A stretch of DNA of 64,000 nucleotides, from positions 1,922,001-1,986,000 of the forward strand of contig OZ251222.1 of NCBI GenBank assembly GCA_965240325.2. Direction: 5' to 3'. Origin of the DNA: Rebecca billardiae RCC1528. Its lineage: Eukaryota > Protista > Haptophyta. The translations under genes and the position numbers were made by a program. The notes beneath the pieces are model-generated. The model saw only the letters and a list, made by a program, of their open reading frames with translations, had not been told where the DNA came from and searched no databases. Positions 1 through 64,000 of this stretch are shown piece by piece; the first letter of the stretch is position 1, and each line of letters starts with the position of its first letter.

Positions 1-555
1 GTGATGTCGATGATCTTATTCTTAATCACTTCATGATATGATGCGGCGTGCGAGCCACGTCTGCGACTGCCTGACCTGTGCGGTGACGACGACATTAATA
101 ACTTATTAAGCTAGGTAGGCCGATCAGTTATAATTTATTGCGCTGAGTATTCCTATTTCCTGCTAAGACACGGACCGAGTACTAGTGTCTAGTCCGAGTA
201 GCTAGACCGAACACTGCTAACCGTGCTAACGAACTAACAGACGATTATGACGCGCATCAGCAGATGATATCGCGCGTCACCGGGCCCTTCAAGTCTTCAT
301 AGCTAGCCCACTTCACAATCACAGCCCGCCGAGCCGGCCGATCACCGCTTCAACTTAGGAGTTCAAGTTCAATGTTTAACTATAATAATTCGGTCGTATA
401 CTGCTGTAGTTAGGCATCACCACTGCACCATACAATGACAAGCGCGCGATCCCGGACGTAGCCTACATGCACGTCTGACGTGATGCGACATGCTGATGCT
501 CCTCGCAGCACGCCGCCCATCATGTGTCCATGATCGCCAGCGCGTCTAATAGCTA

Positions 556-1506
556 CTACTTGGAGCCGCCCCGGTTGAAGGGGAGCCGCATGATCTGCTC
601 GTCGCTCAGCGTGTTCGCGGGGCCGAGGGGCGCGTCGACCGCGGCGGCGCTCGCGCTGCGCTCCTGCTCCACGCGCGCCGAGGCGTCGACCACCGCGAGC
701 GCGCTCGAGCTGGGCACGAAGACGATGGCCTCGCTGTCGAGGGACGCGTCGGCCTGCATGCGTGCCACGAGGCTCTGCAGGTCGGTCACCTTGATCTGCG
801 GCTTCGCGGCGCCGCCCGCGGCGCGGGCGTAGGTGGCGAGGAGGTCGTCCGCGGCGAAGAAGACGGGGAGTTGATCCACGCCGCCCTCCGAGCGGATCTG
901 CAGCGTTGGCTCCACGAAGAGCGGCACCGCGCCGTTGAGCGCGTTGAGCGCGGGCACGTTTGCGTCGTCTCGCGGCTGCTGCGACAGCAGCTGCTTGGCG
1001 GTCGCCGTCGCCTTGGGCGAGGGGATGATGCTGAAGGAGCGGCCGCTACTCTGGGTATTAATCGAGAACTTCTGCGCGACGAATTGGAAGTACACCGTGT
1101 CGAGCGAGAGCGAGCGGATTGAGACGTCTGCTGGCTTGAGCAGCCGCGACGGGATCTTGCGCACCGCGTCCTGCGCGCCCGTGTACTCGACAAAGAAGCG
1201 GCCCTCCTTCGAGCCGTCGTCGAGGTCGTAGAAGACGGGCTTCCCGGTCTTCTCCGTCACCGCAAAGACTGGGACGGTGCTCAGCTTGGCGGCCACTTCG
1301 TCCTGCGTGAGCGTGCGCGCGTGCGCAGCCTCGGTACTGAGCGCGAGCATGCCCGCAGCCACGGCCGCAGACAGCGCCGATGAGAGCCACTGCGCGGGCA
1401 TCCGACCGATCGCCTCGGCCTGCGCACGCGGCGGCGGCGGCGCACGAAGCGCGCCGCAGTCCCGCGTCGCCCACGCCAACACGGCCACGATCGGCAGCAT
1501 TCTCAT
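556..1506 (-). CDS. TIC22: Tic22-family plastid protein-import component, with N-terminal targeting sequence
   Basis: Tic22-like motifs LTQDEVAAKLSTVPVFAVT..GKP, GAVPLF, LPVFFAADDL, IKVTDLQSLV, IVFVPS. ATG at 1506 gives the signal-peptide-like MRMLPIVAVLAW. Stop at 556-558. Confidence 0.8.
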   Translation of the reverse strand: MRMLPIVAVLAWATRDCGALRAPPPPRAQAEAIGRMPAQWLSSALSAAVAAGMLALSTEAAHARTLTQDEVAAKLSTVPVFAVTEKTGKPVFYDLDDGSKEGRFFVEYTGAQDAVRKIPSRLLKPADVSIRSLSLDTVYFQFVAQKFSINTQSSGRSFSIIPSPKATATAKQLLSQQPRDDANVPALNALNGAVPLFVEPTLQIRSEGGVDQLPVFFAADDLLATYARAAGGAAKPQIKVTDLQSLVARMQADASLDSEAIVFVPSSSALAVVDASARVEQERSASAAAVDAPLGPANTLSDEQIMRLPFNRGGSK

Positions 1507-1676
1507 CGTTCGCCGATCACGCGCCGCCATCGCGGTGACGTGGGCGAGGTTGCGCCCACCCGCCAGTCGATCGCCCAGAGCGCGGGGCGCTTGGAAGCGC
1601 TGCACCGTCGTGGGTCAGTAGCCGTCCGGGGCCGGGTGGAGTGCGCGCTCCTCCGTGTGCAGCTCACGGCCGCCTG

Positions 1677-4600
1677 ATGGCGCGCTCCCTGGCCTCGCCG
1701 CTGGTTGGGGCCAATCGCAAGCCCAGGCCTCCTGGCCGCCTCGACGCGCGCTGGATCGCCGCTGCCGTGCTGTGCGCGTGCGCGATTATCGCGCGCTGCT
1801 GGCGGACCCGCGGCACGTGCTCACGCGCGTGTGGCCCGGCGGATGTGGCCGCTGTGGCCACGACGCGTGACCTGGCGGCCGAGGTGGAGAGTGCAGGTGG
1901 CACGCTCGCAGCCCTGCGCGAGCCCGCTATCACAGCGTCGCGCGTGTGGTACCTCGACGCCGGCTGGGTCGCTCGCAGCCCCGCCGGTGTCGTCATCAAT
2001 GCGTCTGTGCCGGGTGATCTGCTCACCGACCTGCAGCGCGCGGGCCTCGTGGGCGATCCGCTGCGCGAGCTCGCCTTCAAGACGCGCGGCGCGCTGTGGG
2101 ACGACGAGTGGACGTACGAGCGCTCGCTCGCGGACGTGCTGCGCGCGCTCGGGCCGCGCGAGCGCGCGGTGCTTGTCCTTGAGAGCGTCAAGATGGCGGC
2201 GGACGTGTCGGTGGGCGGGGCGCACGTGGCGCGCGTGACGAGCCAGTTCGTGCGCACGCTCGCGTGGCTGCCGACCAACGCGTCGGACCCCACGCTGCGC
2301 GTGCGCTTCCTGCCCTCCGCGCTGCAGCTCACGCGCGGCCGGTTCATGGCCTGCTCAGGCGGGTGGGACTGGGCGCCGTACACTGACACGTTTGAGGGCG
2401 CGGACCACACCTTCTCCAAGGGGCTGGTGCGCGCGGCGTACGTGGCGGCGGTGCCGCGCGACGGCGGGCTGAGCATCACGCAGCTCGTGCCCACCGTGCA
2501 CTACCGCGGCGCCGAGCCGGAGGGACCCCTCGCGGACGGGCGGCACGCGGGCTTTGTCGTGCGCGTGCGCGTGTTTGGCTTCGGCGCGCGCGCGACCGCG
2601 GCCGCGCGGCTGGTGGTGCGCGGCTCGTGGGGAGCGCGGCGCGCGATCAACGTGTCCGTGCCCGGCTGGGCGGAGGCGGGCGCGGGCGCGGGCGCCGACG
2701 GCTCGCGGGCCGGCAGCGAGTCCGGAGCGCTCGTGCGCGAGCGGCTGCTCGCCGAGCTCGAGCTGGACGCCGACGCGAGCGCGGTGCGGCTGTGGTGGCC
2801 TCTCAGGATGGGGCCTCGGCCGCTGTACACGGTGAGCTGCGCGCTGCACGCGCGCGCGCGCGGCGCTGCTGGCTCGAGCCGCGCGCACGCCCCGCCCGCG
2901 CGGGCCGAGCGCACGATCGGCTTCCGCGTCGTCTCGCTCGCCACGCACGGCCACCCGCCCGCCCACGCGCCCGCGCCGTTCAACGGCAGCGGCTCGGTGG
3001 GCATGGTCCTCGTGGTGAACGGGGCGGCCGTGTTCGCGCGCGGCGCGAACGTGATCCCGCCGGAGGAGCTCGAGGGGCGCACGTCCGCGCCGGCGCTGCT
3101 CGCGCTGGTGCGCTCGGCGGCGGCGGCGGGGATGAACACGCTGCGCGTGTGGGGCGGCGGTGCGTACCTGCCCGCCCCCTTTTACGCCGCGGCCGACCGC
3201 GTGGGTGTGCTCATCTATCACGACCTGATGTTCACCACGACGTCGGCGACGCACGAGCCGCACGGCACGGCGGAGGAGGCGGCCGAGGTGGCGCACGCGG
3301 TGCGCTCGCTCGCGCACCACCCGTCCGTCGCCCTGTGGAGCGCGTGCAACGAGTGCGACCCGGGGGCCAACCCTGTCTACTCGAGCCTCGTGATGAGCGC
3401 GGTCGCGCGCGAGGATGACTCCCGGCCCATCTGGCCGGCCTCGCCCTCGCGCGGCTGGGCGAGCGGCGTCGACCCGCTGAGCTCGCGCCCGGACGGCAGC
3501 GCGCTGCGCGCCCGACCCCTGCAGCCGGCCTCGGCGGCGCAGCTCCCGATCGAGGTGCACGGCCCGTACGTCCACGGCAACGGCTGGCCAGCGGTCAACC
3601 AAGTGCCGATCGACCCGACGACGCGCGAGCCGAGCCTCGAGCTGCACGCGCCGCGCATGCCGCTGCCGCTGCCCGGCTCGGACGCGGAGCGGCCGGCGAT
3701 GGGCGCGGCGCGTGCGAGCACGTTCGTGTCCGAGTTCGGGGTCACCGCCCTGTCCTCGTTCGAGTCGATGGCGCCGACGCTCGACTCGGCGCACTGGGGC
3801 GTGCACGGCGGCGCGCCCGACGCCAACTGCACAGAGCCAGACCGCACGAATCCTTTCTGGCTCGACTGCTCGCGCGCGCCCGGCGCCGCGGACGACAACC
3901 CGCTCGCGGAGCGCAACTACCCGTGCGACCCTCAGATCCTGTCCTACTTCCCCGCCGTGCGCGCTGCGCTCGACGCCGTGGGCGAGCGGCCGTTCCGCGC
4001 GCAGCTGTACCTGTGCCTGCTCGCGCACGCGCTCGAGATCAAGGCCGAGATCGAGGCCCAGCGCGCGCGCAACACGCTCGGCAGCCTGCTGTGGCAGCTG
4101 AACGAGATCTGGCCGACCGGCGGCTGGGGCACGCTCGAGTACTCGGCGAGCGTGGCGCCGGGCGCGCCCTTCACCGCGGGGCAGGTGCTCGGCGGCCGGT
4201 GGAAGCCCGCGCACCACCTGCTGCAGCAGCACCTGTTTGCGGACGTGCTCGCGACGTGCGGCGCGCGCGGCGTGTGCTACGTGCGCTCGGACGCGCACAC
4301 GCCGCTGCGCGTGTCCGTGCGCATCGAGGCGCATCCCCTCTCGGCCGCGGCGCCGCGCGCGCGCGCGCACGAGCTCGACGTGTCGCTCGGCGCCGGGCCC
4401 GCCGCCATGCACTGGTTCGAGCTGCCGGCCTCCGTGCTGGGCGTGCTGCGGCCTCAGGACGTGCTCCTGAGCGTGCGCGTCCGCGAGTGGCCCGCGCGCC
4501 GGCTGCTCAGCGCGCACACGCTGCTGCTCGTGCCGCCGGCCGAGCTCGCGCCGCTGCCGCCGGCCAAAGTGAGCGCGCGCGTCGGCGCCCCGGCGCTCGT

Positions 4601-4907
4601 GCCGTCCATCGCCGACGGCCCCCGCGCGCGGCGCGCGGCCGTGCGCGTCGAGCTCGTCGCGACCGACGTGGCCGCGTACACGTGCCTGAGCACGCTCGCG
4701 TGGGGCCACTTCGAGCCCAACTGCGTGCACCTGCGGCCATCCCTCGAGCCGCGCGTCGTCCACTTCTTCCCGCACGACGCCGGCGCCGACGCGAATCGGC
4801 TCGAGGTGAGGCCGTCCGTGGTGGCAGAACTCGAGAAGTCCCTCCATGTCGAGCACCTGCAGGGGGCGCTGAGCGCGTTGCTCGACGATGTGAGTAGCCC
4901 CGCCTGA
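1677..4907 (+). CDS. Glycoside hydrolase family 2 beta-mannosidase-like protein
   Basis: Motifs ASVPGDLLTDL, GWDW, VFARGANVIP, MNTLRVWGGG, HPSVALWSACNE (acid/base Glu), FVSEFG (nucleophile), WQLNEIWP, GRWKP. N-terminal hydrophobic anchor. First ATG at 1677. Confidence 0.9.
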   Translation: MARSLASPLVGANRKPRPPGRLDARWIAAAVLCACAIIARCWRTRGTCSRACGPADVAAVATTRDLAAEVESAGGTLAALREPAITASRVWYLDAGWVARSPAGVVINASVPGDLLTDLQRAGLVGDPLRELAFKTRGALWDDEWTYERSLADVLRALGPRERAVLVLESVKMAADVSVGGAHVARVTSQFVRTLAWLPTNASDPTLRVRFLPSALQLTRGRFMACSGGWDWAPYTDTFEGADHTFSKGLVRAAYVAAVPRDGGLSITQLVPTVHYRGAEPEGPLADGRHAGFVVRVRVFGFGARATAAARLVVRGSWGARRAINVSVPGWAEAGAGAGADGSRAGSESGALVRERLLAELELDADASAVRLWWPLRMGPRPLYTVSCALHARARGAAGSSRAHAPPARAERTIGFRVVSLATHGHPPAHAPAPFNGSGSVGMVLVVNGAAVFARGANVIPPEELEGRTSAPALLALVRSAAAAGMNTLRVWGGGAYLPAPFYAAADRVGVLIYHDLMFTTTSATHEPHGTAEEAAEVAHAVRSLAHHPSVALWSACNECDPGANPVYSSLVMSAVAREDDSRPIWPASPSRGWASGVDPLSSRPDGSALRARPLQPASAAQLPIEVHGPYVHGNGWPAVNQVPIDPTTREPSLELHAPRMPLPLPGSDAERPAMGAARASTFVSEFGVTALSSFESMAPTLDSAHWGVHGGAPDANCTEPDRTNPFWLDCSRAPGAADDNPLAERNYPCDPQILSYFPAVRAALDAVGERPFRAQLYLCLLAHALEIKAEIEAQRARNTLGSLLWQLNEIWPTGGWGTLEYSASVAPGAPFTAGQVLGGRWKPAHHLLQQHLFADVLATCGARGVCYVRSDAHTPLRVSVRIEAHPLSAAAPRARAHELDVSLGAGPAAMHWFELPASVLGVLRPQDVLLSVRVREWPARRLLSAHTLLLVPPAELAPLPPAKVSARVGAPALVPSIADGPRARRAAVRVELVATDVAAYTCLSTLAWGHFEPNCVHLRPSLEPRVVHFFPHDAGADANRLEVRPSVVAELEKSLHVEHLQGALSALLDDVSSPA

Positions 4908-5135
4908 CTGAGGATGAAGGCTGCCAAAGAGCTCTACAAGTCTCATCGTCGTTGTCGTCGCCGCTCCTCTGCGACTACTGCCGTTCGCCTGATATGCTGG
5001 TACTGCTACGTACCTTTAACGAATACTACTACGGCGAATCTACGCGCCGACTATGACACAGCACCTGACACTGCGGCAGGGAGCATGCAGGCCTGCGCGT
5101 CCCGGGACCGCGTCGCCGGCGCCTGGCTGACTGCC

Positions 5136-6206
5136 TTACTGGGGCGATGATGGAACGCCCTCAGGAAGCTCTCCGGTCTCAAGCCAGCGCGCGCATTCGG
5201 GGGTGAGCATCTGCGCGACAATCTCGTCATACTTCCTGAGCTGCGCGTCGGAGAGTGCCTGCCGCCACTGGCCCCGGCCGCCGTGGTCCAGCAGCAGGTG
5301 GCCGCTGCCCGAGTGTGCCCACAGCGTGGCCGGGAGCGGCGCGACCTTGTCGCCGAGCTGCCGCACGTGCTCGTACGCGCACTTCCGCAAGAGCTCGCCC
5401 CAACGGCTCTCCTCCACCTCGACCCCGAGGAAGTCGGCGATCCGGCGGAGCTCGCGTGGCAGATCCTGCTCCAGGCTGCGCGCATGCACGAGCAGCACGT
5501 TCGGCAGGTGGCGCCACGACCACCACGAGGCGACGCTGTGGAAGAGCGACCAGAGCGGCCAGCCATCGGACTCCCACGCGTGCGTCTCCCAGCCCTTCGA
5601 GATCCACTCGTCGAAGAGCGCTGCCGGCGACTTGCAGCCGTCCGCCCAGCGCGGCAGCGGCGCGCCGATGCGACCGGGCCGATCGTTCAGCAGCGCGTAC
5701 CAGGCGTCAGTGGCGTGCTCGTAGTGGTGGCAGAAGGCCATGAAGGCGTCACGGCCGTCGCACGCGATGTAGACGTACTTGGCGCCAGGGCGGATGCCGA
5801 TGGCGCTAGGCGGCAGATGCGAGCGCACGAAGCGCCTGTGCGTCTGCTGCTCGAGTCGCGCGAGCGCGGCAGAGTGATCGAGCGCGGCAAAGTCGAGCCA
5901 GGGCGAGAGCTCCGATAGGGGGGCGGGGGGATCCTCGCCGTCGAAGATGAGCATCGCCACGATCTGCTGCAGCCAGGTCGCGCCCGACTCCTCGTAGGCC
6001 GCCACCACAAACACGTCACTGTCGCGCGGCGCGAAGCGGTCATGCAACGTGGAGTCCAGGCTATGCGACTTGTAGGCCAGCCGGCGCCGGGGCCGCCGAG
6101 TTCGCGCGGCAAGGCGCATCAGCTCCTTCGCGGCACGCGTCACGACGTAGCCAAGCAGCGCCGTGCCGCTGAACGTGAGCAGCTCGCTGAGAAATTGTTG
6201 GTCCAT
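5136..6206 (-). CDS. Sulfotransferase-fold protein (Sulfotransfer_1) with degenerate PAPS-binding motifs
   Basis: PRDSDVFVVAAYEESGATWLQQIV, SPWLD, RRFVRSHLP, KYVYIACDGRDAF, HVASWW, NVLLVH, RRIADFLG, GxxGQW. N-terminal hydrophobic segment. Confidence 0.85.
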   Translation of the reverse strand: MDQQFLSELLTFSGTALLGYVVTRAAKELMRLAARTRRPRRRLAYKSHSLDSTLHDRFAPRDSDVFVVAAYEESGATWLQQIVAMLIFDGEDPPAPLSELSPWLDFAALDHSAALARLEQQTHRRFVRSHLPPSAIGIRPGAKYVYIACDGRDAFMAFCHHYEHATDAWYALLNDRPGRIGAPLPRWADGCKSPAALFDEWISKGWETHAWESDGWPLWSLFHSVASWWSWRHLPNVLLVHARSLEQDLPRELRRIADFLGVEVEESRWGELLRKCAYEHVRQLGDKVAPLPATLWAHSGSGHLLLDHGGRGQWRQALSDAQLRKYDEIVAQMLTPECARWLETGELPEGVPSSPQ

Positions 6207-6383
6207 TCTGGGCGCGGTGGCTGTGCGAGTTCGCGATCACGGCCGACGCCTCGAACGGCGCGTCGAGACGTGCACGGCGCGCCTCCGGCACGGCGCGCGG
6301 ATCATCGAGATTTCGGGCTGGAATCTGGTCATCCGGACGCACGAGGCTGCCCGGACCAGCCCGGAGCGTCGATCCAGATCAGC

Positions 6384-7544
6384 ATGCCGACCGGGACGGC
6401 CTCCTCGAGGCCGTTGGCATTCCTTTTGTTGCTGGCTCTCGCCGCTGACATGGGCAGCGGTGGGAAGACGAATGCGTCCCTGCGGACGAGCAGTGGCCGA
6501 ATGGTGGCATGGTCGATGCCAGCTGACGCCGTCGATCACCACGCGTGGCCGGCACTTCCTCCATGCACGGTGGCCAAGCTGCTGGGGGCCGAGCGGTTCA
6601 GGCAGATGGACATGGAGTGCACGCCGCGAGAGCGGCAGCAGGACGGCGCCTCCCACGGCTTGATCCCCTTTGACGAGCCTCGCGTCGCGCTCGATGCCAG
6701 AGCGCGCGCACGGTACAGATTCAGGCCTCACAACAGCACGTGGCCGCCGTGGCGCCAGGCGGACGCGCGGATCGCAGCGGCGCGGTTCGGGGAGGACGCG
6801 CCACTTTCCAAGCCCGTCTGCGAGGCGTTCTTTGCGGACCCTCGCCACACGTTCTGGCACATGTGGGGCTGGTCGCGCTTCCAGGAGCGCACCGCAGAGC
6901 GCGACTGCGCTCCGCCGGCCGAGCGGCTGGCTGCTTGGAGTGCAGCGCTCGTGTCAGCCGACGCACCCGGCGCCAGGGCACTGTGCGACCGCAACTGGAA
7001 CCAAGGGATGGGCGGCTGCAAGCACCCATCTCAACGGCCCTTCTTTACCGGGCCACGCCGTGGCTCTCGCCGCGTGCGGGCTCTCTTCGGCTTCCAGCGC
7101 GACATCCGCATGCACTGCAACCGCGACGTCAGCGTGGTTCGTGCTCTCGAGCAGTGTGCAGTCGGCGCGTCCGTGGCATGCCAGCGGACCGCACACGCGA
7201 TCCTGACGCTGATCGGCGACGCGCCTGCCTTCAGCGTGTGCCGCAATCTCGAGTGGGCGCTCTGCGCCCTGCGCGACGCGCTGCCCGGCCAGGTACCCGG
7301 CTCGGGCATCGCGTTCGCCACGGCCCCGCAGGAGCTGAGCGCGCGCTGGCTCGTTGAGGATGCGGAGAGCGGCCCGGGCCCGCGGTACAACTCGAGCCTC
7401 GTCTTCGTGCTCGAGGCGTGCATCGTTTCCACTGTGTGTACTAACGGTGCCGACATCTTCAAACTGCGTGCTGGCAAAACGTTCCGCTGCGAGGGGATTG
7501 ACCAGCGTGCGCTGGAGCGCTTGCCGCCGTTCGTATCTAGCTGA
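6384..7544 (+). CDS. Secreted or membrane-anchored Cys-rich hypothetical protein
   Basis: ATG at 6384 is followed by the hydrophobic RPLAFLLLLALAA. Coding-like composition with Cys/Trp motifs (CDRNW, FSVCRNLEWALC, VCTNG..F). Confidence 0.6.
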   Translation: MPTGTASSRPLAFLLLLALAADMGSGGKTNASLRTSSGRMVAWSMPADAVDHHAWPALPPCTVAKLLGAERFRQMDMECTPRERQQDGASHGLIPFDEPRVALDARARARYRFRPHNSTWPPWRQADARIAAARFGEDAPLSKPVCEAFFADPRHTFWHMWGWSRFQERTAERDCAPPAERLAAWSAALVSADAPGARALCDRNWNQGMGGCKHPSQRPFFTGPRRGSRRVRALFGFQRDIRMHCNRDVSVVRALEQCAVGASVACQRTAHAILTLIGDAPAFSVCRNLEWALCALRDALPGQVPGSGIAFATAPQELSARWLVEDAESGPGPRYNSSLVFVLEACIVSTVCTNGADIFKLRAGKTFRCEGIDQRALERLPPFVSS

Positions 7545-7823
7545 CATGATTGTCATTGCGCGACGTGTTAATTCAACAGCCGCCGCAGCGCCGTCACGGC
7601 CGTGATCGACAGCTTGAAGCTGGTTCATCAGCGGCGGAGCGGCCAGAGTCTGCTGGTCAACTGTGTGAATAGCCTCCTCGTACCCCATACTCCATGATAC
7701 AGTAGTACGTACGGTAAACTGTACAGTACACAGTGTACACTAGCTATATCGCTAGACTGTATCATACATCATGGTAGTTGGCTCCGGGCACGTGATCCTT
7801 TCCGGTGTTCAGATTCGTCATTC

Positions 7824-10010
7824 ATGTTACAACAAGTCGGCTCGCCAAAGAAGGCCGCGAGACAGTGGCCGCGCCTGTTCGCCCCCAACGAGGGAGGGCG
7901 GCGCACCATGAAGATGCGCGGCGGCGGATGGCGGCGCATGGGCAAGGAGGAGAAGGCCGAGAAGCCGGAGGTGGTCGACGATCGCCCGAAGGAGGAGCCG
8001 ACCTTGTCGCTCCTGTCCTCCATGGACGACCGGTGCGACGCAGTCACGTCGCTCTGCCAGCGCGTCTGGTCGACAGTCGGCGGCCGCCTGGGGCGCGAGG
8101 ACATGATCGCCCTGCTGAACGCGCTGCGCGTGCCCCACAGCGAGGTGAAGCGAGCGGTCGACCGCAAGTTCCGCGACGACCCGACCATGCGCCTGGCCTT
8201 TGACGACTTCTTCAATTTCATGAAGGACATTGTCAACGATGACACGCTGGCCGACACCAAGAAGCGCGTCCAGCTGCTGTATGACAAGAGCGACTTTGTC
8301 GCGCCCGTCACGCGGCCGTCGATGCTGCGCATGCTCTTCTACTGCATCTTCTCGCCCATCTTCTGGCCGATCTTCGCCTTCTCGCCGAACCGTCGCGCGA
8401 GCATGATGTTTGCCCTGCATCCGCCGATCGCCGTCGCGATCTGGATCGCACTGACGGTCTCGTACGTGCCGATCGCGCTCATGTACCCGTACCGCGGCGC
8501 GATGAAGGCGGATCGTGTCTCGGCGCTCGAGTGCTTCCTGCCCGCGCTCTTCATGATCTTCATGTGCATGCTCAAGGCCTCCTCGATCGGTGTCGGCTGG
8601 TTCCACTGGTCGCTGTCGTCGCTGCACAAGTGGCGCAAGCTGCGCGCGCAGGAGCGCTTCCTGCAGCGGCTGGAGCGCAACCGCATCCTGATGCAGAAGC
8701 TGCAGGTGGCGATCTATGGCGTGATCACCGACCCCCCGCGCTCCGTGTGGGCGTACGAGCTCGTCGTCTACATCGAGCAAGCGTACGCGCTGCCCAACCG
8801 GCAGACGCACGACGCGCTCGCGCGCGGCTCTGCCGGCCCCAAGCCGCTGTCCGGCGGCACCTCGTCGGGCACGCTCTGGGCGCTGGTCGGCCCGAGCTCG
8901 GGGCGTTTCCGACGGCGCGCCGAGGTGGGCCCGGACGTGCTGCTCCGCGACGAGCCGGCGACGAACAAGGACGCGTGGTACATGAAGATCGAGAACGATG
9001 AGTATTATGAGTACGACCTGCCTGACGCGCTCGACAAGGTGACGCACTCGATGGCGATCGGGCAGCACGCGCTCTTCTCGTTCCTGTGGTTCCGCGAGCG
9101 GCTGCGCCGGCCGATCGTGCCCCTCCTCGTCGTGCTCGCCGTCCTCTCCCTCGCCATCCCGTGCATGGTGCGCCAGTTCATCCACGGGATCCCGTACTAC
9201 GGAGCTCACCCGGCGTCGCGGTTCGTCGTGCTGCTCAACTCGATCTACGCGGTGCCGAGCGTGCTCGTCGTGCTGCTCACGCTGCACCACTTCCTGGACA
9301 TGCTGCAGTTCCGCAAGCTGCTGCTGCGCGGGCTCACGGCGACCGTGCGCTCCGAGCTCGCCTCCGACTGCGGCGTGCGCGTGCTGCTCAACCTGCGCGA
9401 GCCGGTCAACCTGAAGACGTGGAGCCACCTGATCAGCTACCTGCGCCGCCGCAACCTGAGCGAGGAGGTGGTGCCGTTCAACACCCTGCTGCTGCCCGCG
9501 CTGCTCCTCGACGTCGCGCTGTGCCTCATGTTCATCTGGGAGTGGATTGAGTTCCACGTGGAGGAAGACCCGGAGTACACGGTGAACGCCCTGGACATCA
9601 TCAGCGGCGTGACGGTGGTCTGGCTCTCAACCTACATCATCATGGCGATGTCCAGAGCGTGCGACATCAACATCGCCCTCGAGTCGCACGCGGAGGTCCT
9701 CGAGGGCACGCAGGTGGACATCCGCGAGGCGATCAGCGAGCTTGGTCGCCCCGGCGAGACGACCGGCTCGAGCTGGTATGGCTCCGAGGACAAGGAGCTC
9801 CGCAGCCTGCGCACGGCTGATGAGATCCTGACCGCGATCGTGCGCAAGACGCGCAACGTGGACATCAACAAGCCCTTCAAGCTCCTGGGGGTCTCGATCA
9901 CGACGAGCCGCCTCCGCGCGGTCGCCGGCATCCTTATCGGCGGCATGCTCTCCGGCCTGTGGCGGCAGGTCGACGATGTCCTCTTCATGTCGTTCGGCAT
10001 CGAGTTCTGA
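7824..10010 (+). CDS. Multi-pass membrane protein, PHTF / gustatory-receptor-like (7TM ion channel superfamily) candidate with EF-hand-like N-terminus
   Basis: About 7 hydrophobic segments. NLKTWSHLISYLRRR and the C-terminal KPFKLLGVSIT...GILIGGMLSGL resemble PHTF/GRL C-termini. True start may be the ATG at 7908 or 7938. Confidence 0.65.
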   Translation: MLQQVGSPKKAARQWPRLFAPNEGGRRTMKMRGGGWRRMGKEEKAEKPEVVDDRPKEEPTLSLLSSMDDRCDAVTSLCQRVWSTVGGRLGREDMIALLNALRVPHSEVKRAVDRKFRDDPTMRLAFDDFFNFMKDIVNDDTLADTKKRVQLLYDKSDFVAPVTRPSMLRMLFYCIFSPIFWPIFAFSPNRRASMMFALHPPIAVAIWIALTVSYVPIALMYPYRGAMKADRVSALECFLPALFMIFMCMLKASSIGVGWFHWSLSSLHKWRKLRAQERFLQRLERNRILMQKLQVAIYGVITDPPRSVWAYELVVYIEQAYALPNRQTHDALARGSAGPKPLSGGTSSGTLWALVGPSSGRFRRRAEVGPDVLLRDEPATNKDAWYMKIENDEYYEYDLPDALDKVTHSMAIGQHALFSFLWFRERLRRPIVPLLVVLAVLSLAIPCMVRQFIHGIPYYGAHPASRFVVLLNSIYAVPSVLVVLLTLHHFLDMLQFRKLLLRGLTATVRSELASDCGVRVLLNLREPVNLKTWSHLISYLRRRNLSEEVVPFNTLLLPALLLDVALCLMFIWEWIEFHVEEDPEYTVNALDIISGVTVVWLSTYIIMAMSRACDINIALESHAEVLEGTQVDIREAISELGRPGETTGSSWYGSEDKELRSLRTADEILTAIVRKTRNVDINKPFKLLGVSITTSRLRAVAGILIGGMLSGLWRQVDDVLFMSFGIEF

Positions 10011-10332
10011 GGCAGTGACGGCTCGGTTCCGCTCAGCACTCCCAACGGGGTCGGCGGCGCCGGCAGACTAGAATCAGAGCTCTATGAGAAACAGGCGGTG
10101 TGCGCATGTGAGCTCGTCGCGCGTGCCAGTGCCGCCACTACGCACTGTATATATATATGTATATTGCATGCATCGCAGTGATGGCGCATCACATCGTCAG
10201 CGTAGCGGCGGCGTCGCCGCTCAGAGTCATGCATAGTCACTTTCAGTGCTGGCAGTCTTCAACCAACTACCAAGCAGTATATCTCGCCTACTGTATCGGA
10301 GAGAGCGACTCAGCGAGATCGAAGCCTGAGCG

Positions 10333-10409
10333 AGATCGAGCAGAGAGAGAGAGCAGAGCCAGAGCTCTCAGAGAGAGATCGAGCAGAGAGAGAGAGCAGA
10401 GCCAGAGCT

Positions 10410-10470
<61 letters not shown>

Positions 10471-10477
10471 AGAGAGA
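10333..10477. repeat. Compound (GA)n microsatellite with a short tandem duplication
   Basis: Pure AG run at ~10413-10468, preceded by the duplicated gagatcgagcagagagagagagcagagccagagctctc. Confidence 0.95.
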
Positions 10478-10689
10478 CGTGTGTAGATAGTAGCAGTATA
10501 CACGACTACTGTCATCATCGTCATCACTGATATTACGCAACATCGTCCGATGAACATTGCATGTCAACGCGCGACTCGTCGCGATATGATCGACGACGAA
10601 CATTATGCGCTCGCTGATGATGACTGCAACGATGAGGCGGGCCGGGCGGGCAGCGCGAGATCCAGGGGCGTTCCCCACGCCGGTCATAC

Positions 10690-10730
10690 GCCAATAAAAA
10701 CTCACGCGCGAAAACAAAGCGCGGGAAAAT
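10690..10730 (+). promoter_or_regulatory. Promoter-like segment: CCAAT plus two E2F-consensus matches
   Basis: ccaat at 10691. GCGCGAAA at 10706-10713 and GCGGGAAA at 10721-10728 both match the reverse complement of TTTSSCGC. A-rich like other promoter gaps in the window. Confidence 0.35.
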
Positions 10731-10767
10731 GAAAGCGCGCTTCGCGAGGCGCGCTGGCCTCAATGGG

Positions 10768-11668
10768 CGCTTGGCGCGCGCGCGGCGCGGCGCGCTGCGG
10801 CCGTCGAGTTGCCGTGCGAAGGCGGCGCGTTGCGTGCGTGGCATCGGAACGCTACCGTGTTCCGCACTGCGCCCCGCAGCTCGCTCCTCGTCGACTTCGC
10901 CGCGCCTACGATCAGCGCGCATGCGAGCGTCGCCTCGGAATGAGCAGCCCGCGCCGGCCTCAGCCGTGAGCGCCCGCCTGGCGCGCGATGCGATCAACTC
11001 GGGGCACGAGCTGCGGCTGGGCGAGGAAGCATGTGCCTGCGCGCAAGCCTCGCCGCCTTGAGACACCGATCGTGCGCGTTGATGCAGCTTCAGACGGCTG
11101 TCGACGAATGCCGATCAGCCTGCACGAGCCTTGCATGCAGTGGAGATTAAACAACAGACCGCGAGCGCCCTGAAGTGATGAATAGGAGTCTTCGGGTTGC
11201 GTGTGCGCGCAGCGGCTTGTGTACATCTGTATGCATCGCCTGCGCGCGTGGCTGCTGTCATGCCATGCTTGAGTAGTTGCTCTGATGAGGAGTCCTTTCA
11301 AGGGCACCGCGACATTCGCAAGGGCAAGTAGAATAGTTGCGTGCAAGGTGCATGCCCTGCTCACGATCGGTGTCTCAAGGCGGCGAGGCTTGTGCGCAGG
11401 CACATGCTTCCTCGTCCAGCCGCAGCTCGTGCTCCGAGTTGATCGCATCGCGCGCCAGGCGGGCGCTCACGGCTGAGGCCGGCGCGGGCTGCTCATTCCG
11501 AGGCGACGCTCGCATGCGCGCTGATCGTAGGCGCGGCGAAGTCGACGAGGAGCGAGCTGCGGGGCGCAGTGCGGAACACGGTAGCGTTCCGATGCCACGC
11601 ACGCAACGCGCCACCTTCGCACGGCAACTCGACGGCCGCAGCGCGCCGCGCCGCGCGCGCGCCAAGCG
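10768..11668. repeat. Long inverted repeat: 307-bp arms (10768-11074 / 11362-11668) with a 287-bp loop
   Basis: The arms are reverse complements with 4 substitutions seen by eye. Confidence 0.95.
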
Positions 11669-11838
11669 ATGGTGCGCCGCAGTCCGGGTTGGCGGCCGCC
11701 ACTGGCGCAGCGCCAGTCCGGGAGCCATGCCCCCCCAGGGGGGGGCATGCCGTTCGGGAGCGTGTGGCAGGATCCCGGGAACGCCCTTGCTTGCAGAGCA
11801 GAGGCACGCGTACCGCCCATCATGCTCGCTCAGCAGCC

Positions 11839-12604
11839 TCAGGTGATGCGGATGGCGTGCGCCGTGCACGCCTGCACCCACAGGTCCTCGTCGAGCGCGT
11901 CATCCTCGGCCGCGTGCGCCGTCATCTCACGGAACACGGTGAAGAGCTCGTGGCGCGTCGCGCCGGGCGCGGCCGAGGCCATGGCGCTCTCAAACTCGTT
12001 GTAGGCGATCACGCCGTCGCCGTCGATGTCGACCGTCCTGAAGAGCTGGCGCAGCCGCTCGTCCTGCGACTCGCGCCGCGGGCTGACGGTGCCGGGCCCG
12101 AGCGCCGCCGCCAGCTGCGGCACCGCCCAGCGCGCAGCGACATCGAGCACATAGTCGAGGGCGACGAGGGTCGGGCCGTCGATGCTCTCGAGCCGCGGCG
12201 GCGCGGCGGCGAGCTCCTCGCGCCAGCCGGCGTCGGCGCCCTCGGGCGCGCCCTCGAGCGCGTGGGCCAGCACGCGCTCGGCCGCCTCGCCGGTGAGCGC
12301 GCATGACTCGGACGAGAGCTCGCCCCGCACGCCGCTGGCCGCGAGTGCGCCGTGCTCGGCCTGGGGCCTCGCCTCTGCCGCGGCGGCGGTGATCGCGCGC
12401 GCGACGGCGAGCGCGCGCGCAGGCTCGCACAGCGGCTCCGGCGCATTCGGCATGTCCTCCTCGTCCTCCTCGCCGAACGCCACGTGGCTGCGCCGCCGCC
12501 GTGAGTTCGGTGTGCTGTTGAGCAGCGCAGCGACGCGAGTGAAGACACTCGTCGCCTGCACGGCGCCACGCAGCTGCGAGCGCCGTCTGAACGTGCCGGC
12601 AGTA

Positions 12605-12660
<56 letters not shown>

Positions 12661-15600
12661 CACGGCGCGGCGGCCCAGCTTGCCACCGCCCTCGGGCCCG
12701 AGGTCGACCATTGCGGTCGAGTTGGCACGGCGGAGCATGCTCGGTGGCTTGGGCGAGGGCGGCCTGGGCTGCGTCGAATCGCCCGGCACTTCGAGAACCG
12801 CGGAGGCGGAGGCGCGGCCCACGCGCCGGCCGACCGCGCGCGACCGGACCGGAGAGGCCGTGCCCGCGTCGCCTCGCTCGCCCACCAGCTGGCCGAAGAG
12901 CACAAACCGCTTGCTCTGCGCGCCGGCCATGGCAGCGCCCGCGGCAAGCAGCGACGCCCGCAGCCGAGCAAGCCACTCTCTCGCCTCGGAGCGCACGCCT
13001 GGAGCGCGCGGCGCGCGGCGACGGCGGGAGTGAGCGGTGTGGGCGCGGCAGCACGCGCCCGGCGCTGTCCGCAGCCCCGCCCACCCGCGCGCGTGCGGGA
13101 GAGAGGGAGAGGGCGCGAGAGCGGCGGTGCGGAGGGCTGCGTGGGTGGCGCTCCCGCCCTCGCCGCGGCGCGCACCGTGCCGGAGCAAGAAGAAATCGAG
13201 AACGAACTCAGAAAGCGGGCGCGGCGGCGGCGCGGCGGCGGCCGCGCCGCCCCGGGCTCCGCCCGATCCGCCGGGGCCGAGCACGTCCGCGCCCTCGTCC
13301 GCGTACGCCAAGTAGATGTCGATGAGCAGGGCGCTCCTGCCAGCGGTGCCAAGCGCCGGCCGGGCGGGCGCGCGCGCGGGCGTCAGCGGGCGCGAGCGGT
13401 CGCGCCGCGGGGCGCGTGAGCGTGGCGCGGGAGGGATCGGGCGCGGCGCGAATCGGGGCGAGCGCGCGGCGCGGCGCGGCGCGCACAGCTGCGAGGGGAG
13501 AAGAGGCGAGGGCGGCGGCTCGGCTGCGTGCGCCAGCAGCGAGCTCTGCCACGCCAGCGGCGCGCCAGGCGGGCCGCGCGGCTGCCGCTGCCGCTGCGCA
13601 AACGAGGCGGAGGCCGCGGAGGCGGACGGAGTGACCAGCAGCCCACTCATGGTGAGCGTCGAGCTCGCCGCCAGAGGCGCAGAGACGGAGCTGCGCCGGC
13701 GGGAGCAGCGCGCGCTGCCCGAAGGCGCGTGGCCCTCCGCGGCCGGGCCCGCCCCGTGCGACGCGGGCGAGGAGCGCATGCGCCGCGCAAAGCTCGCGCC
13801 TTGCTGCTGCGCCGCGCCGCCGCCCGCCGCTGCGACGGACGTGTCCCCGGAGCTGCGGCGGGCGGCGGGCGAGTGCGCGTTGCCCGGCGTTGAGAGCGAC
13901 TGGCGCGCGCCCGACGGCCTGCGCACGCGCATCGACTGCGCCGAGCCCGGCAGCGGGAGCCCGCCGCCGCGCGGCTCGCCCGACGGCCGACGGGACTGCG
14001 AGGACCCCGGAACGGGGATCCGGTCCGACGCGGCGGCGGGGCGCTCGGCTGAGGGGCGGCGGCCGCGCGCCGAGCCCGGCGCGCCTGGCTGCGGCAGCTG
14101 CTGCCCCCTCGAGCCCCGACGGCTGGAGGGCGGCGTGAGCACGATCGTCGAGCCCGCGGCCGAGCCGCCGCCGTCGTCGTCGCCCGCGCCGCCCGCGGAC
14201 GGCGCGGCGGAGGGGTGCGAGTCTCGGCGGCCCGCCGCGCCGCAGCACGCCTGGACGCCCACGGAGGTGCGTTCATAGTACTGCTCGGTGAAGTGGCGCG
14301 CGGCGGCGCCGACGCGCGCGGAGTGCGTGACGGCGCGCGTGGTGGTGCGGCTGGTGTCCGCCACCTCGCCCAGCAGCGCGCCCATCTGCGCCACGCCCGC
14401 GTCCAGCCGCGCGCCCAGCTCGAGGACCGCGCGCGCGCCTTGCTCCTCCGAGCTCTCACGCGGTCGACTCCCGCGCCGCGCCTCGACCGGCTCCTTGCCG
14501 GGCGGCGGCGCAGCGCCGCTCGGCGCGGCGCCGCGGCGCGCCCCCCCTGAGAGCGCGGCGAGCGCCGCGTCCGCTCGCTCGCCCTCCGCCTTCGCCTTCG
14601 CGCGCCGCTCGGCCGCGAGGACGAGCGAGCCGCGGAAGCGCTCCATCGCCACCAGCCGATCTTGCGCGCGCTCGAGCAGCCTGTCCCGCTCGATCGCTCG
14701 CGTCACGGCGGCCTCGCCCTCTGACTCCGCCTCGCCCTGCTCGCGCCACCACTCCTCGTCCAGCGCCGTCGCCTCCTCGTACTCGCGCAGCGCGCGGCGC
14801 AGCGTCGCCGCGCTCTCGAGCGCGCGCCGGCTCAGCGCGCCGGGCTGCGAGCCGATGGCGGCGAGGGCGTCCGCGCCGAGCTGCGGAGCGCTCCACCAGT
14901 CAAGGGTGGCTTGGGACGCGCCGCACGCGCCGGCGCTCAGCGCGTTCTCCAGCTCGGAGTAGCAGCCCGCCGACATGGCGGACACCCAGCGCATCTGCGC
15001 CAGGGCCGGCGGCGGTGGCGAGTGCGCGCGCGTCGCCGCGGCCGCGGCCAGGCCCGCTGCTGCCGCCTGCTGCGTCGGCGGCCCCGACGGCGCGGGCTCG
15101 CCGCCACCTCCCGCGTCGACCAGGGCGGCGGGCCGCGGGCGGAGCGTCGGCCCTACGAGCTCGCGCGCAGACGCCGCCGCCTCCGCCCCGTGCGCTGCCG
15201 GCGCCTCGCGCAGCGTGCGGCCGCCCACGCGCATGCTCGCCGGCGCCGCGGGCGTCTCAGCCGGCGGCGCCGCTCCCGGCTGCGGCGGCTGCACGGGCGC
15301 CGGGCTGCGCGCGGCTTCGAGCGCGCGCATCGCTCGCGCCAGGGCCTCTGTCGCGGCGTGCTGCGCGGCGAGCGCGCACGCCTCGCCCTCGCGCGCCGAC
15401 TGCAGCTGGAATCGGAGCAGCTCAGCCTCCGCCCGCGCGCGCGCTGCCTCGGACGCCATCGCGACCGCCGTGCGTGGCGTGCTCGCGCGCCCGGCCGCGG
15501 CGTGCTGGGCGCGCGTGTCGGCGCCGCGCTCGGCCGGCGCGCACACGGCCGCAGCGTGCGCGTCCACCGCGGCGCGCAGAAGCATGCGCTCCGCGTGCGC

Positions 15601-16953
15601 GCCCGCCGCCGCCCCCTCCGCGCGCGCGAGCAGCCGCTCGTACGCGGCCAGCATCTGCTGCACGCACGCCCAGAGCAGCGCACCGGCGCGCGGCCCGGCG
15701 GCGCGCGCGATCTCGTGAACCGCCAGCGCGTGCACGGCGACACAGGCAAGGTCGTCGGGCGCGCGACGCGGCGTGGGGGCAGAGCCGCGCGCGCGCGGCC
15801 CGCGCGCGCGCGTCCGCCCCTCCGCGCCGCCACTGTGGGCTCCGCCCGCGCGCGGCCCGCTCGGACCGTCCGAGCCGACGGCCGCGGCGATGCTGAGCGC
15901 GTCCGGGCCGGCGGCCGCTGCGATGCTCAGACCATCCGGACCGGCGGCCGCGGCGGCGCTGAGCGCGTCCGTGCCAGCGGCCGCTGCGATGCTGAGCGCC
16001 GCGCTCAGCCACGCCCGCAGAGCCGGGGCGTCGAGCTGGCCGCGCGGCTCCGCCGGGGGGAAGCCGCGCGGGAAGGCGCGCGCGGCGGCGCGCGCGCTGG
16101 GCTCGGCTGCCGCGCCCTGCGCCTCCTCCGGCGCGCGGAGGGCCGGCGGGATCAGAGACGGCGGCACCGGGAGCCGTGCCTCGGCCGCGGCCGTTTGCGC
16201 ACCGGCCTCCGCGCGCGCTGCCGCCTCCGCCCAGGTGGGGGCGCGGTGCGCGGCCGGGGGCTCGGCGCGGCCGGCGGCGGCGGCGAGCATCGCGCGCGGC
16301 GGGGAAGCCCCAGTGCACGCCGCGCCGCCCGCTGCCACCCGCGGCGTGCGGCTGCCGGCCGCGCGCGCTGCCTCGACGCGCGCGCCGGTCTGCGCGGCGG
16401 CCTGAGCAGCCGCCACGCACTGCTGCGTGCGCTCGCGCCGCGCGGGCCCGTCGCCCAGCTCCATGGCGGCCTGGGTGAACGAGCTCGCGCGCGCGGGCGC
16501 AACTGCCCTGCTGTCCGCCGACTCGCCGGCCACGGTCGGCCTGGCGCTCGTGAGCCTGCCTCGCGCCGTCTGCGGCCGCGCCGCGCGCTCCGATGCGTCC
16601 TCGCCGGGCGCGACGGGCTGTGACCAGCGTGTGCGCGCCGTGAGAGGGCGTTCCGTATGCCCAGTGTCCGACCGAATCCGCGAGATGGCCAGGATCACCG
16701 GCTCCGCCTCCCTTCGGGCAGGCGGGTGCGCGCGTGGCGTGTGCGCGCCGGCGCCGCGAGGTGTAGTGGGCCTCGCGCCTCGTCCGGCGGAGGCCGCGCG
16801 TCGCGCCTCGCCCGCGGGTGGTTTCGCGCCCGTCAGGCTTGGCCCCACGAGCACGCGCTCGACAGGCAACTCTTTGCCGCCCACCCGCGCCAGCTCGCGC
16901 CTCAGGTGCGCCTCGACGCTGTGCCCCCGCATGACGCCGCAGCCAGGCGCCAT
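11839..16953 (-). CDS. Large low-complexity/coiled-coil protein with C-terminal EF-hand; two probable introns (13337-13486, 12999-13175)
   Basis: EF-hand LFRTVDIDGDGVIAYNEF and a poly-Asp tract. Removing the GTGCG...CAG introns yields LSALLIDIY...LSEFVLDFFLLRHGVRSEA. Confidence 0.7.
12604..12658 (-). repeat. (GAC)n trinucleotide repeat encoding poly-Asp
   Basis: (tcg)n on the plus strand, inside the CDS. Confidence 0.9.
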
Positions 16954-17162
16954 GGGGTGCTGGAAGTAGAGGTCGTTACAGTATTTCTCGTTACAATAGT
17001 ATGGGGGTACTACCGTATTGTGCAGTCAACCGGCCAGTGCCAGCCCACCCGGCACGGCCCCCACGCCTTGTGTCGTTACGGGATCTTGCCCGTCGAGCAA
17101 ACTGGAAGGCTGCCGTCGCTGAGTCGCTCGGCGGCCTCCCCGGCGAGCCCGCGCCGGGCGAC

Positions 17163-18458
17163 ATGGCGTCGAAAGGGGGTTTGGAGGAGCTCCCCGCGCA
17201 CTTTCGCTTCCGCAACATGCACGCGGCTCTCGAGCTCGCCAACCCCAACGAGCGCGCGCCGATGATCCGCGCGCTGCACGAGCGCGGCCGCTTCACGTCC
17301 GCCCAGCAGCGCTCGACCTCGACGCAGCGCGCAGCCGCCATCGCCGCGCTCGAGGGTGAGCGAAAGAAGGCGGCAGCGCTCGAGGCGAAGATCGCGCGCG
17401 CAAAGGAGGCGGTGCGCGAGAAGCGAGCGCGAGACCCCAACTACAGGCCGCGCGTCCCGCCCGTCGCGACGGCCGCCATCAACCCGATGCTGCCGCCCGA
17501 AGAGACGATCGACCCAAAGGCGGCCGCGGCCGCGCTGCGCCGCGTGGGCGGCGGGCCGGCGGACCGGGTGGCGCCCGAGGTGACGTGGTACCGCGGGCGG
17601 GTGGCCGAAAAGCGCATCGTCCTCGAGCGCGCCTTCCAGGTCCTCGACCCCGCCCGCTCCGGATTCGTCGAGCCCGCCGAGCTGCGGCACGCCCTTGCCC
17701 TCTACGACGTTCACCTGCCGAGCGACACGATGTTCGCCAACCTCATCGCCGGGATCGGGCGCGACGCGCAGGGGCGGGTGAGCTGGACGCACTTCCTGCG
17801 CGCGATGTGCGCCGCGCTCGACCCGAAGGAGGTCGTCGACGCCGAGGTGCAGGTCAAGGCGGGCCAGCTTCGCGAGCGACTCGCCGACGCGGACCGTAGC
17901 GGCCGCGGCACGCTTGGCACACAGCAGATGATTGCGGCGCTGCGCGCGGACAACTCGGCGACGGCGGGCGGGCTGATGATGTACCTCGACAAGGAGGAGG
18001 CGAAGCGCGTGGTCGAGACCGCGCGGATGCGCGGCGCGCGCGCCGCCGCCGCCGCCGACGGCGCGATCTCCTCCGACCAGATCGACTACGGCGCCTTTGC
18101 CGACAGCGTGTCGGCCGGCCGCTCGCTGCCTTGGTTCCTGCTGCCAAAGACGCATCGCTCGGTGACCGACCTGCTGATGCGCGAGGAGGTGTCCGGGGAG
18201 GCGTTCGGCGACGCGAAGAGCCACGACGAGCTGCACCGCGCCGCCACCTTCGTCATGCCCGACGGCAACGTCATCGAGCGCAAGGGCCGCGTGCCGCCCG
18301 AGGTGGCGCACGTGCAGGCAGACCATTGGCCGATCCAGCACGCCTACCCTCCCGGCACGCCGCAGCGGCGCTCGGGCACATGGCGCGCGCGCGTGACGTC
18401 GGAGCCGAAGCCGTGGTCGCGCCACGCGCGAGAGCCGGTGGGCTCTCGCGCCCCGTGA
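17163..18458 (+). CDS. Multi-EF-hand calcium-binding protein
   Basis: AFQVLDPARSGFVEPAEL, GRVSWTHF, DADRSGRGTLG, QIDYGAF. ATG at 17163 (MASKGGLE). Confidence 0.75.
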   Translation: MASKGGLEELPAHFRFRNMHAALELANPNERAPMIRALHERGRFTSAQQRSTSTQRAAAIAALEGERKKAAALEAKIARAKEAVREKRARDPNYRPRVPPVATAAINPMLPPEETIDPKAAAAALRRVGGGPADRVAPEVTWYRGRVAEKRIVLERAFQVLDPARSGFVEPAELRHALALYDVHLPSDTMFANLIAGIGRDAQGRVSWTHFLRAMCAALDPKEVVDAEVQVKAGQLRERLADADRSGRGTLGTQQMIAALRADNSATAGGLMMYLDKEEAKRVVETARMRGARAAAAADGAISSDQIDYGAFADSVSAGRSLPWFLLPKTHRSVTDLLMREEVSGEAFGDAKSHDELHRAATFVMPDGNVIERKGRVPPEVAHVQADHWPIQHAYPPGTPQRRSGTWRARVTSEPKPWSRHAREPVGSRAP

Positions 18459-19278
18459 GCGGCAGCGCTCAGCGGCCGATCGTCACACACGGGCCATGCA
18501 GCGATCATGACCGCCTGGCTAACTATGGCCCGCTAACTATGGCCCGGTGGCATCGCCACCACTTGTCGGTTGTCCGCTCCGCAGGACGAGCCACGAGGCC
18601 GACGCGCCGGTTTCCCTGACTCATGTCAGGTCCTGAGGCTTCTCCCCACTGTTCTGTGCCCGCGAGGCGGCGGCTGCCGGGCTAACCTGGTTCGCGGCAG
18701 ACTCACCGAGGCGGCTCGCTCGGACGCGCCATCTCGCGCGCGGTAACGCGGCGCAGGCAGAATGAGGCGGGTGCGCAGCCACGTCCCGGCGACACAGTAC
18801 CGTTTGCTTGGCTCACTACGGAGTACGGTGAAGCCTTCGATTTCTCACTTTTCTGAGGACCGGCTAAATCATCACCGTGCCACTACCGGAGCCCGGACCG
18901 CGGGGCGCGGCCGGACGTGTCGGGTCAGTCCGCGCTGAGGGCACTGCCACCGTTGCCAATGTGCGTCTTCTGATCGGCATCGGCAATGATACGTAGTACT
19001 TACCTAGGACTGGTGCAGCAAGCGCTCTGGCGGCTGTGGCCGCCCGGCGTCAAGCAGCCAGCCTCAGGCACAGGAGGGGGGTACAGTTTACTAAGAATAA
19101 GAGACGCACACAGCTCAGGCAGGCGAGATTACCCGCGTGGATCGGTGCACGGTCCTTTGGTCCGGGCGCCCCCCCGGATTCTTTAATCTCGCACCGGAGT
19201 GCGCATCTGCCGCCGCCGCCCCGGCGATTAGCGCGAGCCATTATCGTGGTCGTCGCTCGCGCTAATCGACGCAGCGTC

Positions 19279-20938
19279 ATGGTGTTCGCGCTCGTCAGCG
19301 TCGCGCTGTGCTCGTACGCGTCGGCCTTCGCGCCGCGTGCGGCGGCTTCCGCGCACACCACGCGCGCCGCCTCGTCGCGCGCCACGCCCACCATGGCGGA
19401 GGGCCGGAGGAAGGTGGTCGTGACGGGCGTGGGCGCCGTGACCTCGGTCGGCCATAACATCGATGAGATGATGACCAACCTGCTCGCGGGTAAGTCGGGG
19501 ATTGCGCGGGTGGAGGCGTTCGACCCGGAGCCGTTCCAGTGTCAGATCGGGTCGGAGGTGAAGGGCTTCGACTTCGACAAGTACATGGACCCTAAGGTGC
19601 ACGCGCGCGCGGCGCTGCCCGCGCCACTCGACCGCACGCTTCGCACGCGCCGCCTGGCGCGCGAGGACGTCCGGCGCGCGCGAGACGCCCTGCGCGGGGC
19701 GCGGGCGGGTGGGCGAGGCGCGCGACTGACGAGCCACGCGCCACGCGCGCCCTGCCCCCGCAGGAGGCGAAGCGCAACGACCGGTACACGCGGCTCGCGA
19801 TGGCGACGGCGAAGCAGGCGCTTGAGGATGGCAAGCTCGACCTCAGCGCGGTCGACAAGACCAAGTTCGGCGTGCTGGTGGGCTCCGGCATCGGTGGGAT
19901 CGACTCGTTCGAGAAGAACGCCGAGGTGATGTTCTCGAAGGGGCCGAGGCGCGTCTCGCCCTTCTTCATCCCGATGGTGATCGGCAACACTGCGTCGGGC
20001 GTCATTGCAATCGAGCTGGGTGCCAAGGGGCCCAACTTCGGTGTCGTCTCGGCGTGCGCGACGGGCACGCACGCGATCGGCGAGGCGATGAAGTACATCG
20101 AGAGCGGCATCGCCGACGTGATGCTCTGCGGCGGCTCCGAGGCCGCCGTCACGCCGCTCTCGTACGCTGGCTTCTGCAACATGAAAGCGATGTGCACCAA
20201 CATGAACGACAACCCCGAGAAAGCCTCGCGCCCGTTCGACTCCGCGCGCTCGGGCTTCATCATGGGCGAGGGCTCGGGCACGCTGCTGATCGAGTCGGAG
20301 GAGCACGCGAAGGCGCGCGGCGCCAAGATCTACTGCGAGCTCGCCGGCTACGGCGCCACCTGCGACGCGCACCACATCACCGCGCCACACCCGGAGGGCG
20401 AGGGGCTCGCCGCGTGCCTCAACATGGCGATCAGCCTCGCTGGCGTTGCCAAAGAGGACATCGGCTACATCAACGCGCACGGCACGTCGACGCCGTTCAA
20501 CGACAAGTTCGAGACGATGGCGATCAAGCGCGTCTTCGGCGACCACGCGCCTAAGATCAAGATCTCGAGCACCAAGTCGATGACGGGCCACCTCCTCGGC
20601 GCGGCCGGCGCGATCGAGGCGGCCATCTCCGTCAAGGTGCTGGAGAGCGGCGAGATCCCGCCGACGATCAACTACGAGACGCCCGACCCCGAGCTCGACC
20701 TGGACTACACGCCGAACGTCAAGGCGACGGCGAGCGAGCCGCTCAAGGCGGTCATCACGGACAACCTCGGCTTTGGCGGTGCGCGCACGCGCGCTCAGCC
20801 GCTGCCCGCTCGCTGCGTGCGCTCGCGTCCCAACCGCGCTGCCACTCCCCGCCGCGCACCCGTGTGTGTGTGTGTGTGTGTGCGTGCGTGTGCACAGGGC
20901 ACAACGCGGCGCTCCTCTTCAAGCGCCACGCGGCATAG
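19279..20938 (+). CDS. fabF: Plastid 3-oxoacyl-ACP synthase II (KASII); exons 19279-19596, 19764-20778, 20898-20938
   Basis: Signal peptide plus ASAFAP. Motifs RRKVVVTGVG, SACATG (catalytic Cys), NAHGTST, KSMTGHLLGAAG and spliced NLGFGGHNA. Introns 19597-19763 and 20779-20897 are GT-AG. Confidence 0.96.
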
Positions 20939-21384
20939 GCGGCGCGAGGCCCGATGCGATTGCAACCCTGCGCTCGATCGGTGCATGGTCGGGATGGCGA
21001 CCATTGGCTCTGGGCAGCCGAAGCTTGGCCACGCGCTCAGTCAAGTAATTGAGTCCGACAACCGTGCAGGCCTACAGTACGCTTGCCACAGTGCGGCTCG
21101 TTGGCGGTTGGCGTTCGGAGCGTCGGTTTGAGTCTCAGACCCGATGAGCCGCCTTGAACTTTGCGTGCCTGCGAAGACTGCGCGCCTGCGTGTTCCAGTT
21201 CTCATCATCCGGCTAGCATGGCTACTGCTGCCAGTACGACAGTCGTATAGCTAAAACTCAGACGATCAGTCTGACAGCAGCTAATAATAAGCTATAGGCG
21301 GTTCCGATCATCGCGTTGAAATTGGCCCTTTTTTTGGCACCAGACGATGAATCCGCGTAATTCCGTTCGTGACGACCGTTAACG

Positions 21385-21771
21385 ATGGCGACCGACGAGC
21401 CTGCTGGGGCGGCTCCAGGCACGGACCCCGCACCAACGAGCGTCGCTGCGGCGCTTGCAGCACCGCAGGCGCAGGCGCTCGACCTCTCCCGGCAGCGGCT
21501 GCGCGAGCTCCCAGCGGGGCTCGAGAAATTGCAGCATCTGCGTCACCTCGACTTGAGTGACAACCGCCTCAGCAGCCTGGATGGATTCCCTGACCTGCGC
21601 AACCTGGAATCCCTGGACCTGTCCTGGAACGAGCTCACAACAGTACCTGCTCAGCTATTGACGCAGCTTGAGCTGCAGGAGGTGACGCTCACTGGCAATC
21701 ACTTCGACAATCCGCTGCTCGCCAGGCAAGCACTGGAGGAGTTCCTGCCAGGGTGTCGCGTCGTGCTGTGA
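21385..21771 (+). CDS. Small leucine-rich repeat protein
   Basis: Repeated LxxLDLSxNxL motifs. Confidence 0.85.
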   Translation: MATDEPAGAAPGTDPAPTSVAAALAAPQAQALDLSRQRLRELPAGLEKLQHLRHLDLSDNRLSSLDGFPDLRNLESLDLSWNELTTVPAQLLTQLELQEVTLTGNHFDNPLLARQALEEFLPGCRVVL

Positions 21772-22402
21772 CACATGTCATGTCTGCGACGAGAGACGTG
21801 TCTTGTGCCTGCCCGCTGACCTTCGCTATCTAGGCATGTCCATGTCCACGATGGCTGACTACAGTACTGCCAGGGCACGCGAACATTTCTGTGATTAATG
21901 AGCTCGTTATTGGCCACAGCAGAGACTGATTGCCAATGTTCGGAACGGGGATCGTCAGCATGCATGAAGTGCATTGCTCGTCTCCGTGACTCTGCCGCTG
22001 CGACTGCGCCCGTCAGTCTGCGGTGAAGCCTACTGAGTCAGTGAGTTGGAGACTGTACCGCCACGGCAGGAAGTAACTAAGTAGTAGAATGTAAACAGCA
22101 AGTGACGAGCGACTGACTCTGCCTGTCAGAGTGTCAACTGAGCTTATCATGCTGCCCTAGGCCTAGCGCCGGGTCACTGCGGGTGTCGTATCGTTGTTCT
22201 TTCTGCGCGCTGCAACTATATACGATGACGACTGAGAGTGAGAATCCATGACGAGTATACTACTGACCATATATATAGTGACGAGTATAGTGACTGTCAA
22301 TCACTCGCGCGAATTAGCTATACCGTGTAAGCTAGAGTCTAGCAGTAGCTATAGCACGGCTACCTGGGACCACTTTTAAAAACTAGTCTTTTAATCCGGG
22401 AG

Positions 22403-25400
22403 CTAGTAGGAACGACGACTCGGACCAGTCGGGGCGATAGCCTCAGGCTGTGACGATGCGGCTGCTGACGTCGATGACGGCAGTGCTGCTCGCCTCGACG
22501 ACGTGGCCTTCACCCACGACGCGACCTTGAGGTTCGCGCCGCGCACGCGCGCGAGGAGGGAGCGAGTGGCGCTCCCCTCGTGCGCGTGCGCTCCCGACGC
22601 CTCGGCCTCCGCCGCGATCCTGAGGAAGACCTCCTCGAGCGAGGCCTGACGCAGGCCCCAGTCGAGGATGCCGAGCTGCGCCGGCCGGCGCTCCATGCGC
22701 TGGAAGATGGTCGCGAGGGACACGTCGCGCCTGTGCACCTTGTACGTGCGCACGCCCGCGAAGACGGACAACAGCTCGGCGGTGGGCAGCGCGGAGGTGA
22801 CAAACGCGTGCACGCGCTCCTCCTGGCTCGGCATCAGCGAGACGTCGATCTGGTACCCCTCGCCGAGCGTGTTCTTGAGGTGCACCGTCGTGCCGAGCGC
22901 TCGCATCTCGCCGTTCGCCATGATGCCGATGCGCGTGCACAGCGCTGAGAGGCGCGCGCGTGGGGTCGGGGTCGGGGTGCGCGCGGTGCGCGCGGAGAGG
23001 CGCGTCGGGCGACTGCCGCGCGGCGGGCACCCGCGCAGGACCGCCCGGCCGGCCGGCCGGCCGGCCGCGGCCGCGCCCCCGCGCGCGCCGCGCGCGCACC
23101 GTCGACCTCGTCCATCGAGTGCGACGTGAGCACAATCGTGCGGCCGGGCTTCGAGTCCTCGATCAGCCGCCACATGAGCCGGCGCGTCTCCGGGTCGAGC
23201 CCCGTGGTCGGCTCGTCCAGGAAGACGACGGGCGGGCGGCCGATCAGCGCGATCGCGAGGGAGACGCGGCGGCGCTGTCCGCCCGAGAGGCGCGAGACCC
23301 TGTGGTCGAGCTTGGGCAGCAGCGAGACCGACTCGGCGACGCGGCGCGTCACCGCCTGCTCCGAGCGGCGCGGCACGCCCTTGAGCCGCGAGTAGAAGAG
23401 AATGTGGTCGCCCACGGTCAGGTCTGGCCACAGAACGTCAAACTGTGGGCAGACACCCATCACACGGTTGATGTCGAGCTGCTTCGAGCGCACGTCGAAG
23501 CCGCCGACGACCGCCGTGCCCGACGTGGGCGGGTACACGCTCGTCAGGATCGCGATCGCGGTCGACTTGCCCGCGCCGTTCGGGCCGAGCAGCCCGAAGC
23601 ACTCGTTGGTCTCGATCTGAGGCGGCACGGCCGCGCGCGCGGCGGGAGGGGCCGCCGGACGGTGCGGCGCGCGCCGGGTGAAGCGGGGGAGGTCTGAGCG
23701 GGCTGGGCGAGGGGCGCCGCGCACGCGCGCGCCGCCGCACGCGCGCGCCGCCGCCGCGCGCGCACCTTGAACGCGAGGTTGGAGATCGCCACGCGCCCGC
23801 CCGCAAACACCTTGCGTAGACTGAACACTTGGATGGGCGCTTCGCGGTGCGCGCCCCTCTCCAGAACGAGCCGCTCGGCGCGCACGTCCGCGTCCTCGGG
23901 CTCGGGGGCGTGCTCGCGCGTGAGCAGCGCGGCGCAGCTCTGCACGGCGGCGTGCGCCGCGCCGCGCGCCTCCTCGCGCCCGCGCCCCGCGCGCGCCTCC
24001 GCCGCGCCCCGCAGCCAGCGGAGGCAGAACAGCGGGTGCGCGGGCACGCCAAACTCGCGCGGCAGCACCGCATCCAGGTAAAACGTGAGTGGCACGATCC
24101 AGCCGATGTGGATGAGCATGATGAAGAAGGGCGCGCGGATCTCGGTGCCCGCGCGGAAGAGGTCGCTCGCGGCCACGCGCCGGAACACCGCGAGCCACAG
24201 GCAGTGGAAGAAAGCAAACGGCGGGTAGAGCAGGTCGTACAAAAGCGACCATTCCGTCGAGCCCGCCGCGTGCAACAGGTAGACTGTTACACCGAACACG
24301 AGCCCGAGGGTGAGGTAGAGGGAGATGAGGAAGGTGGCGATGCGCGTGCGCTGGAAGAAGCACGAGGCGAGGAAGGCGAGCCACACCTTGAGCTGCGACC
24401 ACACCGTGAGCACGAGGAACAGCGCGCCCGCCGAGCGCTGGATCGAGTTGAGGCCGAACGCGGCGCCGATCCCGACGAGTATGTACGACCACGTGTGCGC
24501 GTACGCGGACGCGGCGAGCCACTGGACGACCCAGTACGAGACGGAGTCGAGGCCCATCATCTGCATGAGCACGTACACGCGCTGCTCCTTGTCCGACACC
24601 AGGTTCGTCGCGATCTGCGGCAGCAGCAGCACGCTCGCGAGCGGTAGCAGCGCGGTGGTCGACGCCTCGACCACGTAATAAGACGCGTTATGCACGGCGC
24701 CCGCGCTCAGCTCGGGGAAGGCTCTCGAGCCGACGACGACGCTCGTGCCGTCGCCGAGCGCCTCGGCGAGGATGGCGTTGGTGAACGCGTTGTGCAGCAT
24801 GTGCGGCACCAGCCGCACGAGCGGCTCCGCGCGCTGCAGCTTGAACGGCCTGCCGAGCGCGAAGCGGCGCAGCCAGCGCTCTATGTCGAAGCCGGTCGCA
24901 CCGTCCGACGGCGCCTCGAGCCCCGCGCTGCCCTGCACCGCGCCGAGCGGCTCGGAGGCGTAGAGGTACGAGCCCCAGTCGAGCTCGCGGAAGAAGGAGG
25001 TGAGCGTCCACTCCACCTGCCCCTCCGCCACGTCGAGCGCGTGCACCTCCACGGACCAGCTCGGGAAAAGCTGCTCAGCCAGGTTGAGCCGGGTGGCGTG
25101 CCCGGCGCCAGCCGGCTCCGCGTCCGCGCGCCCGGCGTACGCGTTGGCCTGCACGCGCACCTGCTCGCGGAGCACGTGCTCGTTGAGCTCGCGCTGGTCC
25201 GCCCACCCCGCCGCCGTGTACGCCGGCGTCGCGAAGTACTCGTACTGCACGCACTCCGCCTCCACGCACTCCCAGCTCGCGTCGTCGTCAAACTCGGCCG
25301 CGCGCCACGCCGGCTCGGCCGCGCGCGCGAGCGCGCGCCACGAGGCCGGGTCGCGCCGGATCTGCTCGCACGAGAGCGCGGAGGCGTTGGCGTCGCGCGC

Positions 25401-28400
25401 GCGGATCGCCTCGCAGATCGGCGGCTCGCCCGACGCCGTGCACGCCGTCGGCCGGCCTTCAAAGTCGGCCTCTCGGCCGACGCCCACGCGGATCGTCTGG
25501 GACGGATCTCGCGCAATCTCGGCGCCGCGCACGAGCAGCAGGTCGTCGGCCTCGGCGCGGCTGAGGCCGAGCACGTCGGTGAAGAGCTCCTCCGCCGAGC
25601 CCGGCCGGGCGGGGCACCGCCCGCCCAGCGCCGAGCACACGCTCAGCTCGCGGTCGAAGTAGGGCGGGTTGAAGTTGAGCAGCACCGCGGAGACGGTGTC
25701 GTTGCCCGCGTCCAGACGGAACGGCCGCCACGCGTTGCCCACCGTCACGTCGAAGCAGCACTTGGCCGACGCGCGCGGCACGGAGCACGGCGCGCTCGGC
25801 TCGCCCTTGCTCACGTTGAACGTCGTGCGCGCGAGCGCCGTCGGGAAGTGCGCCAGCAGCCCGTCCATCCGCACGCGCGCGGCGAGCGCGCGCGCGGCGT
25901 CGAGCTGAGAGCCGCTCAGGCCGAGCTCGCGCGCGCGCCGCGCCATGCCCGCCTCGTCCGCGGGGAAGGTGACGCGCTCGCCCCACGCGGGCGCGTCGAG
26001 CGTGGCGAGGTAGGGCCGGCGCCTCGACCCCTCCGCGCGCAGCTCGCCGAGCCCGAGCTCCTCGTCCGCGAACACCGGGATGCGCCACCCCAGCCACACC
26101 TCTTGACCGTCGTCCTGCGGCGCGGCCGCGAGCGCGCGGTCGAGTGCGCCCGGCTCGTGCGCGGAGGGGACCCACTCGATGAAGCCCGAGCCGAGGGTGC
26201 GGAGGACGTGCGCGCGGTACGCGCGGCACGCGGGCGTCTGCGCGATCCGCGCGTCGAGCGCGGCCGAGCGCTCCTCGCCCTCGTCGGTGCACTCGCAGTA
26301 GGGCCTGGGTCGCTCGAGCGCGCTCGCGTTGCAGTCGGCGCGGAAGTCCGGTGGCAGCGCATCCGGCCCGAGTCCGGTGCACTGGTCGCGCACGCACTCG
26401 GCGGACCACGCGTCGCCGAGCACGCAGCACTTGTAGTACCCGGCGTACCGCGGCTGCGCGCACGCGCCGCACGCCGAGTACTCCGACTCCGCGCCGCCGC
26501 GCAGCGAGTGCCCGCGCTCGCACGCGCCGTCAAACGCGTCGACCACGTCCACGCACGCGATCGCGATGTGCCCCTCGAGCTCCTGCTCGCGGCGGTAGAG
26601 GACGACGCTGGGCTCGTCGATGAAGACGACCTGCAGCAGCTGCAGCGTCGCGAGCAGCAGCAGCGGCACGCAGCAGTTGAGCACCATCCGCCACGGCTGC
26701 CGTCGGTACAGCACGACGCTCTTGCGCCACGACGCGCGGAGCGGGTGGCCGTGCACGAGCTCGGAGCCGCCGGCCTCCGTCTCGCGCGCAAAGTCGAGCG
26801 CGACGTGGGCGGGGTCGACGCCGTCGGCGCTCGCTTCGAGGCTGTCGTCCAGCCGGTCGCTCGCCGCGGTGGACCCCTCGCCGTCGTGCGCGCCCGCGCC
26901 GAGCTTGCCCTCGTGCGGCGGCGCGTCGCGGCCGCCGACGGGCGAGGCGCCGCGCGCGCGCTGCCGGTGCGCCAGCCGTATGAACACCTCTTCGAGCGTG
27001 GTGTGCGTGACGAGCCAGTCTTTGAGCTCGACGCCGTCGGGCGTGCGCTCGTTCGCGTCGCTCTTCCGCTTCAGCTCCTCGATGTACCGCAGCAGCGGCG
27101 CCGCGCGCTTCATCTCCGCCTCGGTGACGGCGTACGTGCAGCTGCCGGCCGCGTCGTCGACGAGCTCCGCGGAGGGCAGCATTGAGCGCACGCGCGCCTG
27201 AAGCGCGCCGAGCTGATCGCCCGAGCTCGCGACGAGGCGGATGGTGTAGCCCGAGCCGAAGCGCTGCTTGAGGTGCACCACCGAGCCCAGCGCGATCAGC
27301 TGCCCCTGCGACAGGATCCCGATCGTGTTGCCCAGCGCCTCAGCCTCCTCCATCGCGTGTGTCGACAGCAGCGTCGTGCGCCCGCGCCGCGCCGAAGCCA
27401 TCATGTCCCACACAAACTTGCGGTTGTACGGGTCCATGCCCGTGGTGGGCTCGTCGAGCACGACCATGCGCGGGTCGCCCGTGTACGCGATCGCGACGGA
27501 GAGCCGCCGCTTCATCCCGCCCGAGAAGCCGCGCACCAGCCGCGAGCGCGCGTCGAGCAGCCTCACGGCCTCGAGCGCGGCCGGCGCCGCCTCACCGCTC
27601 TGCGAGCGCGACAAGCCCTTGAGCTGGCCGAAGAGGCAGAGGTGCTGCTCGGCGGTGAGCGAGTCGAGCAGCGCGTCGAACTGCGGGCACAGCCCGATCA
27701 TCTTGCGCACGGCGTACACGTCGTTCACCACCGACGCGCCGTACACGAGCACGTCGCCCGCGCTCGGCTCGAGCCGGCCAGTCAGCATCCCAATGGTTGT
27801 GGACTTGCCCGCGCCGTTGTGCCCGAGCAGCGCAAAGATCTCGCCGTGCTGCATGGAGAAGGAGAGGCCGCGCACGGCGTGCTCGTCGCCGAAGCGCTTG
27901 TGCACGGCGTACACGCCCACCTTCTTCTCCGCCGACAGGTTGCCGCCGAGCACCGCCAGCGCCTCCGCCGCCACGTCCACGTCCAGCTCGTCGAGGTCGC
28001 GCGGGTCGGCGTGCGCGCGCAGGCGCGCGAGGAGCTCGACGTTGCCGCGGCCGCGCTCGGACGGCCGCCAGAAGGAGGGCGAGAGGAAGAAGAGCGGGTG
28101 CATGCGCGCGCCGTGCCTCGAGTCGAACACCTGCGCGGCCCACCACGCGAGCGTGAACCACAGCCACGCCGACAGCGCCAGCCAGCCGTACGCCTCTGCG
28201 GTGGGCGATCGGCTCCACGTTGGGCCGAGCCCGCGCGCCGCCGCGGCCGCCCGATCGGCGACGAGGTTCTCGCCGCCGTACCCGCCGCGCGTGAGGTCGT
28301 CGAGCAGGTACGTGCTGCGCGCGACGTACTGCACGAGGCCCGACGCCTCGTCCACCTCCGCGTTCGGCCGCGTCGCCTCGTTCACGTCGCTGAACGCCTT

Positions 28401-29990
28401 GGCGAAGCCGAACAGCGGGTAGCACACGAACAGCGCCGCGCGCACGCCGAGCGGCGAGCCCGTGAGCGACGGGTCTTCGTACAGCGCCTGGAAGTCCGGC
28501 GAAGTGGCGAGCAGCGCGCCGAGGATGGGGTTGAGGCAGTAGAAGCCGACGGAGAGCGCGCTCGCCTGGCTGCTCCGCTGCAGCCGCGTCGAGAGCGCGC
28601 ACGTCATGCCGGACGCGGCCATGATGTAGAGCCACGTGTTGGCCATGTGCACGAGCGGGTGCGTGTTAAACCAAAACGGGACGCGCAGCGCGTTGCCCGT
28701 CGCGACGGTGAGCAGCGAGACGACGAAGGCGATCACGGCCTGCTGCACGGCGAAGGAGAGCCACCACGCGCCCTCCTGCAGCCCGAGCTGCCGCATGAGC
28801 GACACCAGCCCCACCTCACGCTCGCTCACCAGCTGGCCGAGCAGTAGCATCACCAGAGGCCCGACCGCCAGAAGCGCAAACCCGACGCCCTGGTTGCGGC
28901 GCGCGGGTCGAGGAGGGCGAGGGGTGTGTGAGGGGAGGGCCGCGCGCGGGCTGGCGAGTGGCGCGTGTGCGCGCGTGCGTCCGTGCGCGTGCGTGCGTGC
29001 GTGCCTGCTGCCCGATCAGGTCGGGTGAGGGGAGGGCCGGGCGCGAGCTGGCGCGTCGCGCGTGTGCGCGCGTGCGTGCGTGCGCGCGCGCGTGCGTGCC
29101 TGCTGCCCGATGAGGTCGAAATACGAGTTGAGCGATTCGAGGCGCGGGTAGCGGCGGAAGCGGACGCGCGAGCGCGCGCGGCTCGAGCCCAGGCGCTTCG
29201 CCACGATCGCCTCCTCCACGGCGTGCTGCGCGCCGAGCACGGGCAGCGAGCCCGTCTCGTTGTCCGCGATCATGAGCACGTTCAGGCCCACGCGCCTGTA
29301 GTCCACCTCCGCGGACGCGTTGTGCCAGATCTCGAGTGTGATGTCGTCCGGGAGGCGCTCGCCGCCGAGCAGCTGGAACGTGCCGTTCGCGGCGAGCTCG
29401 CGCTCGACGAACACGACGGCCGTCGCCGCCCGCCCGCTGTTCGCGCCGAGCCAGTCGCCGAGGTCGTCGGCAGTCTGAAAGCCGAGCACGCACTTGCGGT
29501 CGGAGCACGCCTCGGGCATCTCGCGGCCGCGCGCCTCGGCGCCCGAGGCGATCTGCTGGACTCGCCAGCCGTTGCGGCTCGCCACGTCCCGCATCAGCTC
29601 GACGACCTCCTTGTTCGCCGAGGGCGCGTACAGCATCGGCGAGCACCACGCGCCGCGCTGCGGGCCGCCCTTGTGCGGCTCGAACACCTCGCACTGGACG
29701 GAGGCGCCGCCGTACCCGAGCTCGACGATCGGCTCGGGGGTGACGACGATGCCGGGCACCGGGTTCGCCGCGTAGTACGCCGCGCCGACCATCAGCGTCA
29801 CCACCACCGGCACCACGAGCGCGAGCACGAACCAGCGGCCGAGCCGGAAGAGCAAGAGGAAGTTCTTGAGCGTGAGCGCGGCCAGCTGCCGCCAAAACTC
29901 GAGCGCGACGGCGTTCACGGCGGGCGGGGGCGGGTCGAAGCGCCACGCGAGCGCCTCGCGGCGCAAGACGGCGTCGTCATCCCACGGCAT
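22403..29990 (-). CDS. Full-size ABCA-subfamily ABC transporter; exons 29990-29100, 28889-23766, 23616-23100, 22944-22403
   Basis: Two TMD+NBD halves: GHNGAGKST/FSGGMKRRL/LDEPTTG and GPNGAGKST/LSGGQRRRV/LDEPTTG. ABCA hallmarks LVSERE, LVSDKE, HLKQRFGSGY, TTLEEVF. The splice joins restore the frame. Confidence 0.92.
28890..29099 (-). other. GC-AG intron of the ABCA gene containing a ~95-bp tandem duplication of the donor region
   Basis: CAG|GCACGC donor and CCAG|GGC acceptor join DLIGQQ|GVGFALL in phase 0. Confidence 0.7.
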
Positions 29991-30221
29991 GGCGAGCGAT
30001 ACGCAGCGGATGCCCACTGGATGTCGGGCTGCTCCGGCCTAGCTGTAAGGCGGGGCGCGCGCAGCCATCACCGCCTGTGCGAAGTCGGCCGGCCTGCAGC
30101 TGGCCGGAGCAAAAGTCGGAGCGCACGCTGGCCGCCGCGGAAAAAGTGCTGATCAGGACGGTGATCGAAAAGTGGGCCCGCGCGGCTTGAGCCGCGCGCC
30201 GGCCTGCTCCGGCTGGGCAGC

Positions 30222-33200
30222 ATGAGCGCATGCTCGCGCCAGCAGGGGCGGCCGGCCATGTCGGGGCGCGCGAAGGGCGCTGGCGGGACGGCCGCGGGCT
30301 CGACGGTGAGCGACAGCGTGGGCACGCGCGTGTCGAGCCGTGCGCGCGGTGCGGCGGGGGGCACCCCGGCCGACGTCATCGCCTCCATCCTGCACACGCA
30401 GCGGCAGGCGCCGGCGCACGGCGCGTCGATGGAGGAGGTGCTGCCGACCGGCGACTACGTGCTGCGCGTGCGCATCATCGAGGCGGCGAACCTCGCCGCG
30501 CGCGACGCGTCGGGCACCTCGGATCCGTACGTGGTCGTGCACGTGGGCAACGCGCAGCAGCGCACGCACGTCAACCACAAGTGCCTCGCGTGCAGCTGGG
30601 GTACCACGATGACGTTTGAGCTCCCAAACCTCACCGCGACGCGCGCGGCGCTCATGTCGATGCGGTGCGAGGTGCGCGACGCGGACACGCTCTCGTCCGA
30701 CCTGATCGGCTCGTGCGAGCTCGAGCTGCTGTACGTCTGGGCGCACGCCGGGCACGCGCTCTGGCACACGTGGCTCGCGCTCTTCTCGAGCGCGGCCGTG
30801 GACGGCTCGGTCGTCGACCGCACGACAAAGGGGTTCCTGCGGCTGAGCGCGATGCTGATCGGGCCCGGGCGCGCGCCGATCCCGCCCGAGCCGCCGCGCG
30901 AGCGCGAGGCCGCGCGCGGCGTGCTGCTCTCGCCCGCCGTCAAGGTGCAGTTCGGCACCCTCTGCCTGGACGTGCTGAGCGTAACCGGCCTGCAGCCGCT
31001 CGGCCACTCGCGCCGCGGGCCGCTGCGCGCCGTGCTCGTGATGCGCTGGGGCGGGCTCGAGCTGAGCACGCTCGCGGCGCGCGTGGACGACACGACGCAG
31101 CCGAGCGAGGCGTCGTGGGAGTCCAAGCTGCGCATGCCCGTCCTCCTCCCCGCGCTCAACGACCGCGTGGACATCCTGGTCCTCGACGAGGCGACGCGCG
31201 CCGTGCTCGGAACAGTCGCGCTCTCGCTCGGCGCCGCGCGCACGGTCGGGCTCGGCAGCGCGAAGGAGAGCGTGTACCGCCGCGTGCAGCTGTACGGCGC
31301 GGTGAGCGGCTCGAAGCCCGCCGTCGCCGAGGCCATCCTGCGCGGCGAGACCCCCGCGACCGCGTGGCGAGGCAGCCTGCTCCTCCGGCTATACCGCAAG
31401 CGCTCGCAGCGCTCGGGCGCGCGCGAGCGCGACGACGTGAACGCGCTCCGCTCGGCCGCCGGGTACATCTCGACGATGAAGCTGAGCGCGGCGCCGGCGT
31501 GCTCGCCGGCGGGGCCGTTCACGCTGCTCGTCAAGCTCTTCGCCGCGACCGGCGTGCCCGAGGAGCGCATGGCCTCGTCCTTCTCAGTGCGCGTGCAGCT
31601 CGCGCACGCTGAGCGCGCGACCAAGCCGGCCGCGCCGGTCGGCGTGCGCTCCGTCGAGTGGAACGAGCAGCTCGCGCTCACGGCGACGATCCCGACGGAG
31701 CTCGAGCTGCAGCCCGACGTGTTCGTGCACCTGTGCTCCTCCTCGGGCGCGGTGCTCGCGTACGCGCGCATCGGCGCGGCCGAGCTGGGCCAGCTGCCGC
31801 CCGACCCCGGCGTGAACGACGCAACCTTCGTGCGGCCGCGGCCGCAGTGGCTCACGCTGCTGCGCGTGGATGGGTCGGGCGCGGCGCTGGCCGTGCCGGG
31901 GAAGAGCGCGGGCGCGGACTCGATCGAGCTGCTGCTCGAGACGCACTTTGGCCCGCAGCGTCGCGCGCCCGCGTACGACGTGAGCGGCCCGCTGCCCGAC
32001 CGGCCGCCTGTGCTCATGCCCGCCAAGCTGAAGATGCGGCTGTTCGCGGCGAACGGCCTGCCCGCCGCCGACGCGAGCGGCGCGCTCGACTCCTTCGTCA
32101 CCTTCCGCTGCGGCGGCTGCGCGACGAAGGCGCGCTCGGCGGTGCGCGCTCAGACGACGTGCCCCGGATGGTTTGAGGTGCTCGCGCTCGAGCTCCCGCT
32201 GCCGGTAGACCGGCTGCTCTGGCCGAGCGCCACGTTTGAGCTGTGGGCTGCGGACGCGCTCGGCGGCGCGACGCTGGTGGGCGGCGCGACCGTCAAGATG
32301 AGCGAGGTGGCGGCGCGCGTGCAGCCGCGCTCGGTGGACGACACGGCGGCCGAGCCGTCGTGGTACGCGCTGCTCGAGCACCCGACCGCGCGCGTGAGTG
32401 GCTCCGAGCGCGCGCACTCGCGCCTCGAGGACGCGCCGCGCCACGCCGCCGCGCCGCTCGGCGCGCTGCTGGCGGACTTTGTCGTCGAGGAGTCGGCCTC
32501 GGCCGCGTTCTATTTTGCGCAGTCGCAGGAGCGCGACGACGCGCGGCGGCTGCGCTTCGGGGACAAGGCGGTGGGCGCGCGCGGCGGCGGGCTCGGCGCG
32601 GCGCTCGGCGTGCGCTGGCTGGACTCGCCGCGCGAGCGCGAGCCGCTCGAGCCTCCGCGCGTGCCGTGCGTGCTCGAGCTCCTCGTCGTCGGGCTCGGCG
32701 TCTCCGCCTTCTCGGCCTTGCCGCAGCTCGGCGGCGGGCTGCGCCAGCTCGAGCTCGAGCTCGAGCTGCAGCCGCACCACGGCGCCCCACTGCGCGTGTT
32801 CCGACGCGTCGGCGTCGGCGGCGCGGGGGAGCACGCACTGCTCTCGCTGCCGTGCGATCTGCCGGACGACCCGACGCTCTGCCCGTCGCTCACGCTGCGA
32901 CTGCGCGAGATGGTCGCCGGCGGCATGCTCGGCGCGGGCACGGCGTCCACCGTGGTGGCGAGCGGCGCGGCGCCGCTGCGCCCGGCGCTCGCGGAGACGC
33001 TGCGACTCCGCGCGCTCGGCGCTGAGAAGAAGGGCGGCGGCGCGCCCCCAAAAGGCGGCGCGGCCGCGGCCGCCCGAGAGCCCGCCGGCGCGGCGCGGCC
33101 GATCGACGCCGCCCTCCGCACAATGGCGGAGCTCAACCTCGGCCTGGGTGCGGCGCGCGGCGGCGGGCGCGGGCACGGCGCGCTCAGCGGCAGCTTCCGT

Positions 33201-36200
33201 CGTGCCCGCCGCTCGGGCGGCGGCTCGGAGACCGAAGGCGCGGACGAGACCGAGCTCAGCGACGCTGGCAGCGCCGAGCTGGTCGCAGGCGGTGCGGACG
33301 GCGGCGCGCCCCAAGCGGCCACAGCCGTTGGGGCCAAGCCCTCCGACGGGCCGGCGCACGGGCAGTATCCGCACGGCGGCGGCGGCGCGGCGGCGGCGCG
33401 CACGCCGCGTGGCGCGCGCGCGCCGAGCGACGACGATGCGCAGGGCTCGGCGCGCGAGCACGGCCGCGCAGCCGGCGGCGCCGGCTCCGACGTGTCGGGC
33501 GGCGCCGCAGGCATCGGGCTCGGCAATCGGGCGCGCGCACGCGCTCGCTCCGAGCCGCCGCTCGGCGTGCGCGGCCGCGTGAGCTCTCTGCTCGCGCGTC
33601 GGCGCCGTCCCGCCGGCGGTGCGGACGCGCCGCCGCCCGCGACCATCACCACTCCCGCGCGGCGCGACGGCACGGCGCCGCGCCGCGCGGGCAGCGCCGG
33701 CGTGCTCGTGAACGTGGGCGAGGGCGGCGAGGGCGGCAAACGGCCTCTCTCGGTGTCGTGGGCGCGCGGCGGCGCGGCTGCCTCGCTCTCGCCGCCCTCG
33801 GCGCGGCGCTCGTCGGTCTCGCAGCGCTCGGGCAGCTCGGCGCGCGGCGCGCGCTTCTGGGAGGGGGAGGCGCCAGAGCCTCGCGTGGCTTCCAGTTGGG
33901 CGCGGCGGCAGAAGAGCTCGCTCGAGCCGGTGTCGAAAGGGCGGCGGCGCAGTCGGCCAGCGGCCGCGCTCGCGCAGCTGCGGTGGGCGACGCTCGTCTC
34001 GGCCTCGTCCGCCGCGTCCAGGCGGCGGCGGCACTCGGCGGAGGGCGGCGGCGTGGACGGGCACGCGCGCCCAAGGCAGCGCCAGGCGCACGCGACGGAC
34101 GCCGACTTTCAGTCCATCGGCGAGCTGCCGCTGGGCGCGCCGGCCGGCGGCGGCGGCGGCGGCGCCGATTATGCCGGCATGGGCTCGGGCCGGCCGCGGC
34201 GCGCGAGCGGCCCGGCGCGGCTCAGGCGGGGTCGCGGCGGCGGCTCCTCGGGCCGCGCTCTGAGCACTGACGGCCTCGCGGCCGTTGTCGGCGGCGCCGC
34301 CCTCACGGCCGACGGCTCGGGCTCGTCCGCGGACGACGACGACGCGGCGATCACCGAGAGCGCGGAGACGGAGGCGGGCGCATACGGGCCTCCAGGCGAG
34401 GAGCACGCACCCGCCATGCGCCGCGCCGACCGCCAGCGCTTCAGCGTCGAGCTGGAGGAGGCGACGCTGCCGGCAGGCGGAGGTCGGCTCGTGCGACCAC
34501 CCTACTCATCGCGCGCGCTCGTGCGTGCGGCCAAGGGCGGCGGCGGCGCCACGCGCCACGTGGCCACGCTCAAGTACACGCTGGCCGTGAGGCTTCGAGA
34601 GCCGGCGGGCGTGGCGGGCGTGGACGCGCGGCCGGCCGCCGATGGGCCAGGCGGCGTGGGCGCGGGCGCAGCCGCAGCCGGTGGCGGCGCGGGCGGCGCT
34701 GCCGCCGCGGGGCCGTCCAAGCAAGTCGCCGAGCCTGCCGGCGACGGCTTCACCGCCGTCGTGCCGCTCCCGGCCGTCGGCTCGTCCGCGGCCGCGCACG
34801 CCGGCGGCGCCCCGGCGGACGCGCTCGGCTCTGCGCCGCCCAGCCTGCGCGCGCCCGTGCTGATCCGCGTGTACGTGCTCAGCGGGCATCAGCTCGTGCC
34901 CGCGCGCCGGCAGCCCGGCGCGCGCTCGGTGGGGGGCGCGCTGCAGCCGTCCGCGCCGACCGGGCTCACGTCTCACCTCGTCGTGCGGCACGGGCGCAGC
35001 CTCGAGCGGCGGCGCGGCCGCGGCGTCAGCGGCACGTTTGAGCCCCTCTTCTCGCAGGCCTTTGAGTTCGCAGCATGGCTGCCGGGCGACGGGCGCGTGC
35101 GCATCAGCGTGGTCGAGCAAGGGCCGATGCAAATCTGGGATGAGGAGATTGGCTCGACCGAGATCGACGTGGAGGACCGCTGGTTCTCGGCCGAGTGGCG
35201 CAGGCTCAAGCTCAAGCCTGTGGAGCGCAGGGTGTGTGTGACGCCGCGCGCGCGCCGCGCCGCCCCTCTTCCGCCCCGTCCGCGCCGCGCCGCCGCAGCG
35301 CGCGCTGACGCACCGCGCTCTCGTGCGCGCGCGCCGCGCACAGCCTCTCTTCAGAGAGACCGCCGCCGCGCCGCAGGGCGCGCTCGAGCTCTGGGTTGAT
35401 GTGCTCACGCCCGACGAGGCGCGCCGCCTGCCCTTCCGCGACATCCCGCTGCCCAAGCCGGAGGAGTTCGAGCTGCGGCTGCTGCTCTTCGAGACGCGCT
35501 TCCTGCGCAAGAACAACGTCGTGCGCGCGACCGACGCCTACTTCCGCGTCGCCCTGCGAGGGCACGATGGGAACGAGCAGGTGCAGGAGTCGGACGTGCA
35601 CTGGGCCGTGCTCGACGGGAACGCGCGGTTCAACTGGCGCTTCGTGTACAAGATCAAGCTGCCCCTCTCCACGCGCCGCTCGCTCGACGGCGTGTACCTC
35701 GACATCCAGTGCTGGGACCACGCGCTGATGGGCGAGGGCGAGCTGATCGCGGGCGCACAGCTCTCTGTCTCCAAGCTGTGCCGCGACGCGTGGCTCGGCC
35801 GCGAGTGGTGCAAGGACAAGGAGACGGGGATCAACCACGAGAGCCGCGGCCGGGCGTCGCGCGGCGCGCGCTTCTGGCTCGAGCTCTCGCACGGCGGCGG
35901 CGCGGCGGAGGTGGACGCGTCGAACGCGGGCGAGGTGGCCCTCAGCCTCGTCGCGCTGCCGGCCGAGGTCGCCGCCAAGCTGCCGGCCGGCTTCGGCCGC
36001 GACCCGCCCAACCGCAACCCCGTGCTCGCCGAGCCGCAGCGCAGTCGCTCGCGCGCGATGACGGAGCGCTTCTCGTCGATCGTGCGCGAGGAGGTGCGCG
36101 GCGCGATGAAGGAGGGCGCGCAGAACGTGCTCGAGGCCGAGATCGCTCGGCAGCGCCGCCAGTTCACGCCGGCGCGCCTGCGCATCATGATCGTGCTCGG

Positions 36201-36357
36201 CGTGCTGGCAGGCACGTGCGTGCTCGGCATCATCGTGCTGCAGGTGGTGGCGAACATCCTCATCACCGTCATCGCGTGGGAAGAAGATGCGTCCAGCGCG
36301 TCGGGCGGTGGCGACACTAGATACACCTCGACGAATGTCAGCATGGGCCGCCGCTGA
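30222..36357 (+). CDS. Ferlin-like multi-C2-domain tail-anchored protein; exons 30222-35231, 35344-36357
   Basis: C2 motifs (LRVRIIEAANL..GTSDPYV; AANGLPAADASGALDSFV), EEIGSTEIDVEDRWFS, spliced KPVERR|PLF..QGALELWVD, QESDVHW..GNARFNWRF, AGFGRDPPN.NP.L..P.R, and a C-terminal TM helix. Confidence 0.88.
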
Positions 36358-37006
36358 CGATGGCTCCAAAGTCCAAGCGCGCGAACGACGCTCGTCGTCC
36401 GAATCGGGCGCCGCGGCTGGGCCCGCGGCGTGCGACACTCCCGCGACAGCGGCACGGCCACTGCCCCAACGTCCGCTCATCGTCAGAGCCCTGGACTCGG
36501 GACTTGGTCTCAGACTCACGGGGCCCATCATCTGAGTCAAGGCAGACACGGGGCGCCCGACACAATACTCAGCATCTATCATTACAAGCGTCGATCTGAC
36601 TGATTCTGATCAGGCATCAGTGCATCACAGCCGACGAAGCCTTTATTGCGGCGGGCTTCGAGTTTGAGAATTGATAGAGTACTTTGAGTTTGACGAGCCA
36701 GCCGCCGCCGGGCTGCCGCCGCGCGACTCAGCACGGCCTCAGGCCGAGCTACGAGCTGAGAGCATCGTCGCAGATGCCGCAGCGGGGCGATTAGTTAGAC
36801 GACGATGATCGTCAGTCAATCGATACGACGACTTTGTCATCTGACGAGAGCATATACATCAGTAGTAGATGCTATACTGTCCGAATAATCGTCAGTAACG
36901 ACTATTCAGTGAGACTCATTGAATGAGCAGACGACTGACTCGCAGACTCGACTGAGCCTTGCCAGGCACTGACAAACTCGCGCGGTGGCTCCGAGATTGA
37001 CGAGAG

Positions 37007-37690
37007 TTATTCTCCGATACCATCTTTGGCTGACGCCGCCGAGGCGTCCGTACCGCCACCAGATGCAGCTGCCGCTGCCACCACGGGCGCGGCGGCCGGT
37101 GCGGCCGCCCCGCGGTCCACTGCACGTGACGATCCCGCGCCATTGCTTGGGCCCCCTCCAAACATGCGACCGAAGGCGAACTTCTCGGCTGCCATCCGGT
37201 CTTGCTCTTTGAGCCGGGGCTTGAGCGCGTTGAGCGCGACGACGACCTCGCGGTTGGACGGGTCGAGCTTGCGCGCGAGCTCGAGGTCCTCCTGCGCGTG
37301 GTCGAGGTCGCCCAGCTCCATGTACGACTTGCCACGGCGGAACAGCAGCTTCACGCTGTTCGCGTCCAAGGCGAGAGCCTTGGTGCAGTACGACACGCAC
37401 TTCTCGCGATTGCCCAGCTTCAGGTGACACAGGCCCACGTTCGAGAAGTGAACCAGCTTCAGCTCGTTTAGTTGAGCCATCTCCTCGTCCGTCGCGTCCG
37501 ATGCATTGTTCTGTGGCATCGGGAACGAGCTCAGAGCAGACGCGGGATCGCCTCCCCGTGCCTTGTAGCCGTGGACGTACATGTAGATCTTGTGGTACTC
37601 GGCAAGAGCCTGGCGCACCTCGCCCGCCTTGAAGAGGCGATTGCCCTCCTCGCGCAGCGCCCTGGCCTGCTCGATCGCGTCCGCTGCCAT
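37007..37690 (-). CDS. TPR protein (TTC9/FKBP-type TPR domain)
   Basis: ALREEGNRLFKAG, HFSNVGLCHLKL, ALALDANSVKLLFRRGK, ARKLDPSN. ATG at 37690. Confidence 0.85.
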   Translation of the reverse strand: MAADAIEQARALREEGNRLFKAGEVRQALAEYHKIYMYVHGYKARGGDPASALSSFPMPQNNASDATDEEMAQLNELKLVHFSNVGLCHLKLGNREKCVSYCTKALALDANSVKLLFRRGKSYMELGDLDHAQEDLELARKLDPSNREVVVALNALKPRLKEQDRMAAEKFAFGRMFGGGPSNGAGSSRAVDRGAAAPAAAPVVAAAAASGGGTDASAASAKDGIGE

Positions 37691-37968
37691 GGTGTGTTCC
37701 TGGAGCGCCCGGCGGCGGGCCAAGGCGCGACGGCGGGCGGCGGCGTCTGGGAGTCCGGGCGTGCGCAGCGCCACCGGTCGGTTTTGCTGATGAGAAATGT
37801 GAAATATCGTCGCGATATTTTATTTGCAGTCGTGATGACTACACATTTCGCGTCGTCGTCGTTGCTAGCAGATTTTATTTACCGGCTGACGTCGCCTCGT
37901 CTCGCAGCGTCGCGTCTAGTAGACACACAGACCCTCGAACGACACGACGACGCGCTCTGCCTGGGGCC

Positions 37969-39417
37969 CTACCACATGAAGCGCGCGACGGATCCGTCCG
38001 CCCACACGAACGGGCGGTTGAGGAAAAGGCCGAGGGCGAGAGCGTTGACGGCCGCATGCAGGAGGAGCGTCGGGGCCGCCCTCCGCAGGAGTGGCCATGG
38101 CTGCGCGCCGTCGTCACGCACCGCCGAGCGAGCCACCCGCCCGCGCCGCCCGTCCGCGCTCGTGCCCTCAGGCTGCTCGCCGATCAGGGGCGCGTGCAGC
38201 CGGAGCAGCAGGTGCGGCACGCTCAGGTAGCGCAGCTCGAGCAGTGGGGACGGCACGAGCGCGAGCGCCGTGCAGCCGGCGAAGAGGAGCACCCACAGCG
38301 GCGGCTGCGCGCGGAGCTCGCGGTAGAGCACGTGCGCGCACGCGCAGTACGGCACCGCCGCGAGGTACCGGAGCGCCGGCCGGCGCAGCACGTCCTTCCA
38401 CAGATAGAAGGTGAAGTGCCGATTGTCAGCGAGCAGAAACGGGTGGCAGACTGTACCGGAATGCACAAGGCCGAGCGCGGCGCCGAGGGCGAGCGCGGCC
38501 GTCAGCGGGTGCGCGCGCGCGGCGCGGGCGCACGCGCGGAGCGTGCGCCCGAGCCGCGTGCTCCAGCACGACGCATCGCCCATGGCTGCGCAGAAGGCGC
38601 AGAAGTAGAGCAGCTGCGCGCCGTGCGCGGTCGGCACGTGGTTGGCTCGGTCGCCGACGACCACGCCGCCGTTCGCGAGCACAAACGCGCCGAACGCAGC
38701 GAGGAGGAGGAGGAGCGGCGCGAACGGGGCCCAGCCGCGCGGTGCGCGCGCGAGCAGGGCGCGCAGCGCGCGGACGAGATCCGAAGCCGCGTCGTGTCCG
38801 AAGCGCGCCAGCCCACCGCCGCGGCCCTCCACCGCAGGTCGCTGGGCCGCGTCCGGTCGATCGACGCGCAGCAGGCCTGCGCCGAGCACAAACGCGGCCC
38901 ACACGATGGACGTCTGCCGCACGAGCACCGCCAGCCCGAGCGGCAGGGCTGACAACGCGTACGCCCCGTGCTGCGCGCAGAGCAGGCCGAGCAGGACCAG
39001 CAGCGTCGCCGCCGTGTCCGTGTAGTAGAGGAAGTGGAAGAAGAAGCTGGTCGGCAGCATGCTCAGGATGAGCGCGTTCACGGTGAGCGCAAGGGAGCTC
39101 GCCGCCGGGTGGCGACGGCGTAAGATGGCATAGCACGTGGGCAGGATGGCCAGGCCCATCGCCGCGTTCATCGCGCGCAGGGCTCCGACTTCGCAGCCCC
39201 ACGCGCGCGAGAGCAACGCGCTCAGGACGTACACGCCCGGGAACGTGGTGATCTTCGGATCCCAGACCTGCCACTCGCCGCGGCAGTAGGCGGCCGCCTG
39301 CGGTGCGTGGAAGATCTCGTCCATGTACGCCGTCGGCTGCTCGCGGTTCACGCATCGCACAATCGCCGCGTGCACCGCGGCCAGCGCGATGGTCGCGCCG
39401 CGCAGAGCCGCCGCCAT
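37969..39417 (-). CDS. ALG10: Dol-P-Glc:Glc2Man9GlcNAc2-PP-Dol alpha-1,2-glucosyltransferase (ALG10/DIE2)
   Basis: YMDEIFHAPQA..YC, WDPKITTFPG, FFFHFLYYTD, RQTSIVW, NGGVVVGD..NH, HPFLLADNRHFTFYLW, LLELRY and the C-terminal RFMW. Confidence 0.95.
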   Translation of the reverse strand: MAAALRGATIALAAVHAAIVRCVNREQPTAYMDEIFHAPQAAAYCRGEWQVWDPKITTFPGVYVLSALLSRAWGCEVGALRAMNAAMGLAILPTCYAILRRRHPAASSLALTVNALILSMLPTSFFFHFLYYTDTAATLLVLLGLLCAQHGAYALSALPLGLAVLVRQTSIVWAAFVLGAGLLRVDRPDAAQRPAVEGRGGGLARFGHDAASDLVRALRALLARAPRGWAPFAPLLLLLAAFGAFVLANGGVVVGDRANHVPTAHGAQLLYFCAFCAAMGDASCWSTRLGRTLRACARAARAHPLTAALALGAALGLVHSGTVCHPFLLADNRHFTFYLWKDVLRRPALRYLAAVPYCACAHVLYRELRAQPPLWVLLFAGCTALALVPSPLLELRYLSVPHLLLRLHAPLIGEQPEGTSADGRRGRVARSAVRDDGAQPWPLLRRAAPTLLLHAAVNALALGLFLNRPFVWADGSVARFMW

Positions 39418-39504
39418 CGTGGGATTCGTGGCCCAACGGCGGCCAACGCCCGCTTGTGCCGGACGCCATTACGTCGGCTTTTTCCGGAACTCCACCCGGG
39501 CGAA

Positions 39505-40317
39505 ATGGCTGACGACCTTGCCGAGGCCGCCAAGGCGGCGGGCAATGCTTGCGTGCAGCAGGGCGACTTCGTGGGGGCGCTCAGGCACTATACGGAGGCG
39601 ATCGCGCACACGCAGGGGAAGGATCACGCCCTTTGGTCGAACCGCGCGTTCGCCTTCACGAAGCTCGAGCAGCACGCCCGCGCTCTGGCCGACGCCACCG
39701 TGGCCACCAAGCTCGCTCCAAACTGGCCGAAGGGCCATTTCAGGCGCGCCGAGGCACTCAAGGGGGCAGGTCTGCATGCGAAGGCGCACAACTCGTACCG
39801 GCTCGCGAGCGCCCTCGACCCAAGCGACCAGAAGCTGCTCGGCTGCTGTGCCGAGTCAGGTCGGCGCGCGATCGCTGAGCGACAGCAGAACGGCCGCTTT
39901 GCAGCTGTCGGCTCGCTGATTGGTCTCGTGCTCGCGCTCTTACTCCTGGGTGCCGACGCAAGCGCGCGCGGCGCGCTGCCTGCTGTCTCCAGGTCTGGCC
40001 TCACCATCGGCGCCCTCATCTTCCTCGGCATAGTGGGCGGAGGCATCACCTCCGTGCACCTGCAGTCTGTGCGCGAGTCGCGCGTGGCTGAGCCTACTGT
40101 GGACAACGAGCAGTTCGTGCGGATGCAGTTCCCGGGCATGAAGATCTCTGCCGACGCGGCGCGGAAGGTTGCTACGGCAGCGGGCGTGGCTGGTGGTCAG
40201 GAGAGGGACGCGGCTGGTGCGAGCGACCCGGCCCACCCTCCCGGTGGCGGCGCCGAACGCGCGCGGGCGCGCCCCCGAGTCCGCTCGACAAACAAGTCCT
40301 TCCGGAACCGGCAGTAG
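39505..40317 (+). CDS. TPR (STI1-like) protein with two C-terminal TM helices
   Basis: KAAGN..GDFVGALRHYTEAI, LWSNRA, LAPNWPKGHFRRA, followed by two hydrophobic segments. ATG at 39505. Confidence 0.8.
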   Translation: MADDLAEAAKAAGNACVQQGDFVGALRHYTEAIAHTQGKDHALWSNRAFAFTKLEQHARALADATVATKLAPNWPKGHFRRAEALKGAGLHAKAHNSYRLASALDPSDQKLLGCCAESGRRAIAERQQNGRFAAVGSLIGLVLALLLLGADASARGALPAVSRSGLTIGALIFLGIVGGGITSVHLQSVRESRVAEPTVDNEQFVRMQFPGMKISADAARKVATAAGVAGGQERDAAGASDPAHPPGGGAERARARPRVRSTNKSFRNRQ

Positions 40318-40609
40318 ATGACACTGAGGGCAGCCTCCGGTACGCCGCTGAGCGCTGCGCTGGTGGAGACTTGCCCGTGCTCGCCGAGCTCCGCTTCGAG
40401 TGACATGCCATGCACGCGTGACTGTTCCGACTTCCGAGGCTTCACTGAGTAAGAAGCATTGTCACGGGCCCCGCGTGAGCCCCGCCGCGCCGCCGCCCGC
40501 CGTGTCGTGTCTCGTGAGCACTGAGCAGCCAATCAAAATCAAGCAAGCCCAAAAGCCCCAAATATTTGCAGCGGCGGTGAAAACGGACGCACGGCCACCT
40601 CGGTCGGCA

Positions 40610-42568
40610 ATGGATGCGCTGTGTAACACATACGTCTCCTACTTCACCACCAAGTACGTGCAGGTGCGAGACTGGCGGCTCGGTCTGGTGTACTACGCCG
40701 CTGTCTGTCTCTCGGTCATCTATGTCCTCGCTGACGTCATCATCCTGCGCAAGGGCTTCTTGGTCTACGAGCCGGTGATCGGTGTCGTTCGTCTCGACCT
40801 TCGCGGTGATGGCAGCGCGCTCAAGCACCCGTCGTCGTATCCGTACTGTCCCGAGGCCCGGACGAACGGATCGATGGCCGGCCGCTACGCCCACAGCGCG
40901 TCGGTGCTGCCCGAATGCCACGGCGTGCACACGGAGGCGCGCTGCGTTCGAATGGACGAGCACGACATCGTGTTCCCGCCTCACGAGGAGTCGGCCGTGT
41001 TCATTACAACCTCCTTGCTTGAGCTTGATGAAGAGGAGGAGTGTCCGGATAGCGACGACATCGACTGCGTGGGGCGCGAGGTCTGGCGCACGACGTCGTG
41101 CGAGCGCGCGCTCGCGCTGGGCATCGACGACGAGTTTGAGCTGAGCATCGAGCACACGCTCTTCACGCACGCGTCGACCGAGATGGATGGCTCGCTGATG
41201 AGCGAGAACGGCTCGGTCGTCGCCCGGCTGCCCAGGGGCGTGCCGTCCGCGCTGAAGCTTCGCGAGCTGCTAGCCGCGGCCGGCGTGCACCTTGACGACC
41301 CTGGGGGCTGGGACATGGGCAACGGCAGTGCGACGCTCGCAGTGCGCGACACCGGCATCGTGCTCGCGCTGATGATCGAGTACTCGAACATTTACACGAC
41401 CTTCTTCCCGGCGCACGATCCGGTGTACTCGATTCACGTGCGGCGTATGCACGACGCCTCGTTCGCCCTCGACGAGGTCGTGTACCACCCGCGCGCAGGC
41501 GCGGTGCAGGCCTCGGGCGCACCGCGCACGCGCACGGTGCGCCACCGCTCCGGCGTGCGCGTGAAAGCGTTTCAGACGGGCAAGATTGGCGAGTTCTCGT
41601 TCCAGCGGCTGCTGCTCAGCATTGCGTCGGGCCTGGTGATCGTGGGTACCGCGCGCGCCGTGGTCGACGTCCTCGCGCTCTTCGTCCTGCAAGACCGCAA
41701 GCGCTACTACGGCTACATTGTCCAAGAGACGGAGACGTATGAGCAGGTGCGCGCTCGGCGCAAGAAGGCGGAGGACTTGAGAGCCGAGACGCTCGGCGCA
41801 ATGCTCGTGCGGCAGAAGTCGTCGTCCGCGTACGCGCGGCTGGAGGAAGGGCGAGCAAACACGCCGGTCGCGCCGCCGCAGGGTCGCCAAGCCGGCATCC
41901 GCGCGTCGCTTTCGCGTCTGTCCGCACTGGTCGGTCTTGGCGGGCACCCCAGCTTTGCGAGCGCCAGCGCGCGCCGCGACGAGGTCATGGAGCTCTGGGC
42001 CAGCCTCAGGATCCAGCGAGGTTTTCGTGCCTGGCGCGCGTACCGTTCGAGCCTTCCCCAAGATGGCCACCGCAAGCCCCTCGGGACTTCCAGCAGCGCG
42101 CACCATGGCCGAGAGGCACTGCCAACGCCATCGCCCTACGCTCGAGCACAGCTTGCGGCCTCCGGCGGGCTGCATGGAGGTCCTGGCCGCATGCGGAGCG
42201 CCGACCACTACCACTGCGCGCGCAGCGATCGCCGTTCGCCCACACCGGAAGCCGCCGGCAGGGGCTCGTCGCTCTCGCCTGCAAGGGGTCGTTCGCCCTC
42301 GAAGGGGCCGCCAGGATCGCGAGCGCCGCGGCGCTCCGGCGCTCGCAATCGCAGCCCTGGTGGGGGCAAGCGCGCGCATGCGGGCCGCGAGCAGAGACAG
42401 GGCGCGGCGGGTCCGCACGACGGACAAGCAGCTCCGCGTAACGGGCGACCGCCTCGGGCTCGGGCACAGCAGCAGACCGGGTCATCGTCGACATCAGCAG
42501 GGCATCCGATGTTGCCACAGCATCACTCGTCGGCCCTGGGGGCTGATCACCACTACTACGACGCGTGA
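40610..42568 (+). CDS. P2X purinoreceptor-family cation channel with a long C-terminal tail containing an IQ-like motif
   Basis: N-terminal YxTxK (YFTTKYVQVRDWRLG), TM1, Cys-containing ectodomain, VFITT, RDTGIVL..IEYSN, GVRV...TGKIGEFSF, and TM2 SIASGL..VVD. Confidence 0.88.
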   Translation: MDALCNTYVSYFTTKYVQVRDWRLGLVYYAAVCLSVIYVLADVIILRKGFLVYEPVIGVVRLDLRGDGSALKHPSSYPYCPEARTNGSMAGRYAHSASVLPECHGVHTEARCVRMDEHDIVFPPHEESAVFITTSLLELDEEEECPDSDDIDCVGREVWRTTSCERALALGIDDEFELSIEHTLFTHASTEMDGSLMSENGSVVARLPRGVPSALKLRELLAAAGVHLDDPGGWDMGNGSATLAVRDTGIVLALMIEYSNIYTTFFPAHDPVYSIHVRRMHDASFALDEVVYHPRAGAVQASGAPRTRTVRHRSGVRVKAFQTGKIGEFSFQRLLLSIASGLVIVGTARAVVDVLALFVLQDRKRYYGYIVQETETYEQVRARRKKAEDLRAETLGAMLVRQKSSSAYARLEEGRANTPVAPPQGRQAGIRASLSRLSALVGLGGHPSFASASARRDEVMELWASLRIQRGFRAWRAYRSSLPQDGHRKPLGTSSSAHHGREALPTPSPYARAQLAASGGLHGGPGRMRSADHYHCARSDRRSPTPEAAGRGSSLSPARGRSPSKGPPGSRAPRRSGARNRSPGGGKRAHAGREQRQGAAGPHDGQAAPRNGRPPRARAQQQTGSSSTSAGHPMLPQHHSSALGADHHYYDA

Positions 42569-43341
42569 GCTACTGAGCCGCAGCATGATTCGTCGTATCG
42601 CGCGTCACGACGCCGACTGGCGACTACGACGCGCGCGAGGAATCCGGCCCAAGAGGCTGCAGAGACCCAGTGACGAAGACAAAGTCCCGGCTGCGACGAG
42701 TATCGATGATCGACGCAGTAGTGATGACACTCTCAAGCCAGCTGCCACTGATGTAAATAATAAGATCGAAGCCGCTACACTATAATTAATATTTTATTAT
42801 TAATTATACGCGCGTCACTAGCTCTACTAATTACTAAACTGTTTAATATTATTTAATATCGTCCCGGGAGGCTAGCTTTGTACCGGACGACGGCCCCGCG
42901 TCGACGTCGTCACCCATCGCATGCCCAAGCGAGCCTCTAGGGCGACGCGGCGATGACAGATGATGTCGTCGCGCCGCCGAACGATCAGGCGGGGAGCCGG
43001 GCCACACAGACAGCCAGCGACCTTACCGAGCAGAGGGGCTGCGGCGACCGCGGTGCACCTCCTGCAGCGGAGTGAGTGCACCCGTCAGTGGTCCGATGCA
43101 GGCGATCTCCGACTCCCTGCCCAGCTCGGCGCCTTCGTCGTGAGCAGCCCAATGACGCCCGAAGAGCGAGACCTGATGGCCACGATGAGCGGTAATCAAC
43201 CGAGTCCTGCAGGTGCGCTGCTGTACGTGTGCCGGATTGGCAGCGCACCCGGGCACCGGGACTCAGACTGCGCGCCGGGCGCCGCCGGACGGGCGGTTAG
43301 TTAACGCGCGGGACTGCAACGCAGGACTGACTATGCCATCA

Positions 43342-43467
<126 letters not shown>

Positions 43468-44047
43468 GACCGCGTTCCGCGGTCCTTTTCCGTAGAACGA
43501 ACGTAGTTCGGGGCCCGCGGTGGCGGTGCACCCTCCGTCGCAGTCGTCTATTGACAGACCAGTTGCATGCCCGTACAACTAGACTCCAGCGGCGCGCCGC
43601 TGCGCCCCGGCGCCGGCGCCGCGGGCGCGGGCCCATCGCAGCCGCCGGCGCGGCGCCCGGATTGTGTACAGGCGGATGCGACGAGGCGTGATCGACGAAT
43701 AAGCGCGACTCCACGTGCACGCCAGGCCACGTGGAGCTGACAGCCAGGGAACACTGTGCGGGGCCGCGGATTCGTTCGGGCCGCTGCTGCTGACCGCGCT
43801 GTCTGTCGACAGTGTCGTCACCGCGCGCCGCGGCAGCGCCAGGAGTAGTCAGTAGATGATTTGCACTGGTCCGAGTAGGGTTCGACCAGCGCCTGCGCGA
43901 CGGCCGACAGGCGGGCGCGAGGCGTGATCGACGCATGAGCGCAACTCTATCTACGCGGAGCTGACAGCCAGAGGGAGCACTGTGTGTGCCGAGGTGCGAG
44001 GGCACCGGTGATCGTTATTTCGCGCGCCGCGCGTGCACTGCACGGGG

Positions 44048-44548
44048 TCACGGGGTGACACACCTCGGTCGGGCTCGGCACGCGTCGCAGAGGCACGGCC
44101 AGCTCTGGGGACGTCGCGCACCACCGTCGCCCGCGCCGCAGCTCGTCCTCCTAGGTCCGCCCGTCCAGCGCTGCAGACAGACTCGCCGGCGCGGGCCGAG
44201 AGTGAGTGCCGCAAAGCGGCTGCCAGCTGTTGGGCCGGGTGAGGAGGAGGGAGGGAGCTGGCCTGCGGGGCGCGTGGTGAAGTCGGTGATCAGCCGCGCC
44301 GCGCTCCCCCTGCCGAGTGCGCCATCGTCCTCCAGCACGGTGCGGACCTTGCCAAGGATGTTGTAGATCGATCGGCGCGGCACGCAGTACTTCACCGCCG
44401 CAGAGCCCACGTCATGCTTGCGCCTCACGACTGAGATGGCAGCAGCAATGCTCGAGAGCGTGTTATTGCCCCCTTTCGTCGTCACTGCCCCTGAGTCGCG
44501 CAGCATGTTCAACACGCGGAGAGCGCAGTCCTGGTCTGTGTCGCCCAT
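44048..44548 (-). pseudogene. psq/CENP-B-type helix-turn-helix fragment (pogo/Tigger transposase N-terminus-like)
   Basis: IAAAISVVRRKHDVGSAAVKYCVPRRSIYNIL matches the psq HTH pattern A..AV.....S...AA..YGVP.STL. No DDE domain follows. Confidence 0.5.
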
Positions 44549-44623
44549 CGATGTGCGTCGCAAGGCACTCCCTTGGACAGGCTCCGCAGTTGACGACCTC
44601 TTTCACCTCGGCACGTGCCTGTT

Positions 44624-44947
44624 GTAGCTCTCTGATCAAGAACTAGTGCCTTGCGTGCCGGGTAGCTCTCTGATCAGTAGGTTACGACGCGGTGGATTCA
44701 TTCTCCTGATGGCTCATTGATGAATACCATTTGTCGTCACGAAGCGGTGGATTCGTTCTCCTGATGGCTCCTTGATGAATGTAGCTCTCTGATCAAGAAC
44801 TAGTGCCTTGCGTGCCGGGTAGCTCTCTGATCAGTAGGTTACGACGCGGTGGATTCATTCTCCTGATGGCTCATTGATGAATACCATTTGTCGTCACGAA
44901 GCGGTGGATTCGTTCTCCTGATGGCTCCTTGATGAATACCATTTGTC
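44624..44947. repeat. 157-bp x2 tandem duplication with nested sub-repeats
   Basis: 44624-44780 matches 44781-44937. Internal gtagctctctgatca x4 and gcggtggattcRttctcctgatggctcMttgatgaat x4. Confidence 0.92.
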
Positions 44948-45507
44948 AGATGGCGACGATCAGGTAACGAGTGGTATGATAAAGAGTCCGGTCACACGCG
45001 ACCCGCTTCCTCTGCAATCCCAGCTTTCGGCATACGCGGGTACGATACATTATGGCCCGCGGTGAAGATAAATACGATGAGAGTCGTTGCGGCGGCGGCC
45101 GGCGAGGCCATATTTATTTTACTATGGTCACACATGAACGAGAGTCTACCCACAATTACCCTGCCTGGCACACTTGGGCGCGGGTTTCGTTGATTCCTCT
45201 GAATACAAAAGAGCCGGGCGCGACCTTTTTCGACGAGGATGCACCTGTAAGGGAGTCTCAAAATTCGAAACTCGGTCTCCTCCAGCCCTGAAAATCGTCC
45301 CCCGTCCCTTTTTTCTTTGACGATCAAAGATCTTTTTGAAACGTGGTTCGGGCCCGCTGGTGCGGGCTCCACGCTGCGCGCTCCGCCCTGCACCGCGGGC
45401 CATTATATATATGCGAGCCGGATTCTTTAGGCGCCGTCGCTCATACGTCTGAGACCGACTCAGTGAGTTATATTACAAGTAGACGATTCCCTATAAGGCG
45501 CCACATA

Positions 45508-45665
<158 letters not shown>

Positions 45666-45747
45666 CGTCCTGCTCATTAATTATCGCTCAGAATCAGTCA
45701 TGGCCGGGCGCCTGCCGGACTCGCGCGGCTCGACACCGCCACCATCA

Positions 45748-47226
45748 TCAATACGACGAGACCGCTGCAAGGAGGCGCTCCCGCGGCAGCACCTCCGGCT
45801 GCGGCGGTCTGAACGTAAATTCTGGCAGCATTCCAGAGCGGTGAGAGCCGCGGCCCACCGGCTCGCCTCCGCCTCGGCTTGGCTCGCCATGTAGTCTTCC
45901 CGAGAGCAAGGCAAGGTAGCTGGGCAGGGCGCAGAGCCCAGCCGATGCGTCGACGTCCATCCGCGACGGCGATGACGCCAGCATCCACTGCAGCGTCGAC
46001 GGCAGTGCACCCTCTGGCTTCGCGCGGACGCGGTCGCGCGCGGCCACGGGGGCGGGTGGTGACGACGGTAGCACCGGCGGCGTGGACGGCGGTGCGTACT
46101 CTCGCGACACCGTCATAGGGATCACGAATTGCTCCCAGATATCGAGCAGCGGGCCGAAGCCACCGCCAGGGCCTCCTCGCGCGGCCAGCTCGCGGCCGAT
46201 AGCCAGCAGCGCGCCGGCGAGCAGCCGCGCCGGGCGGGGAAAGAGGTGGTGCGTGCGGCGGCTCCACGGCCGCGCTGCCAGGAGCACGAGCTCGACGCAC
46301 GTGCCCTGCAGTCCGCTCGAGTGGAAGCGCGCCTGACGGGCCTTCGCCAGACTGAGCGGCGACGGCGCGCCGGGCCGGCGCGCGGCGCAGATGTCCGCCC
46401 CCTCGCGGAGCAGCGCGAGTGTGCGCTCGGGGGAAGGCGCCGTGCGCGAAGGGAAGAGCCCGACGTAGTGCAGCGGCGTACTCCACTCGTCGGTGCGCGC
46501 CAGCCAGTCGGCGAGCTCCACGTTCCCCGAGCACATCGCCATGTCGCGCACGGACTCGCCTTTCGCGGTGCGCCGCCGAGCTCCGTACGAGGCCAGGACA
46601 AGGGCGGTCTCGACATGCGACTCATGCTCGGGCCGAAGAGAGGCGGGCTGGTGGTGGTGAATGCACACGAGCTCGAGCGCGGTGTGGCCCGCGCGAGACT
46701 GCCAGTTCACGTCTGCCCCGGCGCGCAACAGCTCCTGCACGACGAGCACGTGGCCGCACAGGGCTGACCGGCAGAGAGCGGGCATGCTCGCCTCTCCAAT
46801 TGCGTCGGGAGCCACGTTGGCGTCGAGGAGGAGCCGCACGCACGGGGGTGAGTGCGCATCGGCAGCCGACAGCAGCGCGCTCGCGAGCATGGTGGAAATG
46901 GCCGAGTCGCGCTCAACGCCGCGGATGTGGTTGAGGAGGACTTCGAGGCAGCTCTCGTGGGCGTTACGCGCCGCATGCTCGAACGCGCTCAGCTCGAAGC
47001 GGCCACACGCGTACACGCTGTGGCCCATCTCCAGCAGCATCGCGAGGGCCAGGATGTCGCCGGCACCCGCCGCAATCACCAGCGGCGGCTCGGCGTCGTC
47101 CATCGAAAGGGTGGGACCGTGCTGTCGGCGCAGGAAGCGCCGGATGCAGTCGTTGTGGCCATTGCGGCACGCTTCGGGGAGTGTCGCGCAGCACCTGCTC
47201 GGCAGGGGAGCGTGACGCAGCTTCAT
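45748..47226 (-). CDS. Ankyrin-repeat protein
   Basis: ACRNGH..CI..L, PLVIAAGAG, AARNAH, GHVLVVQELLRAGADVN..GHTAL, STPLHY. C-terminal PWSRRTHHLFP..AR..LL.IG domain. Confidence 0.85.
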   Translation of the reverse strand: MKLRHAPLPSRCCATLPEACRNGHNDCIRRFLRRQHGPTLSMDDAEPPLVIAAGAGDILALAMLLEMGHSVYACGRFELSAFEHAARNAHESCLEVLLNHIRGVERDSAISTMLASALLSAADAHSPPCVRLLLDANVAPDAIGEASMPALCRSALCGHVLVVQELLRAGADVNWQSRAGHTALELVCIHHHQPASLRPEHESHVETALVLASYGARRRTAKGESVRDMAMCSGNVELADWLARTDEWSTPLHYVGLFPSRTAPSPERTLALLREGADICAARRPGAPSPLSLAKARQARFHSSGLQGTCVELVLLAARPWSRRTHHLFPRPARLLAGALLAIGRELAARGGPGGGFGPLLDIWEQFVIPMTVSREYAPPSTPPVLPSSPPAPVAARDRVRAKPEGALPSTLQWMLASSPSRMDVDASAGLCALPSYLALLSGRLHGEPSRGGGEPVGRGSHRSGMLPEFTFRPPQPEVLPRERLLAAVSSY

Positions 47227-48291
47227 GTGGGTTGGTACGTGAGTCGCCGAGTTCAGAGTTGTCGGTCGTGTGATTCGGAGGATGTGAAGGTGAAAAATTG
47301 CGACAGGCTGACGAGCCGCGCGGCGACACGTGATTGGCGGCGAGGCTCGATGAACAACTACAGGTGTGAAGCGACAGAAGCGTTGAGGGGACCAGAATCA
47401 CGAGATTGATATGCAGATCTGGAAGGAAGTCCAAGGGCGGGGAAGGCTTGTCACAGGGAGATATGGAGATTCCATTAATATTGATGATTAAATTCGTTTA
47501 TGCTGTATGGTTTACTACCTTACAATTTTATCGTGCACAATCATGTCGTCATCTTCAGGTGTCGGCCAATCAGCTTTGCTTGGTCAATTCCACGATATGA
47601 TGACAGCGGTTCCCGATCCGAGCATTCGAACTGGCCCAGCATGGAACACAAGAAACGGACGTACGTAGCCTCTTGCTTGCCGTCGTCGGCGGCCCCGATT
47701 GTTATCCGCACTTCTGTGGGGCCTCGGCAGATGCGCGACCAGAATAACCCCATTCCGCCTGCCATACCTGCTAGAGGTGTGCACGTTATCACCTGGGGCT
47801 GAGCGGAGATAGAGCAGAGTGCCTGCGGTCCGATGTGCCTCCCGGCGGAGTGACGGCGTCGTCCTCTGAACTTAAGTCTTTCTGCGCGCAAACTTGCCGG
47901 GCAAGAAACAACAAGTAAACTTGTGCTTGCTGGCTCGAGAGACGAGAAGCGGCCAGGTCTATCGCTGGGAGGGGGATGCAACAACGCCCAAGCCGCAGGA
48001 GTCGCCCCCGTCAATCAGCCGCGCCTTGCGGGTTTGACCCTGTCAAGTTGTCAGACCCGGTAAGTCGTTAGACTGCGGAAACTGACCATTGGTCGCGGTC
48101 GTTCCGAGTCCAGTCCGGCCGTGACAGCGGCCTTCGCTCTGCACCAGAACTCGCTCAGCCTCCTCGGGCCTCCAGCGACTGCACCCTGTTCGCATGGGTG
48201 CCGGTCTGCCGGATGCCACGACGTTCAGAAACGGACAACTCGGAGTCTCGGACTCCGGCGACTCACGAGTCACCACGTCTTCCGGATTCGC

Positions 48292-49410
48292 ATGACGGCA
48301 CCAAGGTATCTCCCCATCGCGCTCGTCGTGGCCAGCGCGCGCTCCGCTCTCGCGTCCATGTCCTCGGCGTCGCTGGGCGCCTCGGCTGCCCTGGCGGCGG
48401 CGAGTGGGGCAGACTCGTCCTCCGCCGCGCCTGGAGGCGTCCCTGCGCCGCCCGGTGCGCGCCGGCCGCTGCGCGCTGTGTTCTCGGACCTCGACGGCAC
48501 GCTGGTGCACTTCTCGTCGTGGTTTGAGGCGCACGGCGTGCGGCTGGTGGAGGGCGCGCAGGGGTCGGGCAACGAGGGCGAGGATCCATTGCGCGCAACA
48601 GTTGAGAATGACGAGGGCGAGCGCCGCGCGTGCCGCGTGCTCCCCCGCTCGACGATGGGCCTCGGCTACGTGTCCGATCGGACGGTCGAGCTCGTCGCCG
48701 ACCTGCGCGAGCGCGGCGTCAAGTTCGTGATCATCACGGCGGCGCGCAAGTCGACGCTGCTCGAGCGGCTGCCGCTGTTGCCCACGGCCGACGTCGCCGT
48801 GTGCGAGTGCGGCACGCGCATCTACTACGGCGGCGAGCTCGACGTGGAGTGGGCGAAACGGTTCGAGCACGTGTCGGGGCCGCTCGAGACGGACGTGCCG
48901 CCGCTCGAGCGCCCCGAGCCGCTGTGGCGCCTGTACAGGGCGATGGTCGAGGCGGGGCTCACCTGCGACTCGCGCTCGTACTGGGGCTGCTTCCGCGTCG
49001 ACACCAAGGACGACCCGGCCGCGGCGCAGAAGGTGGAGCAGTTCCGCTCGCAAATGTCCACCGAGATTTCGTCCTCGATGAATCTGGGCAAGTACGACTT
49101 CTACCCGGCGATGTGCGGGAAGGGGAACGCTGTGCGCTACCTGCAGCAGAAGCTCGGCGTCGCGCGCGAGGAATCCGCGGCGCTGTTCGATGACGACAAC
49201 GACCTGCCCATGGCCGAGGCGTGCGCCTGGCAGCTGCTGCCCGCCCTCACATCGGATTCGATCGTCGCAGCCGTGCGCGCGCACCCGGAGTGGCGCGTGG
49301 CGAAGCGGTGCGGGCAAGGGGTGTTCGCCATCGAGGAGCTGCTCGAGACGCTCAGCGGACAGGCTGCCAGCGAGACGCCCGCGCCCGCTGGCGGGATCCG
49401 TGCAACATGA
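48292..49410 (+). CDS. HAD-superfamily IIB (sucrose-phosphatase/Cof-like) hydrolase with N-terminal targeting peptide
   Basis: Motif I VFSDLDGT, motif II IITAAR, VCECGTRIY, motif III GKGNA, motif IV FDDDNDLPM. Confidence 0.85.
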   Translation: MTAPRYLPIALVVASARSALASMSSASLGASAALAAASGADSSSAAPGGVPAPPGARRPLRAVFSDLDGTLVHFSSWFEAHGVRLVEGAQGSGNEGEDPLRATVENDEGERRACRVLPRSTMGLGYVSDRTVELVADLRERGVKFVIITAARKSTLLERLPLLPTADVAVCECGTRIYYGGELDVEWAKRFEHVSGPLETDVPPLERPEPLWRLYRAMVEAGLTCDSRSYWGCFRVDTKDDPAAAQKVEQFRSQMSTEISSSMNLGKYDFYPAMCGKGNAVRYLQQKLGVAREESAALFDDDNDLPMAEACAWQLLPALTSDSIVAAVRAHPEWRVAKRCGQGVFAIEELLETLSGQAASETPAPAGGIRAT

Positions 49411-50027
49411 GAATCCTAAACGTCGCACGTGCTCGTTGGACAGACCGTGTCAATGGGACCGCGTGATCGCGCGCGGCGCCCGGAGCACAGACTCGAGCAC
49501 GATTGTCAGCCTGAGCAGTGCCCGCATACAGACAGGCACTATAGCACCGGAAGGTGAGACTATTAAGGCCAGAGGGGCAGGCGGCAGGGCTCTCCCGCTC
49601 GGCAATCTCTCTCGAAGCCGTCTCACCCGCGAGTCGGGGCCCGACGGCCGCGGGCGCGGAGCGGGAGCGGCGGCCGGCCGGCCGCCGGAGCGGAATTGCC
49701 GGACAGTAGTCTTAGAGTAGTCTGATGACGCAGACGATACTCATGATTCTATCTGATGATTTATAACGACACAGGTAGGACGACGCGGGTCTACTGATTC
49801 GTCGGCGGCAGTGCCCGATCGTCGACACGAAGTCGGCGTTGGTGGCAGAGCATAGCCTGCACCGCGATCGTATTAAATTATCGGCCTGATTGAGCTGCTG
49901 AAGCGCGATCCAACCCGCGGGCGGCCGGCCTATTTTTGGTGTTTTTCGCCGACGACAAAAATAAGCCTCGATATTTTGTCTCGCCGCGCCGCCGCAAGTC
50001 CGCCGATCGCCGCGCTGGTGACCACCA

Positions 50028-50366
50028 ATGCAGCCCCAGCAGCAGCCACAATCGGGCGGCGGTGGTGGGGCAGGCGGCTTCTTGGGCAACATCGGCAGAA
50101 AGCTGTCGACTGGTGCCGATGTTGCGCAGCGCACCGTCAAGGCACAGGCGCTCAAGGCCGAGATCCTGATGAAGGAGGGCACGGTCAAAGGCGTGAAGCA
50201 GGAGATGGGCATCAACATCTATGCGCCCCTGGAGACTGGAGACCAGGCAGAGGTGGCGCGAATCTTCAACGAGTTCAAGGTGAAGGTGGACGCGATCAAC
50301 GCCGAAATCGCCGCCAAGAGGATGGAGATCGCCGAGCTGGAAAAGGCCGGCGCGACACCAGCGTGA
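50028..50366 (+). CDS. Small coiled-coil hypothetical protein
   Basis: ATG-TGA ORF with coding-like codon use and an amphipathic helical sequence, downstream of an AT-rich promoter-like gap. Confidence 0.65.
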   Translation: MQPQQQPQSGGGGGAGGFLGNIGRKLSTGADVAQRTVKAQALKAEILMKEGTVKGVKQEMGINIYAPLETGDQAEVARIFNEFKVKVDAINAEIAAKRMEIAELEKAGATPA

Positions 50367-51149
50367 TCGCCGTTGTACTTGCAGTGCATGGTCCTGTCTC
50401 GAGGCACCACGAGGGCACATCTTGGCTGCCCGAGCGGTGCGGTGGCCTGGAGGTGGCCCCAGACTCTCCGCATATCGACCGCCAGGCTCTTGCGTATCAG
50501 CTCTTGCGTCTCGACTGTCAAACATCATCGCTGTCGAGACGCGGCCGCTGCGACCGAGTGTCAGCCGGAGTGATGACGAGTACGCTTTGGCCCTCCGGTC
50601 AGCGGCCATCTCACCTTTGCGACTCTCGAGTACGCGGTCAGGGTCCGACGGCAGTAGTGTCACTCAACAGCAGTGGCGACTGGGCAGACCGCAGTGCAGG
50701 CGGCGATGCCGCTCTCGAAGACTCGAACCATGTCCGCCGTTTAGGCCGTACAGTGGCGCCGTTAGACTCCGAGACAATGCCCGTGATCGACTGAGTGAGA
50801 CTGCCCCGGTGCGCGGCGGCCCACGGTGACCGGAAGAGTCCGGGGGTGAGCCACGGTGGCCCGTGCCCGCCGTGGTCGCCGGCGCCGTGGCGGCAGGCGC
50901 CGCACTGCGCCGCAGGCGGGTCAAATTATTACGACGACGGTAGACTGGCATCGGTACAGTAGTTAGGCATCAATGACAATGTAGCTAGCTAGTCATACGC
51001 CATACGGCATCATGCGCTTTGACGGCTTTGAGTTTGAGTCCGCGCGCGTCACTGCTCGGACTGACGGGCGAGGCTCGGTCCACGTTGTTCACTACTATAG
51101 CTGTGCCTGTATTACACTGAGCGTCTAAACTGTAGTATATATAGTTATA

Positions 51150-51170
51150 CTATATATATATATATATATA
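51150..51170. repeat. Short (TA)n microsatellite
   Basis: tatatatata run between convergent genes. Confidence 0.85.
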
Positions 51171-51428
51171 CGCCGTGGCACTGGACGGACCTGAGACTTG
51201 AGAGTGAGTGAGACTGCTGATGACTGACTGGACACCGTTGGTTGATAATGCTAATAGTATTAATTTATAAGTTGTTTTTTCTGAAAAACAGCAGACCAGC
51301 AGTGGGCGCCGCCGCGCCGGTCCTCGGATTGCCGTGGGCGCCGCACTGATGACCAATCGATGGCAGGCAAAATAATGGGCCATGGGCGCAATGCCGCTCG
51401 AGTGTCATCAGCCGCTGTCGTCGCGTAG

Positions 51429-53768
51429 TCAGACTGCGAGTCCTGGTAGAGGGGGGGCACCGGGGGGCCCACGGCCCGGCCGCGGCCGCGGCTGACCATC
51501 CGAAGACGAATCGTACTGACGGCGAGCGCTCGTGTAGCCTGTGGGACTCCTGGCAGTCGCATCGGTGAGAAGCTGCTCGACCGCGCGCGGCAGATCGCCC
51601 GCTGCGTCGAGAAGCGCACGGACGGCGTCCGCCTCGGCAAAGCCCATGCCCACCAGGGATGCCAAGTCCACGCTGTCGACGTGCCCATCTCCATCGTCGT
51701 GGCGGCGGCCGCCGCGCACCTCGGCGGTCGGCGACATGGCCAGATTGACGTGCGCCGGCGACGCCGGCTGGCTGCTGGCCGCGAAGAAGCGGTGGATGCC
51801 CCCGCTCTCGCGCCGGGCGGGCTGTGCTGAGCGCGCACGCTGCTCGGCAGCGCACGCGTGCTTCCGCACCGGCTGCTTCCCCGCCGCGCCGGCCGCCCTC
51901 AGCTCCGCGCGCACCTCGGCAGCAACCACGTCCGGCAGCTCGGCGAGCACGGCTGGGTCCACCTCCGCCTCCGCAAGCCGCACGTACTTGGCCGCGCGCG
52001 TGGGCGTGCTCGGGAGGGAGGCGTCGGCGGTGCGGCGCGCGCTCGGCCCGTCGCGCGCCGGGCTGCCCGCGCGCGCGCTTCTGCGCTCGTCCTCCGCGCC
52101 GCCGTCCTCCCCGTCCTCCTCCTCCGCCATCCCCTCCGCGTCCGCGGTGTCGCCCGTGTCGCGCCGCAGGAAGTGAGCTATGGACAGCTGCCTGTCGTCG
52201 TGCGCGCAGCGACCGTCCGCGTCGGCGTCGGCGCGCTCGAGCTTGGTGGCGCGCACGCCCATCAGCCTGAGCCGCAGTGGCCGTGCCTCTGCCCGCGCGC
52301 GCTCGAGCTCGCGCTCGAGCAGCGCACCGGCGCGCGCATACAGCTCGTCGGCCGTGCGCGCCGGCTCGCCGGTCGAGTCGCGCGTGTGCACATCAAACTC
52401 ATCGGTCTTGAGCTTGATCGTGACGGTGCGCGCGCGGGCGCCGACGCCATCGGTGCCGGAGCAGGCGGCGAGGTCGTCGGCGAGCTTCGTCGTGAGCCAC
52501 CTGAGGGTCGAGCCGAGCGCGGCGGCGTCCGCCGTCGCGCGGAACGTGCGCTCGACGGACATGCCCTTCTGCGCAGGCACGCCACGCGCGGCCGTCGCGG
52601 CCTCTGCGGGCGCGTCGTCGCGGCCGTCCGCCCAGCCGAGCGACGCGCGCAGGAGGAAGTCTGCGCTGACCGGGCTGAAGACGGCGGCGATGTCGACGGC
52701 GGCCTGCCGGAGCTCGCCGCACGTGCGCACGCCGAGCGCGCCGCCGAGCACCTTCTCCTGCACGCGGCCGATCCCGCCGATCTTGCGCACCGGCAGCGGC
52801 GACAGGAAGTTGAGAATCTCCTCGCGCGACGGCTGGCAGCCATACTGCCCGTTGGGCTTGCGCTGGTCGGCGCACACCTTGGCGAGGAGGAAGTTGGGCG
52901 CGAGCCCGGCCGAGACGGTCAGGCCGCCGGTGGCGTCGCACACGCGCGCGCGGATCTCCTGGACTACCGACTCCGCCAGCGCAAAGCGCCGCGCGATACA
53001 GGCGGCGTCCGCGGGCTCGCCGCCGCTCTCCCCATCACCCTCGCCCTCGCCCTCGCCGCCGCGCTCGCCGCCCGCACCGTCCGCGATGACGTCATCGCGA
53101 GCGAGCGCGTGGCTGCCGAGCCGCTCGCGCCGGGCCACGTACCGCGTGAGGTCCAGGTACGCCTCGTCCAGGGAGTAGGAGCGCATCTGCGCGTCGTACT
53201 CGCGGAAGATGGCGCGCGCGACGGCCGCGACCGCCGTGTACTTTCCAAAGTCAGGCCGCACGAAGACGAGCTCGGCGGCGGGCATGCCGAACTCGGGGCC
53301 GCGCCTGCACAGCTCCTGGCCGACAAAGCCGGGCATCGCCGAGCGCACGCCCCACCGCCTCGCCACGTAGTTCGCCGTGGAGATCATGCCGATGCCGCCG
53401 ACTGCCACCGGCTTGCTAGCGAGCTCTGGACGGTCGCGGATCTCGACTGCCGCGTAGAACATGTCAAAGTCGATCACGGCGCACGCGCGGTCGAGGCGCC
53501 GCGTGTGCTCGAGCTCGGCCACCCGCTCATCCACCCGCCGCCGCAGCGCGTTCACCGAGGCGCGGTCCAGCTCGGCGCGCGTGCGGCAGAGCGCCTTGAT
53601 GCGCCCCTCCACCTTCGCATCCTGCTTGAGCTGGCGGCGCGTGTACGCGCTCTCGCCGCTCGTTGCGAGAATGATGCGATTGATCGCCTCCTTGTCGATG
53701 CCCGCCATGCCACCCTTCTCGTTCGCGAAGACGTAGATGGACTTGGCTCGCTCCTCCGCCGACGACAT
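51429..53768 (-). CDS. POLK: DNA polymerase kappa (Y-family, DinB)
   Basis: N-clasp KGGMAGIDKEAINRII, DFDMFYAAVE, STANYVARRWGVRSAMP, SLDEAYLD, KPNGQ, PVRKIGGIG, KGMSVERTF, RTVTIKLK, LRLMGVR. Confidence 0.95.
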   Translation of the reverse strand: MSSAEERAKSIYVFANEKGGMAGIDKEAINRIILATSGESAYTRRQLKQDAKVEGRIKALCRTRAELDRASVNALRRRVDERVAELEHTRRLDRACAVIDFDMFYAAVEIRDRPELASKPVAVGGIGMISTANYVARRWGVRSAMPGFVGQELCRRGPEFGMPAAELVFVRPDFGKYTAVAAVARAIFREYDAQMRSYSLDEAYLDLTRYVARRERLGSHALARDDVIADGAGGERGGEGEGEGDGESGGEPADAACIARRFALAESVVQEIRARVCDATGGLTVSAGLAPNFLLAKVCADQRKPNGQYGCQPSREEILNFLSPLPVRKIGGIGRVQEKVLGGALGVRTCGELRQAAVDIAAVFSPVSADFLLRASLGWADGRDDAPAEAATAARGVPAQKGMSVERTFRATADAAALGSTLRWLTTKLADDLAACSGTDGVGARARTVTIKLKTDEFDVHTRDSTGEPARTADELYARAGALLERELERARAEARPLRLRLMGVRATKLERADADADGRCAHDDRQLSIAHFLRRDTGDTADAEGMAEEEDGEDGGAEDERRSARAGSPARDGPSARRTADASLPSTPTRAAKYVRLAEAEVDPAVLAELPDVVAAEVRAELRAAGAAGKQPVRKHACAAEQRARSAQPARRESGGIHRFFAASSQPASPAHVNLAMSPTAEVRGGRRHDDGDGHVDSVDLASLVGMGFAEADAVRALLDAAGDLPRAVEQLLTDATARSPTGYTSARRQYDSSSDGQPRPRPGRGPPGAPPLPGLAV

Positions 53769-53979
53769 GATCGCGGGGGGGTGGGGAACGCGCGACCGTT
53801 CACCTCCGCGTGAGCTAGCCGAAATGAAAACTCAAAACCACGACGGCCAATGCTGACTGCAAATAAAAAGAGCAGGCTCGCCGGTCCTGCACTCTCAACT
53901 CCTGCGTCGAGACGAGCAGAGCACGCTCGCATTCGCGCCCGCCCGCGGCCCCGCGCGGGTCCAGGACGACTACCGCGTC

Positions 53980-55053
53980 ATGCCGCCGCGTGCCACCGCC
54001 GCGCTCATCTACGCCATCGCGGGCGTGTGCGCATGCAGTGCGGCCCAGCTGCTGCCTGCATGCCGCTCTGTCTCCTCGGCGCGCGCCCCCACTCGTGGCT
54101 CGCGCGTACAAAATGTGCATGCCTCGGACCGTGGGCCATCCGAGGCGGACGACATGCGCGCTCAGCTCACGCGCGTGCGCGAGGAGACCATCGGGGCGGC
54201 CAGGCAGAGCCTAGTCCAGGCAGCAATGGGTCGCCTGGAGGGCCTTCTCCTCTCGAAGGAGCGGCAGCTCGACGACCAGGCCTCCGAGCTGGCCCGCACC
54301 AAGACCGAGGTTGTCGCTCTGCAGACGCGTGCCGAGGCTGCTGAGGCGCGCACGGCGAGCGTCCAGGCTGAAGCAGATGCGCAGATCTCGCAGCTGCGGA
54401 GTCGTGAGCAGGAGCTGGCGCGTGAGCTCGAAACCGAGCGTCGCACGGCTGACGAGCGCAGCCGCGCCCTCACGGCACTCGAGGCGCGCTCGGACGAGCA
54501 ACTGCGCAAGGCGGAGGCACGCGCGGCCGAGCTCGAGGCTGAGCTGGAGCGCGTGCGCATCTCGGAGCAGGACGCCCTGGGCCGGCTGAACGTGGTCGAC
54601 TTTGCGCGCAAGCGGCTCGAGAGCGAGCTCGCGCAGGCGACCTCCGGCCTGGACGAGATGCGCAAGCGGGTCCAGGCGCTGCTGGGCGCGAAGACGGACG
54701 CAGAGGACGCGCTCGAGCACGCGCAGGACGAGGCGAGCCGCGAGGCGAAGCGCGCCAGGTCGGCTGAGGACGCGGCCAAGCGCGCGGAGCGTGCGGGGTC
54801 GGACGCAAAGGAGGCCGTCAAGACGCTGCGCGTGCAGCTGCGGGAACGAGAGGCTGCGGCGGAGGCCATGGAGACCGAGCTGAACCTGACGCGCGTGGAC
54901 CTGGCGCGCGCCGAGTCGGAGCGCTGGCCAGCTGAGTGGATCGCTCGGCGCGCCGAGACGAACGCCGAAATCGCTGAGAATCGAGGCCGTGCCGGACGCG
55001 CTCTGCGGCGGGTGCGGAAGGTCGTCCTGTCGCCGTTCCGGCGCTCGAGCTGA
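53980..55053 (+). CDS. Coiled-coil protein with N-terminal signal peptide
   Basis: Hydrophobic ALIYAIAGVCA followed by long E/R/A/L heptads. Confidence 0.7.
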   Translation: MPPRATAALIYAIAGVCACSAAQLLPACRSVSSARAPTRGSRVQNVHASDRGPSEADDMRAQLTRVREETIGAARQSLVQAAMGRLEGLLLSKERQLDDQASELARTKTEVVALQTRAEAAEARTASVQAEADAQISQLRSREQELARELETERRTADERSRALTALEARSDEQLRKAEARAAELEAELERVRISEQDALGRLNVVDFARKRLESELAQATSGLDEMRKRVQALLGAKTDAEDALEHAQDEASREAKRARSAEDAAKRAERAGSDAKEAVKTLRVQLREREAAAEAMETELNLTRVDLARAESERWPAEWIARRAETNAEIAENRGRAGRALRRVRKVVLSPFRRSS

Positions 55054-55492
55054 CTGGCGCAGAGTGACTGAGCTCACTGAGCAGCCTGCTGCTGTGCACC
55101 CGAAAAAGTCACAGTCAACGGCGCCGTCATCGTCGGCGCGCGCAGCGTGCGAACCGTGCGAGTGCGAAGTGCGAGTGCGGAGGCAGCGCCAGCGGTCAGC
55201 GGAGTGAGACTGGACGACTAGAAATTCTATTATCCGCTGCTACTATTAAGCCGATTATAAGGTCGCGCGCGCGCGCGGCCGGGTGCCGGGTGGCATCTGG
55301 CGGGTTGCCAGCCTCGGATATCCCAGGACAATGTCAGGCTGCGATATCCGGCGCCATGGTCATGTGATATGCCCACCTCGCCCACGGCTCGGGCGCCTGG
55401 CAGCTCGATAGCCAATGCCATCCGCGTACTGTAGATCACGGCACGCAGCTCTGACGAAGTTGGGACCGCGGGCCCGAGACCACCCTTGCTGC

Positions 55493-56161
55493 TCACATCA
55501 TCGGGCGCGGAGGTGGGCCGCCGCGCTTTTTCTGCTGATCCTTCATCTCCTTGATCCGCTTGAGCTTGGTCAGCTTCTTCAGGTGCGCTTGCCGCTCCTC
55601 CTCGCGGCTGATCAGGCTGTACAGGTTACCCACCTGGCTCTCACGGTCGCGCGCGACCTCCACGCCAGCGGCTTCGAAGAGTGCGCGCGCACGCTGCACC
55701 TCCTCTCTCGCGCGGCCATACTCCTTGGCGTTGAACAGACGCAGTGCCTCCTGAAGGACATCGTCGCCTTCCAGCCGAGCATAGACGGTTGCTGCGCCCG
55801 GGGAATTTGCAGCCGCCGTGCGAGCGGCGGCGGTGGCGGCGACGGCGGCAGCGCTCCGTGCAGCGTCGATGCGGGAGGCGATCTCGTCGAGAAGTGCGAC
55901 CTGTGAGTCCGTCGGACCGCCACTAACTGCGTACGCTCTCCTTGCTGCCTGCAACGACGACTCCGCCTCGTCGAGATCGCCAGCTCGCAGCTTGCTGACC
56001 GCCTCGAGTGCCCTGCGGTCGGCAGGACTGGGCTCGCTCGATGCCGTGACGCAGGCCCGGGCGCGTGTCGGCGTGAGCATGCCACCTGATGGCCGCACGC
56101 GCGGGACTGAGTGCGCCAGTGACACGCCCAACAAACTCGCGGCCAGCACGACGCGCATCAT
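55493..56161 (-). CDS. Alpha-helical (TPR-like) protein with probable bipartite plastid targeting
   Basis: MMRVVLAASLLGVSLA signal peptide plus Ser/Arg-rich transit-like segment. Two helical repeats (LRAGDLDEAESSLQAARRAY; FNAKEYGRAREEVQRARALF). Confidence 0.65.
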   Translation of the reverse strand: MMRVVLAASLLGVSLAHSVPRVRPSGGMLTPTRARACVTASSEPSPADRRALEAVSKLRAGDLDEAESSLQAARRAYAVSGGPTDSQVALLDEIASRIDAARSAAAVAATAAARTAAANSPGAATVYARLEGDDVLQEALRLFNAKEYGRAREEVQRARALFEAAGVEVARDRESQVGNLYSLISREEERQAHLKKLTKLKRIKEMKDQQKKRGGPPPRPMM

Positions 56162-56371
56162 TCTCGCCACGAGTGAGCGGCGGCGGCGGTAGCAGGGCTG
56201 ACGGACGACCCCGATGCACGCCACGCACAGCCGCACAGGAACCAGCGCGAGCTGCACAGCAGGAAGCCCAGCTCGCGCCGGCAGTGGTTGGATGACCGCT
56301 GCGCACCCTGAACCCGCACGGCCTTCAACCTTGGCTGCAGCGCGATCACCCCCCCGCGCCGAGACGGCACG

Positions 56372-58028
56372 ATGCGGGTCGCGACGTGGAATGTGGCTGC
56401 CATCAACAACAACCCGTTCGAGTACTGGGCTTCGCATCCCGACCCCGAGTACACGCGCGTCATGCAAGCCGTCGAGCGCTTCGTCGTTGAGCCGGGCGCC
56501 GATGACATACCGGTCAATCACGTCTTCACCGACGCCATGTTTGATGCGCTCAAGGCGCGCATGGCTTCCGAGGGATGGGCGGGCCTGGACGTGACAGAAG
56601 CGCGCTGGCGAGCAGATCTGCGCGAGCGCACCGTTGTCAGCGGCTTCCTCACCGACGGCACGCTCGGCAAGAAGCGGCTCGCGTCGATGCCCGATCGGTT
56701 CACCAACACGATCGTGTGCGCGGACGGCAAGTCGGTGCCGCGCCCGTCTGTGATCAACAGCTTCACCGAAGAGCTGCGCGACATGGCGGCGTGGTGGTCG
56801 CGCTGGCTGTCCTTCATGTTCGACGAGCCGCTGCCGATCCCCACCAAGGACGGCTCCGCCGCCAGCAAGCGGCCGGTTGAGCTGCTCGTGCCGATCAAGC
56901 GGGCCAAGTACCCGGATGTGACCGAGGAGGAGGAGGCGGCGTCCCTCCCGCTGCAGACGGTGTGCCTGGCGATCTTCGACGCGGTGCTGCTGCACCTGAT
57001 GAGCACCGTCGCGCCGACCACCTGGCAGCCGCTCAAGAAGGAGCTCGTCGACGCGCTCGTCACGCGCAAGCAGGAGCGCACTCTCGAGATCATCCGCTCG
57101 CACTTCCACAGCACCGACGTGCTGTGCGTGCAGGAGGCGTCGACGGAGCTCGCGCGCGCCATCGAGGAGCAGGTCGCGCCGGGGCGCTTCGTGGTCGTCC
57201 CGTCGAGCGCCGACCCCACGCGCGGGCAGAACTCGCTGCTCGTGCTCTCCGCGGCCACGTTTGACAAGTCGAGCGTCGCCGAGCTGACGCAGCCTGTGCT
57301 GGACAAGCTGGCCGCAGCCGGCCACGCGGGCGCTCTGGCGGCGGGCGACCTGCTGGCGGTGACCGTGTGCGCCGAGGGCCAGCCGAGCGAGCAGTTCCTG
57401 CTGGCGTCCTTCCACGGCGACACGAATGGGCTGCAGACCGCGCCGGTCGTCACAGCGCTGCACGCGCAGTGCGCCGCGGCCAGCGCGGAGGGCGGGCGCT
57501 TGCGGCTGATCGCTGGCATCGATGCCAACACGTACCTGGACCCCGACGGCACGGTGGCGAAGGCGGGCAAGTTCTACTCGGTGGTCAAGTTCACGCAGGA
57601 CCTGCGCGAGCTCGGGCTGCGCACGTGCTGGTCCCCGAGCGTGCCGTGGAGCGACTGCATCACCACGTACAACGCTCGCACGCACCTGCAGCCGCAGCTG
57701 AACAAGGCGTGCCGATTCCGTGAGATCTCGCTCAAGGGCGACATCAACCCCAAAGTGCGCGGCGCGCGGCCGCCGCGCGAGCGGCGCGTGCCTCGCGGCG
57801 CCACCGGGCGCATCGCTCGCGCGCGCCGCGCCTGAAGCGCCCGTGCCGCGGGTGCCGCGCCCGCAGGATCACATCATCTTTGCGGCGCACGACTTCTCGC
57901 CTTCCAACGTGTCCCGCGACAACACTGGCGAAGGCATCTACGTGGCGGCAGCGGTGCTGCCCGCCATCCGCTTCCCATCGGATCACTGCTGCGTCTCGGC
58001 CCGTCTAGACACACCGGGCAGCAGCTGA
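56372..58028 (+). CDS. Endonuclease/exonuclease/phosphatase (EEP) fold protein; exons 56372-57754, 57867-58028
   Basis: MRVATWNV, DVLCVQE, SFHG, GIDAN, spliced NPK|DHIIF, FPSDH. Intron 57755-57866 is GTGCGC...CGCAG. Confidence 0.85.
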
Positions 58029-58437
58029 ACACGCCGGATTCTCCTCTTTGGCAAGGCCATCCCCATCGTCACCAAACATTGTCGCGCGGTGCGCCCCCCG
58101 AGTTTTGCCAGAATCAGGGGTGTCCAGGAAGCCTCCCCCACCACGCTCTAGGGGCACCTAGAGCGGGGGCACCTTAGATTCCTGGCTGAGCGGTCTTTTA
58201 CCCATCTGTAGGGACACTTCCGGAAGGTACCTGGAGCGGTGGTTGTGACCTATGCGCAATGATGCGTGCCGACTCGTATAGATATCCATACGCAACGACA
58301 GCGATCCGTCCAGTACGACGAGAGTGGATCTGATACTGCCAGAAGACAGGAGTAGACAGGCGCCGCGTGGCTGCGGCGCAGCCGCCGCGCGCCGGTCGTG
58401 CGGCGGCCAGTGGCGCGGCCGGGAGGAGCCCCCCCCC

Positions 58438-61400
58438 GTGTCAGTGATACAGGCAGATACAGTGATACAGTGATACACGGGTGGCCTGTAGTCCGGGTGC
58501 CGGCAGTCCGGGCGCGGACGGCGGCGCGCGCGGCGGCGGCTTGGCAAGGAGGGCCCCCCGTATCAGTGATACAGGCAGATACAGTGATACAGTGATACAC
58601 GGGCCTGGCCTGTAGTCCGGATGGCGGCAGTCCGGAAGCGGACGGCGGCGCGCGCGACGCGGCAGCTGGCAAGGAGGCCCCCCGTATCAGTGATACAGGC
58701 AGATACAGTGATACAGTGATACACGGGCCTGGCCTGTAGTCCGGATGGCGGCAGTCCGGAAGCGGACGGCGGCGCGCGCGGCGCGGCAGCTGGCAAGGAG
58801 GCCCCCCGTATCAGTGATACAGGCAGATACAGTGATACAGTGATACACGGGCCTGGCCTGTAGTCCGGATGGCGGCAGTCCGGGAGCGGACGGCGGCGCG
58901 CGCGGTGGCGGCTTGGCAAGGAGGCCCCCCGTATCAGTGATACAGGCAGATACAGTGATACAGTGATACACGGGCCTGGCCTGTAGTCCCGGTCCGGATG
59001 GCGGCAGTCCGGGAGCGGACGGCGGCGCGCGCGGAGGCGGCTTGGCAAGGAGGCCCCCCGTATCAGTGATACAGGCAGATACAGTGATACAGTGATACAC
59101 GGGCCTGGCCTGTAGTCCGGATGGCGGCAGTCCGGGAGCGGACGGCGGCGCGCGCGGAGGCGGCTTGGCAAGGAGGCCCCCCGTATCAGTGATACAGGCA
59201 GATACAGTGATACAGTGATACACGGGCCTGGCCTGTACGGTCCGGATGGCGACAGTCCGGGAGCGGACGGCGGCGCGCGCGGCGGCGGCTTGGCAAGGAG
59301 GCCCCCCCGTATCAGTGATACAGGCAGATACGGTGATACAGTGATACACGGGCCTGGCCTGTACTCTGTAGTCCGGATGGCGACAGTCCGGGAGCGGACG
59401 GCGGCGCGCGCGGCGGCGGCTTGGCAAGGAGGGCCCCCCGTATCAGTGATACAGGCAGATACAGTGATACAGTGATACAGGAGGCCTGCTTTAGTCCGGA
59501 TGGCGGTAGTCCGGGAGCGGACGGCGGCGCGCGCGGCGCGGCAGCTGGCAAGGAGGCCCCCCGTATCAGTGATACAGGCAGATACAGTGATACAGTGATA
59601 CAGGAGGCCTGCTTTAGTCCGGATGGCGGTAGTCCGGGAGCGGACGGCGGCGCGCGCGGTGGCGGCTTGGCAAGGAGGCCCCCCGTATCAGTGATACAGG
59701 CAGATACAGTGATACAGTGATACACGGGCCTGGCCTGTAGTCCGGATGGCGGCAGTCCGGGAGCGGACGGCGGCGCGCGCGGCGCGGCAGCTGGCAAGGA
59801 GGCCCCCCGTATCAGTGATACAGGCAGATACAGTGATACAGTGATACACGGGCCTGGCCTGTAGTCCGGATGGCGGCAGTCCGGGAGCGGACGGCGGCGC
59901 GCGCGGAGGCGGCTTGGCAAGGAGGCCCCCCGTATCAGTGATACAGGCAGATACAGTGATACAGTGATACACGGGCCTGGCCTGTAGTCCGGATGGCGGC
60001 AGTCCGGGAGCGGACGGCGGCGCGCGCGGCGCGGCAGCTGGCAAGGAGGGCCCCCCGTATCAGTGATACAGGCAGATACAGTGATACAGTGATACACGGG
60101 CCTGGCCTGTAGTCCGGATGGCGGCAGTCCGGGAGCGGACGGCGGCGCGCGCGGAGGCGGCTTGGCAAGGAGGCCCCCCGTATCAGTGATACAGGCAGAT
60201 ACAGTGATACAGTGATACACGGGCCTGGCCTGTAGTCCGGATGGCGGCAGTCCGGGAGCGGACGGCGGCGCGCGCGGCGCGGCAGCTGGCAAGGAGGCCC
60301 CCCGTATCAGTGATACAGGCAGATACAGTGATACAGTGATACACGGGCCTGGCCTGTAGTCCGGATGGCGACAGTCCGGGAGCGGACGTCGGCGCGCGCG
60401 GTGGCGGCTTGGCAAGGAGGCCCCCCGTATCAGTGATACAGGCAGATACAGTGATACAGTGATACACGGGCCTGGCCTGTAGTCCGGATGGCGGCAGTCC
60501 GGGAGCGGACGGCGGCGCGCGCGGAGGCGGCTTGGCAAGGAGGCCCCCCGTATCAGTGATACAGGCAGATACAGTGATACAGTGATACACGGGCCTGGCC
60601 TGTAGTCCGGATGGCGACAGTCCGGGAGCGGACGTCGGCGCGCGCGGCGGCGGCTTGGCAAGGAGGCCCCCCCGTATCAGTGATACAGGCAGATACAGTG
60701 ATACAGTGATACACGGGCCTGGCCTGTAGTCCGGATGGCGGCAGTCCGGGAGCGGACGGCGGCGCGCGCGGAGGCGGCTTGGCAAGGAGGCCCCCCGTAT
60801 CAGTGATACAGGCAGATACAGTGATACAGTGATACACGGGCCTGGCCTGTAGTCCGGATGGCGACAGTCCGGGAGCGGACGGCGGCGCGCGCGGCGGCGG
60901 CTTGGCAAGGAGGCCCCCCCGTATCAGTGATACAGGCAGATACAGTGATACAGTGATACACGGGCCTGGCCTGTAGTCCGGATGGCGACAGTCCGGGAGC
61001 GGAAGGCGGCGCGCGCGGCGGCGGCTTGGCAAGGAGGCCCCCCCGTATCAGTGATACAGGCAGATACAGTGATACAGTGATACAGGAGGCCTGCTTTAGT
61101 CCGGATGGCGGTAGTCCGGGAGCGGACGGCGGCGCGCGCGGTGGCGGCTTGGCAAGGAGGCCCCCCGTATCAGTGATACAGGCAGATACAGTGATACAGT
61201 GATACACGGGCCTGGCCTGTAGTCCGGATGGCAGCAGTCCGGGAGCGGACGGCGGCGCGCGCGGCGCGGCAGCTGGCAAGGAGGCCCCCCGTATCAGTGA
61301 TACAGGCAGATACAGTGATACAGTGATACACGGGCCTGGCCTGTAGTCCGGATGGCGACAGTCCGGGAGCGGACGTCGGCGCGCGCGGTGGCGGCTTGGC

Positions 61401-62073
61401 AAGGAGGCCCCCCGTATCAGTGATACAGGCAGATACAGTGATACAGTGATACACGGGCCTGGCCTGTAGTCCGGATGGCGGCAGTCCGGGAGCGGACGGC
61501 GGCGCGCGCGGAGGCGGCTTGGCAAGGAGGCCCCCCGTATCAGTGATACAGGCAGATACAGTGATACAGTGATACACGGGCCTGGCCTGTAGTCCGGATG
61601 GCGACAGTCCGGGAGCGGACGGCGGCGCGCGCGGCGGCGGCTTGGCAAGGAGGCCCCCCCCGTATCAGTGATACAGGCAGATACAGTGATACAGTGATAC
61701 ACGGGCCTGGCCTGTAGTCCGGATGGCGACAGTCCGGGAGCGGACGGCGGCGCGCGCGGCGGCGGCTTGGCAAGGAGGCCCCCCCGTATCAGTGATACAG
61801 GCAGATACAGTGATACAGTGATACACGGGCCTGGCCTGTAGTCCGGATGGCGACAGTCCGGGAGCGGACGGCGGCGCGCGCGGCGGCGGCTTGGCAAGGA
61901 GGCCCCCCCGTATCAGTGATACAGGCAGATACAGTGATACAGTGATACACGGGCCTGGCCTGTAGTCCGGATGGCGGCAGTCCGGGAGCGGACGGCGGCG
62001 CGCGCGGAGGCGGCTTGGCAAGGAGGGCCCTTCGTATCAGTGATACAGGCAGATACAGTGATACAGTGATACA
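58438..62073 (+). repeat. Tandem array of ~123-124-bp units (30 cores): 40-nt core GTATCAGTGATACAGGCAGATACAGTGATACAGTGATACA plus GC-rich spacer
   Basis: Cores counted at ~58438, 58560, 58684 ... 61910, 62034. Confidence 0.97.
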
Positions 62074-62866
62074 GCAGGTGGCCTGGTAGTCCGGGTGGTG
62101 GCAGTCTGCCGTCTGGAGTCTGGGCGTGTGCCGGCGAGTGCCGGCGGCAGCAGAGTTGAGCAGTCCGGGCGCGGACAGGGACGATTGCGGCGGCCTGAAC
62201 AGGGAGTTCCCGGCCCCGACGGTGGTGAAGTTGGCTCGCCTGCGTGCCGCGGATGATCAGTCAACGGTGAGCAAGACGGGGGGGGGCGGGGCGGGGGGCG
62301 ACACGGCACGAGGCCCTGACGGCCGAGCTGGCTGGCGAGCCGTTGTGCGCCGCAGCATACGCAGCGCCGCACGCGCGCTGCCGGCGAGGGCACGGGCGGT
62401 GATCAGACACGGCGGCGGCCAGCAGGCACGGTGCCGGCTCTCGCCTGCGCGCTCGGCCCGCAGGGCGCGTGCCAGTCAGTCATTGGCGCGGCAGCCGGCG
62501 GCGGCTGCGACGTGCCGTCAGCGGCCGCCGCGGGCGTGCGTGGCGACAACTGCAGCGATGCCTGGCTGTCGCGGTGCGGCTCGCAGAACAGCGCACGGGC
62601 GCCACGTCTCCATCACGCCACGGCTCCAGCGCGCCCTGACGCGGCCCGGCACTCACGCCCACACGAGCTGCGAAGACGCGCGCCTTGCCATCGCGCGAGA
62701 GTGGGGGTCGTCGGGCCCGGCCGCGAATCGCCGGCGGCCGTTTTGAAACCCGCTGCCGCTGTATCACTGTATCACTGTACCATCGGCGACGGCTTCATGG
62801 GCGGTGACAGTTGGCGGGCGTCAATCTCGCCTGCCTGAGCTGTGTGCGTCTCTTATTCTTAGTAAA

Positions 62867-63255
62867 CTGTATCTGCCTGTATCACTGATACGGGGGGGCT
62901 CCTCCCGGCCGCGCCGCCGCGCCGCGCCGCCGTCCACCCGGACTGCCGCCACCCGGACTACAGGCCACCTGTATCACTGTATCACTGTATCTGCCTGTAT
63001 CACTGATACGGGGGGGCTCCTCCGGCCTCCCGGCCCGCGCCGCCGCGCCGCGCCGCCGTCCACCCGGACTGCCGCCACCCGGACTACAGGCCACCTGTAT
63101 CACTGTATCACTGTATCTGCCTGTATCACTGATACGGGGGGGCTCCTCCGCCGGCCGCGCCGCCGCGCCGCGCCGCCGTCCACCCGGACTGCCGCCACCC
63201 GGACTACAGGCCACCTGTATCACTGTATCACTGTATCTGCCTGTATCACTGATAC
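62867..63255 (-). repeat. Inverted block of the same repeat family (variant spacer), 3 full cores plus 1 partial
   Basis: Reverse-complement cores at 62970-63009, 63096-63135 and 63216-63255, and a partial core at 62867-62891. Confidence 0.95.
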
Positions 63256-63283
63256 GGCAGGGGCTCTGCCGAGGAGCCCCCCT

Positions 63284-63750
63284 GTATCAGTGATACAGGC
63301 AAATACAGTGATACAGTGATACAGGTGGCCTGTAGTCCGGGTGGCGGCAGTCCGGGTGGACGGCGGCGCGGCGCGGCGGCGCGGCCGGGAGGAGCCCGGC
63401 CCCCGTATCAGTGATACAGGCAGATACAGTGATACAGTGATACAGGTTGAGGTGGCCTGTAGTCCGGGTGGCGGCAGTCCGGGTGGACGGCGGCGCGGGC
63501 CGCGGCGCGGCGGCGCGGCCGGGAGGAGCCCCCCCGTATCAGTGATACAGGCAAATACAGTGATACAGTGATACGGGTGGCCTGTAGTCCGGGTGGCGGC
63601 AGTCCGGGCGGGCGGCTGCCGGCGCGTGCTGCGCGGCGGCGTGGCCGGGACGGGAGCCCCCCGTATCAGTGATACAGGCGAATACAGTGATACAGTGATA
63701 CAGGTGGCCTGTAGTCCGGATTAGGCGGTAGTCCGGGCGGCGGGCGGCGC
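63284..63750 (+). repeat. Forward block of the same repeat family (variant spacer), 4 cores
   Basis: Cores at 63284, 63405, 63536 and 63663. Confidence 0.95.
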
Positions 63751-63809
63751 GCTGACGTATGGACACGGTGCCGCGGCGGCTGGGGCTGTGCAGCCTGTCG
63801 GCTCAGGGC

Positions 63810-63910
63810 CCTGTATCAGCCGGCATTGATACACAGCTGGGGCTGTATCAGGTGGCATTGATACACAGCCGGGCTGTATCAGCTGGTGTTGGTGCCCACT
63901 GATACAGCCC
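63810..63910. repeat. ~30-bp mini-repeats reusing the CTGTATCA / TGATAC motif
   Basis: ctgtatcag..ggcattgatacacagc x2, then gggctgtatcag...ctgatacagccc. Confidence 0.8.
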
Positions 63911-64000
63911 AAGATGAGTATTGTCTAAGGGGGATCAGACGTGTGCCGCCGGCCAACCAGCGCTCGCGGACGGCTGCGCTTCTCGGAAACTACAGATTCT

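Follow-up and report, generated by a model that had tools for sequence, protein, structure and literature searches.

The GATAC-box repeats near the end of the analysed window (64,000 nt of the GC-rich alga Rebecca billardiae RCC1528, contig OZ251222.1) are best explained as the interior of an inserted element. This element is very probably about 5.9 kb long, runs from 58088 to about 64022, and is gene-less. The joint claim that it is a non-autonomous cut-and-paste DNA transposon and that its GATAC boxes are transposase sites is our best account, though a tentative one. Transposase subterminal or transposon-internal protein sites were the first candidate of the original prediction, and this remains the best reading. 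The predicted arrays are real, but the feature is larger, being the interior of an insertion that reaches from 58088 to beyond the window end; the proposal of an undescribed stand-alone system was not borne out.

The left boundary was located by comparison with another allele. Two public contigs from two runs (L106 and L107) match the window up to 58087 and then continue with 22 different letters. Judged from this alignment, they are the allele without the block, and the element is present on one of the two chromosome copies only. With k=31, the 22-nt run-on points strongly to an 8-bp target-site duplication; a duplication of zero length would give a run-on of 30 nt. From the contig-end arithmetic, the left copy of the putative duplication (TGTCGCGC) is placed at 58080-58087 on the plus strand, about 50 nt past the stop codon of a host EEP/DUF8234 gene, and the right copy is predicted beyond the window. 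An 8-bp duplication would hence indicate insertion by a staggered cut.

The element begins with GGTGCG in a left terminal inverted repeat of about 45 nt (58088-58132, plus strand), which was defined by the breakpoint against the other allele and by the match of its reverse complement to the window end. The last 23 bases of the window (63978-64000, minus strand) match this reverse complement at 17 of 23 positions and are read as the inner half of the right terminal repeat, with a terminus predicted at 64022. The register was the best of 301 (15/21; next best 10), and none of 58,000 background 21-mers reached 15 in it. A third contig, from run X1, overhangs position 64000 by 52 nt, which equals the terminus plus 30 and agrees to the base with the terminal repeat register; if the left end started one base earlier, the contig end so predicted would no longer coincide with the observed 64052. 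The match fades beyond about 45 nt. These results argue firmly for imperfect, GG-started terminal repeats of about 45 nt and a right end at 64022; the outer 22 nt of the right repeat lie beyond the visible sequence. The terminal repeats contain no GATAC box, and the first box lies about 350 nt from the left end. The boxes are not arranged in mirror symmetry about the ends, and the outer arrays (A and B) are both on the plus strand. A Helitron-like hairpin with CTAA near 63925 was also considered as an end and was dropped, since the flank of the other allele does not come next.

The left terminal repeat is followed by a segment (58133-58396) in which every frame lacks coding signal; it contains a small hairpin at 58141-58168 and leads into array A (58397-62075, plus strand). 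Array A has 30 cores, in units of about 123 nt whose spacer variants form a mosaic; its first unit resembles subfamily B, as does the partial spacer that precedes this unit. A non-coding middle segment (62076-62757) then begins with a decayed spacer and separates the inward-facing arrays A and M. Its codon score is negative in all six frames, it matched no homologs or families, and no primase or transposase remnant was found in it. Array M (62758-63262, minus strand) contains four inverted subfamily B cores, the innermost of which is split (62760-62779 and 62872-62891), and array B (63271-63751, plus strand) contains four further subfamily B cores. The cores thus occupy both strands: 30 lie on the plus strand, the next four are inverted (62760-63255), and four on the plus strand follow (63284-63702). 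Four inverted cores followed by four direct cores therefore make 62866-63751 a quasi-palindrome, with its hinge at 63256-63283. The arms are 93-97% identical beside the hinge and 87-89% farther away.

The box at 62759-62780 had been described as lone; the box is present, but it is half of the split minus-strand core. This core is interrupted at 62780-62871 (plus strand) by the 86-nt end of another multi-copy element, flanked by a duplicated ACTGTA. The last 49 nt of the insert have a second copy at window positions 19082-19130, and in run X1 the insert is found in many contigs with different flanks and at high depth. The predicted mini-repeats were confirmed at 63811-63910 as three inverted TGTATCA/TGATACA pairs with gaps of 8, 8, and 18 nt, and they are found in run X1 as well. 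An assembly artefact is unlikely, as 25 of 35 units are distinct, the inverted arms diverge outward, and units of either type, together with the right end, are present in run X1, although the hinge is spanned by no contig.

The predicted count of about 38 cores was recovered as 37 intact 40-nt cores and the one split by the 86-nt insert. The GTATCA-G-TGATAC palindrome occurs 38 times in the block, against a chance expectation of 0.01. The 10/8/8 box spacing was verified, with GATAC boxes at core positions 9, 19, 27, and 35, and the element has about 150 boxes in all. The contrast of an AT-rich core (40% GC, no CpG) with a GC-rich spacer (80% GC) was likewise seen. Two spacer subfamilies exist as proposed, and they differ by 22.6% in the spacer and 0.9% in the core; run X1 contains a core with a third spacer type that is not found in the window. 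A tyrosine recombinase site consists of inverted binding arms around a crossover spacer of 6-8 nt. Here the gap of the core palindrome is 1 nt, an 8-nt gap is found in two of the three mini-repeats, and the element has no recombinase gene.

Internal divergence within the long array A is 6.4% in the spacer versus 0.18% in the core, with one event in the core versus 25 outside it. The putative binding box is about 25-35 times better preserved than the remainder of the unit. The better preservation of the core, as predicted, was also found with sites divided by base class: G/C sites show 1 change event in 16 core columns versus 40 in 67 spacer columns, and A/T sites show 2 in 23 versus 11 in 17. 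None of the 20 indels falls in the core, despite its slippage-prone octamer build, and the octamer number is constant across all 38 cores. The description of a fixed core and a variable spacer is correct in that most divergence lies in the last 45 nt of the spacer, but the first 35 nt are fairly conserved too; spacer similarity among copies is 77-100%. CpG decay was rejected as the source of spacer divergence, as CpG-type changes are 1 of the 14 spacer substitutions in array A. The claim stands to the extent that something acts on the box, with the core preserved after the base-class split and free of indels.

The boxes are probably protein sites, either accessory transposase sites or origin iterons. 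A passenger minisatellite without selected function, carried in a non-autonomous transposon, is improbable. In that case local templated repair would allow the palindrome and the octamers of the core to correct one another, and the GC-rich spacer would slip and mutate faster. Redundancy would indeed weaken selection per box, the spacer has many short runs and near-palindromes with many slippage-like changes, and satellite monomers often have conserved motifs and palindromes (PMC12628747). However, the core/spacer contrast persists when the base classes are taken separately and is not due to CpG, the number of octamers does not change among the cores, and the same heptamer pair recurs near the right end in mini-repeats of a different build.

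No coding frame with a coding signal or homologs was found in 58088-64000, and no transposon gene was found among the 54 ORFs and ORF pieces scanned in the window (best 25 of 27 families). The pseudo-ORFs of the arrays, used as bait for further copies, gave no real match. The block lies in gene-dense DNA among ordinary genes, immediately behind the host gene. By homology, the gene upstream of the block encodes a host EEP/DUF8234 enzyme, 58% identical to a Diacronema lutheri cluster when the first exon alone was used as the query. Its inclusion in the element was rejected, as it is a member of a widespread algal EEP/DUF8234 family. No synteny with Diacronema lutheri was found for reaching the right flank.

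Phased and conserved boxes would also be expected of a non-mobile host chromosome element, such as a centromere-type box or a chromatin-protein lattice. This is very unlikely, as the second allele lacks the block, its ends are of the transposon type, and the surrounding DNA is gene-dense, with a host gene directly before the block. The centromere box suggested earlier is not borne out for the same allelic reason, and the ordinary genes on the flanks further set the block apart from a centromeric satellite. A CRISPR-like or processed repeat RNA is hardly credible. A fixed core does alternate with variable sequence, and the M/B palindrome, if transcribed, would give a long hairpin. However, the spacers are homologous, the block has no gene, and no cas domain was found among the window ORFs. 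Rfam gave only sub-threshold miRNA-like hairpin matches and no family, and in folding, single units do not outperform shuffled sequences (z of -1.1 and -1.6). Neither the CRISPR-like layout nor the RNA-processing signal of the original prediction was upheld.

Under the transposon reading, the element would be mobilised by a DDE transposase encoded elsewhere in the genome and would have entered one of the two chromosome copies by staggered cutting, a short way past the host gene. The GATAC boxes may be accessory binding sites for the transposase of the family or for a partner protein, and their phase would be fixed because several subunits bind one core. The unit of core and GC-rich spacer would have been duplicated within the element, local fold-back would have produced the inverted M/B arms, and unequal exchange would then have enlarged array A, on the left, to its 30 mosaic units. 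As a counterpoint, with so many boxes, selection acting through transposition of the entire element would be expected to bear weakly on any single box, yet the core is kept in the young array A. No transposase with matching ends was found, so no superfamily was assigned.

Exact core patterns were unmatched in metagenome contigs, viral contigs, and prokaryotic genomes; the left terminus was not found in viral contigs; and BLAST against plasmids and phages gave no match. The octamer run alone was found at 105 metagenome loci, none with spacer or flank homology, and the mini-repeat pattern gave 24 matches in viral contigs, all single and scattered. Viral matches numbered 6 for the octamer run versus 1 for the control and collapsed to two lineages versus one. 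A literature search for the octamer returned primer sequences only. At three unrelated prokaryotic loci chosen by the box alone (L112, L061, and L009/L018), TGATAC clusters adjoin a primase or helicase gene, with mixed orientation in two of the three. These loci have in common with the block a word of 6-7 nt only, without spacer or flank homology, and such cases are 3 among about 110 loci, a count without a proper control.

Iteron origins adjoin primase-helicase genes in phages, satellites, and integrative elements of the P4 and SaPI type. The block resembles them in its short boxes, direct and inverted, in a relatively AT-rich core, and in the TGATAC word of L112, L061, and L009. It differs in having no replication gene, in lying on a eukaryotic chromosome with its boxes multiplied as a 123-nt satellite, and in homology limited to the word. 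It is possible, though doubtful, that the element descends from a primase-carrying terminal-repeat element and has become gene-less, with the same ends and insertion and with the boxes as putative origin iterons. A primase or primase-helicase in trans would then preferentially copy units with an intact core, and the lost primase gene would formerly have occupied the middle segment that separates array A from array M. The inward-facing arrays around this segment and the prokaryotic clusters beside primase or helicase genes are consistent with this, and a core kept within a redundant array suggests origin-like selection per unit. However, the middle segment has no primase remnant, no initiator or primase-helicase gene adjoins the repeats, and the prokaryotic loci carry the short word and the uncontrolled count given above. 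The element might even be, which we also consider unlikely, a gene-less member of an undescribed eukaryotic class in which a primase gene and an iteron origin are combined with transposon ends (GG termini and an 8-bp duplication), the primase being lost and the origin unit amplified to a satellite.

Transposons of the haptophyte lineage are poorly described. The block suggests satellite growth inside a recent one-allele insertion with preservation of a putative binding box, and the reason for conserved boxes in satellite monomers is testable here with one oligonucleotide. If the origin from a primase element is true, the arrays would be a natural read-out of the bases needed by a replication protein. 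If ends and boxes are common to primase-carrying elements, they would define which sites act in cis in a class of replicating transposons; no description of such a class was found in our literature search.

Among known transposons, hAT elements have subterminal repeats and a terminus that is usually CAG/TAG. The transposon proposed here resembles them in its predicted 8-bp duplication, the length reported for hAT (PMC5499845), and in a short motif unrelated to the terminal repeat, in both orientations near an end. It differs in its GG terminus and in motifs that occupy the entire interior. Helentron-associated satellite carriers (PMC12628747) are non-autonomous and have dispersed internal arrays, sometimes of differing orientation, and dispersed internal arrays are likewise present here. 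However, Helitron-type elements are without target duplication or symmetrical terminal repeats, whereas both a putative duplication and a terminal repeat were identified here.

Merlin elements (PMC8101967) start with 5'-GG and have terminal repeats of 24-462 bp and target duplications of 8 or 9 bp. The present element agrees with this in its left 5'-GG, its imperfect terminal repeat of about 45 nt, and its predicted duplication. The Merlin element Sy.m_F1 of Symbiodinium microadriaticum has 51-bp terminal repeats, an 8-bp duplication, and nested repeats that occur as oppositely oriented duplicates; the block similarly has internal tandem repeats of short sub-repeats, duplicated in opposite orientation. 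The arrays of the block are far longer (38 units), and its strongly conserved core is not a feature of the Sy.m_F1 description in the sections consulted (PMC8101967). Unlike Merlin, the element has no DDE_Tnp_IS1595 transposase gene, no partner for it was found, and we do not assign it to Merlin, a superfamily that went undetected in three Haptista genomes.

Foldback elements provide the remaining comparison, and Tetris (PMC4079207) is a published element of the same anatomy. The repeats of foldback elements are extra transposase sites in Muta1 (PMC5499845) and Galileo (PMC3573991), and in Muta1 transposase binding rises with repeat number. Gene-less copies, a non-coding middle segment, and internal units that expand to a satellite are shared with Tetris, Galileo, and Muta1. 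The predicted duplication also falls within the 7-10 bp of these foldback elements and within the 8-10 bp of the MULE/foldback group. However, their repeats sit in long (>100 bp) mirror-image terminal repeats, whereas the terminal repeat here is about 45 nt and without a box, and the outer arrays point in the same direction. As a satellite-bearing non-autonomous transposon, the element adds a new example to a kind already known.

The exact scan of the window found 37 intact copies of the 40-nt core, the conserved part of the repeat, each with two or fewer mismatches. Its opening palindrome, GTATCA-G-TGATAC, occurs in 38 copies against 0.01 expected by chance. The predicted repeat is therefore real, as are the 10/8/8 spacing of its GATAC boxes, the AT-richer core (40% GC, without CpG) and the GC-rich spacer (80% GC). 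The original prediction had these details right and missed the order of the block, which runs from array A (58438-62073, + strand, 30 cores) through a 680-nt middle segment to array M (4 cores, - strand), then a short hinge, array B (4 cores, + strand) and three mini-repeats. The mini-repeats are differently built, as had been described, and each holds one inverted TGTATCA/TGATACA pair. The innermost M core is interrupted by an 86-nt piece of a different multi-copy element with ACTGTA flanking both sides, and what had been taken for a lone box is one half of this split core. A high-copy element ends in CTTAGTAA plus ACTGTA; this end was seen at 62780-62871 and 19082-19130, with 49 nt common to both. 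Many contigs of this element with different flanks are present in sequencing run X1, and the piece looks like a 5'-truncated tail. The layout had been called superficially CRISPR-like; the spacers are homologous and no cas domain was found among the window ORFs, so this reading was rejected.

Two public contigs (L106 and L107; runs ERR14847148 and ERR14847151) match window 51239-58087 at 99.93-99.99% identity. Both run on past 58087 with an identical 22 letters that occur nowhere in the window. The contigs and the assembly are probably from the same strain, and the sequence lacking the block is therefore read as a second allele rather than another species. Both were built from a 31-mer graph (PMC12424806), in which the empty-site path extends 30 minus t letters beyond the breakpoint, where t is the length of the duplicated target. 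The observed run-on of 22 gives t = 8; in simulation, the run-on would be 30 if the other allele carried an unrelated multi-copy insertion. Independently, the window's closing 23 bases agree at 17 positions with 58110-58132 read as its reverse complement. Of 301 registers, this one scores highest (15/21, next best 10), and it puts the right terminus at 64022, 22 nt beyond the window end. The terminal match by itself was reached in about 3% of background trials, and at the fixed register in 0 of 58,000. An X1 contig spanning 63792-64000 has an overhang of 52 letters, which could also be caused by a coverage break; this length equals the predicted terminus plus 30, exactly where the filled path should rejoin the empty path. 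The three lines agree to the single base, indicating an element from 58088 to about 64022. It thus appears to start with GG, to carry terminal repeats that are imperfect and roughly 45 nt long, to be flanked by an 8-bp target duplication, the right terminus and right duplicate being predicted beyond the window, and to be carried by one allele only. A Helitron was rejected in view of the inferred duplication and terminal repeats, and a centromere, one of the roles first proposed, because the block is missing from the other allele.

The window is gene-dense (GC 59-81%); it carries ordinary host genes, and the ORFs scanned include no transposon gene. The gene directly upstream is an EEP/DUF8234-family host gene (56372-58028) with one GC-rich intron (57755-57866). 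In a homology search using its first exon only, near relatives, the Diacronema lutheri cluster among them, were 54-59% identical, and other algae near 45%. These values point to a host that is probably a haptophyte of Pavlovales type, other than D. lutheri. The insertion begins 60 nt past its stop codon and may change the 3' end of the gene on the filled allele. Elsewhere in the window, a 307-nt inverted repeat (98% identity, 280-nt loop) lies at 10768-11668. Two AGTCCGGG words to its right, at 11681 and 11715, resemble spacer words, probably by chance. A perfect 157-nt tandem duplication at 44623-44937 has long (AT)n and (AG)n tracts on either side. The 1.45-kb stretch at 49791-51238, at whose two edges the public contigs L114 and L106/L107 end, is probably a repeated or polymorphic element, in which clear terminal repeats were not found.

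The codon score gave no positive frame in the unique segments or the repeat unit, and two held-out genes do score positive. The longest middle-segment ORF matched neither a homolog nor a family, nor any credible look-alike, and the array pseudo-ORFs retrieved only unrelated repeat proteins. The Rfam scan returned nothing beyond sub-threshold hairpin matches at the hinge, and single units folded no better than shuffled sequences. The element encodes nothing. In X1, a core is preceded by a spacer type missing from the window; therefore, other copies exist. No relatives outside the host organism were found in metagenome contigs, viral contigs, prokaryotic genomes, plasmids or phages.

The predicted contrast between a fixed core and diverging spacers was borne out. 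Between A and B/M, 0.9% of core sites and 22.6% of spacer sites differ, and inside array A the values are 0.18% and 6.4%. With distinct changes counted once, array A has 25 spacer events and 1 core event (p 0.0006). Across 35 aligned units, whose counts may be inflated where the closing portion of the spacer is misaligned, the contrast is kept at G/C and A/T columns (p 0.002 each), and 0 of 20 indels fall in the core (p 0.0005); in B/M units alone it is not significant. CpG transitions, by the context applied, are only 1 of 14 spacer substitutions in array A. The contrast may be of purely mutational origin. The spacer variants along array A occur in mixed combinations and its left edge is B-like, the pattern expected if B were the older unit and A had been enlarged by unequal exchange.

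Terminal repeats with an 8-bp duplication are the mark of insertion by DDE transposases of cut-and-paste transposons, which points to a DDE transposase provided in trans. This enzyme would have inserted the element, and the GATAC boxes are its candidate accessory sites. This role, which corresponds to the transposase subterminal sites listed first among the original candidates, is the best supported, with three parallels: additional repeats enhance transposase binding and excision in Muta1 (PMC5499845), repeats contain secondary binding sites in Galileo (PMC3573991), and comparable units expand into a satellite within gene-less Tetris copies (PMC4079207). However, about 150 redundant boxes should see little whole-element selection, yet the young array keeps its core. 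The retained core fits per-unit selection, with intact-core units copied preferentially, and is the main argument for a tentative, rather doubtful alternative: the element would descend from an undescribed class of transposons with a primase and iterons and would have lost its genes, with the boxes as putative origin iterons. As an analogy for this alternative, TGATAC clusters, candidate iteron origins, adjoin a primase/helicase gene in three unrelated prokaryotic loci chosen by the box alone: primase-AAA_25-winged helix (L112, 6090-8210), Prim-Pol-DUF3987-HTH (L061, 145-2950) and AAA_25 next to DUF6371 (L009, 1970-3894; also L018). Separately, a mixed-orientation TGATAC/GTATCA cluster lies immediately upstream of a small-terminase-like gene (L011, 3000-3330) and is kept in one phage lineage (also L006, L008, L022, L079, L080, L087, L103-L105 and L143-L146) across 80-100% protein identity, a possible origin or packaging site.

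The feature, first put forward as a candidate for an undescribed system, is accounted for as the satellite that fills the interior of a recent non-autonomous element with terminal repeats. The element functions in the manner of a non-autonomous Merlin or foldback transposon but is assigned to neither family, since it lacks Merlin's defining transposase and three Haptista genomes showed no Merlin. Merlin is the closest described anatomy, with GG termini, TIRs of 24-462 bp, duplications of 8-9 bp and, often, internal repeats, and its member Sy.m_F1 has nested repeats duplicated in opposite orientation (PMC8101967).
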